Position numbers and translations under genes: made by a program. From a virus (lineage: Duplodnaviria; Caudoviricetes): 64,000 nt of DNA. Of the stretch, positions 1 through 64,000 are shown in pieces (the stretch's first letter is position 1; each line of letters starts with the position of its first letter). The notes below the pieces were generated by a model. That model saw only the letters and a program-made list of their open reading frames with translations, searched no databases and had not been told where the DNA came from. The stretch lies in IMG/VR virus record IMGVR_UViG_3300028797_000093; one strand, given 5' to 3'.

Positions 1-304
1 TACCACCAATCTGCATAGCCAATGTAGTTTTACCACAACCAGATCTTCCTATAAACATACACATAGATCCATCAGCTATACCAACAGAGTATTGCTGTTT
101 ATAAGTATTATCTGGCATTCTGATATTGATTACTGTTCCATTCATAAAATCAAAGTTCAGAAAACCTGTTGGATATTGTACAGTAATCTGAGCTTCTTGT
201 TTCATCTTATAGTCTTTTAGTTTAGAGACTTTATCTCTGAATTTATCAGTTAGATTATTAAATCCAGCTGATTCAATTGTGATTGTTGATGCAGATTTAG
301 CCAT
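1..304 (-). CDS. RecA/UvsX-like recombinase, N-terminal part (runs off window)
   Basis: Manual translation from ATG at 304: MAKSAST...YPTGFLNFDFMNG...GIADGSMCMFIGRSGCGKTTLAMQIGG. Walker A preceded by a RecA-like TG..D...G segment. Confidence 0.7.
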   Translation of the reverse strand, partial: MAKSASTITIESAGFNNLTDKFRDKVSKLKDYKMKQEAQITVQYPTGFLNFDFMNGTVINIRMPDNTYKQQYSVGIADGSMCMFIGRSGCGKTTLAMQIGG

Positions 305-320
305 ACTATTCTCCTCTTCT

Positions 321-848
321 TTAAATCTTTTCTACTTCATCAGGTCCAAGTACTTCAAACTCAGGAGCTTCTTCATCGAAAAGAACTTCTGGTTTATCGT
401 ATGAATTATATGTAGTCTTATTTTCGTTTACTTCTTCTTTTTCACAAGAACAATAATGTTTAGCATCATTAATTCCACTATTATAGAATTGATTACCAAC
501 CTTAATGATAAGATCATTATATTCATCTTGAAGATCCTTCATATTCTCTGTAGCAATATATAGAAGGAAATTGAAAATAACTTCCATATTATCATCACTG
601 GAATTGATCAGATTAATCATTGCTTTAAATAGATCATCACCAGTTACATTATTAATATTACCATTAGATCCCATTAGGATATTCATGGCTTCTTCTACTT
701 TATTGATCCTATTAAAGAGATTATAAAACTCTTTATATTCCTCTTCATCAAATCTTACACTTTCCCTATTCTTCATAGGGATTATTACAAACTTATTGTC
801 ACCAATAACAGTTCCTTCTATACTGTCATTAATCTCAATTCTATCCAT
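321..848 (-). CDS. hypothetical protein
   Basis: 175-aa ORF with GAAAGGA RBS; AACA-N6-TA motif upstream at 886-897. Confidence 0.7.
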   Translation of the reverse strand: MDRIEINDSIEGTVIGDNKFVIIPMKNRESVRFDEEEYKEFYNLFNRINKVEEAMNILMGSNGNINNVTGDDLFKAMINLINSSDDNMEVIFNFLLYIATENMKDLQDEYNDLIIKVGNQFYNSGINDAKHYCSCEKEEVNENKTTYNSYDKPEVLFDEEAPEFEVLGPDEVEKI

Positions 849-960
849 TATATAGAATTTCCTTTCTATGAGAGATTATTCTTAGTAATATTTTGTTCTG
901 GTTTATATAAAAAATAAATATGACCAATACCCATGTAGAGTATTGGTCATATTATATAAT

Positions 961-1854
961 TTAAGGGATATATATATCGCTAGCAATAAGTCCTTCTACT
1001 ACATTATTGATCTTATTATAATCATTACTAATACTCCTAAAGGAGAATCTGGTCTGAGGACACTTATTGGTTTTCCATTCTTCTACATATCCTCTTAGAA
1101 GTATATCAATCTTATCACTAGGGAGATTATTAACTATAGTAAGAATAGCAATACTGATATTAGAGTAATTATTCATAAAATCATATCCAAAATCATCTTC
1201 CTCTTCTTCAGTATAAGTCTCAAACATAATACCAGAGAAGAGTGAAGAGATACTATCGTATAGAATCTCATAGATATAAATAATATTCTGTAGAGTAATG
1301 ATGTTACTGTTCATCTTACAGAGGACAAAGTTTAGTCTTTCTGTATTAATCTTCTCATTACCACTACTATATCTACAGATTGCTATATTACAAGCATCAA
1401 TAGTAGATAATCCAAGATCCATTAATCTCTTAATTGTAGTTCTATTTACAATATTGGAGAGATTAATAAGTTTATTCTTAACTGTATTATCTATATGATC
1501 TTCAGATAGAGTAATGTAGTCATATGCAAGTTTATTACATCCAAGAATAGTATTATATGTGATAGCATTACTGCTAATTACTTCAGTGAATATATCCAAA
1601 AATCTATAATCTTGGAATATACCAACATAATCTGCATCGTTATTAATAATATCATTGATAATCTGATCAATATTTGCTTGGATAAAAGCTTTAAGATTAC
1701 TATTATCCATATTGGCTATATTATGAAGAGTTCTTTTAAATAGATCTCTGTTAATATTAGCATTATTCATAATATTGTATTCCACTTTTACTCTCTCCTC
1801 TTCTTTTGGAGCTGTTGCTACTCGTTGAAAGAATTGATCTAACTTATTACTCAT
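961..1854 (-). CDS. hypothetical protein
   Basis: 297-aa ORF followed by a hairpin terminator at ~918-952. Confidence 0.75.
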   Translation of the reverse strand: MSNKLDQFFQRVATAPKEEERVKVEYNIMNNANINRDLFKRTLHNIANMDNSNLKAFIQANIDQIINDIINNDADYVGIFQDYRFLDIFTEVISSNAITYNTILGCNKLAYDYITLSEDHIDNTVKNKLINLSNIVNRTTIKRLMDLGLSTIDACNIAICRYSSGNEKINTERLNFVLCKMNSNIITLQNIIYIYEILYDSISSLFSGIMFETYTEEEEDDFGYDFMNNYSNISIAILTIVNNLPSDKIDILLRGYVEEWKTNKCPQTRFSFRSISNDYNKINNVVEGLIASDIYIP

Positions 1855-1969
1855 ATATAAAATTATACCCCCATAAATTAGATTAAATTTTCTTTTTTAT
1901 CTAATTTATAGTATATAATTTAATTTTCCTTTAAAATTGGTATATCATTAAAAATAAATTGATATACCC

Positions 1970-2140
1970 CTTCCTGAGTCTATTCAAATGAATTAACTTG
2001 GGAAGCCATTTTTGCATGAAATGCGTCTAAAACGCATTTACAGTCTATTTACACAGGAAACCCTCAATTTTTGCATATTTTGCTATTTTAGTATTCCTAA
2101 AGTGATTGATTTCTATAGAATCTCTATTTTTAACAATTTT
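1970..2140. repeat. dispersed ~170-bp non-coding repeat, copy 1
   Basis: Colinear similarity to 3486-3654: CTTCCTGAG..TATTCAA.TGAAT, AAATGC...AAAACGCATTT, TTACACAG, TTCCTAAAGTGATTGATTT.TATAGAATCT. Confidence 0.8.
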
Positions 2141-2533
2141 CAAGATTTTTATGATAAAATTTTCTCTAACTATAGTTTACTTTATAGATATATATAATAC
2201 GTATTATATATAAAATATTATATGGTAATTAAATATAATTATATACTAATAGTATACCATGGTATAATATTAGTATAATAATAATAAGATATTATTACTA
2301 TTTATAGACGTTAATATAGTTATATATACTATTATGACTTCTATATATACGTATTTATAGTTATATATATTATATACGTTTTATTACTTCTATCTTTAGT
2401 TCTTCTACTTTTATTACTTCTGTTGGCAATGCCGCCCGAGTCTCAATAATATGTCGCAAAATAATATTTTTTTAATTTTAGGTAATTCTGAGAGTACCTA
2501 AATCAATAGGTACTCTCATTTTTATAGTATTTT

Positions 2534-2680
2534 TTAATCCTTTTTATCCTTATCTTTATCTTCTTTATCTTTAATCCTTTCTCTATCTTGTTCATTAAGG
2601 GTATTAAACCCTAGACCATAACCAGCTACAAAACCCTGTTCATTAATTACACCAACTTGGTTATTCTTATCTTCTTTCAT
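2534..2680 (-). CDS. small hypothetical protein (48 aa, KD-rich tail)
   Basis: Manual translation MKEDKNNQVGVINDRVFVAGYGLGFNTLNEQDRERIKDKEDKDKDKKD*; GGAAGGAG RBS; hairpin terminator at ~2488-2518. Confidence 0.6.
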   Translation of the reverse strand: MKEDKNNQVGVINEQGFVAGYGLGFNTLNEQDRERIKDKEDKDKDKKD

Positions 2681-2702
2681 TATTATTTCTCCTTCCTATG
2701 AT

Positions 2703-3431
2703 TTATACTGTTTGTCTTTCTACTTTCTTCTGTCTATTATTAATAGTATAAGGAGTCATATAATCTTTATTAAGAATATTAGTATATAAACCAGCAGCTA
2801 TCATATAACTATTGAGCATATTCTTAGCTAAAGATTGCTGCTTATCTATTACAATATCATCTTCAACTATTTGTCCAGTTAAGTTTATCTGTTGATAAGC
2901 TTGATCTTTAGAATCCATATAATCAGCTCTCCATGTAGAAAGTTCTCTAAAAGTTTTATCAAGACCCATTACATTAAGAGCTTCCATTTCTCTATCTGAA
3001 GTTTTACCATTCTTATCTATAGATACAAGAAGACCAGTCTTCATATCTCTAGTATCTCTACCAGTAGACATAGCATTCTTTTTAGTAATGAACTGTTTCA
3101 TCTTTTTAAGATGAATATAGAATACTAATCCTGGAGGAGACATTACAGGTTGTCCTTGTTTATTTTCATATAGATAAGGAAGAGCAATCTTTTCCAATAG
3201 AGGAACCTTTAATACATCAAGACCTTTCTTAATATCAGTCATTGTGGGATTGATATCGAATACTCTTGTATGAAATCTGAAAGGAAGATCTTTCTTACAA
3301 AAATCTTCAAACTGTTTATCACTCATTGTAGAGAATAGTCTTTTATAATAAGTAGTATTAGATCCTGTTTTATCTACAGCATCCATGTATTTATATACTA
3401 ACTCTTCTGCTTTTTCTCTCTTTGGAGTCAT
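2703..3431 (-). CDS. multisubunit RNA polymerase beta subunit, C-terminal split fragment
   Basis: FYIHLKKMKQFITKKNAMSTG...TGLL...GKTSDREMEAL aligns by eye to the RpoB C-terminus YMLKL.HMV.DK.HARSTG...GGQRFGEMEVWAL. Confidence 0.75.
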   Translation of the reverse strand: MTPKREKAEELVYKYMDAVDKTGSNTTYYKRLFSTMSDKQFEDFCKKDLPFRFHTRVFDINPTMTDIKKGLDVLKVPLLEKIALPYLYENKQGQPVMSPPGLVFYIHLKKMKQFITKKNAMSTGRDTRDMKTGLLVSIDKNGKTSDREMEALNVMGLDKTFRELSTWRADYMDSKDQAYQQINLTGQIVEDDIVIDKQQSLAKNMLNSYMIAAGLYTNILNKDYMTPYTINNRQKKVERQTV

Positions 3432-3485
3432 ATTTTATCAAAACCTCCATTTTTGGATATTAGTTTAATTTTTATTGAATAGGTG

Positions 3486-3654
3486 CTTCCTGAGAGTATT
3501 CAATTGAATACACTGAGAAAGGCAAAAATGCTCTGAAATGCATTAAAACGCATTTTCTGTCTACTTACACAGTAAAGTGTTAAAAATGACAAAATTTGAA
3601 AATTTGTCTTCCTAAAGTGATTGATTTTTATAGAATCTATATTTTTAATAATTT
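3486..3654. repeat. dispersed ~170-bp non-coding repeat, copy 2
   Basis: Similar to 1970-2140; core palindrome GTATTCAATTGAATAC. Confidence 0.8.
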
Positions 3655-3747
3655 ATGTTATTTTTAGAGATTTTTATCATTTATTTTAGTGTTGTTTAAA
3701 TAAAAAATAAGAGAGATAGCTCATATAGAACTATCTCTTTATTATAT

Positions 3748-3966
3748 TTATATAGACCTATATTTTCTAAGTCTATCAAATTTATCTTCAGTATAATTGT
3801 TTTTATTACTATCTTTTATAGGAGTTATAATAATCTTATTTTCATCAGTAACTTCTACAAGAACTTTAGTATCTTCTTCAAATTTCATACTACTATGATT
3901 AGGAAATCTTATCCCAAATCCATTACCCATTTTCAATATAGTACTCTTAGTTCTAAAGATAACCAA
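3748..3966 (-). CDS. AbrB/MazE/SpoVT-family DNA-binding protein
   Basis: KMGNGFGIRFP...EDTKVLVEVTDENKIIITP swapped-hairpin pattern. Confidence 0.7.
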   Translation of the reverse strand: MVIFRTKSTILKMGNGFGIRFPNHSSMKFEEDTKVLVEVTDENKIIITPIKDSNKNNYTEDKFDRLRKYRSI

Positions 3967-4009
3967 TACTATTCATCCCCTTCATAAAAGTATTAGTATT
4001 AAAATTATC

Positions 4010-4207
4010 TTATTTATTATCTATTAATTTTCTTAAACAATCAATACAGTAATCTTTCTCATTAATATCTGGAATTTGAGTAGTATGTAAATCAGTATTA
4101 TGAATTAATTTACCACACATATCACAATACTCATCCCAAGCATACCAAATATAATTATTAGGATTTTTCTTTATATCAAATGGAAACTTTTTAATATTAG
4201 TTTTCAT
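4010..4207 (-). CDS. small Zn-finger hypothetical protein
   Basis: CDMC...CIDC. Confidence 0.55.
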   Translation of the reverse strand: MKTNIKKFPFDIKKNPNNYIWYAWDEYCDMCGKLIHNTDLHTTQIPDINEKDYCIDCLRKLIDNK

Positions 4208-4806
4208 TCAAACAATAACCTACTTTTTAGATTCTGGGTAATCTTATTATCTTTTTCCCAATCTTTGGAGATTTGATTCATCTTCTTATGAAAAGCTCTT
4301 AATTCTCTCTCATTAAGTTCCATAGGATTATCATCAATTGTTTTTGCTTTCAATACATGACAATTATAATCACTATCTCTATAGATAATTACTCTAAGAG
4401 ATTCTAATCCATCTATATCATATTTCTTATATACAAGACTATGAGGATAAGCATCAGAATCTAGTATATACCCGAGATTCTTAATCTCTTCATCTGCAAT
4501 AATATAAGGCTTTAATTTATACTTACCATTATTGAGAAATCTTACTTTCATATAGAAACCATATAGTTCTTCTTTAGTAAGAACAGAAGGATAATCTTGA
4601 CTTTGGCTTAGATTATTTGCTTTATAATAATTTCCATCTGGAGCATAGTGAGTATAACTATAAATCCAATATTCTTCTGTATCAAATTTACTGATATTTA
4701 CAATTCTTCTATCGTCTTTAATATAAACATTTTCGATGAATTTAATAAAACCATTCTTGGATAAATATGAATCAATATTATCAGACATAATCTTTCTAAT
4801 ATTCAT
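4204..4806 (-). CDS. hypothetical protein
   Basis: 200-aa ORF with GGAGG RBS. Confidence 0.7.
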   Translation of the reverse strand: MNIRKIMSDNIDSYLSKNGFIKFIENVYIKDDRRIVNISKFDTEEYWIYSYTHYAPDGNYYKANNLSQSQDYPSVLTKEELYGFYMKVRFLNNGKYKLKPYIIADEEIKNLGYILDSDAYPHSLVYKKYDIDGLESLRVIIYRDSDYNCHVLKAKTIDDNPMELNERELRAFHKKMNQISKDWEKDNKITQNLKSRLLFE

Positions 4807-5278
4807 ATATTAAACCTCCTGATTAATTATATTATATATAATTAATTGTTTTAATTCTATTAAAAATAAGCAGTATAGAGTATTTCCATACTGCTTTATT
4901 AATATTATTACTGGATAATGATTTAATATGCTATAAGAAGTAATTACCCACAAGAACAACTCATGCGAAGGAATTATATCTATTATATACTCTTATATAT
5001 CTAAATATTATTATGACTTCTTATAGAGTATTTATATCTTAAACTAAACTAAGCGAAGCATTTACACTTAACGCCAAGATAATTCTAAACTAAGCTTAAC
5101 ACTATCGAATAACTAAACAACACGAAGAGCTTACGCTAAGTTCGATTAACTAAGCGAAGAGTAATAAACGAATAGAAGAAATAATAAACTAAAACAAGAT
5201 TTATATATAATAAAAGATTATACTACTATGAGTAGTATATCTAACCATAAAAAAGTTTACTCGGGTAAAAATTAAAAA

Positions 5279-6541
5279 TTAATTTAAACCAAATACCTTC
5301 ATAGGATCAATATCATTCCCTAGATCTACAAAGGTTACTTGGTCATCATGGAATTGTTTCATAGAGTTTACTTTCAATACACTAGGAATCTGTTGTGTAA
5401 GAAGTCCTATATTAGTAATACCTAGCTTATAAACCAAATCTCCAGCACATTTATTACAAATCCCCTCATGAGATTCACACATAGCAGAGAATCTGAAATT
5501 AACAGTCTTACCAATATACTGATTTTTATTTTGAGAATTTAATTGAACCAGTTTACCATTCTCAACCATATAAGAATACATCATCAGATCAGCCATAGAA
5601 TCATTAAGAACTACTTTTAGAGTTCTTTTTGTTCCACAATCAGATCCTTCAGGTAGTAATTTTACATGACCAAAAGCATAAGTAAATAGTTTCTCCCAAT
5701 AACCTCCAAGTTCTGTTTTCTTAGATCTTGCGTATGGTCCAGCACTTAGAGAATTAGCCAGTTTAGAATATTCTTCTTTAGGAATACCATTAATGAAATT
5801 ACCAGTAATAGCATTATATCCCTTAGTAGGATCAGGATCTTTTACTGAACCTCTCATTACAAAGATATTCTTAAAGTTATTATCAAAAGATCCAATACCA
5901 GAATTAAACAGATCCATAGCAGGGTCATCTAGTAGGATCTCTCTACTCTTGGAGAGTAACTCATTAGATATAGCATCAGTGGTAAAGATATCACCATTCT
6001 GTACTTTATCAAGATTCTCTTTAACCAATTTTTTCTTATCTGGTTCTATTTTATCAGCTATAGTGATAATATTATCAGACCAAGATGGGGAAATAACAGA
6101 TACAAACTGCATAAAGAATTGGTACTTAAATAAATAATCTTTATAACTCTCTGTGGTTATTCTATTCTCTAATAGAGCATAAGTAAGAGTACTATAAATC
6201 TTATTATATAGCTTCTTGGTAAGATCTTCATTAATATACCCAGTTACCATAGCAATAGAAGGATCAGCAAATATAAAGAATATATTGAAAATCCATCTAC
6301 CAACTGTAGTGACAAAGGAATTTGAGTTAGTAATCTTCTTTCCATCAACCTCATAACCAATAGATCCATGAGGAATAGTAATTAAGTCATATGTATTAAA
6401 TCTTCTCTTACCACCAAACTCACCAAACATATCCATTATAGTTTCTTGAGTAATATCTGATGGTTTAAGAGATAGTAGATATTCTATATCTTTATAATCT
6501 TTAATCTCTTTAGAGACTCTCTTATATGTATTAGTAGCCAT
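5279..6541 (-). CDS. multisubunit RNA polymerase beta-prime subunit, split fragment (bridge helix to trigger loop)
   Basis: TTVGR, ITGNFINGI..EEY, KTELGGY, SDCGT, RFSAMC...GICNKCAG (Zn site) and SMKQFH match RpoC motifs TTVGR/NFREGL/KTA.SGY/DCGT/RSPLTC..C.KCYG/TMRTFH. Confidence 0.85.
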   Translation of the reverse strand: MATNTYKRVSKEIKDYKDIEYLLSLKPSDITQETIMDMFGEFGGKRRFNTYDLITIPHGSIGYEVDGKKITNSNSFVTTVGRWIFNIFFIFADPSIAMVTGYINEDLTKKLYNKIYSTLTYALLENRITTESYKDYLFKYQFFMQFVSVISPSWSDNIITIADKIEPDKKKLVKENLDKVQNGDIFTTDAISNELLSKSREILLDDPAMDLFNSGIGSFDNNFKNIFVMRGSVKDPDPTKGYNAITGNFINGIPKEEYSKLANSLSAGPYARSKKTELGGYWEKLFTYAFGHVKLLPEGSDCGTKRTLKVVLNDSMADLMMYSYMVENGKLVQLNSQNKNQYIGKTVNFRFSAMCESHEGICNKCAGDLVYKLGITNIGLLTQQIPSVLKVNSMKQFHDDQVTFVDLGNDIDPMKVFGLN

Positions 6542-6604
6542 ATACCGCTAACCTCATTTCTTATAGAACTTTTATTTATTATAAAGTTCAATCTAATAGA
6601 AATA

Positions 6605-6726
6605 GATAGATAATAGAAGAAGGTACCCGACATACCTTCTTCTATTATTTTGTCATCATAGGAGGTGAAATAACCATGGCAGACGTACAAGGAATCCGAC
6701 CGTAAGGTGATCCGGCTCATCACCTT
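6605..6726 (-). ncRNA. candidate small RNA with anti-RBS segment
   Basis: AACA-N6-TA motif at 6726-6737; 5' hairpin AAGGTGAT/ATCACCTT; central GTCTGCCATGGTTATTTCACCTCCT; 16-bp hairpin at 6610-6648; no ORF on this strand. Confidence 0.45.
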
Positions 6727-6795
6727 ACTATTTTGTTACGCAATTCAATTACAATAGGTTACAAAAAGTTACAAAATTATTACAAAAGATACTGG

Positions 6796-7561
6796 TTTAA
6801 ATGATAGGGCGGCGCCAACGTCCCAGGAGGCATTACCAGAGTAGTTGCCGAGGCCAACACAGAAAGCACCACAAGCGAGTCCACGCGTAGAACGACCACC
6901 ACGACGAGAATAATTTGTACCACTACTTTGATAAAAATAATATATAGTTTAAATGATAGGGCGGCGCCACGGTCCCAACCAGCAGCACTAACAGTTGCAT
7001 GTAAATAAATACAGAAAATACCACAATAGAGCCCACGGCTTGAAATACCACCACGAAGAGTATAATTTATATTACTACTTTGATAAAAATAATTATTATT
7101 AATTTAAATGATATGGCGGCACCATGATTCCAATTTACATTAGTAGCAGGATTATGTAAAGCAACAGAAAAAGTACCACAAGCAAACCCAATGGCAGAAG
7201 AACCACCACGCAGGGCATAACGAGTACCACTACTTTGATAAAAATATATTATATAATATGGTTTAAATGATAAGGCAGCGCCAGTGTACCAATATGTCGC
7301 CCCGAAGGAGCCACTGAGAACAATAGAAGCGAAACCACAACGAAAACTATCACCAGAGTCACCGCCACGATAAGAATAATGAGCACCACTACTTCGATAA
7401 AAATAATCACAATTGGTTTAAATGATATGGTAGCGCCATAGTCCCAGCCAGCAGCACCAGAGTAGTAGTTGAGACCAACATATGCGAAACCACAGAGAAA
7501 GCCATAACTAGAGCGACCACCACGATAAGAATAGTGAGCACCACTACTTTGATAAAAATAA
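6796..7561 (-). repeat. Array A: 5 variable-region-like cassettes (6796-6940, 6948-7092, 7103-7246, 7262-7406, 7417-7561)
   Basis: Each unit runs TTTAAATGATA..GC.GC.CCA ... CCACCACGA ... CTACTTTGATAAAAATA on the plus strand. The minus frame encodes YFYQSS..RGG..G..CG...W..GAALSFK variants. Confidence 0.95.
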
Positions 7562-7575
7562 TCACAATAAAAAGA

Positions 7576-7615
7576 AAAAAAGAAAGTAGGAATCGCACAA
7601 CCTACTTTCTTTTTT
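7576..7615. terminator. intrinsic terminator (bidirectional)
   Basis: AAAAAAGAAAGTAGG-N10-CCTACTTTCTTTTTT. Confidence 0.85.
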
Positions 7616-7770
7616 GCCCGTTAGCTGGACCGCTCTATCTGACTAGTCTTATAGTCTTTCAGATAGTAAGACTTGTTTGTAGTTTCTCAAAGTCCTCACA
7701 TCTTTGAGTCTTTCAAACTGCAGAATTCTGATTATATGAATTGTCTTACAAAACTTATCAGAACTCTACT
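7576..7770 (-). ncRNA. candidate structured ncRNA between arrays A and B
   Basis: Promoter-like ATTATATATAAT at 7774-7785; nested inverted repeats 7666-7672/7743-7749, 7675-7679/7714-7718 and 7686-7692/7702-7708; hairpin 7635-7666; terminator; no ORF. Confidence 0.45.
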
Positions 7771-7797
7771 ATTATTATATATAATCAAAAATAATTA

Positions 7798-8574
7798 TTT
7801 AAATGATAGGGCGGCACCAATGTCCCAGTATGTCCCAGAAAATGAATAGTACAGGCGAACACAGAAAATACCACAAGCTAGTCCACTGCGCGAGTTACCA
7901 CCACGATAGGAATATCGTGTACTACTACTTTGATAAAAATAATCACTCATTGGTTTAAATGATATAGCGGCGCTAAGATTCCAGCGTGAATAACTAGCAG
8001 AATGCATACCATTAATACAGAAAATACCACAATAGAGTCCAGTGCCCGAATAACCACCACGAAGATTATAATAAACACCACCATTACTTTGATAAAAATA
8101 ATACCATAGGTTAAATGATATGGCAGCGCCAAGATACCAAGAGGTCGTTCCGGAAAAGGCACTAAGACCAACAAAGAAAACACCATAACCAAGCCCATTG
8201 CCAGAGCCACCACTACGAAGACTATAGTGAGCACCACTACTTTAATAAAAATATATTATTATTAATTTAAATGATAGTGTAGCGCCAATATCCCAGCCGG
8301 TACTAGATAGTGAAGCACTGAGATGAACACAGAAAACACCACAATTAAACCCACGGTATGAAGTACAACCACGAATACTATAGTGAGCACCAGTACTTTG
8401 ATAAAAATAATCACAATAATAATTGTCTTATTTAAATGATAGTGCAGCGCCACGGTACCAGCCGATAACACCAGAGTAGTAGTTGAGATCAACATAGAAA
8501 ACGCCACAATTAAGACCACTGCTACAGCGACCACCACGAAGAGTATAATGAGTACTACTACTTTGATAAAAATA
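7798..8574 (-). repeat. Array B: 5 variable-region-like cassettes (7798-7942, 7954-8101, 8110-8253, 8266-8410, 8431-8574)
   Basis: Same conserved ends and encoded module as array A, e.g. DYFYQSSSTRYSYRGGNSRSGLACGIFCVRLYYSFSGTYWDIGAALSFK. Confidence 0.95.
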
Positions 8575-8584
8575 TATTTTATAT

Positions 8585-8626
8585 AAAAAAGATAAGTGGT
8601 GCAAGGGGATTAGCACCACTTATCTT
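8585..8626 (-). terminator. intrinsic terminator directly upstream of array B
   Basis: 14-bp stem AAGATAAGTGGTGC/GCACCACTTATCTT with an A-run on its left (U-tail on the minus strand). Confidence 0.85.
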
Positions 8627-8743
8627 AACGGAAGGGACAATGTGAATTTCTCTTTATATAGTCATATATATGACCTCTCTGATTGCCTCCGGGGTATCGG
8701 GAGACATTATTTAGCTTATAACAAGCTCTATTCACATTGTCAT
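8585..8743 (-). ncRNA. candidate multi-branched ncRNA
   Basis: Perfect AATTGTATATTAT motif at 8748-8760 (minus); 12-bp closing stem 8636-8647/8730-8741 enclosing three hairpins; terminator; no ORF on this strand. Confidence 0.55.
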
Positions 8744-8747
8744 AATT

Positions 8748-8760
8748 ATAATATACAATT
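8748..8760 (-). promoter_or_regulatory. putative early promoter motif AATTRTATATTAT (representative copy)
   Basis: Exact copies on the minus strand at 22599-22611, 28893-28905, 30849-30861, 31235-31247 and 56671-56683, and on the plus strand at 33989-34001; all are intergenic and point into the adjacent gene. Confidence 0.7.
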
Positions 8761-8771
8761 GAAATTAATTA

Positions 8772-11138
8772 TTAATCACATTTGCTATAATCACAATTAT
8801 AGCATTTTACACAACCAGATTCATGAGCTAACTGAGCACCACACTGAGGGCATTTGTTAGATGCATTTACAGGCTCTTCAACTACAGATTCTTCTGTTTC
8901 TTCAATAGTAGGATGAATAGTAATAACTTCATGATCAAGTAACTTCTGTTCTTCTTCAATGAATCTACCAATAGCATCAGGACAGGAGATACCATCTAAT
9001 CCTTTCTTCTTACAAGCATCACATCTAATACCTCGGAGCTGGTGAATAATCTCATTGATATCTACATTAGCTCTTAGAGAGATAGAGATCAGTCTACCAA
9101 TAGCTTCAGACTGAGCATGGCATCCTCCACCTTTACCACTGATAATGATAACTTCTTTAACTTTGTTATTATTATCATGATTTACAGTAACGAGAATCTT
9201 ACCACAGCCAATCTTAATAGTTTTAGTAGAGCCATAGAGCTTTTTAGGCCTATTATATACATCAATATTGCTATCATTCTCTTCATCTTTCTTTTCAGTA
9301 GAAGAGGTTACAAGAACCTGAGTAGAACGAGAACCATCTCTATATACAGTAGTACCTTTACAACCACTATCATAAGCCAGCATAAAGGCATTATAAATAT
9401 CCTCTTTAGTAGCATCATTAGTAAAATTGATAGTCTTACTAATAGCATTATCTACATATTTCTGGAAAGCAGCCTGCATGAGGATATGATCTTTAGGACT
9501 GATCTCATGAGCAGATACGAATACACTCCTAATCTCTTCAGGAATCTCAGTAATTCCTTTGAGCATACCATGATTATTAACAATCTTCTTAATCAGTTCA
9601 TCTGAATAGATACCATACTCTTTCAACACTTCTGCAAGAAGTTCATTCCTCTCCAGAAGAGTCTTACCATCAAGAATATGCCTCTCATATGCAAATGAGA
9701 AATAAGGCTCAATACCACTACTAGTTCCAGCGATAAGACTAATAGTCCCAGTAGGAGCCAGAGTAGTAACTGTAGCATTTCTCATTTTAGCATCCATCAG
9801 TTTCCATGTACTATCTTCATAAGTTGGGAAAGTTCCCCTAACTCTAGCGAGCTTAATAGAAGCATTAATAGCAGTATTGGAGATAAACTTCATTACTACC
9901 TCAGCTACTTTTCTTCCAAGCTCACTATTATAAGGAACACCAATCTTAACTAACATCTCTGCAAATCCCATAATACCAAGACCAATCTTACGATTTCTCT
10001 TAGTCTGTTCTTCAATCTCTTTAAATGGGAAGCAATTTACATCAATTACATCATCCAAGAAACGTACAGCAGTTTCTGTTACATAACGTAGTTTATCGAA
10101 ATCAATAACTCCTACAAGAGCAGCTTCTAGATTATTAATATCAATAATCTTATCATACTTAAAAATATCTTTCCACTGAATCATTGTCGTGAAAGACTTT
10201 TCAATTACCATATTTGCCAGATTAATACTTCCAAGATTACAAGATTCATTAGGAAGAAGAATCTGTTCTCCACAAGGATTGGTAGATTCATATTCCCCTT
10301 CATTAGGAGTAGGATTATGCTGATTAGCTCTATCAATGAAGAAAATACCAGGTTCTCCATTATTCCAAGCATTATTAACAAGTTTCTCAAATACTTCTTT
10401 AGCTCTAAGAGTCTTTACTACTTTACCATCTTTCGGAGAAATAAGATCATACTCTTTATCTTCTTTAACAGCTTCCATGAAAGAATCAGTAAGAGCAACA
10501 GAGATATTGAAGTTATTAAGTACTCCATCTACGGTCTTACAATCAATAAAATCAAGAATATCAGGATGATCGACACGAAGCATAGCCATCGCAGCTCCAC
10601 GGCGTTTTCCGCCCTGCTTGACTTCCTCGGTGGCTGCATTATAGACTTTCATGAAAGAGATAGGACCACTAGCAATCCCACCAGTAGTCTTTACAATAGC
10701 ATCTTTTTCACGAATCTTAGAGAAAGAAAAGCCGGTTCCTCCACCTGATTTGTGAATAAGAGCTGTTTTCTTTAATGTTTCAAAAATACTTTCAATAGAA
10801 TCTTCAATAGGAAGAACAAAACAGGCTGACAGCTGACCTCCAGGAGTTCCTGCATTCATAATAGTCGGGGAATTAGGCAGGAAATCTAGATTCTCCATTA
10901 TATCAAGAAAAATATCTCTAGTATTGTAATATACATCGGTCTTATCTTTACCATCAATATAGTATCCTTGATCATAATTCATTTCTGCTTCTGCAATAGC
11001 ATTAGCAATTCTTTTAAACATTTCAGGAATAGTTTCTATAACTTCTCCCTTTTCATTTTTCAGTAGATATCTTTGAGTTAGAGTAATTTTAGCATTTTCT
11101 GTGAGTTCTTTCATTAGGTTATTTCTCTCCTTTACCAT
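8772..11138 (-). CDS. nrdJ: class II (B12-dependent) ribonucleotide reductase with C-terminal TSCPD/Zn-ribbon; likely start at 11114
   Basis: PNSPT, QLSACF, GGGTG, QGGKRRGA, TNPCGEQ, CNLGSINL, APTGTIS, KGTTVYRDGSR, terminal CPQCG...C..C. Confidence 0.92.
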   Translation of the reverse strand: MVKERNNLMKELTENAKITLTQRYLLKNEKGEVIETIPEMFKRIANAIAEAEMNYDQGYYIDGKDKTDVYYNTRDIFLDIMENLDFLPNSPTIMNAGTPGGQLSACFVLPIEDSIESIFETLKKTALIHKSGGGTGFSFSKIREKDAIVKTTGGIASGPISFMKVYNAATEEVKQGGKRRGAAMAMLRVDHPDILDFIDCKTVDGVLNNFNISVALTDSFMEAVKEDKEYDLISPKDGKVVKTLRAKEVFEKLVNNAWNNGEPGIFFIDRANQHNPTPNEGEYESTNPCGEQILLPNESCNLGSINLANMVIEKSFTTMIQWKDIFKYDKIIDINNLEAALVGVIDFDKLRYVTETAVRFLDDVIDVNCFPFKEIEEQTKRNRKIGLGIMGFAEMLVKIGVPYNSELGRKVAEVVMKFISNTAINASIKLARVRGTFPTYEDSTWKLMDAKMRNATVTTLAPTGTISLIAGTSSGIEPYFSFAYERHILDGKTLLERNELLAEVLKEYGIYSDELIKKIVNNHGMLKGITEIPEEIRSVFVSAHEISPKDHILMQAAFQKYVDNAISKTINFTNDATKEDIYNAFMLAYDSGCKGTTVYRDGSRSTQVLVTSSTEKKDEENDSNIDVYNRPKKLYGSTKTIKIGCGKILVTVNHDNNNKVKEVIIISGKGGGCHAQSEAIGRLISISLRANVDINEIIHQLRGIRCDACKKKGLDGISCPDAIGRFIEEEQKLLDHEVITIHPTIEETEESVVEEPVNASNKCPQCGAQLAHESGCVKCYNCDYSKCD

Positions 11139-11230
11139 GGATTGGATTAATATAATGTAGAGAAAAATATAGTATTTTATAGAAGTACACTGAGGATAAA
11201 AATATCCTCAGTGTATTCATTTCAATGCAA

Positions 11231-12139
11231 TTAGAAGTAAATCTGATATGTAATGTCAATAGCTTTATTACCAGTCAGAATCTCATTAGAGAAGTTCAAT
11301 TTAGTGATTGGACGGATGTCTTTGAAGTAAGTTAATTTAGAAGGATCTGGCATATCACCAGTATCTCTACCAGAAACTGGGTAAGCTGTGCAAAGCTGTA
11401 GAGTATTGATCTTATTATTCTGAGAAACATCATTGATGTAATCAATACAGTCTCTATCTGTAATACTCATATTAAGTTCTACGTAAGTGTAAATCTCTTC
11501 AGGAGATGTATTATCATATACATCAGAAGTAATATTAGTACCATTCTCAAATACCTGTTTAAAAGTTACACCATAATTTACAGTAAAGTTATCAAATCTC
11601 TTAAAGTAGAAGTAATATTTACTGTTACCAACAGCTTTACCAAAGTAGACATCTCTATTTACATACTTATCACTACTACTGGTAGTAATATCATCAGAGA
11701 TATCACCATACTTAAAAGGAACCAGATTGCTGGGGTCACACCATTTCTTGTAGTTTACAGAATAAACTTGAGAAGCTTCAGCACCACAACCATCAGTACC
11801 AACACAGAATAGAAGAACTTTATGGTTATTCTGATTAGCATTCGTATAGTAGGTTCCAGTAGTAGATTGATCACTCAAATTTGTAATTAGATTAGTGATT
11901 TTAACATCATATGATGGAGTTACTTCATCCTCCACAGCTCCACCACTAATATCAAAGATCTTATGTGCAATAAGACCAGATCCTGGAAGGATCAGCTTAT
12001 TTCTGGTTTCTAGAAGAACCTTACCTGTATAATGGTTTTTAAAGATTACTCTAGTATTCAGACCAGCAGCTTTGTTAAACATCTCTTTTTTATCTTTAAC
12101 TGTTTTTGTAGCATGATCTAGCAGCATAATATTAGCCAT
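11231..12139 (-). CDS. hypothetical protein, probably virion structural
   Basis: 302-aa ORF co-transcribed with the large upstream gene; function inferred from context only. Confidence 0.6.
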   Translation of the reverse strand: MANIMLLDHATKTVKDKKEMFNKAAGLNTRVIFKNHYTGKVLLETRNKLILPGSGLIAHKIFDISGGAVEDEVTPSYDVKITNLITNLSDQSTTGTYYTNANQNNHKVLLFCVGTDGCGAEASQVYSVNYKKWCDPSNLVPFKYGDISDDITTSSSDKYVNRDVYFGKAVGNSKYYFYFKRFDNFTVNYGVTFKQVFENGTNITSDVYDNTSPEEIYTYVELNMSITDRDCIDYINDVSQNNKINTLQLCTAYPVSGRDTGDMPDPSKLTYFKDIRPITKLNFSNEILTGNKAIDITYQIYF

Positions 12140-12148
12140 AGGTTTTAA

Positions 12149-15100
12149 TTACCTCCAATCATTATTTGTATATGTATAGGTAAAGAAGACACTATCATGA
12201 ATATCATCAAGAATAGTATCTATATGATCAGCAGGATTAATCTTATGATCTTCTTCAGGATACTTGATAGTATGGATATGCAGTAAGAAATCATCTGCAA
12301 ATCTATACATATCGGAATATGTATTGTTAGTGTCATATGTAATACCATCTATAGGTCTGATATTACTCTGTAGTTTATTATTAACCAGATAATTCTGTTT
12401 AAATGTATAGATCTGTACTTTATAAGACTTAAAGAAATCTACAACCTGTCTGATATAACTTTGTAGAAGATCTTTAAGAGAAGATGAGAAACCATTAAAC
12501 AATGGGAAAAATTCTGTAATATTCAAATTGTAAGTAGATAGAGTATCAATAATTTGGTCAGTTAGAGAGTCTATATAAGCTCTTCTTGCTTCCAGATCAC
12601 TTTCATTAGGAACACCATCTACATAACTTATCGGATAATCTTCTATAATCTGTTGGATCTTATTATATAGAATAAGATCTCTATTCTTTAAATATTCTGT
12701 ATAAGTTGCTACACCAGTTTCTGGATCTACATATAGTCCCTTATAGGAATAGAATATAACAACATCACCAGATGCTAGTGGTTCTCTAAATATTATAGTA
12801 TTATTAGATAGATCTATCGTATATTCTTCATTTTCTACTAAGATATCATTATTTTTATATATAGTCAATTTATCTTGATAATTATATATTGATTTAATAA
12901 TAGCAGGTACTTGCATATTAGTAGTAACAGATGTAAGTCTAACATCATATTCTACAGGTTCTTTAAAAAACTCTGTTGTATATTTAACTTTCATCAGAGC
13001 ATCATACATAGCTGTATAGCATCTATACTCTTCAAGATTGTTAGCGTTCATGATTCTATATAACAGTTTTTCTCTTACTGCTATATTAGTATCATAAACA
13101 TTAATCAATGCAGGTATAGTTGTGATTTGTCCAGGAATAATAAATTCAGTAGCATCTTCAAATGCTTCATCATATACAACTCTTGCATATGCTGCTTTAT
13201 TAGATGGATTATAAGACAATCCCTTATAACTGCCAAGAGTATCTTCAATTAGATTCTCTATATATTTCATATTATAGGAGAAATTAAATCCATCGAGATA
13301 AAGAATATCTGAAGCATTATCTATAATGACATCTACAGTATCATAGTATAGATAAGTCATTACTGTAAGAAATGTAAATACATCAGATAGTTTAAACATA
13401 GAAGCTGTATCAATATAAGGAATTTTGATAGTCAAGTATTCTTCTAATCTTAGTTTATCATACAGAATTGTGAATATGTAAGATTGCATGTTAGAAGATT
13501 CCTGTATCTGTTGATAGCTGTCTATTGAAATATATTTTGAGAATACATAGTTAAAGTTTTGTTCCAATATGTCTTGCTTAATCTCAGCAGCATTTGCATA
13601 TCTAGACCAGAAAGGATCATCTTCTGTTATTTCATCAAATGATATATAATTAGTATCATCCCTAATATATTTATCTAATGTATCATCAATAGGAACTTTT
13701 AGGAAAGCAAGATCATATTCATCTGCAAGAATATGATGCCCTTCACCATCAAGTGATGTAATATAGTTTCCATCAGCATCAACTTTTCTTCTTTTTACCA
13801 GAAAATATCTGAAGATCTGAATATTAGTCAGACCAAAAATTGTAAGAATGTCTTTCATACATTGAGCTGTAGACTTTTCTTTTAAAATAGTCTGAATATT
13901 CTTACACAGAGCAATTTGATATTTGATAGGCATTCCTTCAAAATACTTTACTCCATAACCTTCCAATAGAGCTTTTACTATTCTCCAATCAAATATATCT
14001 TTAGTAGCAACAAACTCAGATGCTCTATTAACCGTATCATTCATAGCCAGTAAAATAATCAATATAGCAATCAACTGATCATAATACTTAGAATCATATC
14101 TATAGGCTTCTGAGTATACTGTTTTAATTACATATAGTCTCTTATTATTTAATCTATCAATAAAAGTATCTCTAATCTTATAAATGTCATCTATCATTGT
14201 TACAACAGATGGCACATATAGAGGAACGAACTTATCTGCTTTTCTTGCTTTATAAAGAGATATCTCTTTAGCAATATACTTCATATATCTTCTATCTTCT
14301 TTAAGATTAGGATCACTATTAAAGAATACATCCAGTAATCCATATCCGTTAAGAAGTTCTATATTAGATTCACTCAGCAGATATATAGGAGTACTTAGAT
14401 CTGTAGCGTTGAAAGTTAATCCGGCTGGGAAGTATGATTCAAAGTTTTCCAGTACATCATCAACATCAGGATTATAATAACTATTTGTAACGTCTTCTGG
14501 AAGAGGAGGTAAACCAATCAGCATTCTATAGTAGTTATTATATTCTTCATAATGTTCAATATAATAAGCTTCCATAGCTGTGATCAGTTTATTCATGTTA
14601 GACTCATAGTTCTCTGGAGAATCAAGAGTACCATTTCTAAGATCTTCTCTCAGTAGATACTTATTATGAATATAATTTTGCATATTATTCTCCAGATCTA
14701 TAACCATCCAATCCTGAGGATTAGGTGTCATAGTAGAGTTTATCTGAATACCCAATTCAGTAGTAATATCAGTTATTACTTCCATTCCTACTTTTCTCAT
14801 ATTATCAGTAGGATCATCTAGATTAACAGTTACATCTAAATCTTTAGCGATGTACCAATTTAATCTAGTTTGTACTATAGCTGGTTTTACATAATACTTT
14901 GTAGTATCAATCTGAAAATAATAGTAACTTTCATCTCTAGTAAGCTCAATATCTATAATAGTATTACCATTAGCATTACATATACCAGATATTGCCGATG
15001 TAACTGCTACTGTACATGAAGGATTTTTGTATAGTTTAGTTCCTGTCGGAGCCCAGTATCCGTACAGATAGTAATAAATCTGTTCTCCATACTTAGGAGC

Positions 15101-15463
15101 TTCCTCTGTAATATCAAATATATCTTTGATACCAATAATATAATTATTAATATTTATATATGGAGCATAATTATTCAACTCAGAAATTCTTGATCTGGTT
15201 GTTTTAACATCCATACCAATAAAAGAAAAAGCAGCAGATATAACTTCTGCTGGAAATGCTTCAAAGTAATCAAATATAGCAGTATGTTCAATACAATGAA
15301 TATAAATATCAGATAGTCTAATAGTCTCTAAAGTTTCATGCTCAATTGCTGCATTCATATCTTTTAATACAGTATCTAGAGCAAATATCTTTGTATAATA
15401 AACTAGATTATCAATATACGGATTGTATGTATTGGTAATCTTTGGTTCATACCTGTCAGACAA
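12149..15463 (-). CDS. large hypothetical protein, probably virion/baseplate structural
   Basis: 1104-aa ORF; late-type promoter variant (CACA-N6-TA) at ~15503-15514. Confidence 0.6.
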   Translation of the reverse strand: MSDRYEPKITNTYNPYIDNLVYYTKIFALDTVLKDMNAAIEHETLETIRLSDIYIHCIEHTAIFDYFEAFPAEVISAAFSFIGMDVKTTRSRISELNNYAPYININNYIIGIKDIFDITEEAPKYGEQIYYYLYGYWAPTGTKLYKNPSCTVAVTSAISGICNANGNTIIDIELTRDESYYYFQIDTTKYYVKPAIVQTRLNWYIAKDLDVTVNLDDPTDNMRKVGMEVITDITTELGIQINSTMTPNPQDWMVIDLENNMQNYIHNKYLLREDLRNGTLDSPENYESNMNKLITAMEAYYIEHYEEYNNYYRMLIGLPPLPEDVTNSYYNPDVDDVLENFESYFPAGLTFNATDLSTPIYLLSESNIELLNGYGLLDVFFNSDPNLKEDRRYMKYIAKEISLYKARKADKFVPLYVPSVVTMIDDIYKIRDTFIDRLNNKRLYVIKTVYSEAYRYDSKYYDQLIAILIILLAMNDTVNRASEFVATKDIFDWRIVKALLEGYGVKYFEGMPIKYQIALCKNIQTILKEKSTAQCMKDILTIFGLTNIQIFRYFLVKRRKVDADGNYITSLDGEGHHILADEYDLAFLKVPIDDTLDKYIRDDTNYISFDEITEDDPFWSRYANAAEIKQDILEQNFNYVFSKYISIDSYQQIQESSNMQSYIFTILYDKLRLEEYLTIKIPYIDTASMFKLSDVFTFLTVMTYLYYDTVDVIIDNASDILYLDGFNFSYNMKYIENLIEDTLGSYKGLSYNPSNKAAYARVVYDEAFEDATEFIIPGQITTIPALINVYDTNIAVREKLLYRIMNANNLEEYRCYTAMYDALMKVKYTTEFFKEPVEYDVRLTSVTTNMQVPAIIKSIYNYQDKLTIYKNNDILVENEEYTIDLSNNTIIFREPLASGDVVIFYSYKGLYVDPETGVATYTEYLKNRDLILYNKIQQIIEDYPISYVDGVPNESDLEARRAYIDSLTDQIIDTLSTYNLNITEFFPLFNGFSSSLKDLLQSYIRQVVDFFKSYKVQIYTFKQNYLVNNKLQSNIRPIDGITYDTNNTYSDMYRFADDFLLHIHTIKYPEEDHKINPADHIDTILDDIHDSVFFTYTYTNNDWR

Positions 15464-15573
15464 TATTTATCACCTCTCAATAAGGGTTTATATCATTGAT
15501 TTTAATATTATGTGAAGTTTTACGTGTATAAATGTAAAGAACTATAAAGTAATTAAATTAAAGCAAGGTGTGA

Positions 15574-16242
15574 TTGATTATGGATCAACTTTCTACATAT
15601 AATCCATTACCTGGAATTGAAACTTATGCCCCTAATATGAATCCTACACTTAAGAGTGTAAATTCTACATTTGAACTTCCATTCTATCAAACTAAAGAAT
15701 CTCTTATGGATGTTGATACATATAGAGCATTTTTGAAGAATTGTGAAGCTCAATTCAGACACAGTGTTTTCTATACTAAATATAAAGGATTTCTATACGG
15801 TCTAGGATATGATCATTGTCAAATCCATGGTTATCTCAACTCTGAGATGACTAAGATTGAGATGCATCATGCTATTCTTACTCTATTTGATCTATGCTTA
15901 TTGATTACAGAGCATATATTAAATACAGTAGGATACGTTACCACATTTGATGTTATAGAAGCTCTTAAAGAGGAGCATTCACATAATAACATTCCTATTA
16001 TTATGCTATCTGAAACTCCACATGATGTATATCATGAGAACAATTCCTTCTATCTACATCCAGATATGTGTATTGGTAAATGGAAGGTGTTACTTGAGAA
16101 ATATAAACTAGGTATGACTCAAGATATAGCATTTAAGCTACTATACTACTTTAAGAAATCTCTGGAGATTGGTACTACAGATGATGCTGGGTTACTTGAT
16201 CTTCGTGATAAAGTAAAGAGTTGGAGTGAAATGATGAGATGA
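15574..16242 (+). CDS. hypothetical protein, possible HNH-like fold; paralog of 23349-24086
   Basis: HCQIHG...KIEMHH...LSETPHDVYH. Confidence 0.6.
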   Translation: MIMDQLSTYNPLPGIETYAPNMNPTLKSVNSTFELPFYQTKESLMDVDTYRAFLKNCEAQFRHSVFYTKYKGFLYGLGYDHCQIHGYLNSEMTKIEMHHAILTLFDLCLLITEHILNTVGYVTTFDVIEALKEEHSHNNIPIIMLSETPHDVYHENNSFYLHPDMCIGKWKVLLEKYKLGMTQDIAFKLLYYFKKSLEIGTTDDAGLLDLRDKVKSWSEMMR

Positions 16243-16775
16243 ATATAACAGAATGGACTTCAATTATTATAGGACTACTAATTGTACTAGTACTAGCTGG
16301 ATTTGGAGCTTTCTTTCTAATCTTATATAATAGAAACAATAAAGAAAAGAATAGAATACAAGAATTTAGTACTACAGCTAATCTTACTATAGATCACACT
16401 ATAGGAGAGAAACTTGATAAGTTCATCTCAGATAACCTAACTGAATATCTGCTTCTTAATGTTCATATATTGGAGAATAACCAATATATAAATGAAGAAT
16501 TGGAAACAGAGATCAGAGAAGGATTTACCACATATATCAGTGATAGAATATCTCCTATCTTTATGCAACAACTATCTATGTATTATAATATAGATAATAT
16601 TCATCAAGTTATAGGAAACAAGATATACATAGCTATCACTAACTATGTAGCTATCATGAATACACCAGAGGATGATGGTATAAATATTACTGCTAGAAAT
16701 CTACCTGATTATACAGATATGAGGAATTCTGCTGGTGGTAATGTAACTTATTTAGATCCTAGCATAAATTTCTAA
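16239..16775 (+). CDS. membrane-anchored hypothetical protein
   Basis: N-terminal hydrophobic helix IIIGLLIVLVLAGFGAFFLIL. Confidence 0.65.
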   Translation: MNITEWTSIIIGLLIVLVLAGFGAFFLILYNRNNKEKNRIQEFSTTANLTIDHTIGEKLDKFISDNLTEYLLLNVHILENNQYINEELETEIREGFTTYISDRISPIFMQQLSMYYNIDNIHQVIGNKIYIAITNYVAIMNTPEDDGINITARNLPDYTDMRNSAGGNVTYLDPSINF

Positions 16776-16804
16776 TAAAAAATAAATAGGGATACTGATA
16801 AAGT

Positions 16805-17659
16805 TCAGTATCCCTTTCTTCTTTCACTCAAATATTTAGTACTATAAATCTTCATAAGAGTTCTTAGTATATTCTCATTATAAGATATATCTATTTCTCC
16901 TCTATTCTTAGATTCATCAGATACTTCATCTAACATAAAGTCCTGATTTGGATATATAGAGAATCTCTTAACTCTAAATCTAGAGAAGGAATTATACTCC
17001 CTATAATATCCAGTATCTAATCTTAGATTGATATAATTCAAATAGAATATCTTTAATAGATTAATGGCCTCCTCAGTACCCCTAAACTCAGCAGTCTGAA
17101 ACAGAGCTTTTAAGAAGTCTGAGAAGTAATTCTCATGAGATATAAGATTATCATCTCCTATACCTGCTATAGATAATCTTTCCGGAGTTACTCTCCCATT
17201 ATTATAAAGAGCTATTAATCTTCTCTTTAGTTTATAAAATGAAGTATAAACTCCTTTCTGTTTAAATCTTATTGGAGACTTATCAAAAGGAATATCTACT
17301 ACTCCATTTCCCATAAACCTAGATTGTTTGTCTACAAAGAATATAGAATCTTTTCTTATACTAATAATATCATTATCATCAAGATTAAGAACTTCAAAGA
17401 ATCTTCTTCTTGCTTCAGTGATACCATCAGATAAGATCCTATTGTTAGTATTATTATTCTTTAGAATATTATTCCCAACCCATACTTCTCTATAATGCTT
17501 ATCTGTATTATAAAGGAAGTTATAAGTATCTAAATCTATCACATTAGCATTATATAGAACATTGATGTTACACTTTTCTATATCAAGTTCTACTATAAAG
17601 CTTCCTATAATAAAATCTGCATCTATGGTATAATTTTCTCTTTGCCATAGTTCACTCAT
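16805..17659 (-). CDS. possible DNA polymerase palm-like protein
   Basis: IVELDIEKCN (motif A-like) and ISIRKDSIF (motif C-like); weak. Confidence 0.4.
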   Translation of the reverse strand: MSELWQRENYTIDADFIIGSFIVELDIEKCNINVLYNANVIDLDTYNFLYNTDKHYREVWVGNNILKNNNTNNRILSDGITEARRRFFEVLNLDDNDIISIRKDSIFFVDKQSRFMGNGVVDIPFDKSPIRFKQKGVYTSFYKLKRRLIALYNNGRVTPERLSIAGIGDDNLISHENYFSDFLKALFQTAEFRGTEEAINLLKIFYLNYINLRLDTGYYREYNSFSRFRVKRFSIYPNQDFMLDEVSDESKNRGEIDISYNENILRTLMKIYSTKYLSERRKGY

Positions 17660-17667
17660 ATTAAACC

Positions 17668-18177
17668 TCAGGTATTATTAATTATAAATTCCATATCTTG
17701 TTTAGATAGTGGAATATGCATCTCAAGTCTATGTATATCATTATCTAAATTCATAATTCCATAAGATGAGAATACACACTTAGACTGATCTATGAATAGA
17801 AGATCTTGAGGATCATCTATATAGAAACAAGGATATCCATACCTTCTTTCTATAAGATTACTAAGATTTTCATTCATCATTGATCTATACTCATCTCTGT
17901 TATTGATAGCTATAACTACTATAGATCCATTATTGAATATAGGATCCATAATAAGCATTAACTCTCCAAAAGAGTCTATATTGGATAAGACATAATTAGC
18001 ATATATAGTACTATAATCATAACTCTCCATATTATCAAATCCTATATCTGACAATGAAGGCATTAGATTATTAAGAGTATAGATACCCTCAAAATAACCT
18101 GTTAGATTATAGAGCTTAATATTATTAGTATTAAGCATATGAATTATCTCATAAGGATGGGGTGTGAAAATAATCAT
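17668..18177 (-). CDS. hypothetical protein
   Basis: 169-aa ORF in operon. Confidence 0.65.
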   Translation of the reverse strand: MIIFTPHPYEIIHMLNTNNIKLYNLTGYFEGIYTLNNLMPSLSDIGFDNMESYDYSTIYANYVLSNIDSFGELMLIMDPIFNNGSIVVIAINNRDEYRSMMNENLSNLIERRYGYPCFYIDDPQDLLFIDQSKCVFSSYGIMNLDNDIHRLEMHIPLSKQDMEFIINNT

Positions 18178-18860
18178 TTCACACCCTCACCTTCTACTAC
18201 AACTAATAGAGGATCAAACAATAGATCTCCATTAGATTTACATTGTTCTTTATACCTATTCAGATAGATCAATCTCTCCTCTGGATATTTAAACCACTGA
18301 AGATCCAATTCTCTACAGATCCTATCAGCAGTACCAAATGGGAAAGATTCATTATCTGGATAATTAAGCATTAGAGTTCTTATATCTATCAATCCAGTCT
18401 GATATAGTCTACATAGATTGAAACTATCAAAACTCTGATCATAAGAGAATTGACAAGTTCCAGGAATCCCTACATAGATACCAAAACCTTCTGTCATATA
18501 AGCCGCTAATACTTTAAAAATTTCAAACTGAACTTCATTATCTTCATGAGCTCCAAAATATAGCCATATTCTAGAACCCTTAAAGAACACACCAGCTGTA
18601 ATAGCTAATAAATATAGATCAGTTTCTCTACTGAGTAGATAATCAGAATATGTAATTGCAAAAGCATCTTTAGTATCATCTATCAATAGACAGATACTTT
18701 CAAATGGAGGTAATAGAATACTGGCATGAATGACATTATCTGATGGATATATCCTCTCATCAATATTATCATTAATAACCAGTACTATATCACCTCTTAC
18801 TATAGCATTATTTACAGTATTCTCATCACATGCATAGTTTATATAACCTGTAGGGATCAT
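18174..18860 (-). CDS. hypothetical protein
   Basis: 228-aa ORF in operon. Confidence 0.65.
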   Translation of the reverse strand: MIPTGYINYACDENTVNNAIVRGDIVLVINDNIDERIYPSDNVIHASILLPPFESICLLIDDTKDAFAITYSDYLLSRETDLYLLAITAGVFFKGSRIWLYFGAHEDNEVQFEIFKVLAAYMTEGFGIYVGIPGTCQFSYDQSFDSFNLCRLYQTGLIDIRTLMLNYPDNESFPFGTADRICRELDLQWFKYPEERLIYLNRYKEQCKSNGDLLFDPLLVVVEGEGVK

Positions 18861-18877
18861 TAGATCAACCCCTTATA

Positions 18878-20524
18878 TCAATAATCCTCATCATCAATCT
18901 TGGTAGGAAAATCTTCGGCTGCTGTGTAGTCAGAAGCTTTGAGTCTCAGCTTCTTTCCACCATAGACAGAGCCATCTCCCTTCCTGAGAACACCATTCTC
19001 ATCGAAGTAATACTCACCACTACAGATCTTATCATTAATAGCTTGATCTGCAGCTGAAAGTTTCTTATTTTTATTAATGTATTTCATCTTGACCTGCTGA
19101 GAATTTCTTCTCTTTCCAGTTCTATCTGCCTGTTTTGCTGTATTATTCTGAGTCTCTTCATTTCTTCCTGATTTATCCGATCCATTTCCCTCGATCTGAC
19201 AATCGTCTCTTCTTCCTGAGTTGTCCGATCCACTTTGTTCACTTCCCTCGATCTTACCCTCATTACTGGATCGAAAGGATTCCTCATCTTCATCAGAATT
19301 TTTTTCTTCTTTCTTATCCTCAACTGCTACTTTCTTAGTTTTATTAGCAGCAGGAGTCTTTTCTTCAGTCTTTACAACAGTCTTCTTATTTTGATCTACA
19401 TTACCCTTAACGACTTTCACGTTAAGATCCCTATCATTCTTTACAGGCTTCCCGCCAGTAATGATAGTCTTGAAACCAGGCTCTTCAACTTTACTGGGCT
19501 CACTAGTATCAAGAGAGATCTCAATAACTTTGCTGTTATCTTCAACCTTCTGCTCTGTTTCTTCTTCCTTAATGGTCACTTGACCCTGAGGACGATAATT
19601 AGCAATAACAACATCAAATTCTTTCTTATTGAGACGGTTCTTCTTAACCTTTCTCATATGAGGTTTAACGATAGTATCGGAATTGCTATCGCTAGTGGAA
19701 ATAACCTCATCACCACGTTTTACCTGTACGATCATTGGATATTTACCTCCTCCAATTATGGTATCCATTATTACCTTGTTTTCGACTATATTTCTTTTTA
19801 AATCTCTAGCAAGATATCGCTTACCACACTTCTTGCAGATCAATTCATTAAAACCTGCATCGTAATCTATTTCTCCACCACATGGAATACCAGTAATAGG
19901 ATCTGTTACATTACATACTAGTTTATCTCCATCTAATTCAAATAGATAAGGATAATCCAATAGCACTGGACCAAATCCTACTCTAGTACCCCAATTCATA
20001 AAATACTTAGTACCAATATCTTCCATAACATAAAGACCAAGTATCCTATTAGTAATCAATTCATAAATATCTTCTGCTATCATTTCAAACTCAGAAGGTC
20101 TTATAATAGGTTCTACTCTTTCTGAGAGAGCCACAGTACCACACTCAGATACATGAAAGGTCTTTGCTACGAAAGGTTTTAATATCTCTTGATTTCTAAA
20201 TTCGTTTGGATTATCTTTCATCCCAACTCTATCTATAGCAACTTTTGCTACAAATGCTTGACTTTCCTCGAACTTATAGATTATTCTATTAGTCCCAGCT
20301 TGGAATCTCTTGAATCCTCTTCTTCTCATTATATCATCCATCATTTTTCTCTTCACATCTATCTTTGCAGATAGTCTGAGAGAAGTAGCAATGTCTCTTA
20401 GAGCTGCTACATCTTGATCAGATAGAAAATAAGATATTGGAGGAATCTGCATTATATCAAATTGAAACTTAATGGGATCTACTTGCTTAGATCTCATTAT
20501 ATTGAGTAGATCTACATTAGCCAC
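18878..20524 (-). CDS. protein-kinase-like domain + Zn ribbon + disordered charged tail
   Basis: AGTNRIIY (Gly-loop-like), VAKVA, NEF, EDIG...MNWG, PVLLDY; then CGG...CKKCG. Confidence 0.55.
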   Translation of the reverse strand: MANVDLLNIMRSKQVDPIKFQFDIMQIPPISYFLSDQDVAALRDIATSLRLSAKIDVKRKMMDDIMRRRGFKRFQAGTNRIIYKFEESQAFVAKVAIDRVGMKDNPNEFRNQEILKPFVAKTFHVSECGTVALSERVEPIIRPSEFEMIAEDIYELITNRILGLYVMEDIGTKYFMNWGTRVGFGPVLLDYPYLFELDGDKLVCNVTDPITGIPCGGEIDYDAGFNELICKKCGKRYLARDLKRNIVENKVIMDTIIGGGKYPMIVQVKRGDEVISTSDSNSDTIVKPHMRKVKKNRLNKKEFDVVIANYRPQGQVTIKEEETEQKVEDNSKVIEISLDTSEPSKVEEPGFKTIITGGKPVKNDRDLNVKVVKGNVDQNKKTVVKTEEKTPAANKTKKVAVEDKKEEKNSDEDEESFRSSNEGKIEGSEQSGSDNSGRRDDCQIEGNGSDKSGRNEETQNNTAKQADRTGKRRNSQQVKMKYINKNKKLSAADQAINDKICSGEYYFDENGVLRKGDGSVYGGKKLRLKASDYTAAEDFPTKIDDEDY

Positions 20525-21806
20525 TTCTACTAAATATCTCCTCTCTCACTACATTATCATGAAGAGATTGCATAAAAGCCGCTTTTCTTGCATCCATTTC
20601 TTTCTGCAAGATTCCTTCTTTGAATGGAGAATCATCTACTCTATTCTTTATAAAGTCAGGAACAGTAAGAGTTATCTTACCTGTATTGGCATCTCTGACA
20701 AACCCTTCAGCCACTCTAGGATCAACTCCTGGAGATACTAGCATACCATTAGGAAGAACACCATTTCTTCCCTGAATGATATTTGGAGGATTTATCTTTT
20801 TACCAGTTGTCTTATAGATAAGATTTCTATAAGCTTGACTGTTATAAATATCAAGAATCATATTGATCTTAGACTTCTTAAAATCTTCTTCTTTCATCTC
20901 TCTTACAATTTTTGGTGCTACATTCTTCAAGAAGTCAAACATATCCATATTATCTCCTTGTCTCTCTGTAGCATTCTGATATAGATAGATATCTCTTTGT
21001 CTTAGATATTCTTGATATTGTAGAAAGTTTCTATATATCATATCTTCATTAGCTGCCATATACTCACATCTTGCAAGAGTATACTCATCTGGAGCTTTAT
21101 TTACTTTAGATATTACCTCTTCACCTTTCATTATTACAACAACCATCTTAGAACAATCTACAGAAGAAGATGGCTTAGATAAATCCATCATGAATGGATT
21201 ATTAGTCTTTACTTTCTTCTCTTGTACAGAATAATACTTTCTTATTTTTTCTTTAGCCTCAGGGCTAGTATTATCTGTATTCTTAAAGAAGATTTCTAAA
21301 CCCTTTTGAAAAATCTCAGCATCAGTCTGCAATTGATCCATATAGGTCACCCCAGCAGCTATCGCATTCTGCATAACACTTCTGGAATATTCATCAGATG
21401 GATCATATCCATAGAATGGATCAATAGTAGGATCATATGCTCTTATATCCTGTTGTCCATTCCCATACTGTAGATTCATATAATTTGGCATATAGGAATT
21501 TACAGCAACACTAAAGTTAGGAACAGCTCCACTTGGACTGAAATAAGGATTGCTATATCCTTGTAAGAACAATGGACTTACCACATTAGGAACCATATTT
21601 CCATAATTAGGATTACTTTGTTGAAGCCTAGCCTGTTGTTGCATCATAGACATCTGCATAGGATCAGGATAAGCTTGTACGGGTTGTTGAGGAGCAACTG
21701 TTGGAGTTGCTCCCATATACATTCCTGGATTAATAGATCCAGTACCATTATTCGGATTTATATCATTCATCATTTGTTGTATTATAGGAGAATTTACATT
21801 AAACAA
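20517..21806 (-). CDS. hypothetical protein with N/Q/P/M-rich N-terminus
   Basis: 429-aa ORF with GGAGG RBS. Confidence 0.7.
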   Translation of the reverse strand: MFNVNSPIIQQMMNDINPNNGTGSINPGMYMGATPTVAPQQPVQAYPDPMQMSMMQQQARLQQSNPNYGNMVPNVVSPLFLQGYSNPYFSPSGAVPNFSVAVNSYMPNYMNLQYGNGQQDIRAYDPTIDPFYGYDPSDEYSRSVMQNAIAAGVTYMDQLQTDAEIFQKGLEIFFKNTDNTSPEAKEKIRKYYSVQEKKVKTNNPFMMDLSKPSSSVDCSKMVVVIMKGEEVISKVNKAPDEYTLARCEYMAANEDMIYRNFLQYQEYLRQRDIYLYQNATERQGDNMDMFDFLKNVAPKIVREMKEEDFKKSKINMILDIYNSQAYRNLIYKTTGKKINPPNIIQGRNGVLPNGMLVSPGVDPRVAEGFVRDANTGKITLTVPDFIKNRVDDSPFKEGILQKEMDARKAAFMQSLHDNVVREEIFSRSG

Positions 21807-21873
21807 TACTCACAAACCTCCCAACTATAAATCTCTATACTCTTATATGAATATAATATCTTATTAAAATAAT

Positions 21874-22542
21874 TTATATCCAGTGTGTGAGAGCATTGAA
21901 TTTAATCATCTCAGAACTGTTAATTAGTGGAATTAGAGCACTTTCGTACTGTAAGTGTGTTCTACTACTGTCATGTAGCAATTCTCGCGATTTTGTATCA
22001 ACTTCAATATTATAAGCATTGATAAATCTAATATCAGCTCCAATATCTTTAGGAGAATATCCATTAGTACTATAAAAGAATTCTTCGGCCTTTCTCATAG
22101 CACCTTCGGATAAATTCATATGACCTTTCTGATGCACAAATGATATAGGAAGGTTATAGTCTATAATTAATCTTACTATTTCTTTAAAATAAGATTGATT
22201 CAACACAGGAGCATCATCTGATCTCTTAAGTAGACCATCAGCATTTTGATTATTAACCCATCCATATATCCATTCTCTTAATCCATATATACAAATCTTA
22301 GAATCAGAAAAGATTCTAAACCTATCAAAATCATAATCTTTTCTATTTCTATAATATAGAGCCATTAATACTGCATGATATATAGCCAATATCTCTGCAG
22401 AATTATTGGTAGCATTAAACTGTCTCACATAATAACAGTCTATAGGAGATTTAAAATCTTCTGAAACCAAATATATACCTGCACATCCAATTCTATGGTA
22501 AGTATCCATAGAAGCATCACAAAAAATATTTCCTATACTCAT
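21874..22542 (-). CDS. rnhA: ribonuclease H
   Basis: IFCDAS, TNNSAEILAI, IFSDS, KGH: RNase HI catalytic motifs. Confidence 0.85.
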   Translation of the reverse strand: MSIGNIFCDASMDTYHRIGCAGIYLVSEDFKSPIDCYYVRQFNATNNSAEILAIYHAVLMALYYRNRKDYDFDRFRIFSDSKICIYGLREWIYGWVNNQNADGLLKRSDDAPVLNQSYFKEIVRLIIDYNLPISFVHQKGHMNLSEGAMRKAEEFFYSTNGYSPKDIGADIRFINAYNIEVDTKSRELLHDSSRTHLQYESALIPLINSSEMIKFNALTHWI

Positions 22543-22673
22543 TAAATTATATCCTTTCAGATAATCTCTTTTATTAATCTGATGTATTAGCTCTATTTAT
22601 AATATACAATTACATAAAAGAATGAGGGTAGTGGAATAACCACTACCCTCAAATTGGTGCCCAGAAAAGAATC

Positions 22674-23246
22674 TTAGCGCTTACGCCAATTGACCTTCTT
22701 GTTGCTCAGGTCACGAGTCAGCAGAGCTAGCTCCAGAGTTGCCAGGCCCTTGAAGCCATGAGCAGCTTCCTGCTGAGCAGCAGCAACAATCTCCTTAACC
22801 TCTTCGGCAGGAGGAGCAATGACAACAACATCAGCGCTGTCGATGTCTACGTCAACAGTCTCACCAGAATCGAGCTGGCCAACATCGGTATTGGCAGCAG
22901 CGACCTGCTCAACAGCCTCAGCAGCATCTTCGATCTCGTTCTCTTCCATGAAGTACCGAAGCTGAGCGTACTCAACTAGATACTTAATGCGAGGAGTGCC
23001 ATGAATACCAGCAGACTCATGACGAATCAGGCTTACCATCTCTGCAGTGACCTTGAGCTCAGTGGTGTCAACAGGCTGACCATTGCTCTCTACAGGCTCA
23101 CCGGAGATTGCAGGAATGTTTTCCATAGCGTCGTCGAGCTCAGCGACAACGTCCTTCACCTGCTGGGAATCACCAAAGTTCTCAGCAGAGGTCTCTTCAG
23201 CTTCTTCACGAATAACCTTGTAAGGATTGATAAACAGCTTAGACAT
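22674..23246 (-). CDS. acidic hypothetical protein with high-GC codon usage, possible virion protein
   Basis: AGGAGG RBS; AACA-N6-TA at 23311-23322; own terminator at ~22624-22650. Confidence 0.7.
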   Translation of the reverse strand: MSKLFINPYKVIREEAEETSAENFGDSQQVKDVVAELDDAMENIPAISGEPVESNGQPVDTTELKVTAEMVSLIRHESAGIHGTPRIKYLVEYAQLRYFMEENEIEDAAEAVEQVAAANTDVGQLDSGETVDVDIDSADVVVIAPPAEEVKEIVAAAQQEAAHGFKGLATLELALLTRDLSNKKVNWRKR

Positions 23247-23348
23247 TACTAGATTTCCTCCTAATTGTATTATTTATGAATGTTGTGATATAGTATTCAT
23301 AAATGGAATTTATTTATATGTTAGACCTAAGCTCTAAAATTAAATTAA

Positions 23349-24086
23349 TTAGTCTAATTTGATAGTATTACCTTCTACAATTTCTCCTATTCTACCCTTA
23401 AGCATACCTATAATCTCATTAGTAGAAGGATTTTCTCCAGGCATACCAGACATATCAGCATAAATAAATTGTTTACTCAGAAGAGTCTTATATATATCTT
23501 CATATTCAGATTCTGGAGTATTTTCAAGTCTCTCCAGAGTATCGAGTTGTTCTGGTAGAATCCAAGGCTTATAAGCTTCTGCAAAGTATTTATAATTACC
23601 ATAATAATTTCTTGGAGAAATAAATAGATATCTATTCCCCACTAGTTCATGAACTGTAGCAGATAGTGGAATGAGTCCTACACACATATTGTAATGTAGA
23701 TACATAACTTCTTTAGCTATTAAATGCTCAGCTAGAGGTTCATTAAAAGAAAGTCTCTTTCTATATACTATCTCACATATATCGCATAAAGAGAAAGGTC
23801 CATGATGAATCTCTATCTTAATAGCAGAAGTATCTGAGTTAGTTACATTCTTATAGAATGCGCACTCTGTCATATTAGCATATTGTTTCAGATAAGATAC
23901 CATAGCTCTGTATTCAAAGCTACCTCTTACCGTCTTCTCAATAGCTCTAATAAACTTAATATACTCTTTAGGATCATTTAGATCCCAATCTTGAAGATCA
24001 TAGTCTGGTAATTCATCTATTTTAATAACCTTCTGAGGTTCTACTAAATACTCATAAGGCTGTCTTATATTTTGTGGATCAATCAT
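23349..24086 (-). CDS. hypothetical protein, possible HNH-like fold; paralog of 15574-16242
   Basis: ECAFY...KIEIHH...LSATVHELV. Confidence 0.6.
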   Translation of the reverse strand: MIDPQNIRQPYEYLVEPQKVIKIDELPDYDLQDWDLNDPKEYIKFIRAIEKTVRGSFEYRAMVSYLKQYANMTECAFYKNVTNSDTSAIKIEIHHGPFSLCDICEIVYRKRLSFNEPLAEHLIAKEVMYLHYNMCVGLIPLSATVHELVGNRYLFISPRNYYGNYKYFAEAYKPWILPEQLDTLERLENTPESEYEDIYKTLLSKQFIYADMSGMPGENPSTNEIIGMLKGRIGEIVEGNTIKLD

Positions 24087-24199
24087 AGCGATAACTCACC
24101 TTCTAATATTTCTTATTATTATGTAATCTAATCTATTTATGATATTATAGACAAAAAATAAACCATGGGAAGGGGTTTACCCATGGTTTATTTTATATA

Positions 24200-24802
24200 T
24201 TACAATCCCAACAGGGAATTGTAATCAGAATCAATATCAACATTGGTAGAAGATGAATTTGGCTTTTCTACTCTACACCAAGCTGTCTCATCACGAATAT
24301 AAATAATATTAGCATCTTTTATTTGATCAAGAACTTCTTCAAAACACTTACGTTCAGTTTTATAATTGGAAAACATAGTACCATTTGAATGATCATAATG
24401 TTTTAAAGTTATATTATCAGCATCCATCTCAATGATATGGCATTCATAAGAGATTCTGCTATAGAATGCAATCCATGAAGGCCCAACTCTTTCATCAATG
24501 AATTTTGTATGACCATCTGTATACTGCTTCAGATATCTAATGAAATCTTCAGTATTTATGGAAACTTTGCTCAAAGATTTAATACTGCAATTTCCATCTG
24601 TTTTAAACTTAAAGATCATTAGAGTACTATCATTATTATAATCATCAGATATTCTGATAATACATTCAATAGCCTTCTCATGCTCTTTCTCTTCATCTTT
24701 ATTTTCAAGATTCAGACGAATATTTACTTCATCTAGAAGATTCTCAGAGAAGCTCTCTATCTCGGATTCAATAATCCTCCTAATATCTTCAGGAAGTCCC
24801 AT
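24200..24802 (-). CDS. hypothetical protein
   Basis: 200-aa ORF with GGAGGA RBS. Confidence 0.65.
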   Translation of the reverse strand: MGLPEDIRRIIESEIESFSENLLDEVNIRLNLENKDEEKEHEKAIECIIRISDDYNNDSTLMIFKFKTDGNCSIKSLSKVSINTEDFIRYLKQYTDGHTKFIDERVGPSWIAFYSRISYECHIIEMDADNITLKHYDHSNGTMFSNYKTERKCFEEVLDQIKDANIIYIRDETAWCRVEKPNSSSTNVDIDSDYNSLLGL

Positions 24803-24812
24803 ATAATCCTCC

Positions 24813-25310
24813 TTATTCTACATATTCTTCTATATCTGGATAGAATACCTGATTGATTAGTTCAGGGAAGAATTTTTGATTAGTATCTTTACAATATTTC
24901 TCTATAAGAGCTATGTAATCCTTTTTAGTAAGAGGAGTACTCTCTATCGGTAAATACTTTCCAAAAGGAATATTAATGTGTTTGAATTCAAATAATTGTT
25001 CTTCTGTTAGATAACTCTCTGGAATATATAGTTTAAGAAATCCATTAAATTGCCCATAGATATCATAAGCTATATTATCATATACCCATACAAAATAGTA
25101 TAGAGGAACCGCTAGACAGACTTCTCCTCCATCAAAAGTATTCTTTAATAGATGAGCAAAATGCCAACAATATCCTGCTCCGAATACATTTTGAAAATCA
25201 TCAATAGTATTTATATCTCTGATTTGAATTTTGTAAGTAAAACGACTGATAAAGTCTAATATAATAGATTTAGGATATTTATACTTTTTCTCATTAGCAG
25301 GTGAAGTCAT
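24813..25310 (-). CDS. hypothetical protein
   Basis: 165-aa ORF; FGAGYCWHFA...YDIYG. Confidence 0.65.
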   Translation of the reverse strand: MTSPANEKKYKYPKSIILDFISRFTYKIQIRDINTIDDFQNVFGAGYCWHFAHLLKNTFDGGEVCLAVPLYYFVWVYDNIAYDIYGQFNGFLKLYIPESYLTEEQLFEFKHINIPFGKYLPIESTPLTKKDYIALIEKYCKDTNQKFFPELINQVFYPDIEEYVE

Positions 25311-25893
25311 CGAATGATTTCCTTTCTCTCATATCCATAAAGTAGATAGACTTCTTTTCACTATCAGGAAGAGAGTCTATATACTCAATTAATTCTTCTA
25401 CAAAATATTTATTAAACTCATCCACATAATTAAATCTAAAAGTTTTTCTAGAAGCATCAGGACTAATAATGGTAGCAATAGGAGAATAATTTTCTCCATA
25501 TTCAATTGCTACAATATAATCAGAAGTAATATTATACTCTCTTTCTTCATAAAAGAGAGTATATCCATTAACTTCTTTAAGACATTCATATCCTTCAACA
25601 GTTAAATTTATTCTTTTAGAAGTTCCACCCATATATCTAAACTCTGCTACATCATGCTTGCTATCAGAAGTTTTATATAATCTAACAGCAAAAGGTACAG
25701 GTTTTGTAGATATTTTATTGTCACTTTTATCACAATATTTCAGTGCACATTTATTGCACACATAAAACATAGGATTTTGTTTATTTTCAGCAAAGTACTT
25801 TACAGATCCACTAGTATCACCACAGAAGTAACACTCATGATCATGACGATTATCAGGTTCTAATAGACCTAATTTAAATCCCATTACTCTCAT
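25294..25893 (-). CDS. paralog family member with N-terminal Zn finger
   Basis: CYFC...CNKC; AVRLY..AEF..INL..GY..FYEER..IYFMDMR. Confidence 0.65.
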   Translation of the reverse strand: MRVMGFKLGLLEPDNRHDHECYFCGDTSGSVKYFAENKQNPMFYVCNKCALKYCDKSDNKISTKPVPFAVRLYKTSDSKHDVAEFRYMGGTSKRINLTVEGYECLKEVNGYTLFYEEREYNITSDYIVAIEYGENYSPIATIISPDASRKTFRFNYVDEFNKYFVEELIEYIDSLPDSEKKSIYFMDMRERKSFDDFTC

Positions 25894-25908
25894 TGCTATT
25901 TTTATCCT

Positions 25909-26376
25909 TTATAGATCTTCATATTTAGGCCTACTCATCCTATTATCTACAAAGTATATAGGAGAATTATCTTCTTCATAATCTTTACGAGTATACATCT
26001 TAAATTTCATATATTGAGAACTACGACTAATATCCCAAATATCATGTCTAGAATCATGGTCATAAATAACCATTTTCTGATAATATCTATTTTCACTATC
26101 AGTATTGTCAGAAATTACAATAACTGTAGCTTCTTTAGAAAGTTCCTGGAGATTATCTCCATTTACGATTCTCTCATCATAGAAATACATACTAGGATTA
26201 GTTAATTTATGGATATATTTATATCCATACAGAGAAAGATTTATTCCGAGATAGCTACCATTCTTAGATTTAAACTCAGCAATGGTGCCATATTTATTTT
26301 CATATATTCTAACTGCTATAAAATCGAGATCAATAAAATTATTAAAAGGATCTTTATCAACTACTAGTCTCACCAT
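25909..26376 (-). CDS. paralog family member
   Basis: AVRIY..AEF..INL..GY..FYDER..IYFVDNR. Confidence 0.65.
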   Translation of the reverse strand: MVRLVVDKDPFNNFIDLDFIAVRIYENKYGTIAEFKSKNGSYLGINLSLYGYKYIHKLTNPSMYFYDERIVNGDNLQELSKEATVIVISDNTDSENRYYQKMVIYDHDSRHDIWDISRSSQYMKFKMYTRKDYEEDNSPIYFVDNRMSRPKYEDL

Positions 26377-26671
26377 CTATTGTCTCCTGAATAATAATGT
26401 ATCTGCTAATAGCATTATTATGATATTTAGTTTCAACCTTATAAATATCCTTTTCAGGACTTTTATCCATAATACAATCAGTGATCAGATTCATATCAAT
26501 CTTTGGACTATCAGTATAATACATTGCTTTTACATAGTCAATATCTTTATTGAGAATGAACTGAAGGCATTCTCTGATACTGGTCTTTACACACAGATAT
26601 CCATACTTTTCAGGATTGATGTGATCATCTTCATCAATACTAATCAGTTCTGTGACTACAAAAATCTTCAT
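26357..26671 (-). CDS. hypothetical protein
   Basis: 104-aa ORF in operon. Confidence 0.55.
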   Translation of the reverse strand: MKIFVVTELISIDEDDHINPEKYGYLCVKTSIRECLQFILNKDIDYVKAMYYTDSPKIDMNLITDCIMDKSPEKDIYKVETKYHNNAISRYIIIQETIDGETSS

Positions 26672-26877
26672 TACGCTTCCTCCTTTCCTTCCTCTATACT
26701 ATTATATTTTACAAATCCATTAGCAAATGTCATTTTCATATGACAAGCAGTACAAATAATTTTTGTTTTACCAGTATCTTTATCTATAATAGGTCTATAT
26801 GCAAGATCTCCACCACATATATCACACTTAGGCAGAGAATTAATATATTCTATAGCTAATTCATGTCTACTCTTCAT
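26671..26877 (-). CDS. small Zn-ribbon protein
   Basis: CDICGG...CTAC. Confidence 0.55.
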   Translation of the reverse strand: MKSRHELAIEYINSLPKCDICGGDLAYRPIIDKDTGKTKIICTACHMKMTFANGFVKYNSIEEGKEEA

Positions 26878-26880
26878 ATA

Positions 26881-27396
26881 TTAGAATATTTCTTCATACT
26901 CAGGCTTTATTCTTCTATCGACAAAATACATATGGCCAGGTAAAGTCTTATACATATTTTCTTTAATAATCCTCCAATAAGTACTAAACATGTCTTCAAG
27001 ATCATCACCAGAGAGAATATATTCTTTCTTCTCAGGCCCATTCCAGATACGCATATTGGGATGGGTACCACATGCTCCATCGTTACCATCTTCAATTAAG
27101 AAGATAATACTTCTATCATGATAAACAGAAAGATTAGAAAAATCAGATTTATGTTCTGACACTAATCTCATCTTTTCTATAATATAACTATTTCTACTAT
27201 CATAGAACCAAGTTAGAGGATCAGTGAAGTTATAAAGTCCTTCATATCCAAACCTACCAATTTCAGTAGTAATAACAACACCATCATTAAACTTAAATTC
27301 AATCACATCTCTATTATCTTTATACGTAAGACAAACTGCTACAGCTTTCTTATTGGAAGATACAATATTAGAAATTGTACTATTCAGATTAACCAT
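26881..27396 (-). CDS. paralog family member
   Basis: AVCLTY..IEF..GY..FYDSR..MYFVDRR. Confidence 0.65.
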   Translation of the reverse strand: MVNLNSTISNIVSSNKKAVAVCLTYKDNRDVIEFKFNDGVVITTEIGRFGYEGLYNFTDPLTWFYDSRNSYIIEKMRLVSEHKSDFSNLSVYHDRSIIFLIEDGNDGACGTHPNMRIWNGPEKKEYILSGDDLEDMFSTYWRIIKENMYKTLPGHMYFVDRRIKPEYEEIF

Positions 27397-27424
27397 GTTT
27401 TCTTCTTCCTTCTTTTATAATAGA

Positions 27425-28033
27425 CTAAATCCACTCGTCAAATTCACATTTCTTTCTCTTATCTACAAAGAAGATATCCTTCACATCTCTATCTTTAAAG
27501 ATAGGATAAAAGTATTCTTTACGTTCTTCTGCTTTCGTATACTCAATTACATTGTATTTATAATTATTATAAACCACAACAGCATTAGGTCTAGTGATAT
27601 CATCACCATAAATGATAACAGTTGGGTTTCCTTTAACTATCTCATCTGTATCAATCATACCATCTTTAAGTCTCTCATCATAGATAAGAGTATAGGCATT
27701 AATATGATCAGGAATAAACCAATATTCATAAGCAGTGATATTGACTCTTATATAAATAGATCCATTAAATCCAAATTCACCAATAGTGATTCCACTCTTA
27801 GTTTTATATATTCTCATTACTCTTGCAATTCCATAATTTTTAAGAGGATCATTATAGATATTCAATCCATATTGATCATTTTGATGCCTATTAATTATAT
27901 CAACACATGATTTGCATACTAATCTTTCTTCACCTGTATCATCAATTGTGTAGAAATCTATATCCCTATTATCTCCACAGATATGACATCTTGCAGATTC
28001 TATTCTCTCTTTAAGAGGATAAAAATATAGCAT
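27425..28033 (-). CDS. paralog family member with N-terminal Zn finger
   Basis: CHIC...CKSC; MRIY..GEF..VNI..IYDER..IFFVDKR. Confidence 0.65.
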   Translation of the reverse strand: MLYFYPLKERIESARCHICGDNRDIDFYTIDDTGEERLVCKSCVDIINRHQNDQYGLNIYNDPLKNYGIARVMRIYKTKSGITIGEFGFNGSIYIRVNITAYEYWFIPDHINAYTLIYDERLKDGMIDTDEIVKGNPTVIIYGDDITRPNAVVVYNNYKYNVIEYTKAEERKEYFYPIFKDRDVKDIFFVDKRKKCEFDEWI

Positions 28034-28050
28034 ATTATACCCCTCCTATA

Positions 28051-28269
28051 TTAGAAATTTGTACTTTTACTGAATATATTTCCATGCCTTAGATTTATTA
28101 ACCCTTGATAACATCTATCACACACATGTATAACTTTCTTTTTAGGAGCTACGTATGCATTTGATGATGCTATAAGAGGTTGAGTATCGAATGAGGTCAG
28201 CTCAAATGCTCTATAAAGATCATACTTACCGCAGATCTCACAGTATCCATAATTATTCATATCTTGCAT
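28051..28269 (-). CDS. small Zn-finger protein
   Basis: CEIC...CDRC. Confidence 0.55.
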   Translation of the reverse strand: MQDMNNYGYCEICGKYDLYRAFELTSFDTQPLIASSNAYVAPKKKVIHVCDRCYQGLINLRHGNIFSKSTNF

Positions 28270-28849
28270 TCAACTCCTTATCAGGATCATCAGGTTGAGA
28301 ATATGCAGGATTATCTGCTTCTTCATATTCAGTGTATCTATCTTCATCGAATCCAATTTGCCCATTGAGTTGTTTCTTAGTTTTCTTATTGAAAGAAGAG
28401 ATTTCTCTATTATGAAACTCTTTACCCATAGACTTTATATTGGGAATATATGCATAACAAGCATCAATAAACGAACCAATTCCAAACTCTTTATACATTC
28501 TCTGAGAATCAATATCCTCTACTGTATTTATAATATATACACACTCATCACCATCATTAATTTCAATTTCAAATTGATGAATAGCAGCGAGAACTGAGTT
28601 GTACATAATTTGTTTTAAAGTATATCTATCAAGATCATCATACAAATCAATCAGAGTTCCAATGTAAGAAGCATTTACAGGAACAGTCTTTACCTGATTA
28701 AAGAGATTGAACCCATAGTATCCGAGTTCAATAGTACCAATAGTCTTATGATCGCAAACAATATCTGCTACAGGAGATGCAGCATCCTTATGCTGCTGAT
28801 AATAATCTTTGTCAAATTTCACTTTACAGATCTTAATAGTCTTTTCCAT
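28253..28849 (-). CDS. hypothetical protein
   Basis: 198-aa ORF, first gene after the AATTGTATATTAT motif at 28893-28905. Confidence 0.7.
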   Translation of the reverse strand: MEKTIKICKVKFDKDYYQQHKDAASPVADIVCDHKTIGTIELGYYGFNLFNQVKTVPVNASYIGTLIDLYDDLDRYTLKQIMYNSVLAAIHQFEIEINDGDECVYIINTVEDIDSQRMYKEFGIGSFIDACYAYIPNIKSMGKEFHNREISSFNKKTKKQLNGQIGFDEDRYTEYEEADNPAYSQPDDPDKELNARYE

Positions 28850-28962
28850 TATTTATAAATCCCCTTTCAAAAAATCTAATAATCTTATTAATATAATATA
28901 CAATTATTATAAAAAATAAAAAAGAAGAGGCTGTAGAGTAGTTTCTACAACCTCTATTATTA

Positions 28963-29493
28963 TCAAATAATACCAGCAAGCATTACCATTATATCTTCTT
29001 CTACATCCAATACATCAAAAGCTATCTTATGGTAATAATCTCCATCTTTATTTGTATCTTTATCATCAGGATCTCCACCGTCTTTATAGATCCTGTATTT
29101 CTCTCCATATTCTTCTAATTTCTTTTTCATTACAGCTCTAAACTGTTCAAATATACCCATACAAAGATTTTCATACTCATCAAAACTCTTATTAAAGTTT
29201 TCTTCATACGTGCTATCAGAAAGAAAATACTTTAGATCAAGAAGAATTCTATCGGTTAGATAATCCAGTGTCTTTCTATCTTGACTTTCTTCGAATCTTT
29301 GGAAGTCTCCCATATTGGTTATAAATATAACCTTTCTAAACTGATCGTTATATTTATTAAGAATAATCTCTATTGCTTTAATTACAGCATTAATCTCCGC
29401 TTCAGTATAGTATTTTTTATTAATAACATCTGTGATATATTGTATAATATCTTTAATTTTGAGATTAAAAGCATTACTTGCTGCTCTATCCAT
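28963..29493 (-). CDS. hypothetical protein
   Basis: 176-aa ORF. Confidence 0.65.
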   Translation of the reverse strand: MDRAASNAFNLKIKDIIQYITDVINKKYYTEAEINAVIKAIEIILNKYNDQFRKVIFITNMGDFQRFEESQDRKTLDYLTDRILLDLKYFLSDSTYEENFNKSFDEYENLCMGIFEQFRAVMKKKLEEYGEKYRIYKDGGDPDDKDTNKDGDYYHKIAFDVLDVEEDIMVMLAGII

Positions 29494-29995
29494 TAATTAT
29501 ATTATCCTCCATAATATCAACTTCAAATCCAAAGAGAATATCAATAAGATCTATTATAGCATGTTCCGAATCGAAGAAATCACAAAAGTTTTTATTTTTA
29601 TCACTCAAATTAGGATTATAACATTCCTTCCTATAATAATACCATGATACCATAGCATCCTCAATGAAACTACTAACTGCATAGGAGAAAGTTCCTATGA
29701 TATCATTGAGTCTTTCTCTTGCTTCATCCTCATTGATTTCTTTAGAGATAAAGAGATTCTTAATCCCATCAATATCTTCAGGAATATATACTCTCACTTC
29801 ATATTCATCATAATTAACAGTCTTAACTTTCCCATCAAGACTCACAAAAAGATTCTTTACCTTTTCTTCATTATTTTCATCATAATACTTAGCATTTTTG
29901 ATGATATGATCATAAATTTTCTTCAGTTTATTCTTAATGGTAGAAAAGCTCTCTTCTGTGAGAGGCTTAGCCATAATATAATCAAACATCTTCAA
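29486..29995 (-). CDS. hypothetical protein
   Basis: 169-aa ORF. Confidence 0.65.
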   Translation of the reverse strand: MKMFDYIMAKPLTEESFSTIKNKLKKIYDHIIKNAKYYDENNEEKVKNLFVSLDGKVKTVNYDEYEVRVYIPEDIDGIKNLFISKEINEDEARERLNDIIGTFSYAVSSFIEDAMVSWYYYRKECYNPNLSDKNKNFCDFFDSEHAIIDLIDILFGFEVDIMEDNIING

Positions 29996-30293
29996 ACCTC
30001 ATCTTTCTCTTAATTTCATAATAGCATTCTTGACAGTAAAGATCATTATTAACCTTATAACCTATCTCTTGTCCTTCAATGACTTTGGTACCACATTTGG
30101 CACATTTAAAGATAGGAATATCATCTCCTAAAAGAGTAACCTTTTCATCAGTAATCATATCAGTATTATATTTCTTCTTCATCTCATCACGCCCAAATTT
30201 CTTTGCTTTGAGTTCAGTATTAGCTCTTATAATAAGAGTACCATATTTAGTAGCATCAAAGAACAACTGAGCTGTATATTTCCAGACCTTCAT
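29982..30293 (-). CDS. hypothetical Zn-finger protein
   Basis: CAKC...CQEC; GAGG RBS. Confidence 0.6.
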   Translation of the reverse strand: MKVWKYTAQLFFDATKYGTLIIRANTELKAKKFGRDEMKKKYNTDMITDEKVTLLGDDIPIFKCAKCGTKVIEGQEIGYKVNNDLYCQECYYEIKRKMRFEDV

Positions 30294-30305
30294 ATATAAA
30301 CCTCT

Positions 30306-30554
30306 TTAATCTTCAGGAATCAGAGCATCAACAATATTAAGAATCTCATCTTCAATCTCATTAATCTTTCTATACATAACATCACTATTACGCTTATTCA
30401 GCTTAATAGATGCACTATACTGAGTAAGCAGTTCTGTAATTCTTTCATTAATAGCAGTCTTGATATCAGTATAATTATTTGCTTCCTCTAAAGCCTGTTT
30501 GAAACCATCATCTGTGGTTTCTATTTTGTCAATAACCTCCTGAATGTCAAACAT
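30306..30554 (-). CDS. hypothetical coiled-coil protein
   Basis: 82-aa ORF with GGGG RBS. Confidence 0.6.
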   Translation of the reverse strand: MFDIQEVIDKIETTDDGFKQALEEANNYTDIKTAINERITELLTQYSASIKLNKRNSDVMYRKINEIEDEILNIVDALIPED

Positions 30555-30913
30555 ATTTATACCCCCTAAAATAATGATTCTATATTAATTTCTGTTACAT
30601 CTTTATGAGCCCATTTGGAAAAAGATTTACGAAGAATATGATAAGGAAGTCCAATACCTATATTTTTAAAACATCCATTTTCAGGAAAACATCAACAACA
30701 AACAAAAGATCTTTATCACATTCATTTGGGAATGTACAATCCTTTACTAGTCTATATGATGTATTGCTTTTATTAGCATATACATGACCAACAATAATAT
30801 CACTCTGTTTTATATGGATAACCTCTTTTCATAGATAATATCATTATTATAATATATAATTATTTTTATGAATAAAAAATATAGAGTATAGAAATTAATC
30901 TATACTCTATTAT

Positions 30914-31000
30914 TGGTCGGCGTATGGGGACTTGAACCCCAACAGTATTTCTACCGACGGATTTTAAGTCCGTAGCGTCTACCTATTCCGCCACACGCCG
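30914..31000 (-). tRNA. tRNA-Leu(TAA)
   Basis: Minus strand CGGCGTGTGGCGGAATAGGTAGACGCTACGGACTTAAAATCCGT...GGTTCAAGTCC...TACGCCGACCA; long variable arm; encoded CCA. Confidence 0.92.
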
Positions 31001-31006
31001 AAAAAA

Positions 31007-31084
31007 TGGTGGTCCCGCTCGGACTCAAACCGAGATATCTTTCTCTTATGAGGAGAGTGCATTAATCAATTTTGCTACGGGACC
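31007..31084 (-). tRNA. tRNA with CAT anticodon (Met, or Ile2 after lysidine modification)
   Basis: GGTCCCG/CGGGACC acceptor stem, CTCATAA anticodon loop, GGTTTGAGTCC T-arm, ACCA end. Confidence 0.85.
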
Positions 31085-31314
31085 ATATAGTTGTTATATT
31101 ATTACTTATCACAATATAATGTCAATAGCGTTCTGCTCGGTCAACTCCATTAATAGAGTTATTTGTCAGAACCTTACCTACACACTTCCATTCGCACCAA
31201 AAATGTAACCATCATATTACTAACTTATATATTTATAATATACAATTATATGTAATTATTATATCAAAAAATAAATAGAGATAGAGTCTGTTTAAGACTC
31301 TATCCCATATAGTT

Positions 31315-32496
31315 CTATCTATTAGCATTATGAATAAGAAATGTAAAATATTTAATAATAGAAGATTCATAAGAGTTTTTAGTAGCCACTCTAGATCTCC
31401 TTCTTAAATAAGCAGGAGAGTTATCTTCTAGAAAACTCTGTACTATATTCTTAATTTCTACTATTTCTTTTTGTTTAGCATTAGGTTTAGTAGCAATACT
31501 ATAAGTGATAAAAGATATGTCCGCCACATCTTTATTTTTAGCACTAGAATTAGCATAGTATGTTGTAATAAGCAGTTCTATCAATCTTCTTACTTTAGCA
31601 AGATTAGTTCTATCATTAATAATACTTTCTATAATAGCTCTTAACTCTGATGGTTTTACATTCTGATCAGCAGACATTTTACAAATAGAATAATCAATAC
31701 CACTATTGTTAATAGTATTAATAGCCTTTTCTACAGCTCTTTGCATTCTAAGAGAATCACTGTCTGCTAGATGGTAATCATCTTGATCTAAAGAGTCACT
31801 ATCAAAAGTAATATATTTATCTTTCTCATTATAAATCTTATAATATTCGTCAGCTATATTCTTCATAAAAGATCCTATACGAGAATGAAGCTGTTGAATA
31901 AGATATACTACATCTTCATCAGAGAATTTTCTAAATTTCTGATTATAGCTAGATACCCAAGTTTGATCTATAGATTGAATAGATCCTAAGATAGAACCTG
32001 TCTGCACAAGATCAAACTTCTTAGAGAGTTTACTGTTAACAACAAACTCCATTACATGTCTAATAGGAGCTACTTTAGGATATGATCTATAATGAATAGA
32101 AGGATAGAACTTACCAGAGAATGAAAGATAAATACAAGCAAGATCAGTTTGTTTCTTATCATTCTTCTCTATAAAGTATCTAATTACACAAAGCTGCATA
32201 ACAGTAAGCTCATCCTTGGCTGCTCTGGGATTGAAATTATCTATTACACCATAATAGGTTTTATCTATATATTCTTTAATCTCTGTATCAGAGATATTGA
32301 ATACTTTAAAATAATTATCTTTATCCTGTTCTCCAAAGTATAGTCTAGAACATGGTACTATATCATAAAGATCATTAGATCTATATTCCATGAATTTATT
32401 CAGCATATTTTTATATGCATCCATTGTCTTCTTTTCATTAAGCTTCTTTTCAATAATAGGATATATATTATCTAGAACAGATGTTGTATTATTCAT
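31315..32496 (-). CDS. hypothetical protein
   Basis: 393-aa ORF with GAGGTG RBS and its own terminator. Confidence 0.75.
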   Translation of the reverse strand: MNNTTSVLDNIYPIIEKKLNEKKTMDAYKNMLNKFMEYRSNDLYDIVPCSRLYFGEQDKDNYFKVFNISDTEIKEYIDKTYYGVIDNFNPRAAKDELTVMQLCVIRYFIEKNDKKQTDLACIYLSFSGKFYPSIHYRSYPKVAPIRHVMEFVVNSKLSKKFDLVQTGSILGSIQSIDQTWVSSYNQKFRKFSDEDVVYLIQQLHSRIGSFMKNIADEYYKIYNEKDKYITFDSDSLDQDDYHLADSDSLRMQRAVEKAINTINNSGIDYSICKMSADQNVKPSELRAIIESIINDRTNLAKVRRLIELLITTYYANSSAKNKDVADISFITYSIATKPNAKQKEIVEIKNIVQSFLEDNSPAYLRRRSRVATKNSYESSIIKYFTFLIHNANR

Positions 32497-32623
32497 TTAT
32501 ATTAACACCTCATTCATCATAGATGTATTTATTTAATATAATGTGCTCTGTTATAATAACAAAAAATAAACCACAGAAAGGGAGGGAGCAATTGCTCCCT
32601 CCCATCGTTGTTCTGTGTTGAGA

Positions 32624-33208
32624 TCAGAAGATCTCGGGAAGCTTCTCCCGGATGTACCATTCGGGGAACATGCTGCCACGCTTTCCGATCCAGCTGAGGA
32701 CTTCGTCGCCGACCTTTCCGATTTCTTTGGTGATGGTGAAAGAGACAGGCTTCAGATGAAGCTGCCCTTTCTCGTTCACCTGGGGGTCGAAATAGAAGCT
32801 CAGGCCATCGGCCAGGTCGTATTTCAACGCCGTCTTCGGGATGTTGGCGTCTCTCATCTTGGGGTTGAATCCCAGGACCAGCACAAGCCGGTCCTCCAGA
32901 GTATCAGGCAACTGATACTTCTGGACGAAGGGGAAACTGTCATTCCCCTTCATGAAAGAAGCGCGATACATTTCGCCTTCTTCATAGGCGAAATGGCGGG
33001 TGCGATATTCATCGTCACCCTCATACGTAATGTCAAACTTCACCTGCACTCCTTCCTCATTGAGGATGGGTTTGCTGGAGACAGTCCGAGTGAGCTGGAC
33101 CTCCTGCTTGGGATCGAAGATCCTCCAGAAGGCCGGCTTTTTGTACTCAGGCCTCCGGTCAAAGGTCTTCTCTTCCTCGATGTTGGTGTTGTTCTTCTTT
33201 GCTGCCAT
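32624..33208 (-). CDS. hypothetical protein with high-GC codon usage
   Basis: 194-aa ORF; early-type motif at 33285-33297; terminator at ~32580-32603. Confidence 0.75.
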   Translation of the reverse strand: MAAKKNNTNIEEEKTFDRRPEYKKPAFWRIFDPKQEVQLTRTVSSKPILNEEGVQVKFDITYEGDDEYRTRHFAYEEGEMYRASFMKGNDSFPFVQKYQLPDTLEDRLVLVLGFNPKMRDANIPKTALKYDLADGLSFYFDPQVNEKGQLHLKPVSFTITKEIGKVGDEVLSWIGKRGSMFPEWYIREKLPEIF

Positions 33209-33369
33209 TTTTTATACCCCTTTCTAAGTGTGAGTAAAATAATGATTTTGAAAATTTGTAATGAATAATCTCACACTCATATATATTATATATAATTGAA
33301 AATATTAATTATTACAAAAGATTTGTAATTAGGGATACTGAATGATCAGTATCCCTATAGTTTTAATTT

Positions 33370-33873
33370 TTATTCTTCAGAATCAATAGATTCATCAGCT
33401 GCTTCAACAGCACCATGTTCTGCAAAGAGAGTGCTATATTCGCAGATAAGGAAGGAGAGAATGGTATTAAGAGTATTCTCTTTAACAATACCATTCACCT
33501 GAATAGTAGGCTCTTTGATCTTTTTGTAAGCATCAACATACTTAGCATTAATAGTGACTGCAATATCACCATTATCAGTAATGCCACGAATGTAACCAAC
33601 AGTCACATTACCACGAGCATTATCTGCATCGGTGAATACGTCAGACTTCTTCATGCTAACAGGATGACTCATCTGCCGGAAAGCATTATGGTCATTCAGA
33701 TTTGCAAGAATCTCATCGAGAGATTCGATGTCAAAATTGATTCCATTTGGAGTAAAACTCCCCACTCCTTCAATATAGAATACAGGGATATTAGCCTTGT
33801 AATTCATAGGCTTATCACTGTTTCTATTATTATTCTTCTGAAAACGACGCTTAGTGTCCTGATAACCGCTCAT
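33370..33873 (-). CDS. hypothetical protein
   Basis: 167-aa ORF with GGAGG RBS; AACA-N6-TA at 33916-33927. Confidence 0.7.
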   Translation of the reverse strand: MSGYQDTKRRFQKNNNRNSDKPMNYKANIPVFYIEGVGSFTPNGINFDIESLDEILANLNDHNAFRQMSHPVSMKKSDVFTDADNARGNVTVGYIRGITDNGDIAVTINAKYVDAYKKIKEPTIQVNGIVKENTLNTILSFLICEYSTLFAEHGAVEAADESIDSEE

Positions 33874-34045
33874 TTTAACAAACCTCCAATTAAGATATAA
33901 AGATAATAATGTTTGTACTATAGTGTTATAATACGTAATTCTATTAATATGTATCTATATAATTATTTTTGTAATTTTTTATTAAAATAATTATATATTA
34001 TATATATGATACTCTCACCCGACCAATACCAAAAATATTAGAAAG

Positions 34046-35365
34046 GTGGATTTTAAATTGAAACTAAAAAGGTTCATTCCCATAGTGATGGTATTTGTTA
34101 TTTTCTTTCTCACCATCACCAACTTCCAGATGTTGTTTGGAACCAATGTGTACGCATCTTCAAAAGAAATCGAAAGAAAGGAGAACGAAGAGATCATTGC
34201 TACTGAAGAAGTAGTAAACAATTCCCTTATTACAGCAATCCCTTGTTCCTATGAAGAAACAGAGAGTATCGAAATATCAACCTTGGGATCAAAGGCTAAT
34301 TCCGAAGATTCTGACGATTTGTTCGAGACAGAAGATATTGCTGTAGATGTCTATGAAACAGCTAATATCTATCTTGTTAATGAACTCAAAGAAGCTGAAG
34401 AATACAAACTCTTTTATAGTGGAGATATTGAAGACTTCTCAAACTATATCTCTGTAAAAGAGTATTATGATCTTCTATATCGTGCTTATATGAATATCTG
34501 CAACAACAATGATGTAGAGATCAACGTAGAATCTAAACCATTCTATGATACTGATGATAGGGCAATCGGAAGATTGCACTATATAGGTATCATTGATACA
34601 GAGTATAAATACATATATCCAAATCAGCATGTTACAAAAGAGACAATTGCTGACAGTATATTCAATATGTATCTATACTTTGCATTGGTACCAGCAGAAA
34701 AAATCAATTATACTGAATTTATCAATCCAGCAGACTCTCAGTATATAGCAGATGCTCATAAAGCTTCTATGGAGTTTTGTATGAATCTTCACATCTTCAA
34801 TCTTGATGAGCAATCATACATTAATCCTAAGAAGAATCTCAGATATGATGAAGCTATCTGCTTTATTCTGAGGTCTTACAAGTATATCAATAAATACTGC
34901 TCTGAGGCTGATCCTTTGTTTACAGACAAAGTAAATTGCTACAGACTCCTCAAGAAAGTTACTGGTCTTAACAATGCTGCTATCAGTGGTATTATGGCTA
35001 GTCTTCAGGAAGAGACAGGAGATACCTTTAATCCTGACATTCACCAATGGGGCGGAGGTCCAGGATATGGTATTTGCCAGTGGACAACTGATGGTCGTAA
35101 GAAAGGTCTATATGATTACCCCAGTGTATGTGGATATCCATACGACACCCTTGAGTGTCAGACCAGATATCTTATGTATGAGCTTGAAACTATGTTTCCA
35201 AAACTTTTAGAGGAGCTAAGAAATGTTCCTGATACAGAAGATGGAGCATATAAAGCAGGATATAGATTCTGTAAGATATTTGAAGCCCCAAGAGATCTAG
35301 AAGGATGCAGTAACTCAAGAGCAAATAAAGCAATTGATTACTTCAGAGAGTACAATAACTATTAA
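34046..35365 (+). CDS. secreted cell-wall hydrolase: signal peptide, SLH-like region, phage-tail-lysozyme domain
   Basis: N-terminal signal/TM segment; ...INPKKNLRYDEAICFILR (SLH-like); AAISGIMASLQEETG...GYGICQWT..GRK...AGYRFCKIFEAP. Confidence 0.75.
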   Translation: MDFKLKLKRFIPIVMVFVIFFLTITNFQMLFGTNVYASSKEIERKENEEIIATEEVVNNSLITAIPCSYEETESIEISTLGSKANSEDSDDLFETEDIAVDVYETANIYLVNELKEAEEYKLFYSGDIEDFSNYISVKEYYDLLYRAYMNICNNNDVEINVESKPFYDTDDRAIGRLHYIGIIDTEYKYIYPNQHVTKETIADSIFNMYLYFALVPAEKINYTEFINPADSQYIADAHKASMEFCMNLHIFNLDEQSYINPKKNLRYDEAICFILRSYKYINKYCSEADPLFTDKVNCYRLLKKVTGLNNAAISGIMASLQEETGDTFNPDIHQWGGGPGYGICQWTTDGRKKGLYDYPSVCGYPYDTLECQTRYLMYELETMFPKLLEELRNVPDTEDGAYKAGYRFCKIFEAPRDLEGCSNSRANKAIDYFREYNNY

Positions 35366-35367
35366 AG

Positions 35368-35411
35368 AAAAAAGAAAGTGGGTCTCTTATTTAAGGCTCA
35401 CTTTCTTTTTT
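35368..35411. terminator. intrinsic terminator (bidirectional) left of array C
   Basis: AAAAAAGAAAGTGGG...CTCACTTTCTTTTTT. Confidence 0.8.
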
Positions 35412-35464
35412 ATAATGAAGATAAGCCTTGTTATCTATAGATATTATTATACAATCATCACTGG

Positions 35465-36392
35465 TTTAAATGATAAGGCAGCGCCAAGATACCAAACAGT
35501 CCCAGAAGACAAAGCTGTAAGGCGAACAGAGAAAATCCCACAATAAAAGCCATTGCCTGAGGCACCACCACGATAAGAATAGTGAGTACCACTATTTTGA
35601 TAAAAATAATCACTTATTGGTTTAAATGATAGAGCAGCACCACAATAGTAAGAGGCAAGAGCAGAGTACGATATATCAATACAGAAAACACCACAACGGA
35701 ATCCAGCGTACGAGTGGCCACCATAACGAGCATAATGAGTACCACTACTTTGATAAAAATAATACCATGGTTTAAATGATAAGGCGGCGCCATAGTACCA
35801 GTAGCCCCCAGAAAACGAACTACTGAGGCTAACAAAGGCGAAACCACAACGAGAGCCATTACTACAGCTACCACCACGAAGAGCATAATGAGTACTACTA
35901 CTTTGATAAAATATATTATATAATATGGTTTAAATGATATGGCTGCGCCAAAGTGCCAATGGGTAACAGCAGCAGAAGGCGATTCAGTAACAAAGAAAGC
36001 ACCACAAATAAAACCACTAGTACAGTAACCACCACGAAGACTATACTTAGTTCCAGATTCTTGATAAAAATAATCACAATAATAGCTGCCTTAGTTTAAA
36101 TGATAGAGAGGCGCCACTATCCCAATAGGCAGAACTAGCAGAAGCCGATGTGTAAACAGAGAAAGCACCACAAGCTAGTCCACGGCCCGAGTCACCACCA
36201 CGAAGAATATAGTGAGTACCACTACTTTGATTAAAATAATACTATAAGTTAAATGATAGGGCGGCGCCACGATACCAGCCATACCCAGAAGCAGCACCGT
36301 TCAGAGAAACACAGAAAGCACCACAATAGAGCCCACGGTCCGAGTGACCACCACGATATGCATATACAACTATTGTATTTTGATAAAAATAA
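35465..36392 (-). repeat. Array C: 6 variable-region-like cassettes (35465-35609, 35621-35762, 35771-35913, 35929-36073, 36095-36239, 36248-36392)
   Basis: Same ends and encoded module as arrays A and B, e.g. DYFYQNSGTHYSYRGGASGNGFYCGIFSVRLTALSSGTVWYLGAALSFKP. Confidence 0.95.
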
Positions 36393-36399
36393 TCACAAT

Positions 36400-36434
36400 A
36401 AAAAGAAAGAGGTAGACCAAAAGATCTACCTCTT
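36400..36434 (-). terminator. gyrB terminator directly upstream of array C
   Basis: AAGAGGTAGA-N8-TCTACCTCTT with an A-run on its left. Confidence 0.8.
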
Positions 36435-36439
36435 ATTAT

Positions 36440-38950
36440 TTATTCTATATCTTGTCTTGTAATATTGACACCTTTAAGCAACATAGCTCTATTAGAGTCA
36501 ATATATCTGATTAGTTCTATATCATTTTTAACATCTTCTATTGTATATCTAACCAATGTTCTAACAGAATCAGGTCTTAATGCAGACTCTCCTAACTGTT
36601 TAGGATCTTGTTCACCTAAGCCTTTATAACGAGTCAATCCGTTAGGAACACATGAGTTAAACATAGTCATGACTTCATAAATACTCTTCTGTTCACCATC
36701 TACTTTATAAAAGAGATATCTATTACTATTGATCAACTCAATGATATCAGAACAAGCAGAGATGAATCTATTGTTTAACAAGAAGTAATGATATTTACCA
36801 CTTTCTAATCCTTCAATAGTAATACATCCATCTTTATTTCTATATACTTTAATAAATCTAAACTCTTGTTCTATAACTTTCTTGAAAGTATTGAAATTAA
36901 AGTCTTTAGATACATTATATTTATATATTGTATTAGCACTCTTATTAATTATTGGAAATACATTATCATTAGTTCCAGCAGATATATTGTTGGAGAAGTT
37001 ATTGATAATATCATTATAGATAACTATTTTCTTTTGTTTATCAGTAAACTTGATATAAGGAGCAATTCTATATAGAATAGCTTCTAATAGATTACTGTTG
37101 ATAGCAAATGTATTGCCCACATAGTCCATCAAATAAAGATATTCTATATTCTTAACGAATAATCCAGATATCTCCACATTACTCATCTTATTATTTGTGA
37201 GAGTAGTTAGAGTATGTGTCTTAATAAAGATAGATTGAATATACTTAGTAAACTCAATCTTATCAGTAAAATACTTCATACCTTTACCTACTTTAAGACC
37301 ATAAAGTGGAGGTAAAGATCCATATACTCTACCATCTTGAATCAACTCAGGCATATACATCAAGAAGAATCTCAATAGCAGAGTTCTGATATGAGCACCA
37401 TCAGGATCAGCATCTGCCATAAAGATAATCTTCTCCCATTTTACTTTAGAGAGGTTAAAGTTCTTACCATAACCTCCACCTATAATAGTTATAATAGCTG
37501 CTACTTCTTCATTAGATAGAAAAGCTGCTTTTGATGTATTAAATGCATTTGGTAATTTACCTCTAATTGGATAAAGACCTTGACAAGTATAATCTCTACT
37601 ATTTTTAGCAGCCCCAAGAGCTGAATCACCTTCTACTATAATAAGCTCTAGATTCTTATTACCAGAAGGTTGTAAATACTTCTTGGGTTTACCAGTAAGA
37701 AGATTAGATTGATATTTAGTAGATAGTTTAACCTTTTCATTATCCTCTTTACTACGAACTTCAGCAATATCTTTAATAAACTTACAGATTTTCTGAAGAT
37801 CATTACTATTCCTCTTAGACCAATCATTAAGAGCTTTAATTGTAGTATTCTTAATAAAATCAATCATATCCCTATTAGACAAAATAGCCTTAGACTGACC
37901 AATAAAGATAGGATCAATATGAGCAGCTACTACTACAGCTTTCAATGCAGTCTTTACATCAGAATTTATAATACTAAGTTTCTTATTATTGGATAGATAG
38001 ATATTATTCATATAATCTCTAAAGAATAGAGATACGCCATCAGTAAATCCTTGTACATGAGTGCCTCCCATAGTACAAGTAAAGTTACTGAAAGAAGTTA
38101 TATCTTCATTACTTGATAGATCACTGGAATCCCAAGTAAAACAAATTTCACATTTAGTAGTACCATTATCTGCTTTATAATAAATAGGAGCTATAACAGG
38201 ACTCTTACACTTATTATAAAGACCTGTCATAATACCATCTTTATTTACAAGATTTTCATCAATGATTGTTTTACCTTTCTTATCAACAGCTTTAAAAGAA
38301 AGTTTAGTTCCAATATTAGTTAGAGGTAGAATCTTAATAACCATATCAAATAACTCTGCAGCTGTAAGTTCTACAGGTCCAAGAGCATCAAAAGATGGTC
38401 TAAGATATACAGTAGTTCCTTGTCTATTTTTTGGGCAATGAATATCCTGTTCTACAGGATTCTTATTCCATGGATATCCTTCAATAAATTCTACATGTTT
38501 AGCTTTTCCTAGAACATAAGAATCTACAATGAAGATAGAACTAAATGCAACAGCACATACAGCTCCTATACCATGAACACCAGATGAATATTCTCCTGGT
38601 TTCTTATTATAGTTTGATGAGCTATGCTCTGTATTATATACTTTAAGAATCTGTCCATGAGGAATTCCTCTACCATTATCCTCGATAGTACAGGAACAAT
38701 CTTTCTCATTATAGAATATCTTAATATAATTACATGGAGAATCTTCCTTAATAGCCTCATCGACAGCATTCTGGAAAATCTCTCTAAGACAAGTCATCCA
38801 ACCAGAAGTTCCAATACTACCAATATACATTCCAGGAAGCTTTCTAATAGCTTCTATAATAGAATCTATAGAGGTAATCTGATTTGCATAATTCTTAATA
38901 TTATCTATATAAGCTTCATTATTGGTTACATTCTTTTTATCTGTAGCCAT
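36440..38950 (-). CDS. gyrB: type IIA topoisomerase (gyrase) subunit B
   Basis: IRKLPGMYIG, EIFQNAVDE, DNGRGIP, GVHGIG, VEGDSA, PIRGK, DADPDGAHI, RYKGLGE. Confidence 0.92.
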   Translation of the reverse strand: MATDKKNVTNNEAYIDNIKNYANQITSIDSIIEAIRKLPGMYIGSIGTSGWMTCLREIFQNAVDEAIKEDSPCNYIKIFYNEKDCSCTIEDNGRGIPHGQILKVYNTEHSSSNYNKKPGEYSSGVHGIGAVCAVAFSSIFIVDSYVLGKAKHVEFIEGYPWNKNPVEQDIHCPKNRQGTTVYLRPSFDALGPVELTAAELFDMVIKILPLTNIGTKLSFKAVDKKGKTIIDENLVNKDGIMTGLYNKCKSPVIAPIYYKADNGTTKCEICFTWDSSDLSSNEDITSFSNFTCTMGGTHVQGFTDGVSLFFRDYMNNIYLSNNKKLSIINSDVKTALKAVVVAAHIDPIFIGQSKAILSNRDMIDFIKNTTIKALNDWSKRNSNDLQKICKFIKDIAEVRSKEDNEKVKLSTKYQSNLLTGKPKKYLQPSGNKNLELIIVEGDSALGAAKNSRDYTCQGLYPIRGKLPNAFNTSKAAFLSNEEVAAIITIIGGGYGKNFNLSKVKWEKIIFMADADPDGAHIRTLLLRFFLMYMPELIQDGRVYGSLPPLYGLKVGKGMKYFTDKIEFTKYIQSIFIKTHTLTTLTNNKMSNVEISGLFVKNIEYLYLMDYVGNTFAINSNLLEAILYRIAPYIKFTDKQKKIVIYNDIINNFSNNISAGTNDNVFPIINKSANTIYKYNVSKDFNFNTFKKVIEQEFRFIKVYRNKDGCITIEGLESGKYHYFLLNNRFISACSDIIELINSNRYLFYKVDGEQKSIYEVMTMFNSCVPNGLTRYKGLGEQDPKQLGESALRPDSVRTLVRYTIEDVKNDIELIRYIDSNRAMLLKGVNITRQDIE

Positions 38951-38956
38951 TAATAC

Positions 38957-39352
38957 TTACTCCTCTTTCTTTTCCATATATTCTTCCAATGCTTTTAATA
39001 TTGCCTCTTTACTATAAGCTCTATTATTTCTATTAACTTCAGTAAGATTAAAAATAGTATTAAGAGCAGTATCCATCTTATTGAATCTATACTTAAAAGG
39101 ATTTCCTTCAATATCAATATCAGACATAAATTCATCATAATGTCTGATCCATACTTTCTTTTCCCCATACAGAGCTTGGTATACTACACATTTAATAGGC
39201 TCATCGTCTGTAGTATATGCTTCTGGATAAATAATCATATATAAATACTTTTTATCAGCAAAATCTGCATCTGTATTGTAAAAACTCTTATAATGGGCTA
39301 CAATGTCACCTTGCTTAAATTGTGTAGGATTAGACATACAAAAACCCTCCAA
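38957..39352 (-). CDS. DUF1653-like protein
   Basis: GDIVAHYK...VVYQALYG...WIR.YDEFMS...YRF. Confidence 0.75.
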   Translation of the reverse strand: MEGFCMSNPTQFKQGDIVAHYKSFYNTDADFADKKYLYMIIYPEAYTTDDEPIKCVVYQALYGEKKVWIRHYDEFMSDIDIEGNPFKYRFNKMDTALNTIFNLTEVNRNNRAYSKEAILKALEEYMEKKEE

Positions 39353-39430
39353 AATGAATTTAGACTAATATAGTGTTATCTACACCACAAAAGTTAATTT
39401 TATGCATATTTCACCATTTTGCCCTCTCTC

Positions 39431-39452
39431 AGCCTATTCAATTGAATAGGCT
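39431..39452. repeat. perfect 22-bp palindrome; partial inverted third copy of the 1970/3486 repeat
   Basis: AGCCTATTCAATTGAATAGGCT; the flanks read CTTTCTGAG...GGCAAAATG on the minus strand, like copy 2. Confidence 0.7.
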
Positions 39453-39542
39453 CAGAAAGAGGATGTTTAACTAATTTTATGATATGCAATTAAAAAATAA
39501 AATAGGATGGAGAGATATTATTCTCTCCATCCTATTAAATGT

Positions 39543-40397
39543 TTACAGGTTGAAAGCCTTGTTCTGAGCTACATCCTGAGCTTCAGGAGCAGGCTGAACA
39601 GGGGCTGCCTGAGGAGCAGGAGCTGCTACAGGCTGAGGAATCACACCAGGAGCAGGAGCATTCGCTACGAAAGGATTGGCCTGCACAGGTGCTGCATAAG
39701 CCTGGGGTGCAGCATACTGCTGAGGGGGATACTGATAAACTACCTGAGGCTGGGGCTGCGGATAAGCATAACCAGCTACAGGCTGCTGGGGATAGGCATA
39801 GCCGACAGGCTGGCCATAATAAGGCTGAGCAGTCAGGCTGCCAAGAAGACCCCAGTTGTTCTGCATGTAGGTGTTCCCTGCATACACACCGCCCGCATTC
39901 TCAACATTCGCATAACGCTGGAAGTTGCGAACAGAACGATCGTACATTACAGGAAGCATATTCAGCAGAGGCATGAACTGGAAGTATGCACTGGCCAGTT
40001 CCGCAGGGATATCGAGGTTGACCGTCTTGCAGGTCTGCAGAATGTCATTGACAGTCTTGAGTGCAGCCTTGACATCTTCAACGGTACCGTCGAACATAGT
40101 GAACTGTGCACCACAGATAGAGCACTTATAGTCTTCCCTGATCAGATTTCCATCCCTGTCATAAACAGGAACCTTGGTCAGAGTGGAAGCACCATTGTGC
40201 TTATGAGTGCACTGAGCCCTCCAGATATCCTTCTCATCGACCTTTACAGTCAGTGCATCTTCCTCCTGCCTCAGGGCATTGATCTGCCCATCGGTAAGAG
40301 GCTGAGTGTACTTGGCAGTAGGACGATTCTGATAGAAGGTTGCCTGGGGCTGCGCGAAATAGGGATTTTGCTGTACGCCATAGATGTTGTCTGCCAT
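39543..40397 (-). CDS. hypothetical protein with Zn-binding motif and P/Q/A/Y low-complexity tail, high-GC codons
   Basis: CTH...CSIC; repeats such as GYAYPQQPV and YAAPQA; AGGAGG RBS. Confidence 0.75.
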   Translation of the reverse strand: MADNIYGVQQNPYFAQPQATFYQNRPTAKYTQPLTDGQINALRQEEDALTVKVDEKDIWRAQCTHKHNGASTLTKVPVYDRDGNLIREDYKCSICGAQFTMFDGTVEDVKAALKTVNDILQTCKTVNLDIPAELASAYFQFMPLLNMLPVMYDRSVRNFQRYANVENAGGVYAGNTYMQNNWGLLGSLTAQPYYGQPVGYAYPQQPVAGYAYPQPQPQVVYQYPPQQYAAPQAYAAPVQANPFVANAPAPGVIPQPVAAPAPQAAPVQPAPEAQDVAQNKAFNL

Positions 40398-40565
40398 GGT
40401 TGAGGATCCTCCTTGATTAGATTTGAGTTGTATGCATACTCGATTTTATAATATACTTTTATTTTTTAGTTTAGATGATTATTTTTTACTAAAAACGTGA
40501 AAGTATATTTCTCCTCAGTATTTGATAGTTATAATAATTTTATTTCTAAATATACAATCTTTCAG

Positions 40566-42971
40566 TTAAGTATTATAAACAGTAACTTGAAGTATAGGAA
40601 GCTTCTTCTTAAAAATCTTAATACCAGGACTAATAGAACTTCCATAAGGAATCTCTCTTACAGGAACATCTACTGTCTCTTCTGTATTAACAACTCTAAG
40701 AACTTCTCTATCATTATTATTAATAGCTAGAATAGTTTTGATCTTATCATCTTTTCCAAGCTTAATTACATTAAACCCATTTTTTGCTCTCTTATCTCTA
40801 GGAAGAGCATCTATAGGAACTCTATTAATCTTATTACCGTCTGTAATAACTACTATATCTTTAGTAATAGGACTTATAATAGCTATACCGTCTATCTTAT
40901 CTGTATTCATTGATTTCATACCCCTACTATTTCTCTTCTGAGTAGGAATATCATTAATACTGAGTCTTATAGCTTTATGATCAGAATAGATAATAGTGTC
41001 TACTCCAGCTGAAGATAGAAATACACGCTCTACTCTATCATTTTGATCTACCTTAGAATATACAAGTCCAGATCCAGTAATATTAAGTAATTCTGTTAAT
41101 AGAATCTTCTTTACCATACCAGTTTTTGTAATTACTATGATATAAGTAGACTCATTAGTCTGATTTTGTTTATCTAGTACTCTAATATTCTCTTCAGATT
41201 GTACACCAACAATAGTAGAGATCATTCCTTTAGCAAGAATCTTCACATCAATACCATCATTAGCTTTATCAGATAGAGGAATATTGTTTACTGGAATCTT
41301 ATAAGCTTTACCAATATCATCAAATAGAATTAGATTATCTCTATTATCAATCTTAATAAAAGATTTTGCAGATTCGTTTCTATTAAGTTTTACATTAACC
41401 CCTTCAGGGAATTTCTTGATAATATTTTTATCTGTAGTAATAATAGTCATCATACCTGCAGGTACATCATCTGATACTTTATTAGCCCTAATTAGTTTAC
41501 AAGTTCTAGGTGTATTATACTTATTCTTAATATATAAAAGTTCCTCTCTGATCTCTTGATCAATATAAGAGTCATTAGAGAGTTTCTTCATAACTTCTTT
41601 CATTTCACTATTTAATTCTTTAGCTTCTTCTTTATATTTATTTAGATAACCAATAGATAGTTTCTTTGTATTTACATTGATAATATAAGAAGCTTGTAAA
41701 TCAGTGATCTTAAACTTCTTGATCAACCACTCTGTAAGCCCTTCATCATCAATAGTTTTCTGAGACATTATTTTCTTCAATACAGTATCAATTTCTCCAG
41801 ATTCTAGAATCTTAATATAAGCTTCTTTCTCATGAAGTTTAGTCTGAATCTGTTGGAGCATATTAGAATAAATTCTGAACTTTGTCATTCTTCTGAAATC
41901 TATCCAGCTGAGAATATATCCTTTATAAGATAATCTAATAGGTTCCAGTCCATTAAGAACTAAGAAGTTCTCTCTAATTCTATCTTCTAATTTAGTATTC
42001 TTATATAGTACTTCTCTCACATACTCTGCATTACTACCAGGCTTTAGTACTATTACATATCTTAGTTGTTCTTTTCCATTAGGGCCAAGAGAAGATTCAT
42101 CAAAACAGTTCTCTATCTGAACTAACTTCTTCTTGGCTACAAGATTCTCTATATCATCTGTAATACTATTGAGATATAGAAGGTCATGAGTACTCTTAAT
42201 AACAAGAGCTTTCTTACCCTTATAATCTTCAATATCAATTCTAGATCTTATTTTATAATATCCAAATCCAAGATCACACAGAGACTTCCAGTCAGTATCA
42301 TCTACTATATAACACTCTTGACAGTGATCAGGAATAAGAATAATTTCACTATTTGGATTATCCATTAACTGTAGAGTAGCATCAATTACTTCACCAAGAT
42401 TATGAGAACTAATCTCACACTTAGTTCCAACTGCGATACCAAAACATCCATTAACCAACAGAATAGGAACCTTACAAGGAAGATATTCTGGCTCCATATA
42501 TCTTCCATCATAATTCTCGGTATAATCAATACAGTTCTGACTTTTCACTATATCATCTATATAAATATCATAAGCAAATTGTGTTAATCCAGCTTCTGTA
42601 TATCTTTGATTTGAAGCTTCATCAGGACCTCCCTGAGGAGATCCCATATTACCCTGACTCATTATCAAGGGAACTTTACAACTATACCAAGATCCCATAG
42701 TTAACATAGCACTATAAACGCCAGTATCACCATTAGGATGATACTTCTTCATAACGTCTCCTATGACTGCAGAAGACTTAACTTTTCTATCAGGAGATCC
42801 AGGATACACTTTAGTATCCTTATACATACAATAGACTATTCTTCTATTTACACATTTTAACCCATCCCTGATCCCAGGGAGTACTCTTTTATATGTAATA
42901 TAAACTGCATATCTTTGATAATCTGAAATAAAAGTTTCACCAGCATTTTTATTAATTATATTCTCGGCCAT
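40566..42971 (-). CDS. gyrA: type IIA topoisomerase (gyrase) subunit A with beta-pinwheel CTD
   Basis: RDGLK.V.RR, KYHPNGD, catalytic RYTE, LLVNG..GIAVG, GyrA-box-like QKRNSRG. Confidence 0.9.
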   Translation of the reverse strand: MAENIINKNAGETFISDYQRYAVYITYKRVLPGIRDGLKCVNRRIVYCMYKDTKVYPGSPDRKVKSSAVIGDVMKKYHPNGDTGVYSAMLTMGSWYSCKVPLIMSQGNMGSPQGGPDEASNQRYTEAGLTQFAYDIYIDDIVKSQNCIDYTENYDGRYMEPEYLPCKVPILLVNGCFGIAVGTKCEISSHNLGEVIDATLQLMDNPNSEIILIPDHCQECYIVDDTDWKSLCDLGFGYYKIRSRIDIEDYKGKKALVIKSTHDLLYLNSITDDIENLVAKKKLVQIENCFDESSLGPNGKEQLRYVIVLKPGSNAEYVREVLYKNTKLEDRIRENFLVLNGLEPIRLSYKGYILSWIDFRRMTKFRIYSNMLQQIQTKLHEKEAYIKILESGEIDTVLKKIMSQKTIDDEGLTEWLIKKFKITDLQASYIINVNTKKLSIGYLNKYKEEAKELNSEMKEVMKKLSNDSYIDQEIREELLYIKNKYNTPRTCKLIRANKVSDDVPAGMMTIITTDKNIIKKFPEGVNVKLNRNESAKSFIKIDNRDNLILFDDIGKAYKIPVNNIPLSDKANDGIDVKILAKGMISTIVGVQSEENIRVLDKQNQTNESTYIIVITKTGMVKKILLTELLNITGSGLVYSKVDQNDRVERVFLSSAGVDTIIYSDHKAIRLSINDIPTQKRNSRGMKSMNTDKIDGIAIISPITKDIVVITDGNKINRVPIDALPRDKRAKNGFNVIKLGKDDKIKTILAINNNDREVLRVVNTEETVDVPVREIPYGSSISPGIKIFKKKLPILQVTVYNT

Positions 42972-43093
42972 AAAAAGTAACTCCTCTTATTCTCAGATTG
43001 ATTATTTTTAAGTTATTTAAGATATATTATGTAATTAAATATAAATATAAATGGGTGATAGAGCACTAAACTCTATCACCCATATAGTTTGTT

Positions 43094-43726
43094 TTAGCTA
43101 TGAAGAGCAACAGTCAGTACATCAGTAGCAGAAATATTGTCACCAATGGCATGGACATTAGTTACAATAAAACTGTCACCTTCTGCAGCATCACCAGTGA
43201 TGGTAATAGCATAATCAGTAAGATCAACAATCTTATCATTGAGCATCCATACCAGATCTTCGTCAGCAGTAGCTGCAGTGAAGAGCCAGCTTCCACTCTT
43301 GTTTCCAATAGCATCAGCAAAATCCTCATCATCTACAGAGACAGAGACATCAGCAGTCACGATACCAGAGTCGTCTACAGTTACAGTATCACTGGAATCA
43401 CCATAGACGAGCAGAAGCTTGACAAGATTATCAATTTCATCAGGGCGTACTACATCAGGGAGACTATGATAGAAACCCTCATCTAGGCACTGGCAGTACT
43501 GATCAGGGCTACTACCATCAGAGCACTCCACAGAATTAAAAGCTTTATTGCTCAGAGTTGCAGAAGCACCGCTAGAATTACGATAAGTGATATCATACTT
43601 AGTGGCTCCATTAGCAATCAGCTCCATTGGAACCTCTTCACTATAAGCTTTAATGAAAGTTACTTTATATTTTCCATCGGGCTGTTTCCAGCATAGAATC
43701 TTCTGTAGTGGCATAAAAAAAGACAT
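43094..43726 (-). CDS. probable virion protein sharing a beta module with the 2509-aa protein
   Basis: AACA-N6-TA at 43775-43786; module FADAIGNKSGSWLF...W...DLTDYAITITGDAAEGDSFIV. Confidence 0.6.
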   Translation of the reverse strand: MSFFMPLQKILCWKQPDGKYKVTFIKAYSEEVPMELIANGATKYDITYRNSSGASATLSNKAFNSVECSDGSSPDQYCQCLDEGFYHSLPDVVRPDEIDNLVKLLLVYGDSSDTVTVDDSGIVTADVSVSVDDEDFADAIGNKSGSWLFTAATADEDLVWMLNDKIVDLTDYAITITGDAAEGDSFIVTNVHAIGDNISATDVLTVALHS

Positions 43727-43805
43727 ATCAACATTTTCCTTTCTTTAATTACATGATTTAATAGAATTAGACTCTATTTAAATGTTAAAATCAATCTTAT
43801 ATAAA

Positions 43806-46800
43806 CTATTTTACCATCATTAATTCGCTAGAACCATATAATGCATAAACACCCTCACTAATATAGTTCCATTCGGTACCATAATTAGTTGTGGTTAGAT
43901 CAATTTCTTCATCTGGATTATAGATTGCACTCGGAACCCTAATATAAAGTCCAGAATTACAATCTTTAAACCAAGCATTATCTGCTACAGAACATTTGTC
44001 TATAGATGATACAAATCCAAATTCTACATATGACAAACTGGTACATCCACTGAAGATGAGATTACCAAGATTATTAATACCTATCATGGTACTATTAGGA
44101 GCCTGGAATGCAGCATACAATAGATCTACACAGTTTGCGAATGCACTAGATTCTATTTCATTAATATTATTTGGAATATAAATTTCAACCAATCCAGATC
44201 CAGCAAATGTATTTTCTTTTATGGTTGTAAGATCTACATTGGTAGGAATATGAATAGAAGTAAGGGAAGCGCAACCATAGAAAGCTTTCTCTCCAATATA
44301 AGTAATATTATCAGACAACTCAATATATTCAAGAGCTATACATCCACTAAAACATTCTAATCCAAGATTAGTTATGCTGTTAGGAAGTACAACACTAGTG
44401 AGACTTGTACAACCCTCAAACATAGTTTGAGAAATAGATGTTAAACTATTAGAAATTAATATACTTGCAAGAGATGTACATCCTCTAGCTACACTAATAC
44501 CAATAGCCATTACACTATTAGGAATGGTTAGACTAGTGAGATTGACACAATCTTTAAATGCCCCATCCCCAATAGTTAATACTCCCTTATTAATAGATAT
44601 AGTAGTAGCACTACATCCAGAGAATGAATAATCTCCTATATCATATATATTAATACCTAGACTGATACTATTGATACCGTCTAGATTTCTAAATGCATTA
44701 TCTGTTATACCTTTAACAGGATATACTATATTATTTTGTACATCAAAAATTGTATCTGGAATAGTGATAATACCACTTTCAGGAATAGCACTTAAACCAG
44801 ATCCATTAGTACCATCACCAATAAGATAATAAGTTCCGTCATTACTCAGTGTGTAATTCAACTCTGGAGTTGCATATAGTACACTGATAGGAACAGTGAT
44901 AGTATAATCAAAGTAATCACTGTCTCTATAATTAACAATTATTTCTGTAATGTCAGTAGTCAGTAATTCATTAGCATGATTATATGTATAATCAGTTAAG
45001 TATTCAGAACTACCGTCAGTCCAGTGAATCACAATAACCATACCGGCAGGATCAAATTTCTCTGTTGTATAATAGAGAGTTTTATTTGGTGGTTGAACCA
45101 TTTCCATATAAGATACTCTTTCACCATAAGCTGTAACAGTAAAGTTATCAGTAATACTAAAGATAACAACCTGCCCATTTATGTTATTGTAAGAGTATCC
45201 TCTATCTTTCTCTAAAATAACTCCTGTACTATCTATTCTGATAACAATATCTTCAGGAAGAATACTGCCATTTACAGAATAGAGATAGAAGCTATAATCA
45301 GACTCACCAGGATTAATTACAGTCCTGGCATTAGTAGTAAGATTATGAAGATTGTAGGTTCCAAAAATAACGTCAAATCTATAGTCTTGTAGTACAGGAT
45401 ATACATAAGTATTTGTTGTATCATTAGCATATCTTGTATTACTGGTAAGACCTTCAGATTTAGCAGCTATATTATCATGATAAGAGAATGTAGGAGCTGG
45501 ATTTTCATGTGTATTGTAAGGAACCAGAGTATTTTCAATATAGAATTCTCTAATTAATTTTACTGTAGCTTCAATGAATTTATTATTATTTGCAAATGAG
45601 TCGATATCATCCATATTAATAGCATCATAATCGAATACTGTCAGTTTTTGATTAGATGTTGTAGACATATCGTTATACAACCAATATACAAACTCAGACA
45701 TACCAGATCCATAGTTATTAAGAGTAAGACTATCATCTATATAATAACTTGTACCAGTACTTGCATATCTATGTCTGTATGCTAGTTTTTCGATAATATT
45801 CAGTATATCTTCTTTACTCAATCCGACTTTAATTATATATTTCATAAACTCATCATCCGTAATGGTTTCGAGTTCATTAGAATCTATATAAGTGTCAAAT
45901 CTGGACTGTAAAGTTGATGGAATATATTTTACAATAGAAATATTATTATAAGATATAGTTCCAGTATTATTAGGATCTCTAATGGCTAATCTATCAGGAC
46001 CGATTTTTTCAATCCAAGATTGAGGGATCTTCTTTCCATCAGAGAATACCATATACATCTCACTATTGAAAGTATAATGAAGATCTTTTTTAGCTTCATA
46101 AGATATATCAAATATAACTGTACCATCCTGATACTCTGCTCTTTGTTGAAACTCAACAGTTTGCATAGACATAGGAACAAAAAATACAGCTACATAAGCA
46201 CCTTGAGGAATATCAAAAGTAAAGAATATTTTTCTCTTATAATATGGAGCATTGTAATCATTAGGAATACTTACCCTATACTGATCAGATGATATATATC
46301 TATAATCAGTATGTGTATTACCAGATTTATTTGCTATAAATACTAAGTATCTAGAAGAATCATCACAATACTTAAACAAGTCATTGTTATAAATATCCTC
46401 TAGAACTATACTATTCATATCATTATCTATAGCACCATAATCTCCTGTAGGAGCATAATATTGAAATTGATGATACATAAATCTATTATTGGATACGATA
46501 GTAAGATCTGTATCATATAGACTACTATCTTCCAGTTCTATATTTATATATTCTTGATCAAGCACAAGCATAGAATAATCATTGGCTGTAATCCCATCAA
46601 TTAAATTAGGACCACTGATCAATTTCCAACTTGTACTATTATCAGTGCTAGGTTTAATCTCATTAAACAATGCTTCTTCAGCATCATATACGTCTCTAAT
46701 ACAGAGTAGAATTCTATAAGATGATGCATTGACACTTACACCATTTACATATCCATTATTATTCAAATAATAAAAGTCACCCTTAGCAGCAGCTGGTGTG

Positions 46801-49800
46801 TATATAGTCTTTGCCGCATTAGCACCAGGTTTTAAAATACCTCTATATTTGATTCTATTAATATTATATTTTACATTAAATTCCATAGTAATAGGATAAC
46901 CATTCTCTGATTCAGGATATGTAAACTCGTTATCCTGTCTCATTGCTGTAGTATATAGTCTCATATCCTCATTAAATATTGAAGGATCATATTTCTTATA
47001 TTTAACAGTATTAGAAAAACTTGTTGTATACTCACTGTTGTTTATATTATCAAAGAACATAAACTCTATAGGAGCTTTATTATTACTAAATCTATCAAGA
47101 GAAAGCTGATATCTAAAGATATTAGAATCAATATCACTAAATCTATCAAGGTTATTACCAATATAGAAATTCAAGAACATATTTTCAAAATCCAGCATAT
47201 AAGCATATCTGTTTTTAATAGGAATATCTATATAGTAACTTCCACTAATAAGTTTAGCAATATTATTAATAATATAATCTCTATCATATTCAGCAAATCT
47301 CAAATTGCTAGAGAAAGATTGCTTTAGATATTTATCAAAAATAGATTGGTTATTCAAGAGCATCGTACTGAGTTGATACTCATATAACTTATAATTCTTC
47401 AGTATATCAGAAATCTTATCATTATAAGACTCATATGTATCCATATAAGTATCTTCAACGTAAGACTCGTCTGTTTTAAATGCATCATAATAATTAAACT
47501 TATTAATCAATAGATTCAGTATATATCTAGGAATTCCTACTACGTTGCTATATTCAAAGATAATCTTATCATTACCCTTGATATTCCCAACATATTCAGA
47601 TATATCTGCTCCATAAGAATTGAGAATAATCTCTGCTGCTATTTCTTTATTGTAATAAGTACCATCAGGAAATTCCATACAGTTAACATTAGTTTCATAG
47701 ATTGTAACAAATACAGAATCCATCCATGAAGGTTCATTGGTTGTATTAATCTCTGTAATTATGTAATCTCCATCTACTGGAATAGATCCATTGATATCAA
47801 TACCATAATCACTCAGAGAAGATATTGCTTCATTCTGATAATACCATCCATTATCTGATCCGCTATATCTAAAGATATAAGTACCAGAACTACCATCAAA
47901 CTTCTCAGCAAGAAGATCTTCATTGTAAATCTTAGCATTTATAATACTGGTTTGAGTAATAGTAGCTGTTAAACCAATACCATAATCAACTAAATTTATA
48001 TCTTCTGCTGTTGGTTCTTCTGGGTATATATAACCATCATTAAAATCATCACTATTAGTAGGAACAGCTTTATACATGTTCCACTTGAAAACAGGAGGTT
48101 CATAATATACAATAATAGTATCTCCATTTACAGGAGATCCTTCGTATTCTATAGCAAATCCTTCAAGATTAGCATATTCAAAACTAATCTTATATACAAG
48201 ATCATCACTGATATATCTATAAACAGTTACTGTCCAGTTGTGAGAACTAGAATTGTATACAAATTCAATTCTACCAGGATATTCATGATAAGGATTTACA
48301 TTAGTATAGATAAGATAATTATCATATACTACATTAGTAACGCCATCTACAAGTTTAAGCTGTAGATAATCATTCATAACTGTCTTACAATTAATAGCAT
48401 CTGGATCATAAGTATCCTCAATCATCCCAGTAACAGTTTTGGTAAAGGTGATAGAAAGAGTATTACCAACACTACAGATACCATTAAATTTAATACCATA
48501 AACCTCTTCAACATCAACAGCAGAGCCACCAACTGTCCAAGTTGGATAGGTGCTATTTTTAATAGTTATAACAAAACTATCAGTACCACTATAAGTAATA
48601 CCACACTCAGTAAGAGTAGCATATGTGAGAGATTCATTTACAATCCACTGAGAGCTATCTGTATCATATTCAAATTGATAAGTTCCTACTCTATTACCAA
48701 ATGTGTTATAGAGAAGTTCTTCATCACTTACTGTTACTGTAGCTCCAGTATTTACATAAGTAAGAGATCCACCATTAGTACAAACAAAGTTTGTAATGAT
48801 AGAACCACTTGCTATATTATAATCAAAATTTGAAGTATATTTATTTACATTAATCTGAAGATCAACCTCAGAAAGGTTTACTGTGGTTGAAGAATTTGGA
48901 TATACAGAAATCTCTGTATTAGATAGCTGGACATTATTCATCCTGGCTTCATTTATTACAGTAGCATTCTTATCATAAGTAATAGTCATGATACCAGAAT
49001 AGTCCATATATTCTTTATCTAACTGATATACACCAGTCTTACGAACTACTTTCCCTTCAGTTGGATCATAGTATTCATTAGAATATTCTTTTACATAATA
49101 AGATGAAGTACCTACAGTGAAATAATAAGAATCATGCTCAGTATCAGGAAATACTTCTACTGGAATGAGTAGCTTACCATCACTTGCAGTATAGTCTGGA
49201 ATATTAGCTGCAACTGTTGCATATGTATAATCTGTATAAGCTGTATAGTTTATCTTAGCATTATACTGATAACCTTTAAATCCAACCTCTAGTCCAAGAG
49301 GAGAATCTACATCATCTTTCATTAGATCTGCTACAAACTTAGCAGATCTCATTTTAATACTATCAGGATCAATAGTAGACCCTGGTTTGAGTTCAGAGTC
49401 TATAGTAGTATAGCCATATCTATCATTTCTAGGATTATCTACAATATAAGTAAACTTATATTTACCAATAGCAGATCCTAATGTACTATTAACTTTATCT
49501 GTGAATGTATCATCATTAAAAGACATATTTTTTAGAGTAAGATTTTGTCCTACATAATAAGAATAAATAGAATTGAGAGTACCAAGATCTTTAATCTCAA
49601 AAGTTTGATCATTAATAACAGTCTGATTCATAATAGGGAGTTTACCCCTATTCTTATTATAAATATCATAATGATAAATTTTATTATAGAGATTAAAGAA
49701 AGTGCTTTTATTTACAGGAATTTGAGTTTTTGTATTATTAGTAGAATTATAATAATAACAGTTCAACTCATCAAAGTCATACTGATCCATATCCATAGAA

Positions 49801-51335
49801 TATCTAACCAGCAGAGATCCAGAGTTTAACTGTTCAGAAATATAGTTATCATTTATTACCAGTTTATTTGGATTAAGTTCATCGAACTCTAAGCATAGAA
49901 TACCCTCTTTAATAGTATATCCCAGCTGAGTAGCATCAGTTAGATCAAAACTATCAGAAGCTTTTGGATCAAATTCTGCATTAAGAATTCCATCTACAAC
50001 TCTAAGACCTATAGGTCTATTTTCATTAGTGTGAACTTCCTGTTCACCACTATCTACATAATTAACTCCATTGATAGCATAGAAGTTTACCAATGTATCT
50101 GTATAATTCTTTAACCAAGATTGAGAAACAAACTCTAGATTGGTTAAGCTAAGAGCAGCATTGTAATCAAAGAATATTTTAATATGCTGGTCATAGTATG
50201 TGGTACCATTACCAACATAGACTATATTATTGTAGATACGAATAGTATCAGTACAAAGAGTTAGATTAAGTGTATTATTCTCAGTTTTATTGAATACAAT
50301 AATATTTGCTGGGAATATTTTTCTCATTCTATTTAATTTATTGAAGTTAACAACAGTTCTACCAAGAGAACTATAATTTCTTGGATTTCCAGAGTTTACT
50401 TCACAATAGAAGAGATCAGATACTTGATCATACATATCTGTACTACTAACTTCTGCTATATTCTTAATATTAATAGCAGCTTCTATATAAGTAACTTTAG
50501 CATTATCAGATATATTGGAATAGGTCATATAAGATCTTCCATAAGAGTCAAAAGTGAAAATAGTCTTATTCTTATTTGCATTAGAATAATTTACATTCTC
50601 TTCATAGTTGACTTCAAAGGGAAGTATATAAAATACCGGATTGATTTCTCCTGTAATCAATCTAGTTCTTACTTTATCAATAAGATAAGAAGAAGAATTA
50701 TACTTAAGATCTTCCATATTGATATAGATATTAAATTCTTCATAAGAGATAGCAAAATAACATCTAGACCAAGGAATGAAAAATCCATCTACAAATACTA
50801 ATATTGGATAAATAATTTTATCATCAATAATAGCAGTCTTGAATGGGACTAAGTAATTATTAATAACCTCATCAGGTCTGATATAATATTTGTTTCCTAC
50901 AATAGTACCATCAGTACCATCACCTAAAAAATAATAGTAAATACTAGTACCATTATTCTCTACATTAAGGTATCTATTAACTCCAAGAGGTGTTCCATTA
51001 GAAAAAGATGGGGAAGAATAATATTTCTTTACCCCATCTTCATAAACACTATTGCCAGCTTTGACGAATGGCTTACAATAAGTAGAAGACTGCAACTTAT
51101 TGTAAGTATTCACTCTGAGAGGTATGCTAGACAATCTAAAGACTATATCTCGCTTACCATCTATATATTGTGTACCATTATCAGAGAAATAAGTACCAGA
51201 AGTTCCCAGATAAGTATCTAGTCTATAAGGAATTCTACTTTTCTGTACATCCTCTGTAATGCTGTCGGATTTAGTTATGACTTGTTTTACATTGGAGTTA
51301 AAGACCTCAAATTCTGTGGGTCTTCTAGGTTTCAT
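43806..51335 (-). CDS. giant virion/tail-associated protein with C-terminal bacterial Ig-like domain and BspA-type leucine-rich repeats
   Basis: PPNKTLYYTTEKFDPAGMVIVIHWTDGS (Ig-like); repeated IG..AF.GC.SL.SI.IP (LRR_5/BspA). Confidence 0.75.
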   Translation of the reverse strand: MKPRRPTEFEVFNSNVKQVITKSDSITEDVQKSRIPYRLDTYLGTSGTYFSDNGTQYIDGKRDIVFRLSSIPLRVNTYNKLQSSTYCKPFVKAGNSVYEDGVKKYYSSPSFSNGTPLGVNRYLNVENNGTSIYYYFLGDGTDGTIVGNKYYIRPDEVINNYLVPFKTAIIDDKIIYPILVFVDGFFIPWSRCYFAISYEEFNIYINMEDLKYNSSSYLIDKVRTRLITGEINPVFYILPFEVNYEENVNYSNANKNKTIFTFDSYGRSYMTYSNISDNAKVTYIEAAINIKNIAEVSSTDMYDQVSDLFYCEVNSGNPRNYSSLGRTVVNFNKLNRMRKIFPANIIVFNKTENNTLNLTLCTDTIRIYNNIVYVGNGTTYYDQHIKIFFDYNAALSLTNLEFVSQSWLKNYTDTLVNFYAINGVNYVDSGEQEVHTNENRPIGLRVVDGILNAEFDPKASDSFDLTDATQLGYTIKEGILCLEFDELNPNKLVINDNYISEQLNSGSLLVRYSMDMDQYDFDELNCYYYNSTNNTKTQIPVNKSTFFNLYNKIYHYDIYNKNRGKLPIMNQTVINDQTFEIKDLGTLNSIYSYYVGQNLTLKNMSFNDDTFTDKVNSTLGSAIGKYKFTYIVDNPRNDRYGYTTIDSELKPGSTIDPDSIKMRSAKFVADLMKDDVDSPLGLEVGFKGYQYNAKINYTAYTDYTYATVAANIPDYTASDGKLLIPVEVFPDTEHDSYYFTVGTSSYYVKEYSNEYYDPTEGKVVRKTGVYQLDKEYMDYSGIMTITYDKNATVINEARMNNVQLSNTEISVYPNSSTTVNLSEVDLQINVNKYTSNFDYNIASGSIITNFVCTNGGSLTYVNTGATVTVSDEELLYNTFGNRVGTYQFEYDTDSSQWIVNESLTYATLTECGITYSGTDSFVITIKNSTYPTWTVGGSAVDVEEVYGIKFNGICSVGNTLSITFTKTVTGMIEDTYDPDAINCKTVMNDYLQLKLVDGVTNVVYDNYLIYTNVNPYHEYPGRIEFVYNSSSHNWTVTVYRYISDDLVYKISFEYANLEGFAIEYEGSPVNGDTIIVYYEPPVFKWNMYKAVPTNSDDFNDGYIYPEEPTAEDINLVDYGIGLTATITQTSIINAKIYNEDLLAEKFDGSSGTYIFRYSGSDNGWYYQNEAISSLSDYGIDINGSIPVDGDYIITEINTTNEPSWMDSVFVTIYETNVNCMEFPDGTYYNKEIAAEIILNSYGADISEYVGNIKGNDKIIFEYSNVVGIPRYILNLLINKFNYYDAFKTDESYVEDTYMDTYESYNDKISDILKNYKLYEYQLSTMLLNNQSIFDKYLKQSFSSNLRFAEYDRDYIINNIAKLISGSYYIDIPIKNRYAYMLDFENMFLNFYIGNNLDRFSDIDSNIFRYQLSLDRFSNNKAPIEFMFFDNINNSEYTTSFSNTVKYKKYDPSIFNEDMRLYTTAMRQDNEFTYPESENGYPITMEFNVKYNINRIKYRGILKPGANAAKTIYTPAAAKGDFYYLNNNGYVNGVSVNASSYRILLCIRDVYDAEEALFNEIKPSTDNSTSWKLISGPNLIDGITANDYSMLVLDQEYINIELEDSSLYDTDLTIVSNNRFMYHQFQYYAPTGDYGAIDNDMNSIVLEDIYNNDLFKYCDDSSRYLVFIANKSGNTHTDYRYISSDQYRVSIPNDYNAPYYKRKIFFTFDIPQGAYVAVFFVPMSMQTVEFQQRAEYQDGTVIFDISYEAKKDLHYTFNSEMYMVFSDGKKIPQSWIEKIGPDRLAIRDPNNTGTISYNNISIVKYIPSTLQSRFDTYIDSNELETITDDEFMKYIIKVGLSKEDILNIIEKLAYRHRYASTGTSYYIDDSLTLNNYGSGMSEFVYWLYNDMSTTSNQKLTVFDYDAINMDDIDSFANNNKFIEATVKLIREFYIENTLVPYNTHENPAPTFSYHDNIAAKSEGLTSNTRYANDTTNTYVYPVLQDYRFDVIFGTYNLHNLTTNARTVINPGESDYSFYLYSVNGSILPEDIVIRIDSTGVILEKDRGYSYNNINGQVVIFSITDNFTVTAYGERVSYMEMVQPPNKTLYYTTEKFDPAGMVIVIHWTDGSSEYLTDYTYNHANELLTTDITEIIVNYRDSDYFDYTITVPISVLYATPELNYTLSNDGTYYLIGDGTNGSGLSAIPESGIITIPDTIFDVQNNIVYPVKGITDNAFRNLDGINSISLGINIYDIGDYSFSGCSATTISINKGVLTIGDGAFKDCVNLTSLTIPNSVMAIGISVARGCTSLASILISNSLTSISQTMFEGCTSLTSVVLPNSITNLGLECFSGCIALEYIELSDNITYIGEKAFYGCASLTSIHIPTNVDLTTIKENTFAGSGLVEIYIPNNINEIESSAFANCVDLLYAAFQAPNSTMIGINNLGNLIFSGCTSLSYVEFGFVSSIDKCSVADNAWFKDCNSGLYIRVPSAIYNPDEEIDLTTTNYGTEWNYISEGVYALYGSSELMMVK

Positions 51336-52273
51336 ACTACCTCACTTCCAATATCCAGAATTTCCTTGGCGAACATTACCATATTCTTACCAGTGATCTT
51401 CTCGATAGTCTTCTGATTATTAATATAACAACCAACATAAGCATCAAGAATCATAGTGGTAAAGCTTGGGAAATGTTCAAGAGCGAAAACGGTTCCTTCA
51501 CCATAGAGATACATCCACTTCTCTATGATAACGTCAAAGGAGATCTTAGAGATCTTCATTACATTGGCCAGATTCTCACAGAAGAACTTGATATTAACAA
51601 AAGCATCTTCATTGATCTGGAGTTCAATTATATCAGCTTCTCTGTTAGAAATTTCTGCAATCTTACAAGCTAGACCCTTAACACTTTCACTATTAGGATC
51701 TTTACCAGCAATATTGCACATGAAATACATAGAAGCCATATACATGCATTTATTTCTAGCTCCACTGATAGTAGAAATCTTGCACAGATAATCTACTACA
51801 TGAGTGAATAGTTTAGCAAAACAAATTGCTCCTTGTTCCATAATACTATGAGAATTAATGATAATAGAATCATTGATATAATAAATATAGTTTACCATAG
51901 CAGAAGCCAGGTAAGCAATAAGAATGTCAATATCTCTACACTTGATATTACCAGTATTCTTATCTACTGTAAAGATATCAGAGCAATCAATATAGATCTT
52001 CTTATCCTTCTTAGCACCATTCCTAACATCCTTAATACAATTAACTTTAAAAGGTTTAGGAAGTCTTTTACCCATAAGAAGAATAACCTTATCAGACATA
52101 AGAATTTTAGAAAGAGCAGAAGAGATTTGTCTCCTCTTTACATCATGAACAATCTCTTCAAACCCAGGATTTTTCTTATCTACAATTTCACCATTCATAG
52201 CAAAATCAAAAATTGCTTTCTCATATTCTCCATATTTAGAATAGAGATAAGTACCAGCAATTGTTTTAGACAT
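51332..52273 (-). CDS. hypothetical protein
   Basis: 313-aa ORF with GGAGG RBS; AACA-N6-TA at 52315-52326. Confidence 0.75.
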   Translation of the reverse strand: MSKTIAGTYLYSKYGEYEKAIFDFAMNGEIVDKKNPGFEEIVHDVKRRQISSALSKILMSDKVILLMGKRLPKPFKVNCIKDVRNGAKKDKKIYIDCSDIFTVDKNTGNIKCRDIDILIAYLASAMVNYIYYINDSIIINSHSIMEQGAICFAKLFTHVVDYLCKISTISGARNKCMYMASMYFMCNIAGKDPNSESVKGLACKIAEISNREADIIELQINEDAFVNIKFFCENLANVMKISKISFDVIIEKWMYLYGEGTVFALEHFPSFTTMILDAYVGCYINNQKTIEKITGKNMVMFAKEILDIGSEVV

Positions 52274-52389
52274 TTATATTATACCTCCACATCAGTAGAA
52301 TTTTTAAAGTATTTTACTACTATGTTGAACTAAACCCATAAGAATCAATATAAATAAAAGTAGGCCAATGAAGACCTACTTTTATTGAT

Positions 52390-53235
52390 TTACAAATGGA
52401 GACTACCACTACAACTTCCTGTACATCCTGGCCAGGCACAACCTTGTACACATGTAACTGAGCAATCTGCTGTACATGCAGATGAACATATTGCACAAAC
52501 TTGTGTACAACCTACACCACATGCTGTTCCACAATTTCCCATACATACATGTGCACAATCTGTTCCACAACCTGAAGAACATGATTTTGCACAATTTGTA
52601 GTACAAGTATCGTCACAATCGCTTAAACATGCAACAACACAAGTATTTGTACAATTTAATCTACAAGCTCCTGTACATTCATCTGCACAAGCATTTGCAC
52701 ATGCGTTTACACAACCACCCGTACAACTAGTACAAACATTACTACAAGTACCTGTGCAAGTTCCTGTACAACTAGCACAACCACCAGTACAACTAGTACA
52801 AGCATTAGTACAAGAACCTTGACAAGCACCTTGACAAGTGCCAGTACAAGTATCAAAGCATAATCCTGTACAAGAAGATTTACATCCAGTTTTACCAGCA
52901 AAATCATTTGCTGTTCCTTTTGTAAATCCTTCTAGAGTAGTTATTTCAGTTCCAACTTTAGTTAGTGCATTATAGTCTATTCTTTTATAATTTGGTAAGT
53001 TTGTATCTGATAATGTTTTAATATAAGATATTTGATTAACTAATTTTGTATAATGTTCTTGAATAGCTTTTCTATCTTTTAAAGGAGAAGTAGCAGCAAC
53101 GTATTTATATGTATCATTATCAGGTAGAGCGGCAACAGATCCTTTGCCATTCCTTCTTTTACATTCATTATCAATTCTTGTTTTTAAACCATTTATATCT
53201 GCAGCGGCTATTGTATTTCCCGATTTTAAAGCCAA
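52390..53235 (-). CDS. CXXX-repeat Cys-rich protein, putative radical-SAM modification target
   Basis: C-terminal ~165 aa with Cys about every 3-4 residues (CTGTCQGACQGSCTNAC...); directly downstream of the rSAM gene. Confidence 0.8.
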   Translation of the reverse strand: MALKSGNTIAAADINGLKTRIDNECKRRNGKGSVAALPDNDTYKYVAATSPLKDRKAIQEHYTKLVNQISYIKTLSDTNLPNYKRIDYNALTKVGTEITTLEGFTKGTANDFAGKTGCKSSCTGLCFDTCTGTCQGACQGSCTNACTSCTGGCASCTGTCTGTCSNVCTSCTGGCVNACANACADECTGACRLNCTNTCVVACLSDCDDTCTTNCAKSCSSGCGTDCAHVCMGNCGTACGVGCTQVCAICSSACTADCSVTCVQGCAWPGCTGSCSGSLHL

Positions 53236-53236
53236 C

Positions 53237-54853
53237 TTACATCACCTTTAGCCTTTCATATTCCTTTTTTCCTATAATGGGTAGAGCCCATACTTCAGGA
53301 ATATTTAGTTTAAATTCTTTATCACCTTTTTTTCTAAAGTAATAGTAAGTAGCCATTACTCTAGCTTTATGCATCTCACAAATAAAAGTAGCTCTTTTAT
53401 CTGGAGTTCCATATATCTCATAATTATATCCAGAGCACCAAGCACAACCAGATGCTATAGGGCAATAAAAACATAGATCTGTACTCTGAGTACGTCTATC
53501 AATCTTTGCCATACAATCAATTCTAGCACAGTGCTCTGGAGTACAATTAATACCATCCTTTAGATTTCCGATAATATATGGTTCTTGGTCCTTACCAATA
53601 GCATTTTCCATATATCTAATACAAGGATACATATCTCCTTTATAATCCATTGCCAGCATTAAACCAAGTCCACCACACCAGTTTTGTAATTCGTTCTCTG
53701 GTAATGGTTTTCCTATATAATTATCAAACATTGAGATGTAAATATCATTAAGATGATTATTCTCTTCTAACCAGTCTACTAAATTTTTCAATTCATTATA
53801 AAGAATAGTAGCGTGTTCTGGTTCCCAACCTTTTTCATATACACAATTCATCATAATATCTTTATAATCATTCTCTATTAAAGATTTAACTGCTTCTGAT
53901 AAATATATAATATTATCAGGTGAAAGAGTAACTTTACTTTCTATATTTTTACCTGTTTTAGCAGTATAATCTTTTACAGCTGCCATGGCTCTATCATATG
54001 TAGGATTACCAAACTTATCTATTCTACAAGAGTCATGTAGTGTTTTATTACCATCTATAGTCACACCATAACTAAGGTGATTTTTATGAAGTCTTACAAA
54101 TTCTTGGAATTCTGGTTCAAAGTAGAGTAGTCCATTCGAAGACATAGAAATCATAAAATTAATAGCCCATCTATGTTTCCTTTTAAAGACTTCTCCTATG
54201 AAATATTTACAAATCTTAGACATTACATCAGTACAGAGAAGAGGCTCTCCTCCTATAAATTCTAAAACACATCCTAAAGCTTTATTAGCATTTATATATG
54301 AACTAACTCTTTCATCAGAGTTAAGAATTAAATCAATAAATGTCTTAGCAGTTTCAAATGACATTTTATGATTGCCCTTATCATGTTGATAACAATAGGT
54401 ACATCTCATATTACAGTCATCTGTTAACTGAAGAGTGATGTTTCTACAAAAATTTCCACCTATTTTCATAGGTCCATTATTTTCATAATCGTCATATAGC
54501 ATTGCTAGTTGATTACTAAAATCTATAGGACGATTTCTTGCTGTAATTTTATATCCATTTAAGACAATACAACTAAATCCAAAATTTATATCCCAAGGAG
54601 CATCTTTTATTTGATCTTTATACATATCATATATTGATTCCATACAGAAATCAAATGATAGTATAGCTTCATTTAATTTATTTTCAAAATATTGATAGGA
54701 GTCATTCCATTCTTCATCTGTGAAGTTGGTAAAACTCCTATCAATAGTATTCATAAGATCTATCAGTCTATACTTTTCATAGTATAATCTATTTACATAA
54801 CTATTTAAAGATTCCGGTATGCTGATAATATTTGGATTATTAATGTCCACCAT
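53237..54853 (-). CDS. radical SAM/SPASM peptide maturase, CXXX-repeat target type
   Basis: CNMRCTYC, FIGGEPLL, SPASM WCGG...YPC...CFYCPIASGCAWC; likely start ATG 54853 with AAAGGA RBS. Confidence 0.85.
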   Translation of the reverse strand: MVDINNPNIISIPESLNSYVNRLYYEKYRLIDLMNTIDRSFTNFTDEEWNDSYQYFENKLNEAILSFDFCMESIYDMYKDQIKDAPWDINFGFSCIVLNGYKITARNRPIDFSNQLAMLYDDYENNGPMKIGGNFCRNITLQLTDDCNMRCTYCYQHDKGNHKMSFETAKTFIDLILNSDERVSSYINANKALGCVLEFIGGEPLLCTDVMSKICKYFIGEVFKRKHRWAINFMISMSSNGLLYFEPEFQEFVRLHKNHLSYGVTIDGNKTLHDSCRIDKFGNPTYDRAMAAVKDYTAKTGKNIESKVTLSPDNIIYLSEAVKSLIENDYKDIMMNCVYEKGWEPEHATILYNELKNLVDWLEENNHLNDIYISMFDNYIGKPLPENELQNWCGGLGLMLAMDYKGDMYPCIRYMENAIGKDQEPYIIGNLKDGINCTPEHCARIDCMAKIDRRTQSTDLCFYCPIASGCAWCSGYNYEIYGTPDKRATFICEMHKARVMATYYYFRKKGDKEFKLNIPEVWALPIIGKKEYERLKVM

Positions 54854-54876
54854 GAGTCCTTTATCCTTTCTATCTA

Positions 54877-55893
54877 TTAGGTAGTATAAGCAACAGGTAC
54901 ATGTACCCATTTATCGGTTGCATTTTTATAATACTTTAAACCACCTGTAGTGGCAGTTGTATCAATCCATAATATACTAGTATTTGTAGGAGCAGTAGTT
55001 CCAGCTTGCCAAACTGTACTAGGTCCCTGAGGACCAGTCGGACCTGTAGCACCTGTTGCACCTTTAGCACCTGTCGGACCTGTTGGACCAGTCGGACCTG
55101 TTGGACCAGTGGGACCTGTCGGACCTGTTGGACCAGTGGGACCAGTAGCACCCGTTGCACCTTTAGCACCTGCAGCGCCATTAGCACCCGCAGCACCAGT
55201 TGGACCTGTTGGACCTGTAGGACCAGTGGGACCAGTAGCACCCGTTGCACCTTTGGCACCTGTCGGACCTGTAGCTCCTTTAGGACCTTGAACACCTTGC
55301 TCACCAGCAGGACCTGTAGGGCCTACAGCAGGAACTTGGATTATTGTTGTAGTACCAGTAGGGCCTGGTATACCTTGAGGACCAGTTTGACCAGTAGGAC
55401 CCATCTTACCAGTAGAACCAATAGCTCCAGTAGGACCTTGTCTGCCCGTTGGACCTGTTGGGCCTTGTCTGCCCGTTGGACCTGTTGGACCTAAGTTACC
55501 TTGAGGACCTGTTGGACCTTTAGCTCCCATTGCTCCAGTAGCACCAGTAGGGCCTATTTTACCCGTTGCACCTGTTGGACCTAAGTTACCTTGAAAACCA
55601 GTAGGACCCATCATACCAGTAGGACCAATAGCTCCAGTAGGGCCATGAGCCCCTTGGGGACCAGTAGGACCCAATGAACCAGTCTGACCAGTAGGTCCAG
55701 GACCACCAGTAGGACCCAATGCACCAGTGGGTCCAGCAGGGCCTATAGGACCACTATCGAAAGGAACAATATTACCATTTCCATCAGAAGCATATATAGT
55801 TTTATTTTCATAATCTACTAATAATTCTCTTGGTACAGCTTTATCTCTATCCTTATATTCCAAAGGTCTAATAGGAAATCTTCCTGAAGACAT
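54877..55893 (-). CDS. collagen-like (G-P-T rich) fibre protein
   Basis: About 80 G-X-Y triplets dominated by GPT/GAT; C-terminal [15 protein letters not shown] tip; AACA-N6-TA at 55935-55946. Confidence 0.88.
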
Positions 55894-55934
55894 ATCTTAT
55901 ATTCACTCCTTATATAAACCAAATGAAGAGTATT

Positions 55935-55946
55935 TACTTGAATGTT
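55935..55946 (-). promoter_or_regulatory. putative late promoter motif AACA-N6-TA (representative copy)
   Basis: Minus-strand copies at 886, 3682, 6726, 23311, 33916, 39366, 43775, 52315, 60206 and 62390; plus-strand copy at 60226; all in upstream intergenic regions. Confidence 0.7.
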
Positions 55947-56018
55947 AAAATAGTACATATGTATCTTAATCTATAAAAAATAAAGCAATGGGGATGGATT
56001 TTAACCCATCCCCAATAC

Positions 56019-56666
56019 TCATCTTCTGATAACCCTGATGATAAGTTCATTACCAGGGAAGTCCTGATCAGCATAGCTTAAAAGCTGTTCGGCTATATCA
56101 GAATAGCCAGTAGCAGTGATCTGGATTGTAGAAGAGATTATGATAGGTCTTTTGGCTTCCACTTCTTCAGACACTGTATCCTCAGACTCCATGATATTAG
56201 AGAACCTCTCATCTCTACTGAAGAAGTTCTTCCAATCATCATAATACTTCTTGTATCTGGTGGATCTATCATTGGGATATTTCACACCAGATTTCTTAAT
56301 GATGTTGGCCACAGTAGGATAGCTGCAGCCAAACATCTTGGCCATAATGTCTCTGCTCATATGAAAGACATTGAGCAGCCTATCCAGATACTCCTTCTGG
56401 AGATCTTCAGGAAGAGACTTGAACTCTTCCAACTTCATGGGCATGTTTATTGAAAACTTCTGAACCTTGCCGCATTTCTTCTTGTACTCCTTGGCAGAGA
56501 CATCTAAGTCTCTAGGAGTTCCGTTCTTTCTTGTCTTGCCAGAGGTATGATGTGCCCCACACACCATACCTTTCTTTTCTCTTATTGCTTCATTGAAGCA
56601 ATATTCTGCGTCACTCATTAATACTTCCCCTTTACTTATAGTATATGATAGCATACCCTCTATCAA
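56019..56666 (-). CDS. hypothetical protein with possible HTH
   Basis: SRDIMAKMFGCSYPTVANIIK; early-type motif at 56671-56683. Confidence 0.55.
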   Translation of the reverse strand: MIEGMLSYTISKGEVLMSDAEYCFNEAIREKKGMVCGAHHTSGKTRKNGTPRDLDVSAKEYKKKCGKVQKFSINMPMKLEEFKSLPEDLQKEYLDRLLNVFHMSRDIMAKMFGCSYPTVANIIKKSGVKYPNDRSTRYKKYYDDWKNFFSRDERFSNIMESEDTVSEEVEAKRPIIISSTIQITATGYSDIAEQLLSYADQDFPGNELIIRVIRR

Positions 56667-56737
56667 TACTATAATATATAATTAAAAATTATTAGAATAA
56701 CAGCTGGAGTTATTATACTCCAGCTGTTTATTATATA

Positions 56738-57940
56738 TTATAGATAATCTTTATCTTCCATAACAGCAAGAATTTCTTCCACATTATTTTTTAATCTTTC
56801 ATCTGCTTTATTCATATTATAAGCTTTTACTGCATATACAAGAGCTTCCTTTTTATTTCCAATATAATAATATGCTAAGCTTAATAAATCATAAGGTTCA
56901 TCTAGCCAAGATCTATCTCTCTCAAGCCATGTATAATGTCTATAAGAATTTCTCAATCCTTGTTTTATATACCCTATAGCTTGTTCATGATTACCTTTTT
57001 CAATAAGTAGTTTAGCTAAATTAAGATAAGGTTCTCTATATGTAGGTTCTATTTCTATAGATTTTTCATAACTAATTATAGCTTCATAATTTTTATTCAT
57101 AATTCTATAGTTATCACCCATAAATAGATAGCAACTAGCTTCCTCTATAGAATTAGGTGAAAAATTTTCTAATACTTTTCTTAGAGTTTCATTACTTTTT
57201 CCATAATTACCAGTATAATTATATTCATGAGCTAAATAAATTAATCCATAATAATCGTCATCATATTCTTCTGCTCTTAATTCCAATAATGGTAGATAAC
57301 TACTTCTAGATTTATTAAGATCAGGATAATGATGTAATATTATAGAATCTCCATACTGTACTTCTGTACTAACATTATAAAATTCTGATTTAGTATCTTT
57401 ATCACATAAAAACTCATGAACAGGACATTTCCATATCCAATTCTTAGTATGAATTTTATTATACATAAATATTCTACCAGGAGTTCCATCAGCCATATGT
57501 GACCATATATAAGTATAACTTCCCCTTTGAGAAACTCCTTTTACCCATTTAGATATAAGAGTATTATACCACCCTGGTTCTAATAACTCATCAAGATCAG
57601 TACTAAAATATATATCAGTATCTCTAGGACACAACATCATAGCATCATTACGAGGAGTATCGAATCTCCATGGATTATACTTCTTTTGAGCTACTATATA
57701 TTTTCTTGGATTTTGTTTTGCATATTCTAATAGTTTCTCATAAGTACCATCTGTAGATCCAGTATCTAATATTACAACATAATCAGCTTCACTCATAGAT
57801 TCTATCCACTTATCTACGAATTGCAGCTCATTCTTACAAATAGCATATATAGATACTTTCAATTTATTATCTTCAATTAGTTTATCTTCATCTTCTCTTA
57901 TATCTTGCAATATAATATTATTCAAAGGTAGTTCAGCCAT
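56738..57940 (-). CDS. GT2 glycosyltransferase with TPR repeats
   Basis: YAICKNE, LDTGSTDGT, WRFDTPRN, DLDE, WKCPVHE, TPR-like C-terminus. Confidence 0.88.
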   Translation of the reverse strand: MAELPLNNIILQDIREDEDKLIEDNKLKVSIYAICKNELQFVDKWIESMSEADYVVILDTGSTDGTYEKLLEYAKQNPRKYIVAQKKYNPWRFDTPRNDAMMLCPRDTDIYFSTDLDELLEPGWYNTLISKWVKGVSQRGSYTYIWSHMADGTPGRIFMYNKIHTKNWIWKCPVHEFLCDKDTKSEFYNVSTEVQYGDSIILHHYPDLNKSRSSYLPLLELRAEEYDDDYYGLIYLAHEYNYTGNYGKSNETLRKVLENFSPNSIEEASCYLFMGDNYRIMNKNYEAIISYEKSIEIEPTYREPYLNLAKLLIEKGNHEQAIGYIKQGLRNSYRHYTWLERDRSWLDEPYDLLSLAYYYIGNKKEALVYAVKAYNMNKADERLKNNVEEILAVMEDKDYL

Positions 57941-57944
57941 ACTC

Positions 57945-60167
57945 TTACTCCTCTAATTCACATTTTGGAACCATTGCGATTCCTGTATTAATATATACAT
58001 CAATAGCATCACAATCAGGATATTTCTCTTTAGCATCTTTGAGTATTTGTTCTTTCAACTCTTCTGCATCAAAATGCTCTGTTAAGAGTTTTAGTAGATG
58101 TAATTCTACATAAGCATTATTATAATACCAATCATCTTCAATCCAACAATATGGTCTTTGATTGATGGTAAGAGCTGTTAGATACTCTTTTAGAGTATCA
58201 GTAAAATCTCCCTTAATTTCTGAAATATAAGCTCTTATACAGTGGATTCTTCTATAATCAAATCCAAGATCTAAAGAACTTGCTATATTAAAATAACTAC
58301 TTGCTACATCTATAGATCCTTCTTTATAACAATACTTACCAAGATTAATAGATACATTAGCTTGTAATTCTTTATCATTATAAGATGGATCATTATAAAA
58401 CTTATCTTCATTAAACATAGAGAAAGCTGTAAGATTAGCATCATATGCATCATGATCATTACCAGCTAATCTACTTTCCCATGCAAAGTATACACAGTCT
58501 AATATACTTCTTTCTTTTCGATAATATGCTCTTTTTGTATATTCATAATAATTTCTATTCTTCTCAATATCTTGATTGTGTATATATGAGATACTACTCA
58601 TTTTAAGATTCTTATTAGAATAATCTATATACTCATGTATATCTCTAACCCATTTAACTCTATTTAGATCAGCTACATGGATTTTATTATTACTATCACA
58701 ATTAGAGGTTCTATCTATATTTAGACTATGAGTAATCATACCATCATATGAAGGGTCCCACTCTTGTTGTATTTTCGCATACCAATCATATCTTAAATAT
58801 TCATCGAAGTCTACTGTTACACATACGTCTATATCAGGATATTTTTCTAGTATCATTTCTAGAGCATCTTGTCTGGCTTTACCAAATGAAAATTCTTCAT
58901 ATGTCTTAACTTCTACATCTACACCTAAATTTTTTAATTTCTCTACACTATCATCAGTAGATCCAGTATCTAGAATAAAAGTATAATCGGTTTGCTTAAC
59001 AGTAGCAAACCAAGTGTCTATGTTTTTACTTTCATTCTTACAAATAGCGTAAACTCCTACTTTATATTTTGATAACTCTTCTTTATATACATCTAAATTA
59101 TAAAGATAAGTTTCATTATCAGGAGAATAAATAGTTGCTACATACTCATGTAAATAAGCATTATAATAATCTTTTAGGGAAAATTCATTATAAGCTAATA
59201 GATCATATATATTACTTGGATTAGAGAAGAGATAAACATCTTCTCTCCAATCTTTTAGATTATATTTTATAGCCAATGCCTCTATACAATATTTAATAGA
59301 ATTATGATAATCATTCATATGATTATAGATAATAGCTATTAGATAATTTATTTTTCTTGTATTAGGTCCTACATTCTTAGCATCAAGAGCATACTTTAGA
59401 GCAGTTTCAGGTTCTCCTCTATCTTTATACTCTATAGCTATATTGATATTAGTCTGATATAAAACTTCTGGATGATCTGAGAAGTCACACTCTTCCAATC
59501 CTCTTAGAAAGACTTCATGAGCCTCTTCATTTCTATCATGAAATGATAACTCACAGCCATAATATATCATACACATAGGATCTGTTCTATTTTCTTGGTA
59601 TTCTAATTCTAATAGACCTAAATAGTTTGCTCTGGACTTAGTTCTATCAGGATGATGTTCTATAATAAACTTATCTGATACCACAGATTTTATTTGATTG
59701 GTTCCATTATAATGAAGTCCTTCATGTATAGGTCTCTCCCAATGCCAACCGGGATCATTGCCATGAACATTCTTTGATAGAAATCTTTTTATTTCATTTC
59801 CGTCATCATCATAATCTATAATATCACCAGAGATATCATTATATCCTTCTCTGAATAGTCTCTTTAACTCTTCATCCCATCCATCAACCCATATCTGATC
59901 AAAATCTGCTACACAACAAATATCAGCATCTTCAGGTATGTGTTTCATACTGAGATTTCTTGCTACATCAAATCTCCAAGGACTAATAATTCCTATATGA
60001 ACTTCCACTTTATCTAACTTAGATAATTTCTCTACACTATCATCAGTAGATCCAGTATCTAAGATTCTTATATAATCTGCTTTCTGTGCCCATTTATACC
60101 ATCTGTCTATGAGTTTACTCTCATTTTTACATATACCATATATACATATTTTCAAATCATCAGACAT
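57945..60167 (-). CDS. tandem double GT2-TPR glycosyltransferase
   Basis: Two copies of ICKNE...LDTGSTDDSVEKL...DFD...IHE. Confidence 0.88.
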   Translation of the reverse strand: MSDDLKICIYGICKNESKLIDRWYKWAQKADYIRILDTGSTDDSVEKLSKLDKVEVHIGIISPWRFDVARNLSMKHIPEDADICCVADFDQIWVDGWDEELKRLFREGYNDISGDIIDYDDDGNEIKRFLSKNVHGNDPGWHWERPIHEGLHYNGTNQIKSVVSDKFIIEHHPDRTKSRANYLGLLELEYQENRTDPMCMIYYGCELSFHDRNEEAHEVFLRGLEECDFSDHPEVLYQTNINIAIEYKDRGEPETALKYALDAKNVGPNTRKINYLIAIIYNHMNDYHNSIKYCIEALAIKYNLKDWREDVYLFSNPSNIYDLLAYNEFSLKDYYNAYLHEYVATIYSPDNETYLYNLDVYKEELSKYKVGVYAICKNESKNIDTWFATVKQTDYTFILDTGSTDDSVEKLKNLGVDVEVKTYEEFSFGKARQDALEMILEKYPDIDVCVTVDFDEYLRYDWYAKIQQEWDPSYDGMITHSLNIDRTSNCDSNNKIHVADLNRVKWVRDIHEYIDYSNKNLKMSSISYIHNQDIEKNRNYYEYTKRAYYRKERSILDCVYFAWESRLAGNDHDAYDANLTAFSMFNEDKFYNDPSYNDKELQANVSINLGKYCYKEGSIDVASSYFNIASSLDLGFDYRRIHCIRAYISEIKGDFTDTLKEYLTALTINQRPYCWIEDDWYYNNAYVELHLLKLLTEHFDAEELKEQILKDAKEKYPDCDAIDVYINTGIAMVPKCELEE

Positions 60168-60266
60168 GCATAATCATATCCTTTCTGATAGTTTATATTA
60201 CTTTTTAATTAACTGTTTAGTCTATAACATTTTAATAAATTTAAGCATATAAAGGAGATATATTCA

Positions 60267-60866
60267 ATGGATACAAAAGGTGTTATTACACTAGTCTTTG
60301 TTATTCTAATTCTTGCTGTTGGACTTGCAGTAGCAATCTCTAAGTATATTCAGCAAAAGAAGAAATATCAGGACTATACTTTCTCCAAGTTCATTGCCGA
60401 CTATGGTGCAAATGTACTTGCATTGCTGAAAGATGTCTATGAGACATACATTAAAGATACCACATATGTTGATGAGAATGCACTTATCAAAGATCTTGTA
60501 GAACATGGTATTGATACTATCAGTGATCAATTCGCTAAGTATGATATCGACTCTGATGTAATGAAGATCCTGTCTGATGATATGGTTAAAGAAATCATTA
60601 CAAAAGTAGCCATCGAATTCAAGGATCAAATCATTAATGTTATTAATGATGATCCTGATAAGCTTGAGCCTATGGCTATTCCAAGAGAAACTGAAGAGAA
60701 CTACTATTCTGCAGAAGAAGAACCTGAAGTTGTAGAAGATGTTGGTAAGGAAGAAGCAGAAGAGATGATTAACCTCACCAATGAGTTTAAGAGCTATCTC
60801 AATGAGGAAGATTATAAGTATGCTCCTCCTGAGAGTGATACTACAAGTAGCAGTATTGATGTATAA
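60267..60866 (+). CDS. membrane-anchored hypothetical protein
   Basis: N-terminal TM helix; AAGGAG RBS; AACA-N6-TA at 60226-60237. Confidence 0.7.
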   Translation: MDTKGVITLVFVILILAVGLAVAISKYIQQKKKYQDYTFSKFIADYGANVLALLKDVYETYIKDTTYVDENALIKDLVEHGIDTISDQFAKYDIDSDVMKILSDDMVKEIITKVAIEFKDQIINVINDDPDKLEPMAIPRETEENYYSAEEEPEVVEDVGKEEAEEMINLTNEFKSYLNEEDYKYAPPESDTTSSSIDV

Positions 60867-60907
60867 AATACTAAGGGTAATCTCTATATGAGATTACCCT
60901 TTTATAA

Positions 60908-62347
60908 TTATACCTTCTTATCTTTACTTAAATCATGTTCTTTATCTATTCTGTTATTCTTACCCTTAGACAGATATAGAATCATTTCATTGAAATAATT
61001 CTGATCTACATAGATTCCTATACTGGTATTTGCTCCAGTTACTTCTGTATGTGTAGTAAGTTGCATAGTAGGCCAATCCATGTTATACTTAATAAGTTTA
61101 CCATTATTAACCAATACAAAACTAATCCACATATCAGGAGATACACCAGTATCTATAGAATGTTTAATAACCTCTTTCAAATCTCCCTCAAAGAGATTAG
61201 AAAAGTCTATAGTAAGTTTTTTGTCTATAGATTCTTCATCTTCATACATAGTAGTCAGATGGAGTCTCCATCCATATGCATTAACATCAGGAATTTCAGT
61301 AGCTTTAAATGTAGCAAAATTAACTACACTACCAGTTCCATATACAGGTTTGATCTCTTCAGCATTAAATAGTCTGTGAAGATAATGTTCAGAGCTAGAA
61401 TAATAAGCATATAGTCTAGGAGCAGGGAATCTTACTTCACACTCATAAGTGACTATAAAATTATTTCTAGTTTTTCCTTCCATTTCTCCATCATCAGCTT
61501 CCAATGCTGTAGGTCTAATATGTACATATAGACCACTCATTCTAATAAAGAACTCACTATTACCATTAATAGTCCTAAACTTATATACAAAAGGCATATC
61601 ACTATTCTGATTCAGATACTTTAAGAAAGCAGGGATATTCTTAATCTTATTTTCTGGAGTTACACAGTAACCAGCGTCTCTGGCAACTTGCATTACCAAA
61701 TCGTAAGGAATATGAATATCCATATCTGAATACTCACCAGTAGAATATGATACTCTATAAGCAAGTCTCATAAACTCATATAGATCCATCTGTTCAGCTC
61801 TAGTTTCTACTCTGATTCTGAATTGGAACTGCATCATAAGAACTTTCATGATAACTCCAAGATACATATCATGATCATAGTCCTTAAAGAAAGATCCTTT
61901 CCAAAATCCTGTAGGAGAATATACATTGAGTCCAAACATATCTGTATCTATCTTATCATTATCAAACTCCCAATTGATATTGGGAACTATAGTAAGAGAA
62001 GGCTTCTTTCTAGTGATAATCTCTTGCTTAGTAAGCCTTTTATAATCATCAAATATATTCTTTCCATCTATATTAATAGACTCTTCAGGAAACATATGAG
62101 GAGGAAGTTTTGATAAAAACCATTGCTTCATATATTCTATAGCAAGGGAATATCCATTAATAGCTGATGGAATACAAATACTCTTATAGAGTACTTTATT
62201 TTCTGTAGGATGCTTTACATTATATTCTGGAACAATATCTTTAATATCAAGAACAAAATACTTATCATCAATTAACTCTTTATCTTTTGTATCTTCAAGA
62301 GCTTTAGCTTTTAAAGCAGCTATCTCTCTAGGAGTCAATACCTTCAT
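60908..62347 (-). CDS. hypothetical protein, probably structural
   Basis: 479-aa ORF with GGAGG RBS; AACA-N6-TA at 62390-62401. Confidence 0.7.
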   Translation of the reverse strand: MKVLTPREIAALKAKALEDTKDKELIDDKYFVLDIKDIVPEYNVKHPTENKVLYKSICIPSAINGYSLAIEYMKQWFLSKLPPHMFPEESINIDGKNIFDDYKRLTKQEIITRKKPSLTIVPNINWEFDNDKIDTDMFGLNVYSPTGFWKGSFFKDYDHDMYLGVIMKVLMMQFQFRIRVETRAEQMDLYEFMRLAYRVSYSTGEYSDMDIHIPYDLVMQVARDAGYCVTPENKIKNIPAFLKYLNQNSDMPFVYKFRTINGNSEFFIRMSGLYVHIRPTALEADDGEMEGKTRNNFIVTYECEVRFPAPRLYAYYSSSEHYLHRLFNAEEIKPVYGTGSVVNFATFKATEIPDVNAYGWRLHLTTMYEDEESIDKKLTIDFSNLFEGDLKEVIKHSIDTGVSPDMWISFVLVNNGKLIKYNMDWPTMQLTTHTEVTGANTSIGIYVDQNYFNEMILYLSKGKNNRIDKEHDLSKDKKV

Positions 62348-62437
62348 TTATATATAAACCTCCAATCAATAGAGAAAAAATAAATCCATTACTACAATGT
62401 TTTACTCTAGAGTAATGGATTTATTATGTTAGATACA

Positions 62438-62698
62438 TTAAGTATATGTCAACTGTACTTCAGTTGACTTTCTTATATTTGCATATTTGATTACAGATCC
62501 ATCAGGTAGAATTTTAGTCTTATCATTAGAAGATATATCTTCATCATCTGTAAGATAGACAAATACTACACCTTCTTCTAATCTATCATCAGGTTCTGCA
62601 TAGACTATAGTTCCAATAACTCTATATCCCAGAAAGTCTTCATATTGGACTTCTGATCCTTTAAGACTTTCTATACTTCTATGAATCTTACTCTTCAT
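62438..62698 (-). CDS. hypothetical protein
   Basis: 86-aa ORF in operon. Confidence 0.55.
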   Translation of the reverse strand: MKSKIHRSIESLKGSEVQYEDFLGYRVIGTIVYAEPDDRLEEGVVFVYLTDDEDISSNDKTKILPDGSVIKYANIRKSTEVQLTYT

Positions 62699-62700
62699 TT

Positions 62701-63024
62701 TTAGATATCAATAAAGTATAGATCAGTACCAAAGTACTTATAATCCATAATAATAACTTCTTCTTTATTTACATCAAAGTTACCAGCAATAATAAATTTA
62801 GCATCTTCAATATAACCATCAATATCAGAATGGTCATTATCAAGACCAATAATTTCATCTCTGATCAGTTTTAATTGATCAATACGATAATGAACATAGA
62901 TATATTTCTTATCCGATTTAATTATCTTAATCATATCTTGTTCTACAATATTATTATCAACACCGATGTGTACCATATCCGTTTTTGGATACTTCAATCC
63001 GTCATGTTCAATAATATGTATCAT
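62701..63024 (-). CDS. hypothetical protein
   Basis: 107-aa ORF with GGAGG RBS. Confidence 0.6.
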   Translation of the reverse strand: MIHIIEHDGLKYPKTDMVHIGVDNNIVEQDMIKIIKSDKKYIYVHYRIDQLKLIRDEIIGLDNDHSDIDGYIEDAKFIIAGNFDVNKEEVIIMDYKYFGTDLYFIDI

Positions 63025-64000
63025 GCTTTACCTCCTGCTTTGAAATTATATATAGGATGTAAGATATCTGTTACTTCTACAGTATCTTTGATGTTCTCTA
63101 ATACATAATCTAAACTTCTATATGCAAAAGGAGATTCATCAAGAGTAGAAGCATCTATAGAAGTACTATATACTCCCTCCATACACTTCTTAAAAGCAGA
63201 TACTGTGAACTGCTCTTTTGTTTCTTTTCTGCTATAAAGTCTACCAGCTCCATGAGGAGCAGAATAGTTCCAATCTTTATTTGCTTTACCTTTACCAAGT
63301 ATTACCCCATCTTTCATATTGATAGGAATAATAACTTTATCTGTATAATAAGCAGATATAGCACCTTTTCTAATAGTATATCTATTATGATATAGATCTA
63401 TATAGTTATGAGGACAAGAATATACATCATTAGAATCATATTTCCATTTCATATTACTGCATATCTCATCAATAATAGCATCTCTATTATATTTAGCATA
63501 AGTTCTAAGATAACAAACATCTGCTATATAATCATACATCAAATCTCCAGTGAGTGTAGTCATCTCATATGGAATACTAGGATCACATACTTTATGTCCT
63601 TCATTCATATAATAAGTAGCAACTTCTACACCAAGATGTCTACTACCAGAATGAACAACAAGATATACATCACCATCATTAGACTTATCCAACTCTATAA
63701 AGTGATTACCACCACCAAGAGTTCCAATAGACAGTCTAGCTTTATTCAAATCAATATGCTTACGACAACGTAATGAATCAAAATCAAAACAATCAGCATA
63801 TTTGTGTGCTGTAGACCTGATTTTGAATCCAGCAGGCACATTCTCTCTAATGACCTTATCCAGCTTATTGAAATCAATGCCTTTAGGGGCTTTTATTTTA
63901 ACATAAGATACACCACAACCAATATCTACACCTATCAATCCAGGTATAATAGAATCTTTAAAAGTAGCAGTAAATCCTATAGGACCAATCTTACCTGTAT
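63021..64000 (-). CDS. rtcB: RtcB-family RNA ligase (5' end outside window)
   Basis: GVDIGCG, GTLGGGNHFIE, VHSGSR, HNY, RKGA, SAPHGAGR, DESPFAY; frame stays open to the window edge. Confidence 0.92.
   Translation of the reverse strand, partial: TGKIGPIGFTATFKDSIIPGLIGVDIGCGVSYVKIKAPKGIDFNKLDKVIRENVPAGFKIRSTAHKYADCFDFDSLRCRKHIDLNKARLSIGTLGGGNHFIELDKSNDGDVYLVVHSGSRHLGVEVATYYMNEGHKVCDPSIPYEMTTLTGDLMYDYIADVCYLRTYAKYNRDAIIDEICSNMKWKYDSNDVYSCPHNYIDLYHNRYTIRKGAISAYYTDKVIIPINMKDGVILGKGKANKDWNYSAPHGAGRLYSRKETKEQFTVSAFKKCMEGVYSTSIDASTLDESPFAYRSLDYVLENIKDTVEVTDILHPIYNFKAGGKA

What the first reader, a model, noticed from the sequence alone, without database searches (positions are those of the whole stretch)
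6796..8574. Cassette variation has the NNY codon signature of adenine-directed DGR mutagenesis
Seen across all 16 units (manual translation). The codon before the final (G/S)AxLS block is always NNT (GTT, CGT, CAT, ACT, TAT, ATT, CTT, TGT, TTT, AGT). The fourth codon after RGG is always NNT. The first codon after RGG is always NNY. The codon after W is always NAY. The fixed Gly in xSxxG varies at position 3 (GGN) in 15 of 16 units. Ordinary drift would favour third-position change; here positions 1-2 are scrambled while position 3 stays a pyrimidine. Known: DGR reverse transcriptases mutate template adenines, turning AAY into NNY and avoiding stops. Each unit also has a GC-rich block (best copy GGCGCCGCCC) before a constant 3' tail, reminiscent of the G/C element plus IMH of the Bordetella BPP-1 DGR. 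No unit is Asn/AAY-rich enough to be the TR. Inference: the cassettes are DGR products or DGR targets. Some non-A differences (C/T at position 3, CGFA versus CGxF subtypes) point to age or to more than one template.
Basis: partly seen in the sequence, partly recalled or inferred. Interest (0 to 1): 0.88.

Follow-up and report, generated by a model that had tools for sequence, protein, structure and literature searches.

The report
Phage library of stored DGR tips
A giant virus of rumen bacteria keeps silent, ready-made copies of the variable tip of its probable host-binding protein; they were first made by a reverse-transcriptase mutator and, in close relatives, are copied back intact into the working gene, so old solutions can be reused.

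Summary
The NNY pattern is real and is a DGR signature. The 16 units are 10 at 6796-8574 plus 6 at 35465-36391, in a rumen jumbo phage. I found the template repeat (TR) and RT on contigs from the same assemblies. Units differ from that TR at 70% of adenines against 24% of other bases. Most other differences match TR alleles of related strains; the rest look like drift.

The units are gene-less copies of the variable tip of 520-530 aa tail-like targets (fold like TaqVP/Mtd). They carry the target's flanks but not its hairpins, and they sit behind terminators. In relatives the arrays stay fixed while target tips are either pure TR products or near-exact cassette copies (61/62 adenines kept, donor retained). 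Cassettes are under purifying selection.

Best reading: a silent library of old DGR products that feeds the target by gene conversion. The enzyme is unknown, and how cassettes enter the arrays is inferred. I found no paper describing this. The scan already reported it from other windows of this genome and a similar library in another jumbo phage.

The parts
7798..8574 (-). Array 1a: five silent VR cassettes (8431-8574, 8266-8409, 8110-8253, 7954-8100, 7798-7941)
   Evidence: unit 8110 has a stop in its 5' flank, outside the TR-homologous core
6796..7560 (-). Array 1b: five cassettes (7417-7560, 7262-7405, 7103-7246, 6948-7091, 6796-6939)
6796..6939 (-). Terminal cassette that is a pure adenine-mutated product of the cognate TR; absent from the syntenic array of another strain
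   Evidence: 0 non-A mismatches in the 92-nt core; in L024 the orthologue of unit 6948 abuts the same 3' flank
35465..36391 (-). Array 2: six cassettes (36248-36391, 36095-36238, 35929-36072, 35771-35911, 35621-35761, 35465-35608)
   Evidence: 99.7% identical to L005
36095..36238 (-). Cassette whose sequence, including a private change 5' of the TR-homologous part, stands in a full-length 530-aa target gene
   Evidence: L014/L027 target, 3 differences in the core
36248..36391 (-). Cassette whose unusual 5' flank (NTIVVY) stands in target P0245 in front of a TR-compatible tip
   Evidence: protein level
8585..8626 (-). Terminator-like hairpin directly upstream of array 1a
   Evidence: (-21.7 kcal/mol for the 80-nt flank)
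7570..7616 (-). Terminator-like hairpin directly upstream of array 1b
   Evidence: (-23.0)
36400..36434 (-). Terminator-like hairpin between the gyrB-like gene and array 2
   Evidence: (-24.2)
7584..7744 (-). Conserved structured non-coding element that splits array 1; link to the system not shown
   Evidence: conserved in L012 and L024; no Rfam match; promoter-like site 7803-7774

Best explanation
The units are a silent library of old DGR products. Step 1 (shown by sequence): an avd-less DGR elsewhere in this phage (TR, RT, then 2-3 tandem tail-like target genes with IMH and two hairpins) mutates TR adenines into the target tip, which made the NNY pattern. Step 2 (inferred): tips with their target flanks are copied or duplicated into intergenic sites behind terminators and kept for long times, so they record earlier TR alleles. 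Step 3 (shown in relatives as end states): a cassette is copied faithfully and non-reciprocally into the target whose 5' flank it matches; the DGR can later overwrite it and leave a 5' scar. Step 4 (inferred): the copying is homology-directed DNA gene conversion by a general phage or host recombination activity, using the short conserved ends. Step 5 (inferred): the purpose is fast switching among proven host-binding specificities.
For: TR and RT in the same assemblies as the window's genes. A versus non-A mismatch 313/447 against 293/1244. Cassette flanks match targets, not TR. Target tips are bimodal: 0-1 non-A changes from TR, or 7-28, and 6 contig copies of the latter (4 distinct alleles) are within 0-3 nt of a cassette. 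More matches at protein level: P0255, P0281, P0287. In the strain with RT P0261, 22 cassettes are nearly identical across 10 assemblies while each target shows 3 alleles; one allele equals adjacent cassette 8, which stays in the array and has a diverged orthologue in another strain. 61/62 cassette adenines are kept in target copies. Orthologous cassettes: 31 of 65 differences synonymous against 18.1 +/- 3.3 in a spectrum-matched null, 0 of 5000. No stop in 154 cassette cores; about 25 expected among the 140 simulated. Hairpin upstream of 24 of 29 flanks examined. Target model pLDDT 90.9, best hits TaqVP (E 1.9e-7) then Mtd, weak; PHROG tail protein.
Against: No recombinase found (window ORFs; distant relative, 52% complete). 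All evidence is from assemblies; no single molecule shows a conversion. The window's own TR and targets were reached through other contigs, not the window's record. The 10 assemblies are about 3 distinct haplotypes. Many 'old-looking' target tips have no cassette in my partial sample. Entry into arrays rests on one clear case, and there is no 3' polarity (p 0.26). Host binding is untested.
Confidence: 0.78

Rival explanations
1. The cassettes are direct, gene-less DGR targets: the RT retrohomes onto their IMH and mutates them in place.
For: Each has the IMH tail. Unit 6796 is a pure product of the current TR and shares part of its 5' flank with its neighbour's lineage, which fits duplication followed by in-place overwriting. 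Low hairpin-independent homing is reported for BPP-1 (PMC3240598).
Against: No target hairpins near window cassettes. Only 1 of 169 distinct cassette sequences has 0 non-A changes from a known TR. Arrays are static while targets vary. Orthologue differences fall on adenine columns at 23/71, against 34% of columns. Could explain how some cassettes are refreshed, not the system as a whole.
Confidence: 0.1
2. Copy-back is done by a dedicated machine: the RT in a faithful mode on cassette RNA, a site-specific or reciprocal-swap recombinase, or an RNA-guided protein.
For: Uniform cassette length, fixed ends and dozens of copies suggest a programmed process. Other AI notes (unchecked) propose an RT-based route or a reciprocal swap in another jumbo phage, and a TIGR-Tas-like locus in this genome.
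Against: Adenines are kept 61/62, unlike this RT's roughly 70% change. Cassettes lie behind terminators. The donor stays in place. Tract ends vary and there is no invariant crossover site; cassette length differs between phage groups (about 125 versus 155 nt).
Confidence: 0.2
3. The arrays are neutral debris from repeated duplication of target 3' ends; matches to targets are occasional accidents or one-way dumps from target to array.
For: Some cassettes are truncated or have broken flanks (units 8110, L039:373, L013:888). Repeats do recombine by accident.
Against: Purifying selection and no stops. Cassette 8 is older than the strain split yet appears letter for letter in only some isolates' targets. 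Cassette-derived tips are frequent among sampled targets.
Confidence: 0.06
4. The units are alternative template repeats (a multi-TR DGR).
For: Such arrays were noted by the scan in gut bacteria (unchecked).
Against: Units are depleted of AAY codons, carry IMH rather than IMH*, lack the TR's flanking RNA, and their adenines are not mutated in copies.
Confidence: 0.02

Closest known systems
Diversity-generating retroelement, Bordetella phage BPP-1 (mtd-avd-TR-brt); avd-less TR-RT architecture A1 of Wu et al. (PMC5758913)
   Same: TR with AAY codons beside an RVT_1 RT; A-specific changes; IMH versus IMH*; hairpins after the target; C-terminal variable region in a TaqVP/Mtd-like fold; 2-3 targets.
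   Different: Dozens of gene-less VR copies in arrays across the genome; targets often carry non-A-rich tips taken from them; no avd recognised; targets lie downstream of the RT.
DGRs with multiple or remote targets (Treponema denticola, up to 7 remote; PMC5758913)
   Same: Several VRs served by one TR, some far from the RT.
   Different: Those are whole genes with A-to-N differences; here the remote copies have no gene body, lack hairpins and act as donors.
Silent-cassette antigenic variation by gene conversion (Borrelia vlsE/vls, Neisseria pilE/pilS, Treponema pallidum tprK, Anaplasma msp2; from my own knowledge)
   Same: Promoter-less variable cassettes with conserved ends, non-reciprocal copying into an expression site, donors retained and under selection.
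   Different: This is a phage receptor-binding tip, not a bacterial surface antigen; the library is generated by a DGR; mostly whole-cassette tracts; enzyme unknown.
Phage tail-fibre shufflons and invertases (Mu Gin, P1 Cin; from my own knowledge)
   Same: Stored alternative C-termini for a host-binding protein.

Membership tests
DGR (the phage's TR-RT-target locus) | Reverse transcriptase next to a template repeat | tested here: met
   RT P0004 (RVT_1) at L033:2269-3528, TR at L033:1921-2025; same assemblies as the window's genes. Not inside the window.
DGR (the phage's TR-RT-target locus) | Target VR differs from TR at adenines only | tested here: met
   L027:1735 has 9 A and 0 non-A changes; likewise L034, L038, L039 targets
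DGR (the phage's TR-RT-target locus) | IMH/IMH* difference and hairpin after the target | tested here: met
   hairpin role from PMC3240598
DGR (the phage's TR-RT-target locus) | CLec-type variable protein | tested here: met
   Foldseek TaqVP E 1.9e-7, TM 0.34/0.45; Mtd weak
DGR (the phage's TR-RT-target locus) | Accessory gene avd | tested here: inconclusive
   Small ORF before TR has no PHROG hit; avd-less DGRs are known
DGR target (each cassette) | VR at the end of an expressed gene | tested here: not met
   No gene body; upstream stops and terminators
DGR target (each cassette) | Hairpin after IMH | tested here: not met
   3' flanks
DGR target (each cassette) | A-only differences from the cognate TR | tested here: not met
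   Met by 1 of 16; the rest have 8-21 non-A changes in the core
Silent-cassette gene conversion system | Silent cassettes with conserved ends matching an expression locus | tested here: met
   silence inferred from sequence only
Silent-cassette gene conversion system | Cassette sequence found in the expression locus with the donor retained | tested here: met
   L040, L041: both on one contig
Silent-cassette gene conversion system | Known recombination pathway and measured switching | not testable with these tools
   No enzyme found
Shufflon / invertase system | Site-specific recombinase and inverted crossover sites | tested here: not met
   Direct repeats, variable tract ends, no recombinase among 45 window ORFs; rest of the genome not searched

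The most novel reading that the evidence does not exclude
The arrays are a purpose-built write-and-read memory: DGR tips that succeeded in the target are actively archived into arrays and later recalled by a dedicated phage activity. That would be a heritable store of receptor specificities, a new kind of system rather than two known ones side by side.
Probability: 0.35. Interest if true: 0.92.

Novelty: new variant of a known kind. Interest (0 to 1): 0.8.

Why it matters
DGRs are thought to overwrite their target and forget each solution. Here a phage appears to keep dozens of earlier solutions, including ones its present template can no longer make, and to put them back. This joins hypermutation with cassette conversion, known from bacterial pathogens but not found by me for phages. 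It offers a testable source for the unexplained non-A changes in DGR targets that Wu et al. report in 23% of DGRs. The arrays are also a fossil record of TR evolution and a natural set of selected ligand-binding variants on one scaffold.

Tried and rejected
No whole genome is held for the window, and the 203-kb and 63-kb ENA contigs gave gene lists but no DNA. tblastn of the units against the window found no TR or full target. Viral-contig scans found no cassettes; a distant relative (G001, 52% complete) had no cassette, RT, RecA or tyrosine integrase, which shows nothing for a fragment. No match in genome contigs. Pfam and PDB sequence searches with the cassette peptides were empty. No RNA holder listed. 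CRISPR-like polar addition at the 3' end was tested and not supported (p 0.26). Joints in the contig lay-out are mostly matches between repeats and were not used; depth was not used. Full genes that run straight into arrays (P0001, P0249, P0256, P0244, P0276, P0280) may be assembly paths through a shared tip and were not counted as evidence. Eight literature searches found no description of DGR cassette libraries; the library lacks most subscription papers. The TIGR-Tas-like locus noted elsewhere in this genome could not be fetched.

Full report
Observation. The region holds 10 minus-strand units of about 145 nt with short AT-rich linkers, in two blocks (6796-7560, 7798-8574). Six more lie at 35465-36391. 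One detail needs correcting: entropy by codon position is almost flat (1.02, 0.86, 0.82 bits); the real contrast is between TR-adenine columns and the rest. Contigs of other studies reproduce long stretches of the array without differences.

Context. The window encodes an RNA polymerase beta'-like subunit, a ribonucleotide reductase, gyrase subunits and tail-like proteins. Its genes lie on a 203-kb contig of a bovine gut assembly. It is a jumbo phage. No TR, RT or full target is in the window.

Finding the DGR. A scan with the cassette tail gave 24 loci with 145 units. One carried a TR and an RT. Its relative P0004 occurs in the same ENA assembly and the same run as the window's polymerase gene, and in the JGI sample whose array is 99.7% identical to window array 2. 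I take it as cognate; this is inferred from co-occurrence. The order is TR, RT, then targets of 521, 529 and 530 aa, each ending in IMH and two hairpins. The target model is confident (pLDDT 90.9) and its best structural match is the DGR protein TaqVP, then Mtd weakly; PHROGs calls it a tail protein.

Test of the signature. Against this TR the 16 units differ at 313 of 447 adenine positions and 293 of 1244 others (odds ratio 7.6). Of 225 non-A differences in the core, 155 match an adenine or the same base in one of four TR alleles of related strains (null mean 49); the other 70 are mostly transitions and half are at position 3. So the units record several TR alleles plus age.

What the units are. 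They begin 30-45 nt upstream of where TR homology starts and end with the target's IMH tail, so they derive from target genes and not from raw TR cDNA. They lack the hairpins that BPP-1 needs for efficient homing (PMC3240598). All three window arrays, and 24 of 29 flanks examined, start behind a terminator-like hairpin. Silence is inferred from this; no RNA data were available.

Cassettes are donors. Target tips fall in two groups: 0-1 non-A changes from TR, or 7-28; several of the second group equal a cassette within 0-3 nt, and more do so as proteins. The clearest case is one strain with ten assemblies (about three haplotypes). Its 22 cassettes are almost unchanged, each target has three alleles, and one allele of target 1 is cassette 8 of the adjacent array, still present on the same contig. 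Cassette 8 has a diverged orthologue in another strain, so it is older than the copy in the target. In these relatives the shared 5' flanks are only 11-14 nt, too short for an assembler to bridge without reads (reasoning). Copies keep 61 of 62 adenines, which argues against the error-prone RT route. Each cassette class goes to the target with the matching flank. Pure TR tips often keep non-TR letters just upstream, as expected if the DGR overwrote an earlier cassette. Window cassette 36095 stands almost whole in a 530-aa target, and the odd flank of 36248 in another.

The library is maintained. Between strains, orthologous cassettes differ at 65 sites, 31 synonymous against 18.1 expected under the same mutation spectrum (0 of 5000). 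None of 154 cassette cores has a stop, against about 25 expected in a rough simulation. Cassettes also move between arrays and are replaced.

How cassettes enter. Unit 6796 has no non-A change from the cognate TR and is an extra unit relative to the syntenic array of strain L024. That fits archiving from the target, or duplication followed by rare in-place homing; I cannot separate the two. It is also present in a strain about 2% divergent, so it is recent only in relative terms. There is no general polarity.

Mechanism and rivals. I favour homology-directed gene conversion by a general recombination activity (0.78 for the overall reading). A dedicated machine remains open (0.2) because no enzyme was found and most of the genome could not be searched. 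Direct targeting (0.1), neutral debris (0.06) and multiple templates (0.02) are disfavoured. These are not exclusive: direct homing could refresh the library.

Comparison. The TR-RT-target locus is an ordinary avd-less DGR (architecture A1, PMC5758913). The cassettes fail the tests for DGR targets but meet the sequence-level tests for a silent-cassette conversion system of the vlsE/pilS kind (own knowledge). Eight searches found no paper on the combination. The scan's own notes report the same system from four other windows of this genome, with 54 cassettes (not checked by me), and a similar library in another jumbo phage; I reached my reading before reading them, and they are not independent support.

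Verdict. Observation confirmed, interpretation supported and extended. New variant of known kinds; interest 0.8.

Noticed in passing
window 7584-7744 (-), promoter-like site 7803-7774: Conserved multi-hairpin non-coding element with its own terminator, between the two halves of array 1. Kept in strains L012 and L024 while the cassettes around it turn over. No Rfam match, no hit in viral contigs.
   Followed up: partly
codon after Trp in all 16 units: The second adenine of this AAC codon is kept in 16/16 units although adenines are kept only 30% of the time overall; cassettes of relatives do vary there. Selection on this residue or shared ancestry; unexplained.
   Followed up: partly
L033, L034, L038, L016, L039 TRs: Five TR alleles share flanks but differ in blocks inside the repeat and look mosaic; the template itself seems to recombine between strains.
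   Followed up: partly
L033:657-1364 (-), also L034-L036: An HNH endonuclease sits between the small array and TR in some strains and is absent in others (L038, L039); probably a mobile homing gene.
   Followed up: partly
L020:525-2114; P0249, P0256, P0244, P0276, P0280: Full target genes that run directly into an array. Either single-crossover products or assembly paths through a shared tip.
   Followed up: no
window 1970-2151 and 3486-3666: Two related AT-rich intergenic blocks 1516 nt apart (D8, D10, D14), possibly repeated promoters.
   Followed up: no
window 6702-6728: 10-bp hairpin about 60 nt past the last cassette of array 1; differs from the target hairpins.
   Followed up: no
L016:11905-12007: Three 36-nt repeats directly after TR in one phage group, within the presumed spacer RNA.
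   Followed up: no
window 34046-35365 (+): Phage tail lysozyme domain protein next to array 2; RtcB, radical SAM, glycosyltransferase, RNase H and collagen-like genes elsewhere in the window.
   Followed up: no
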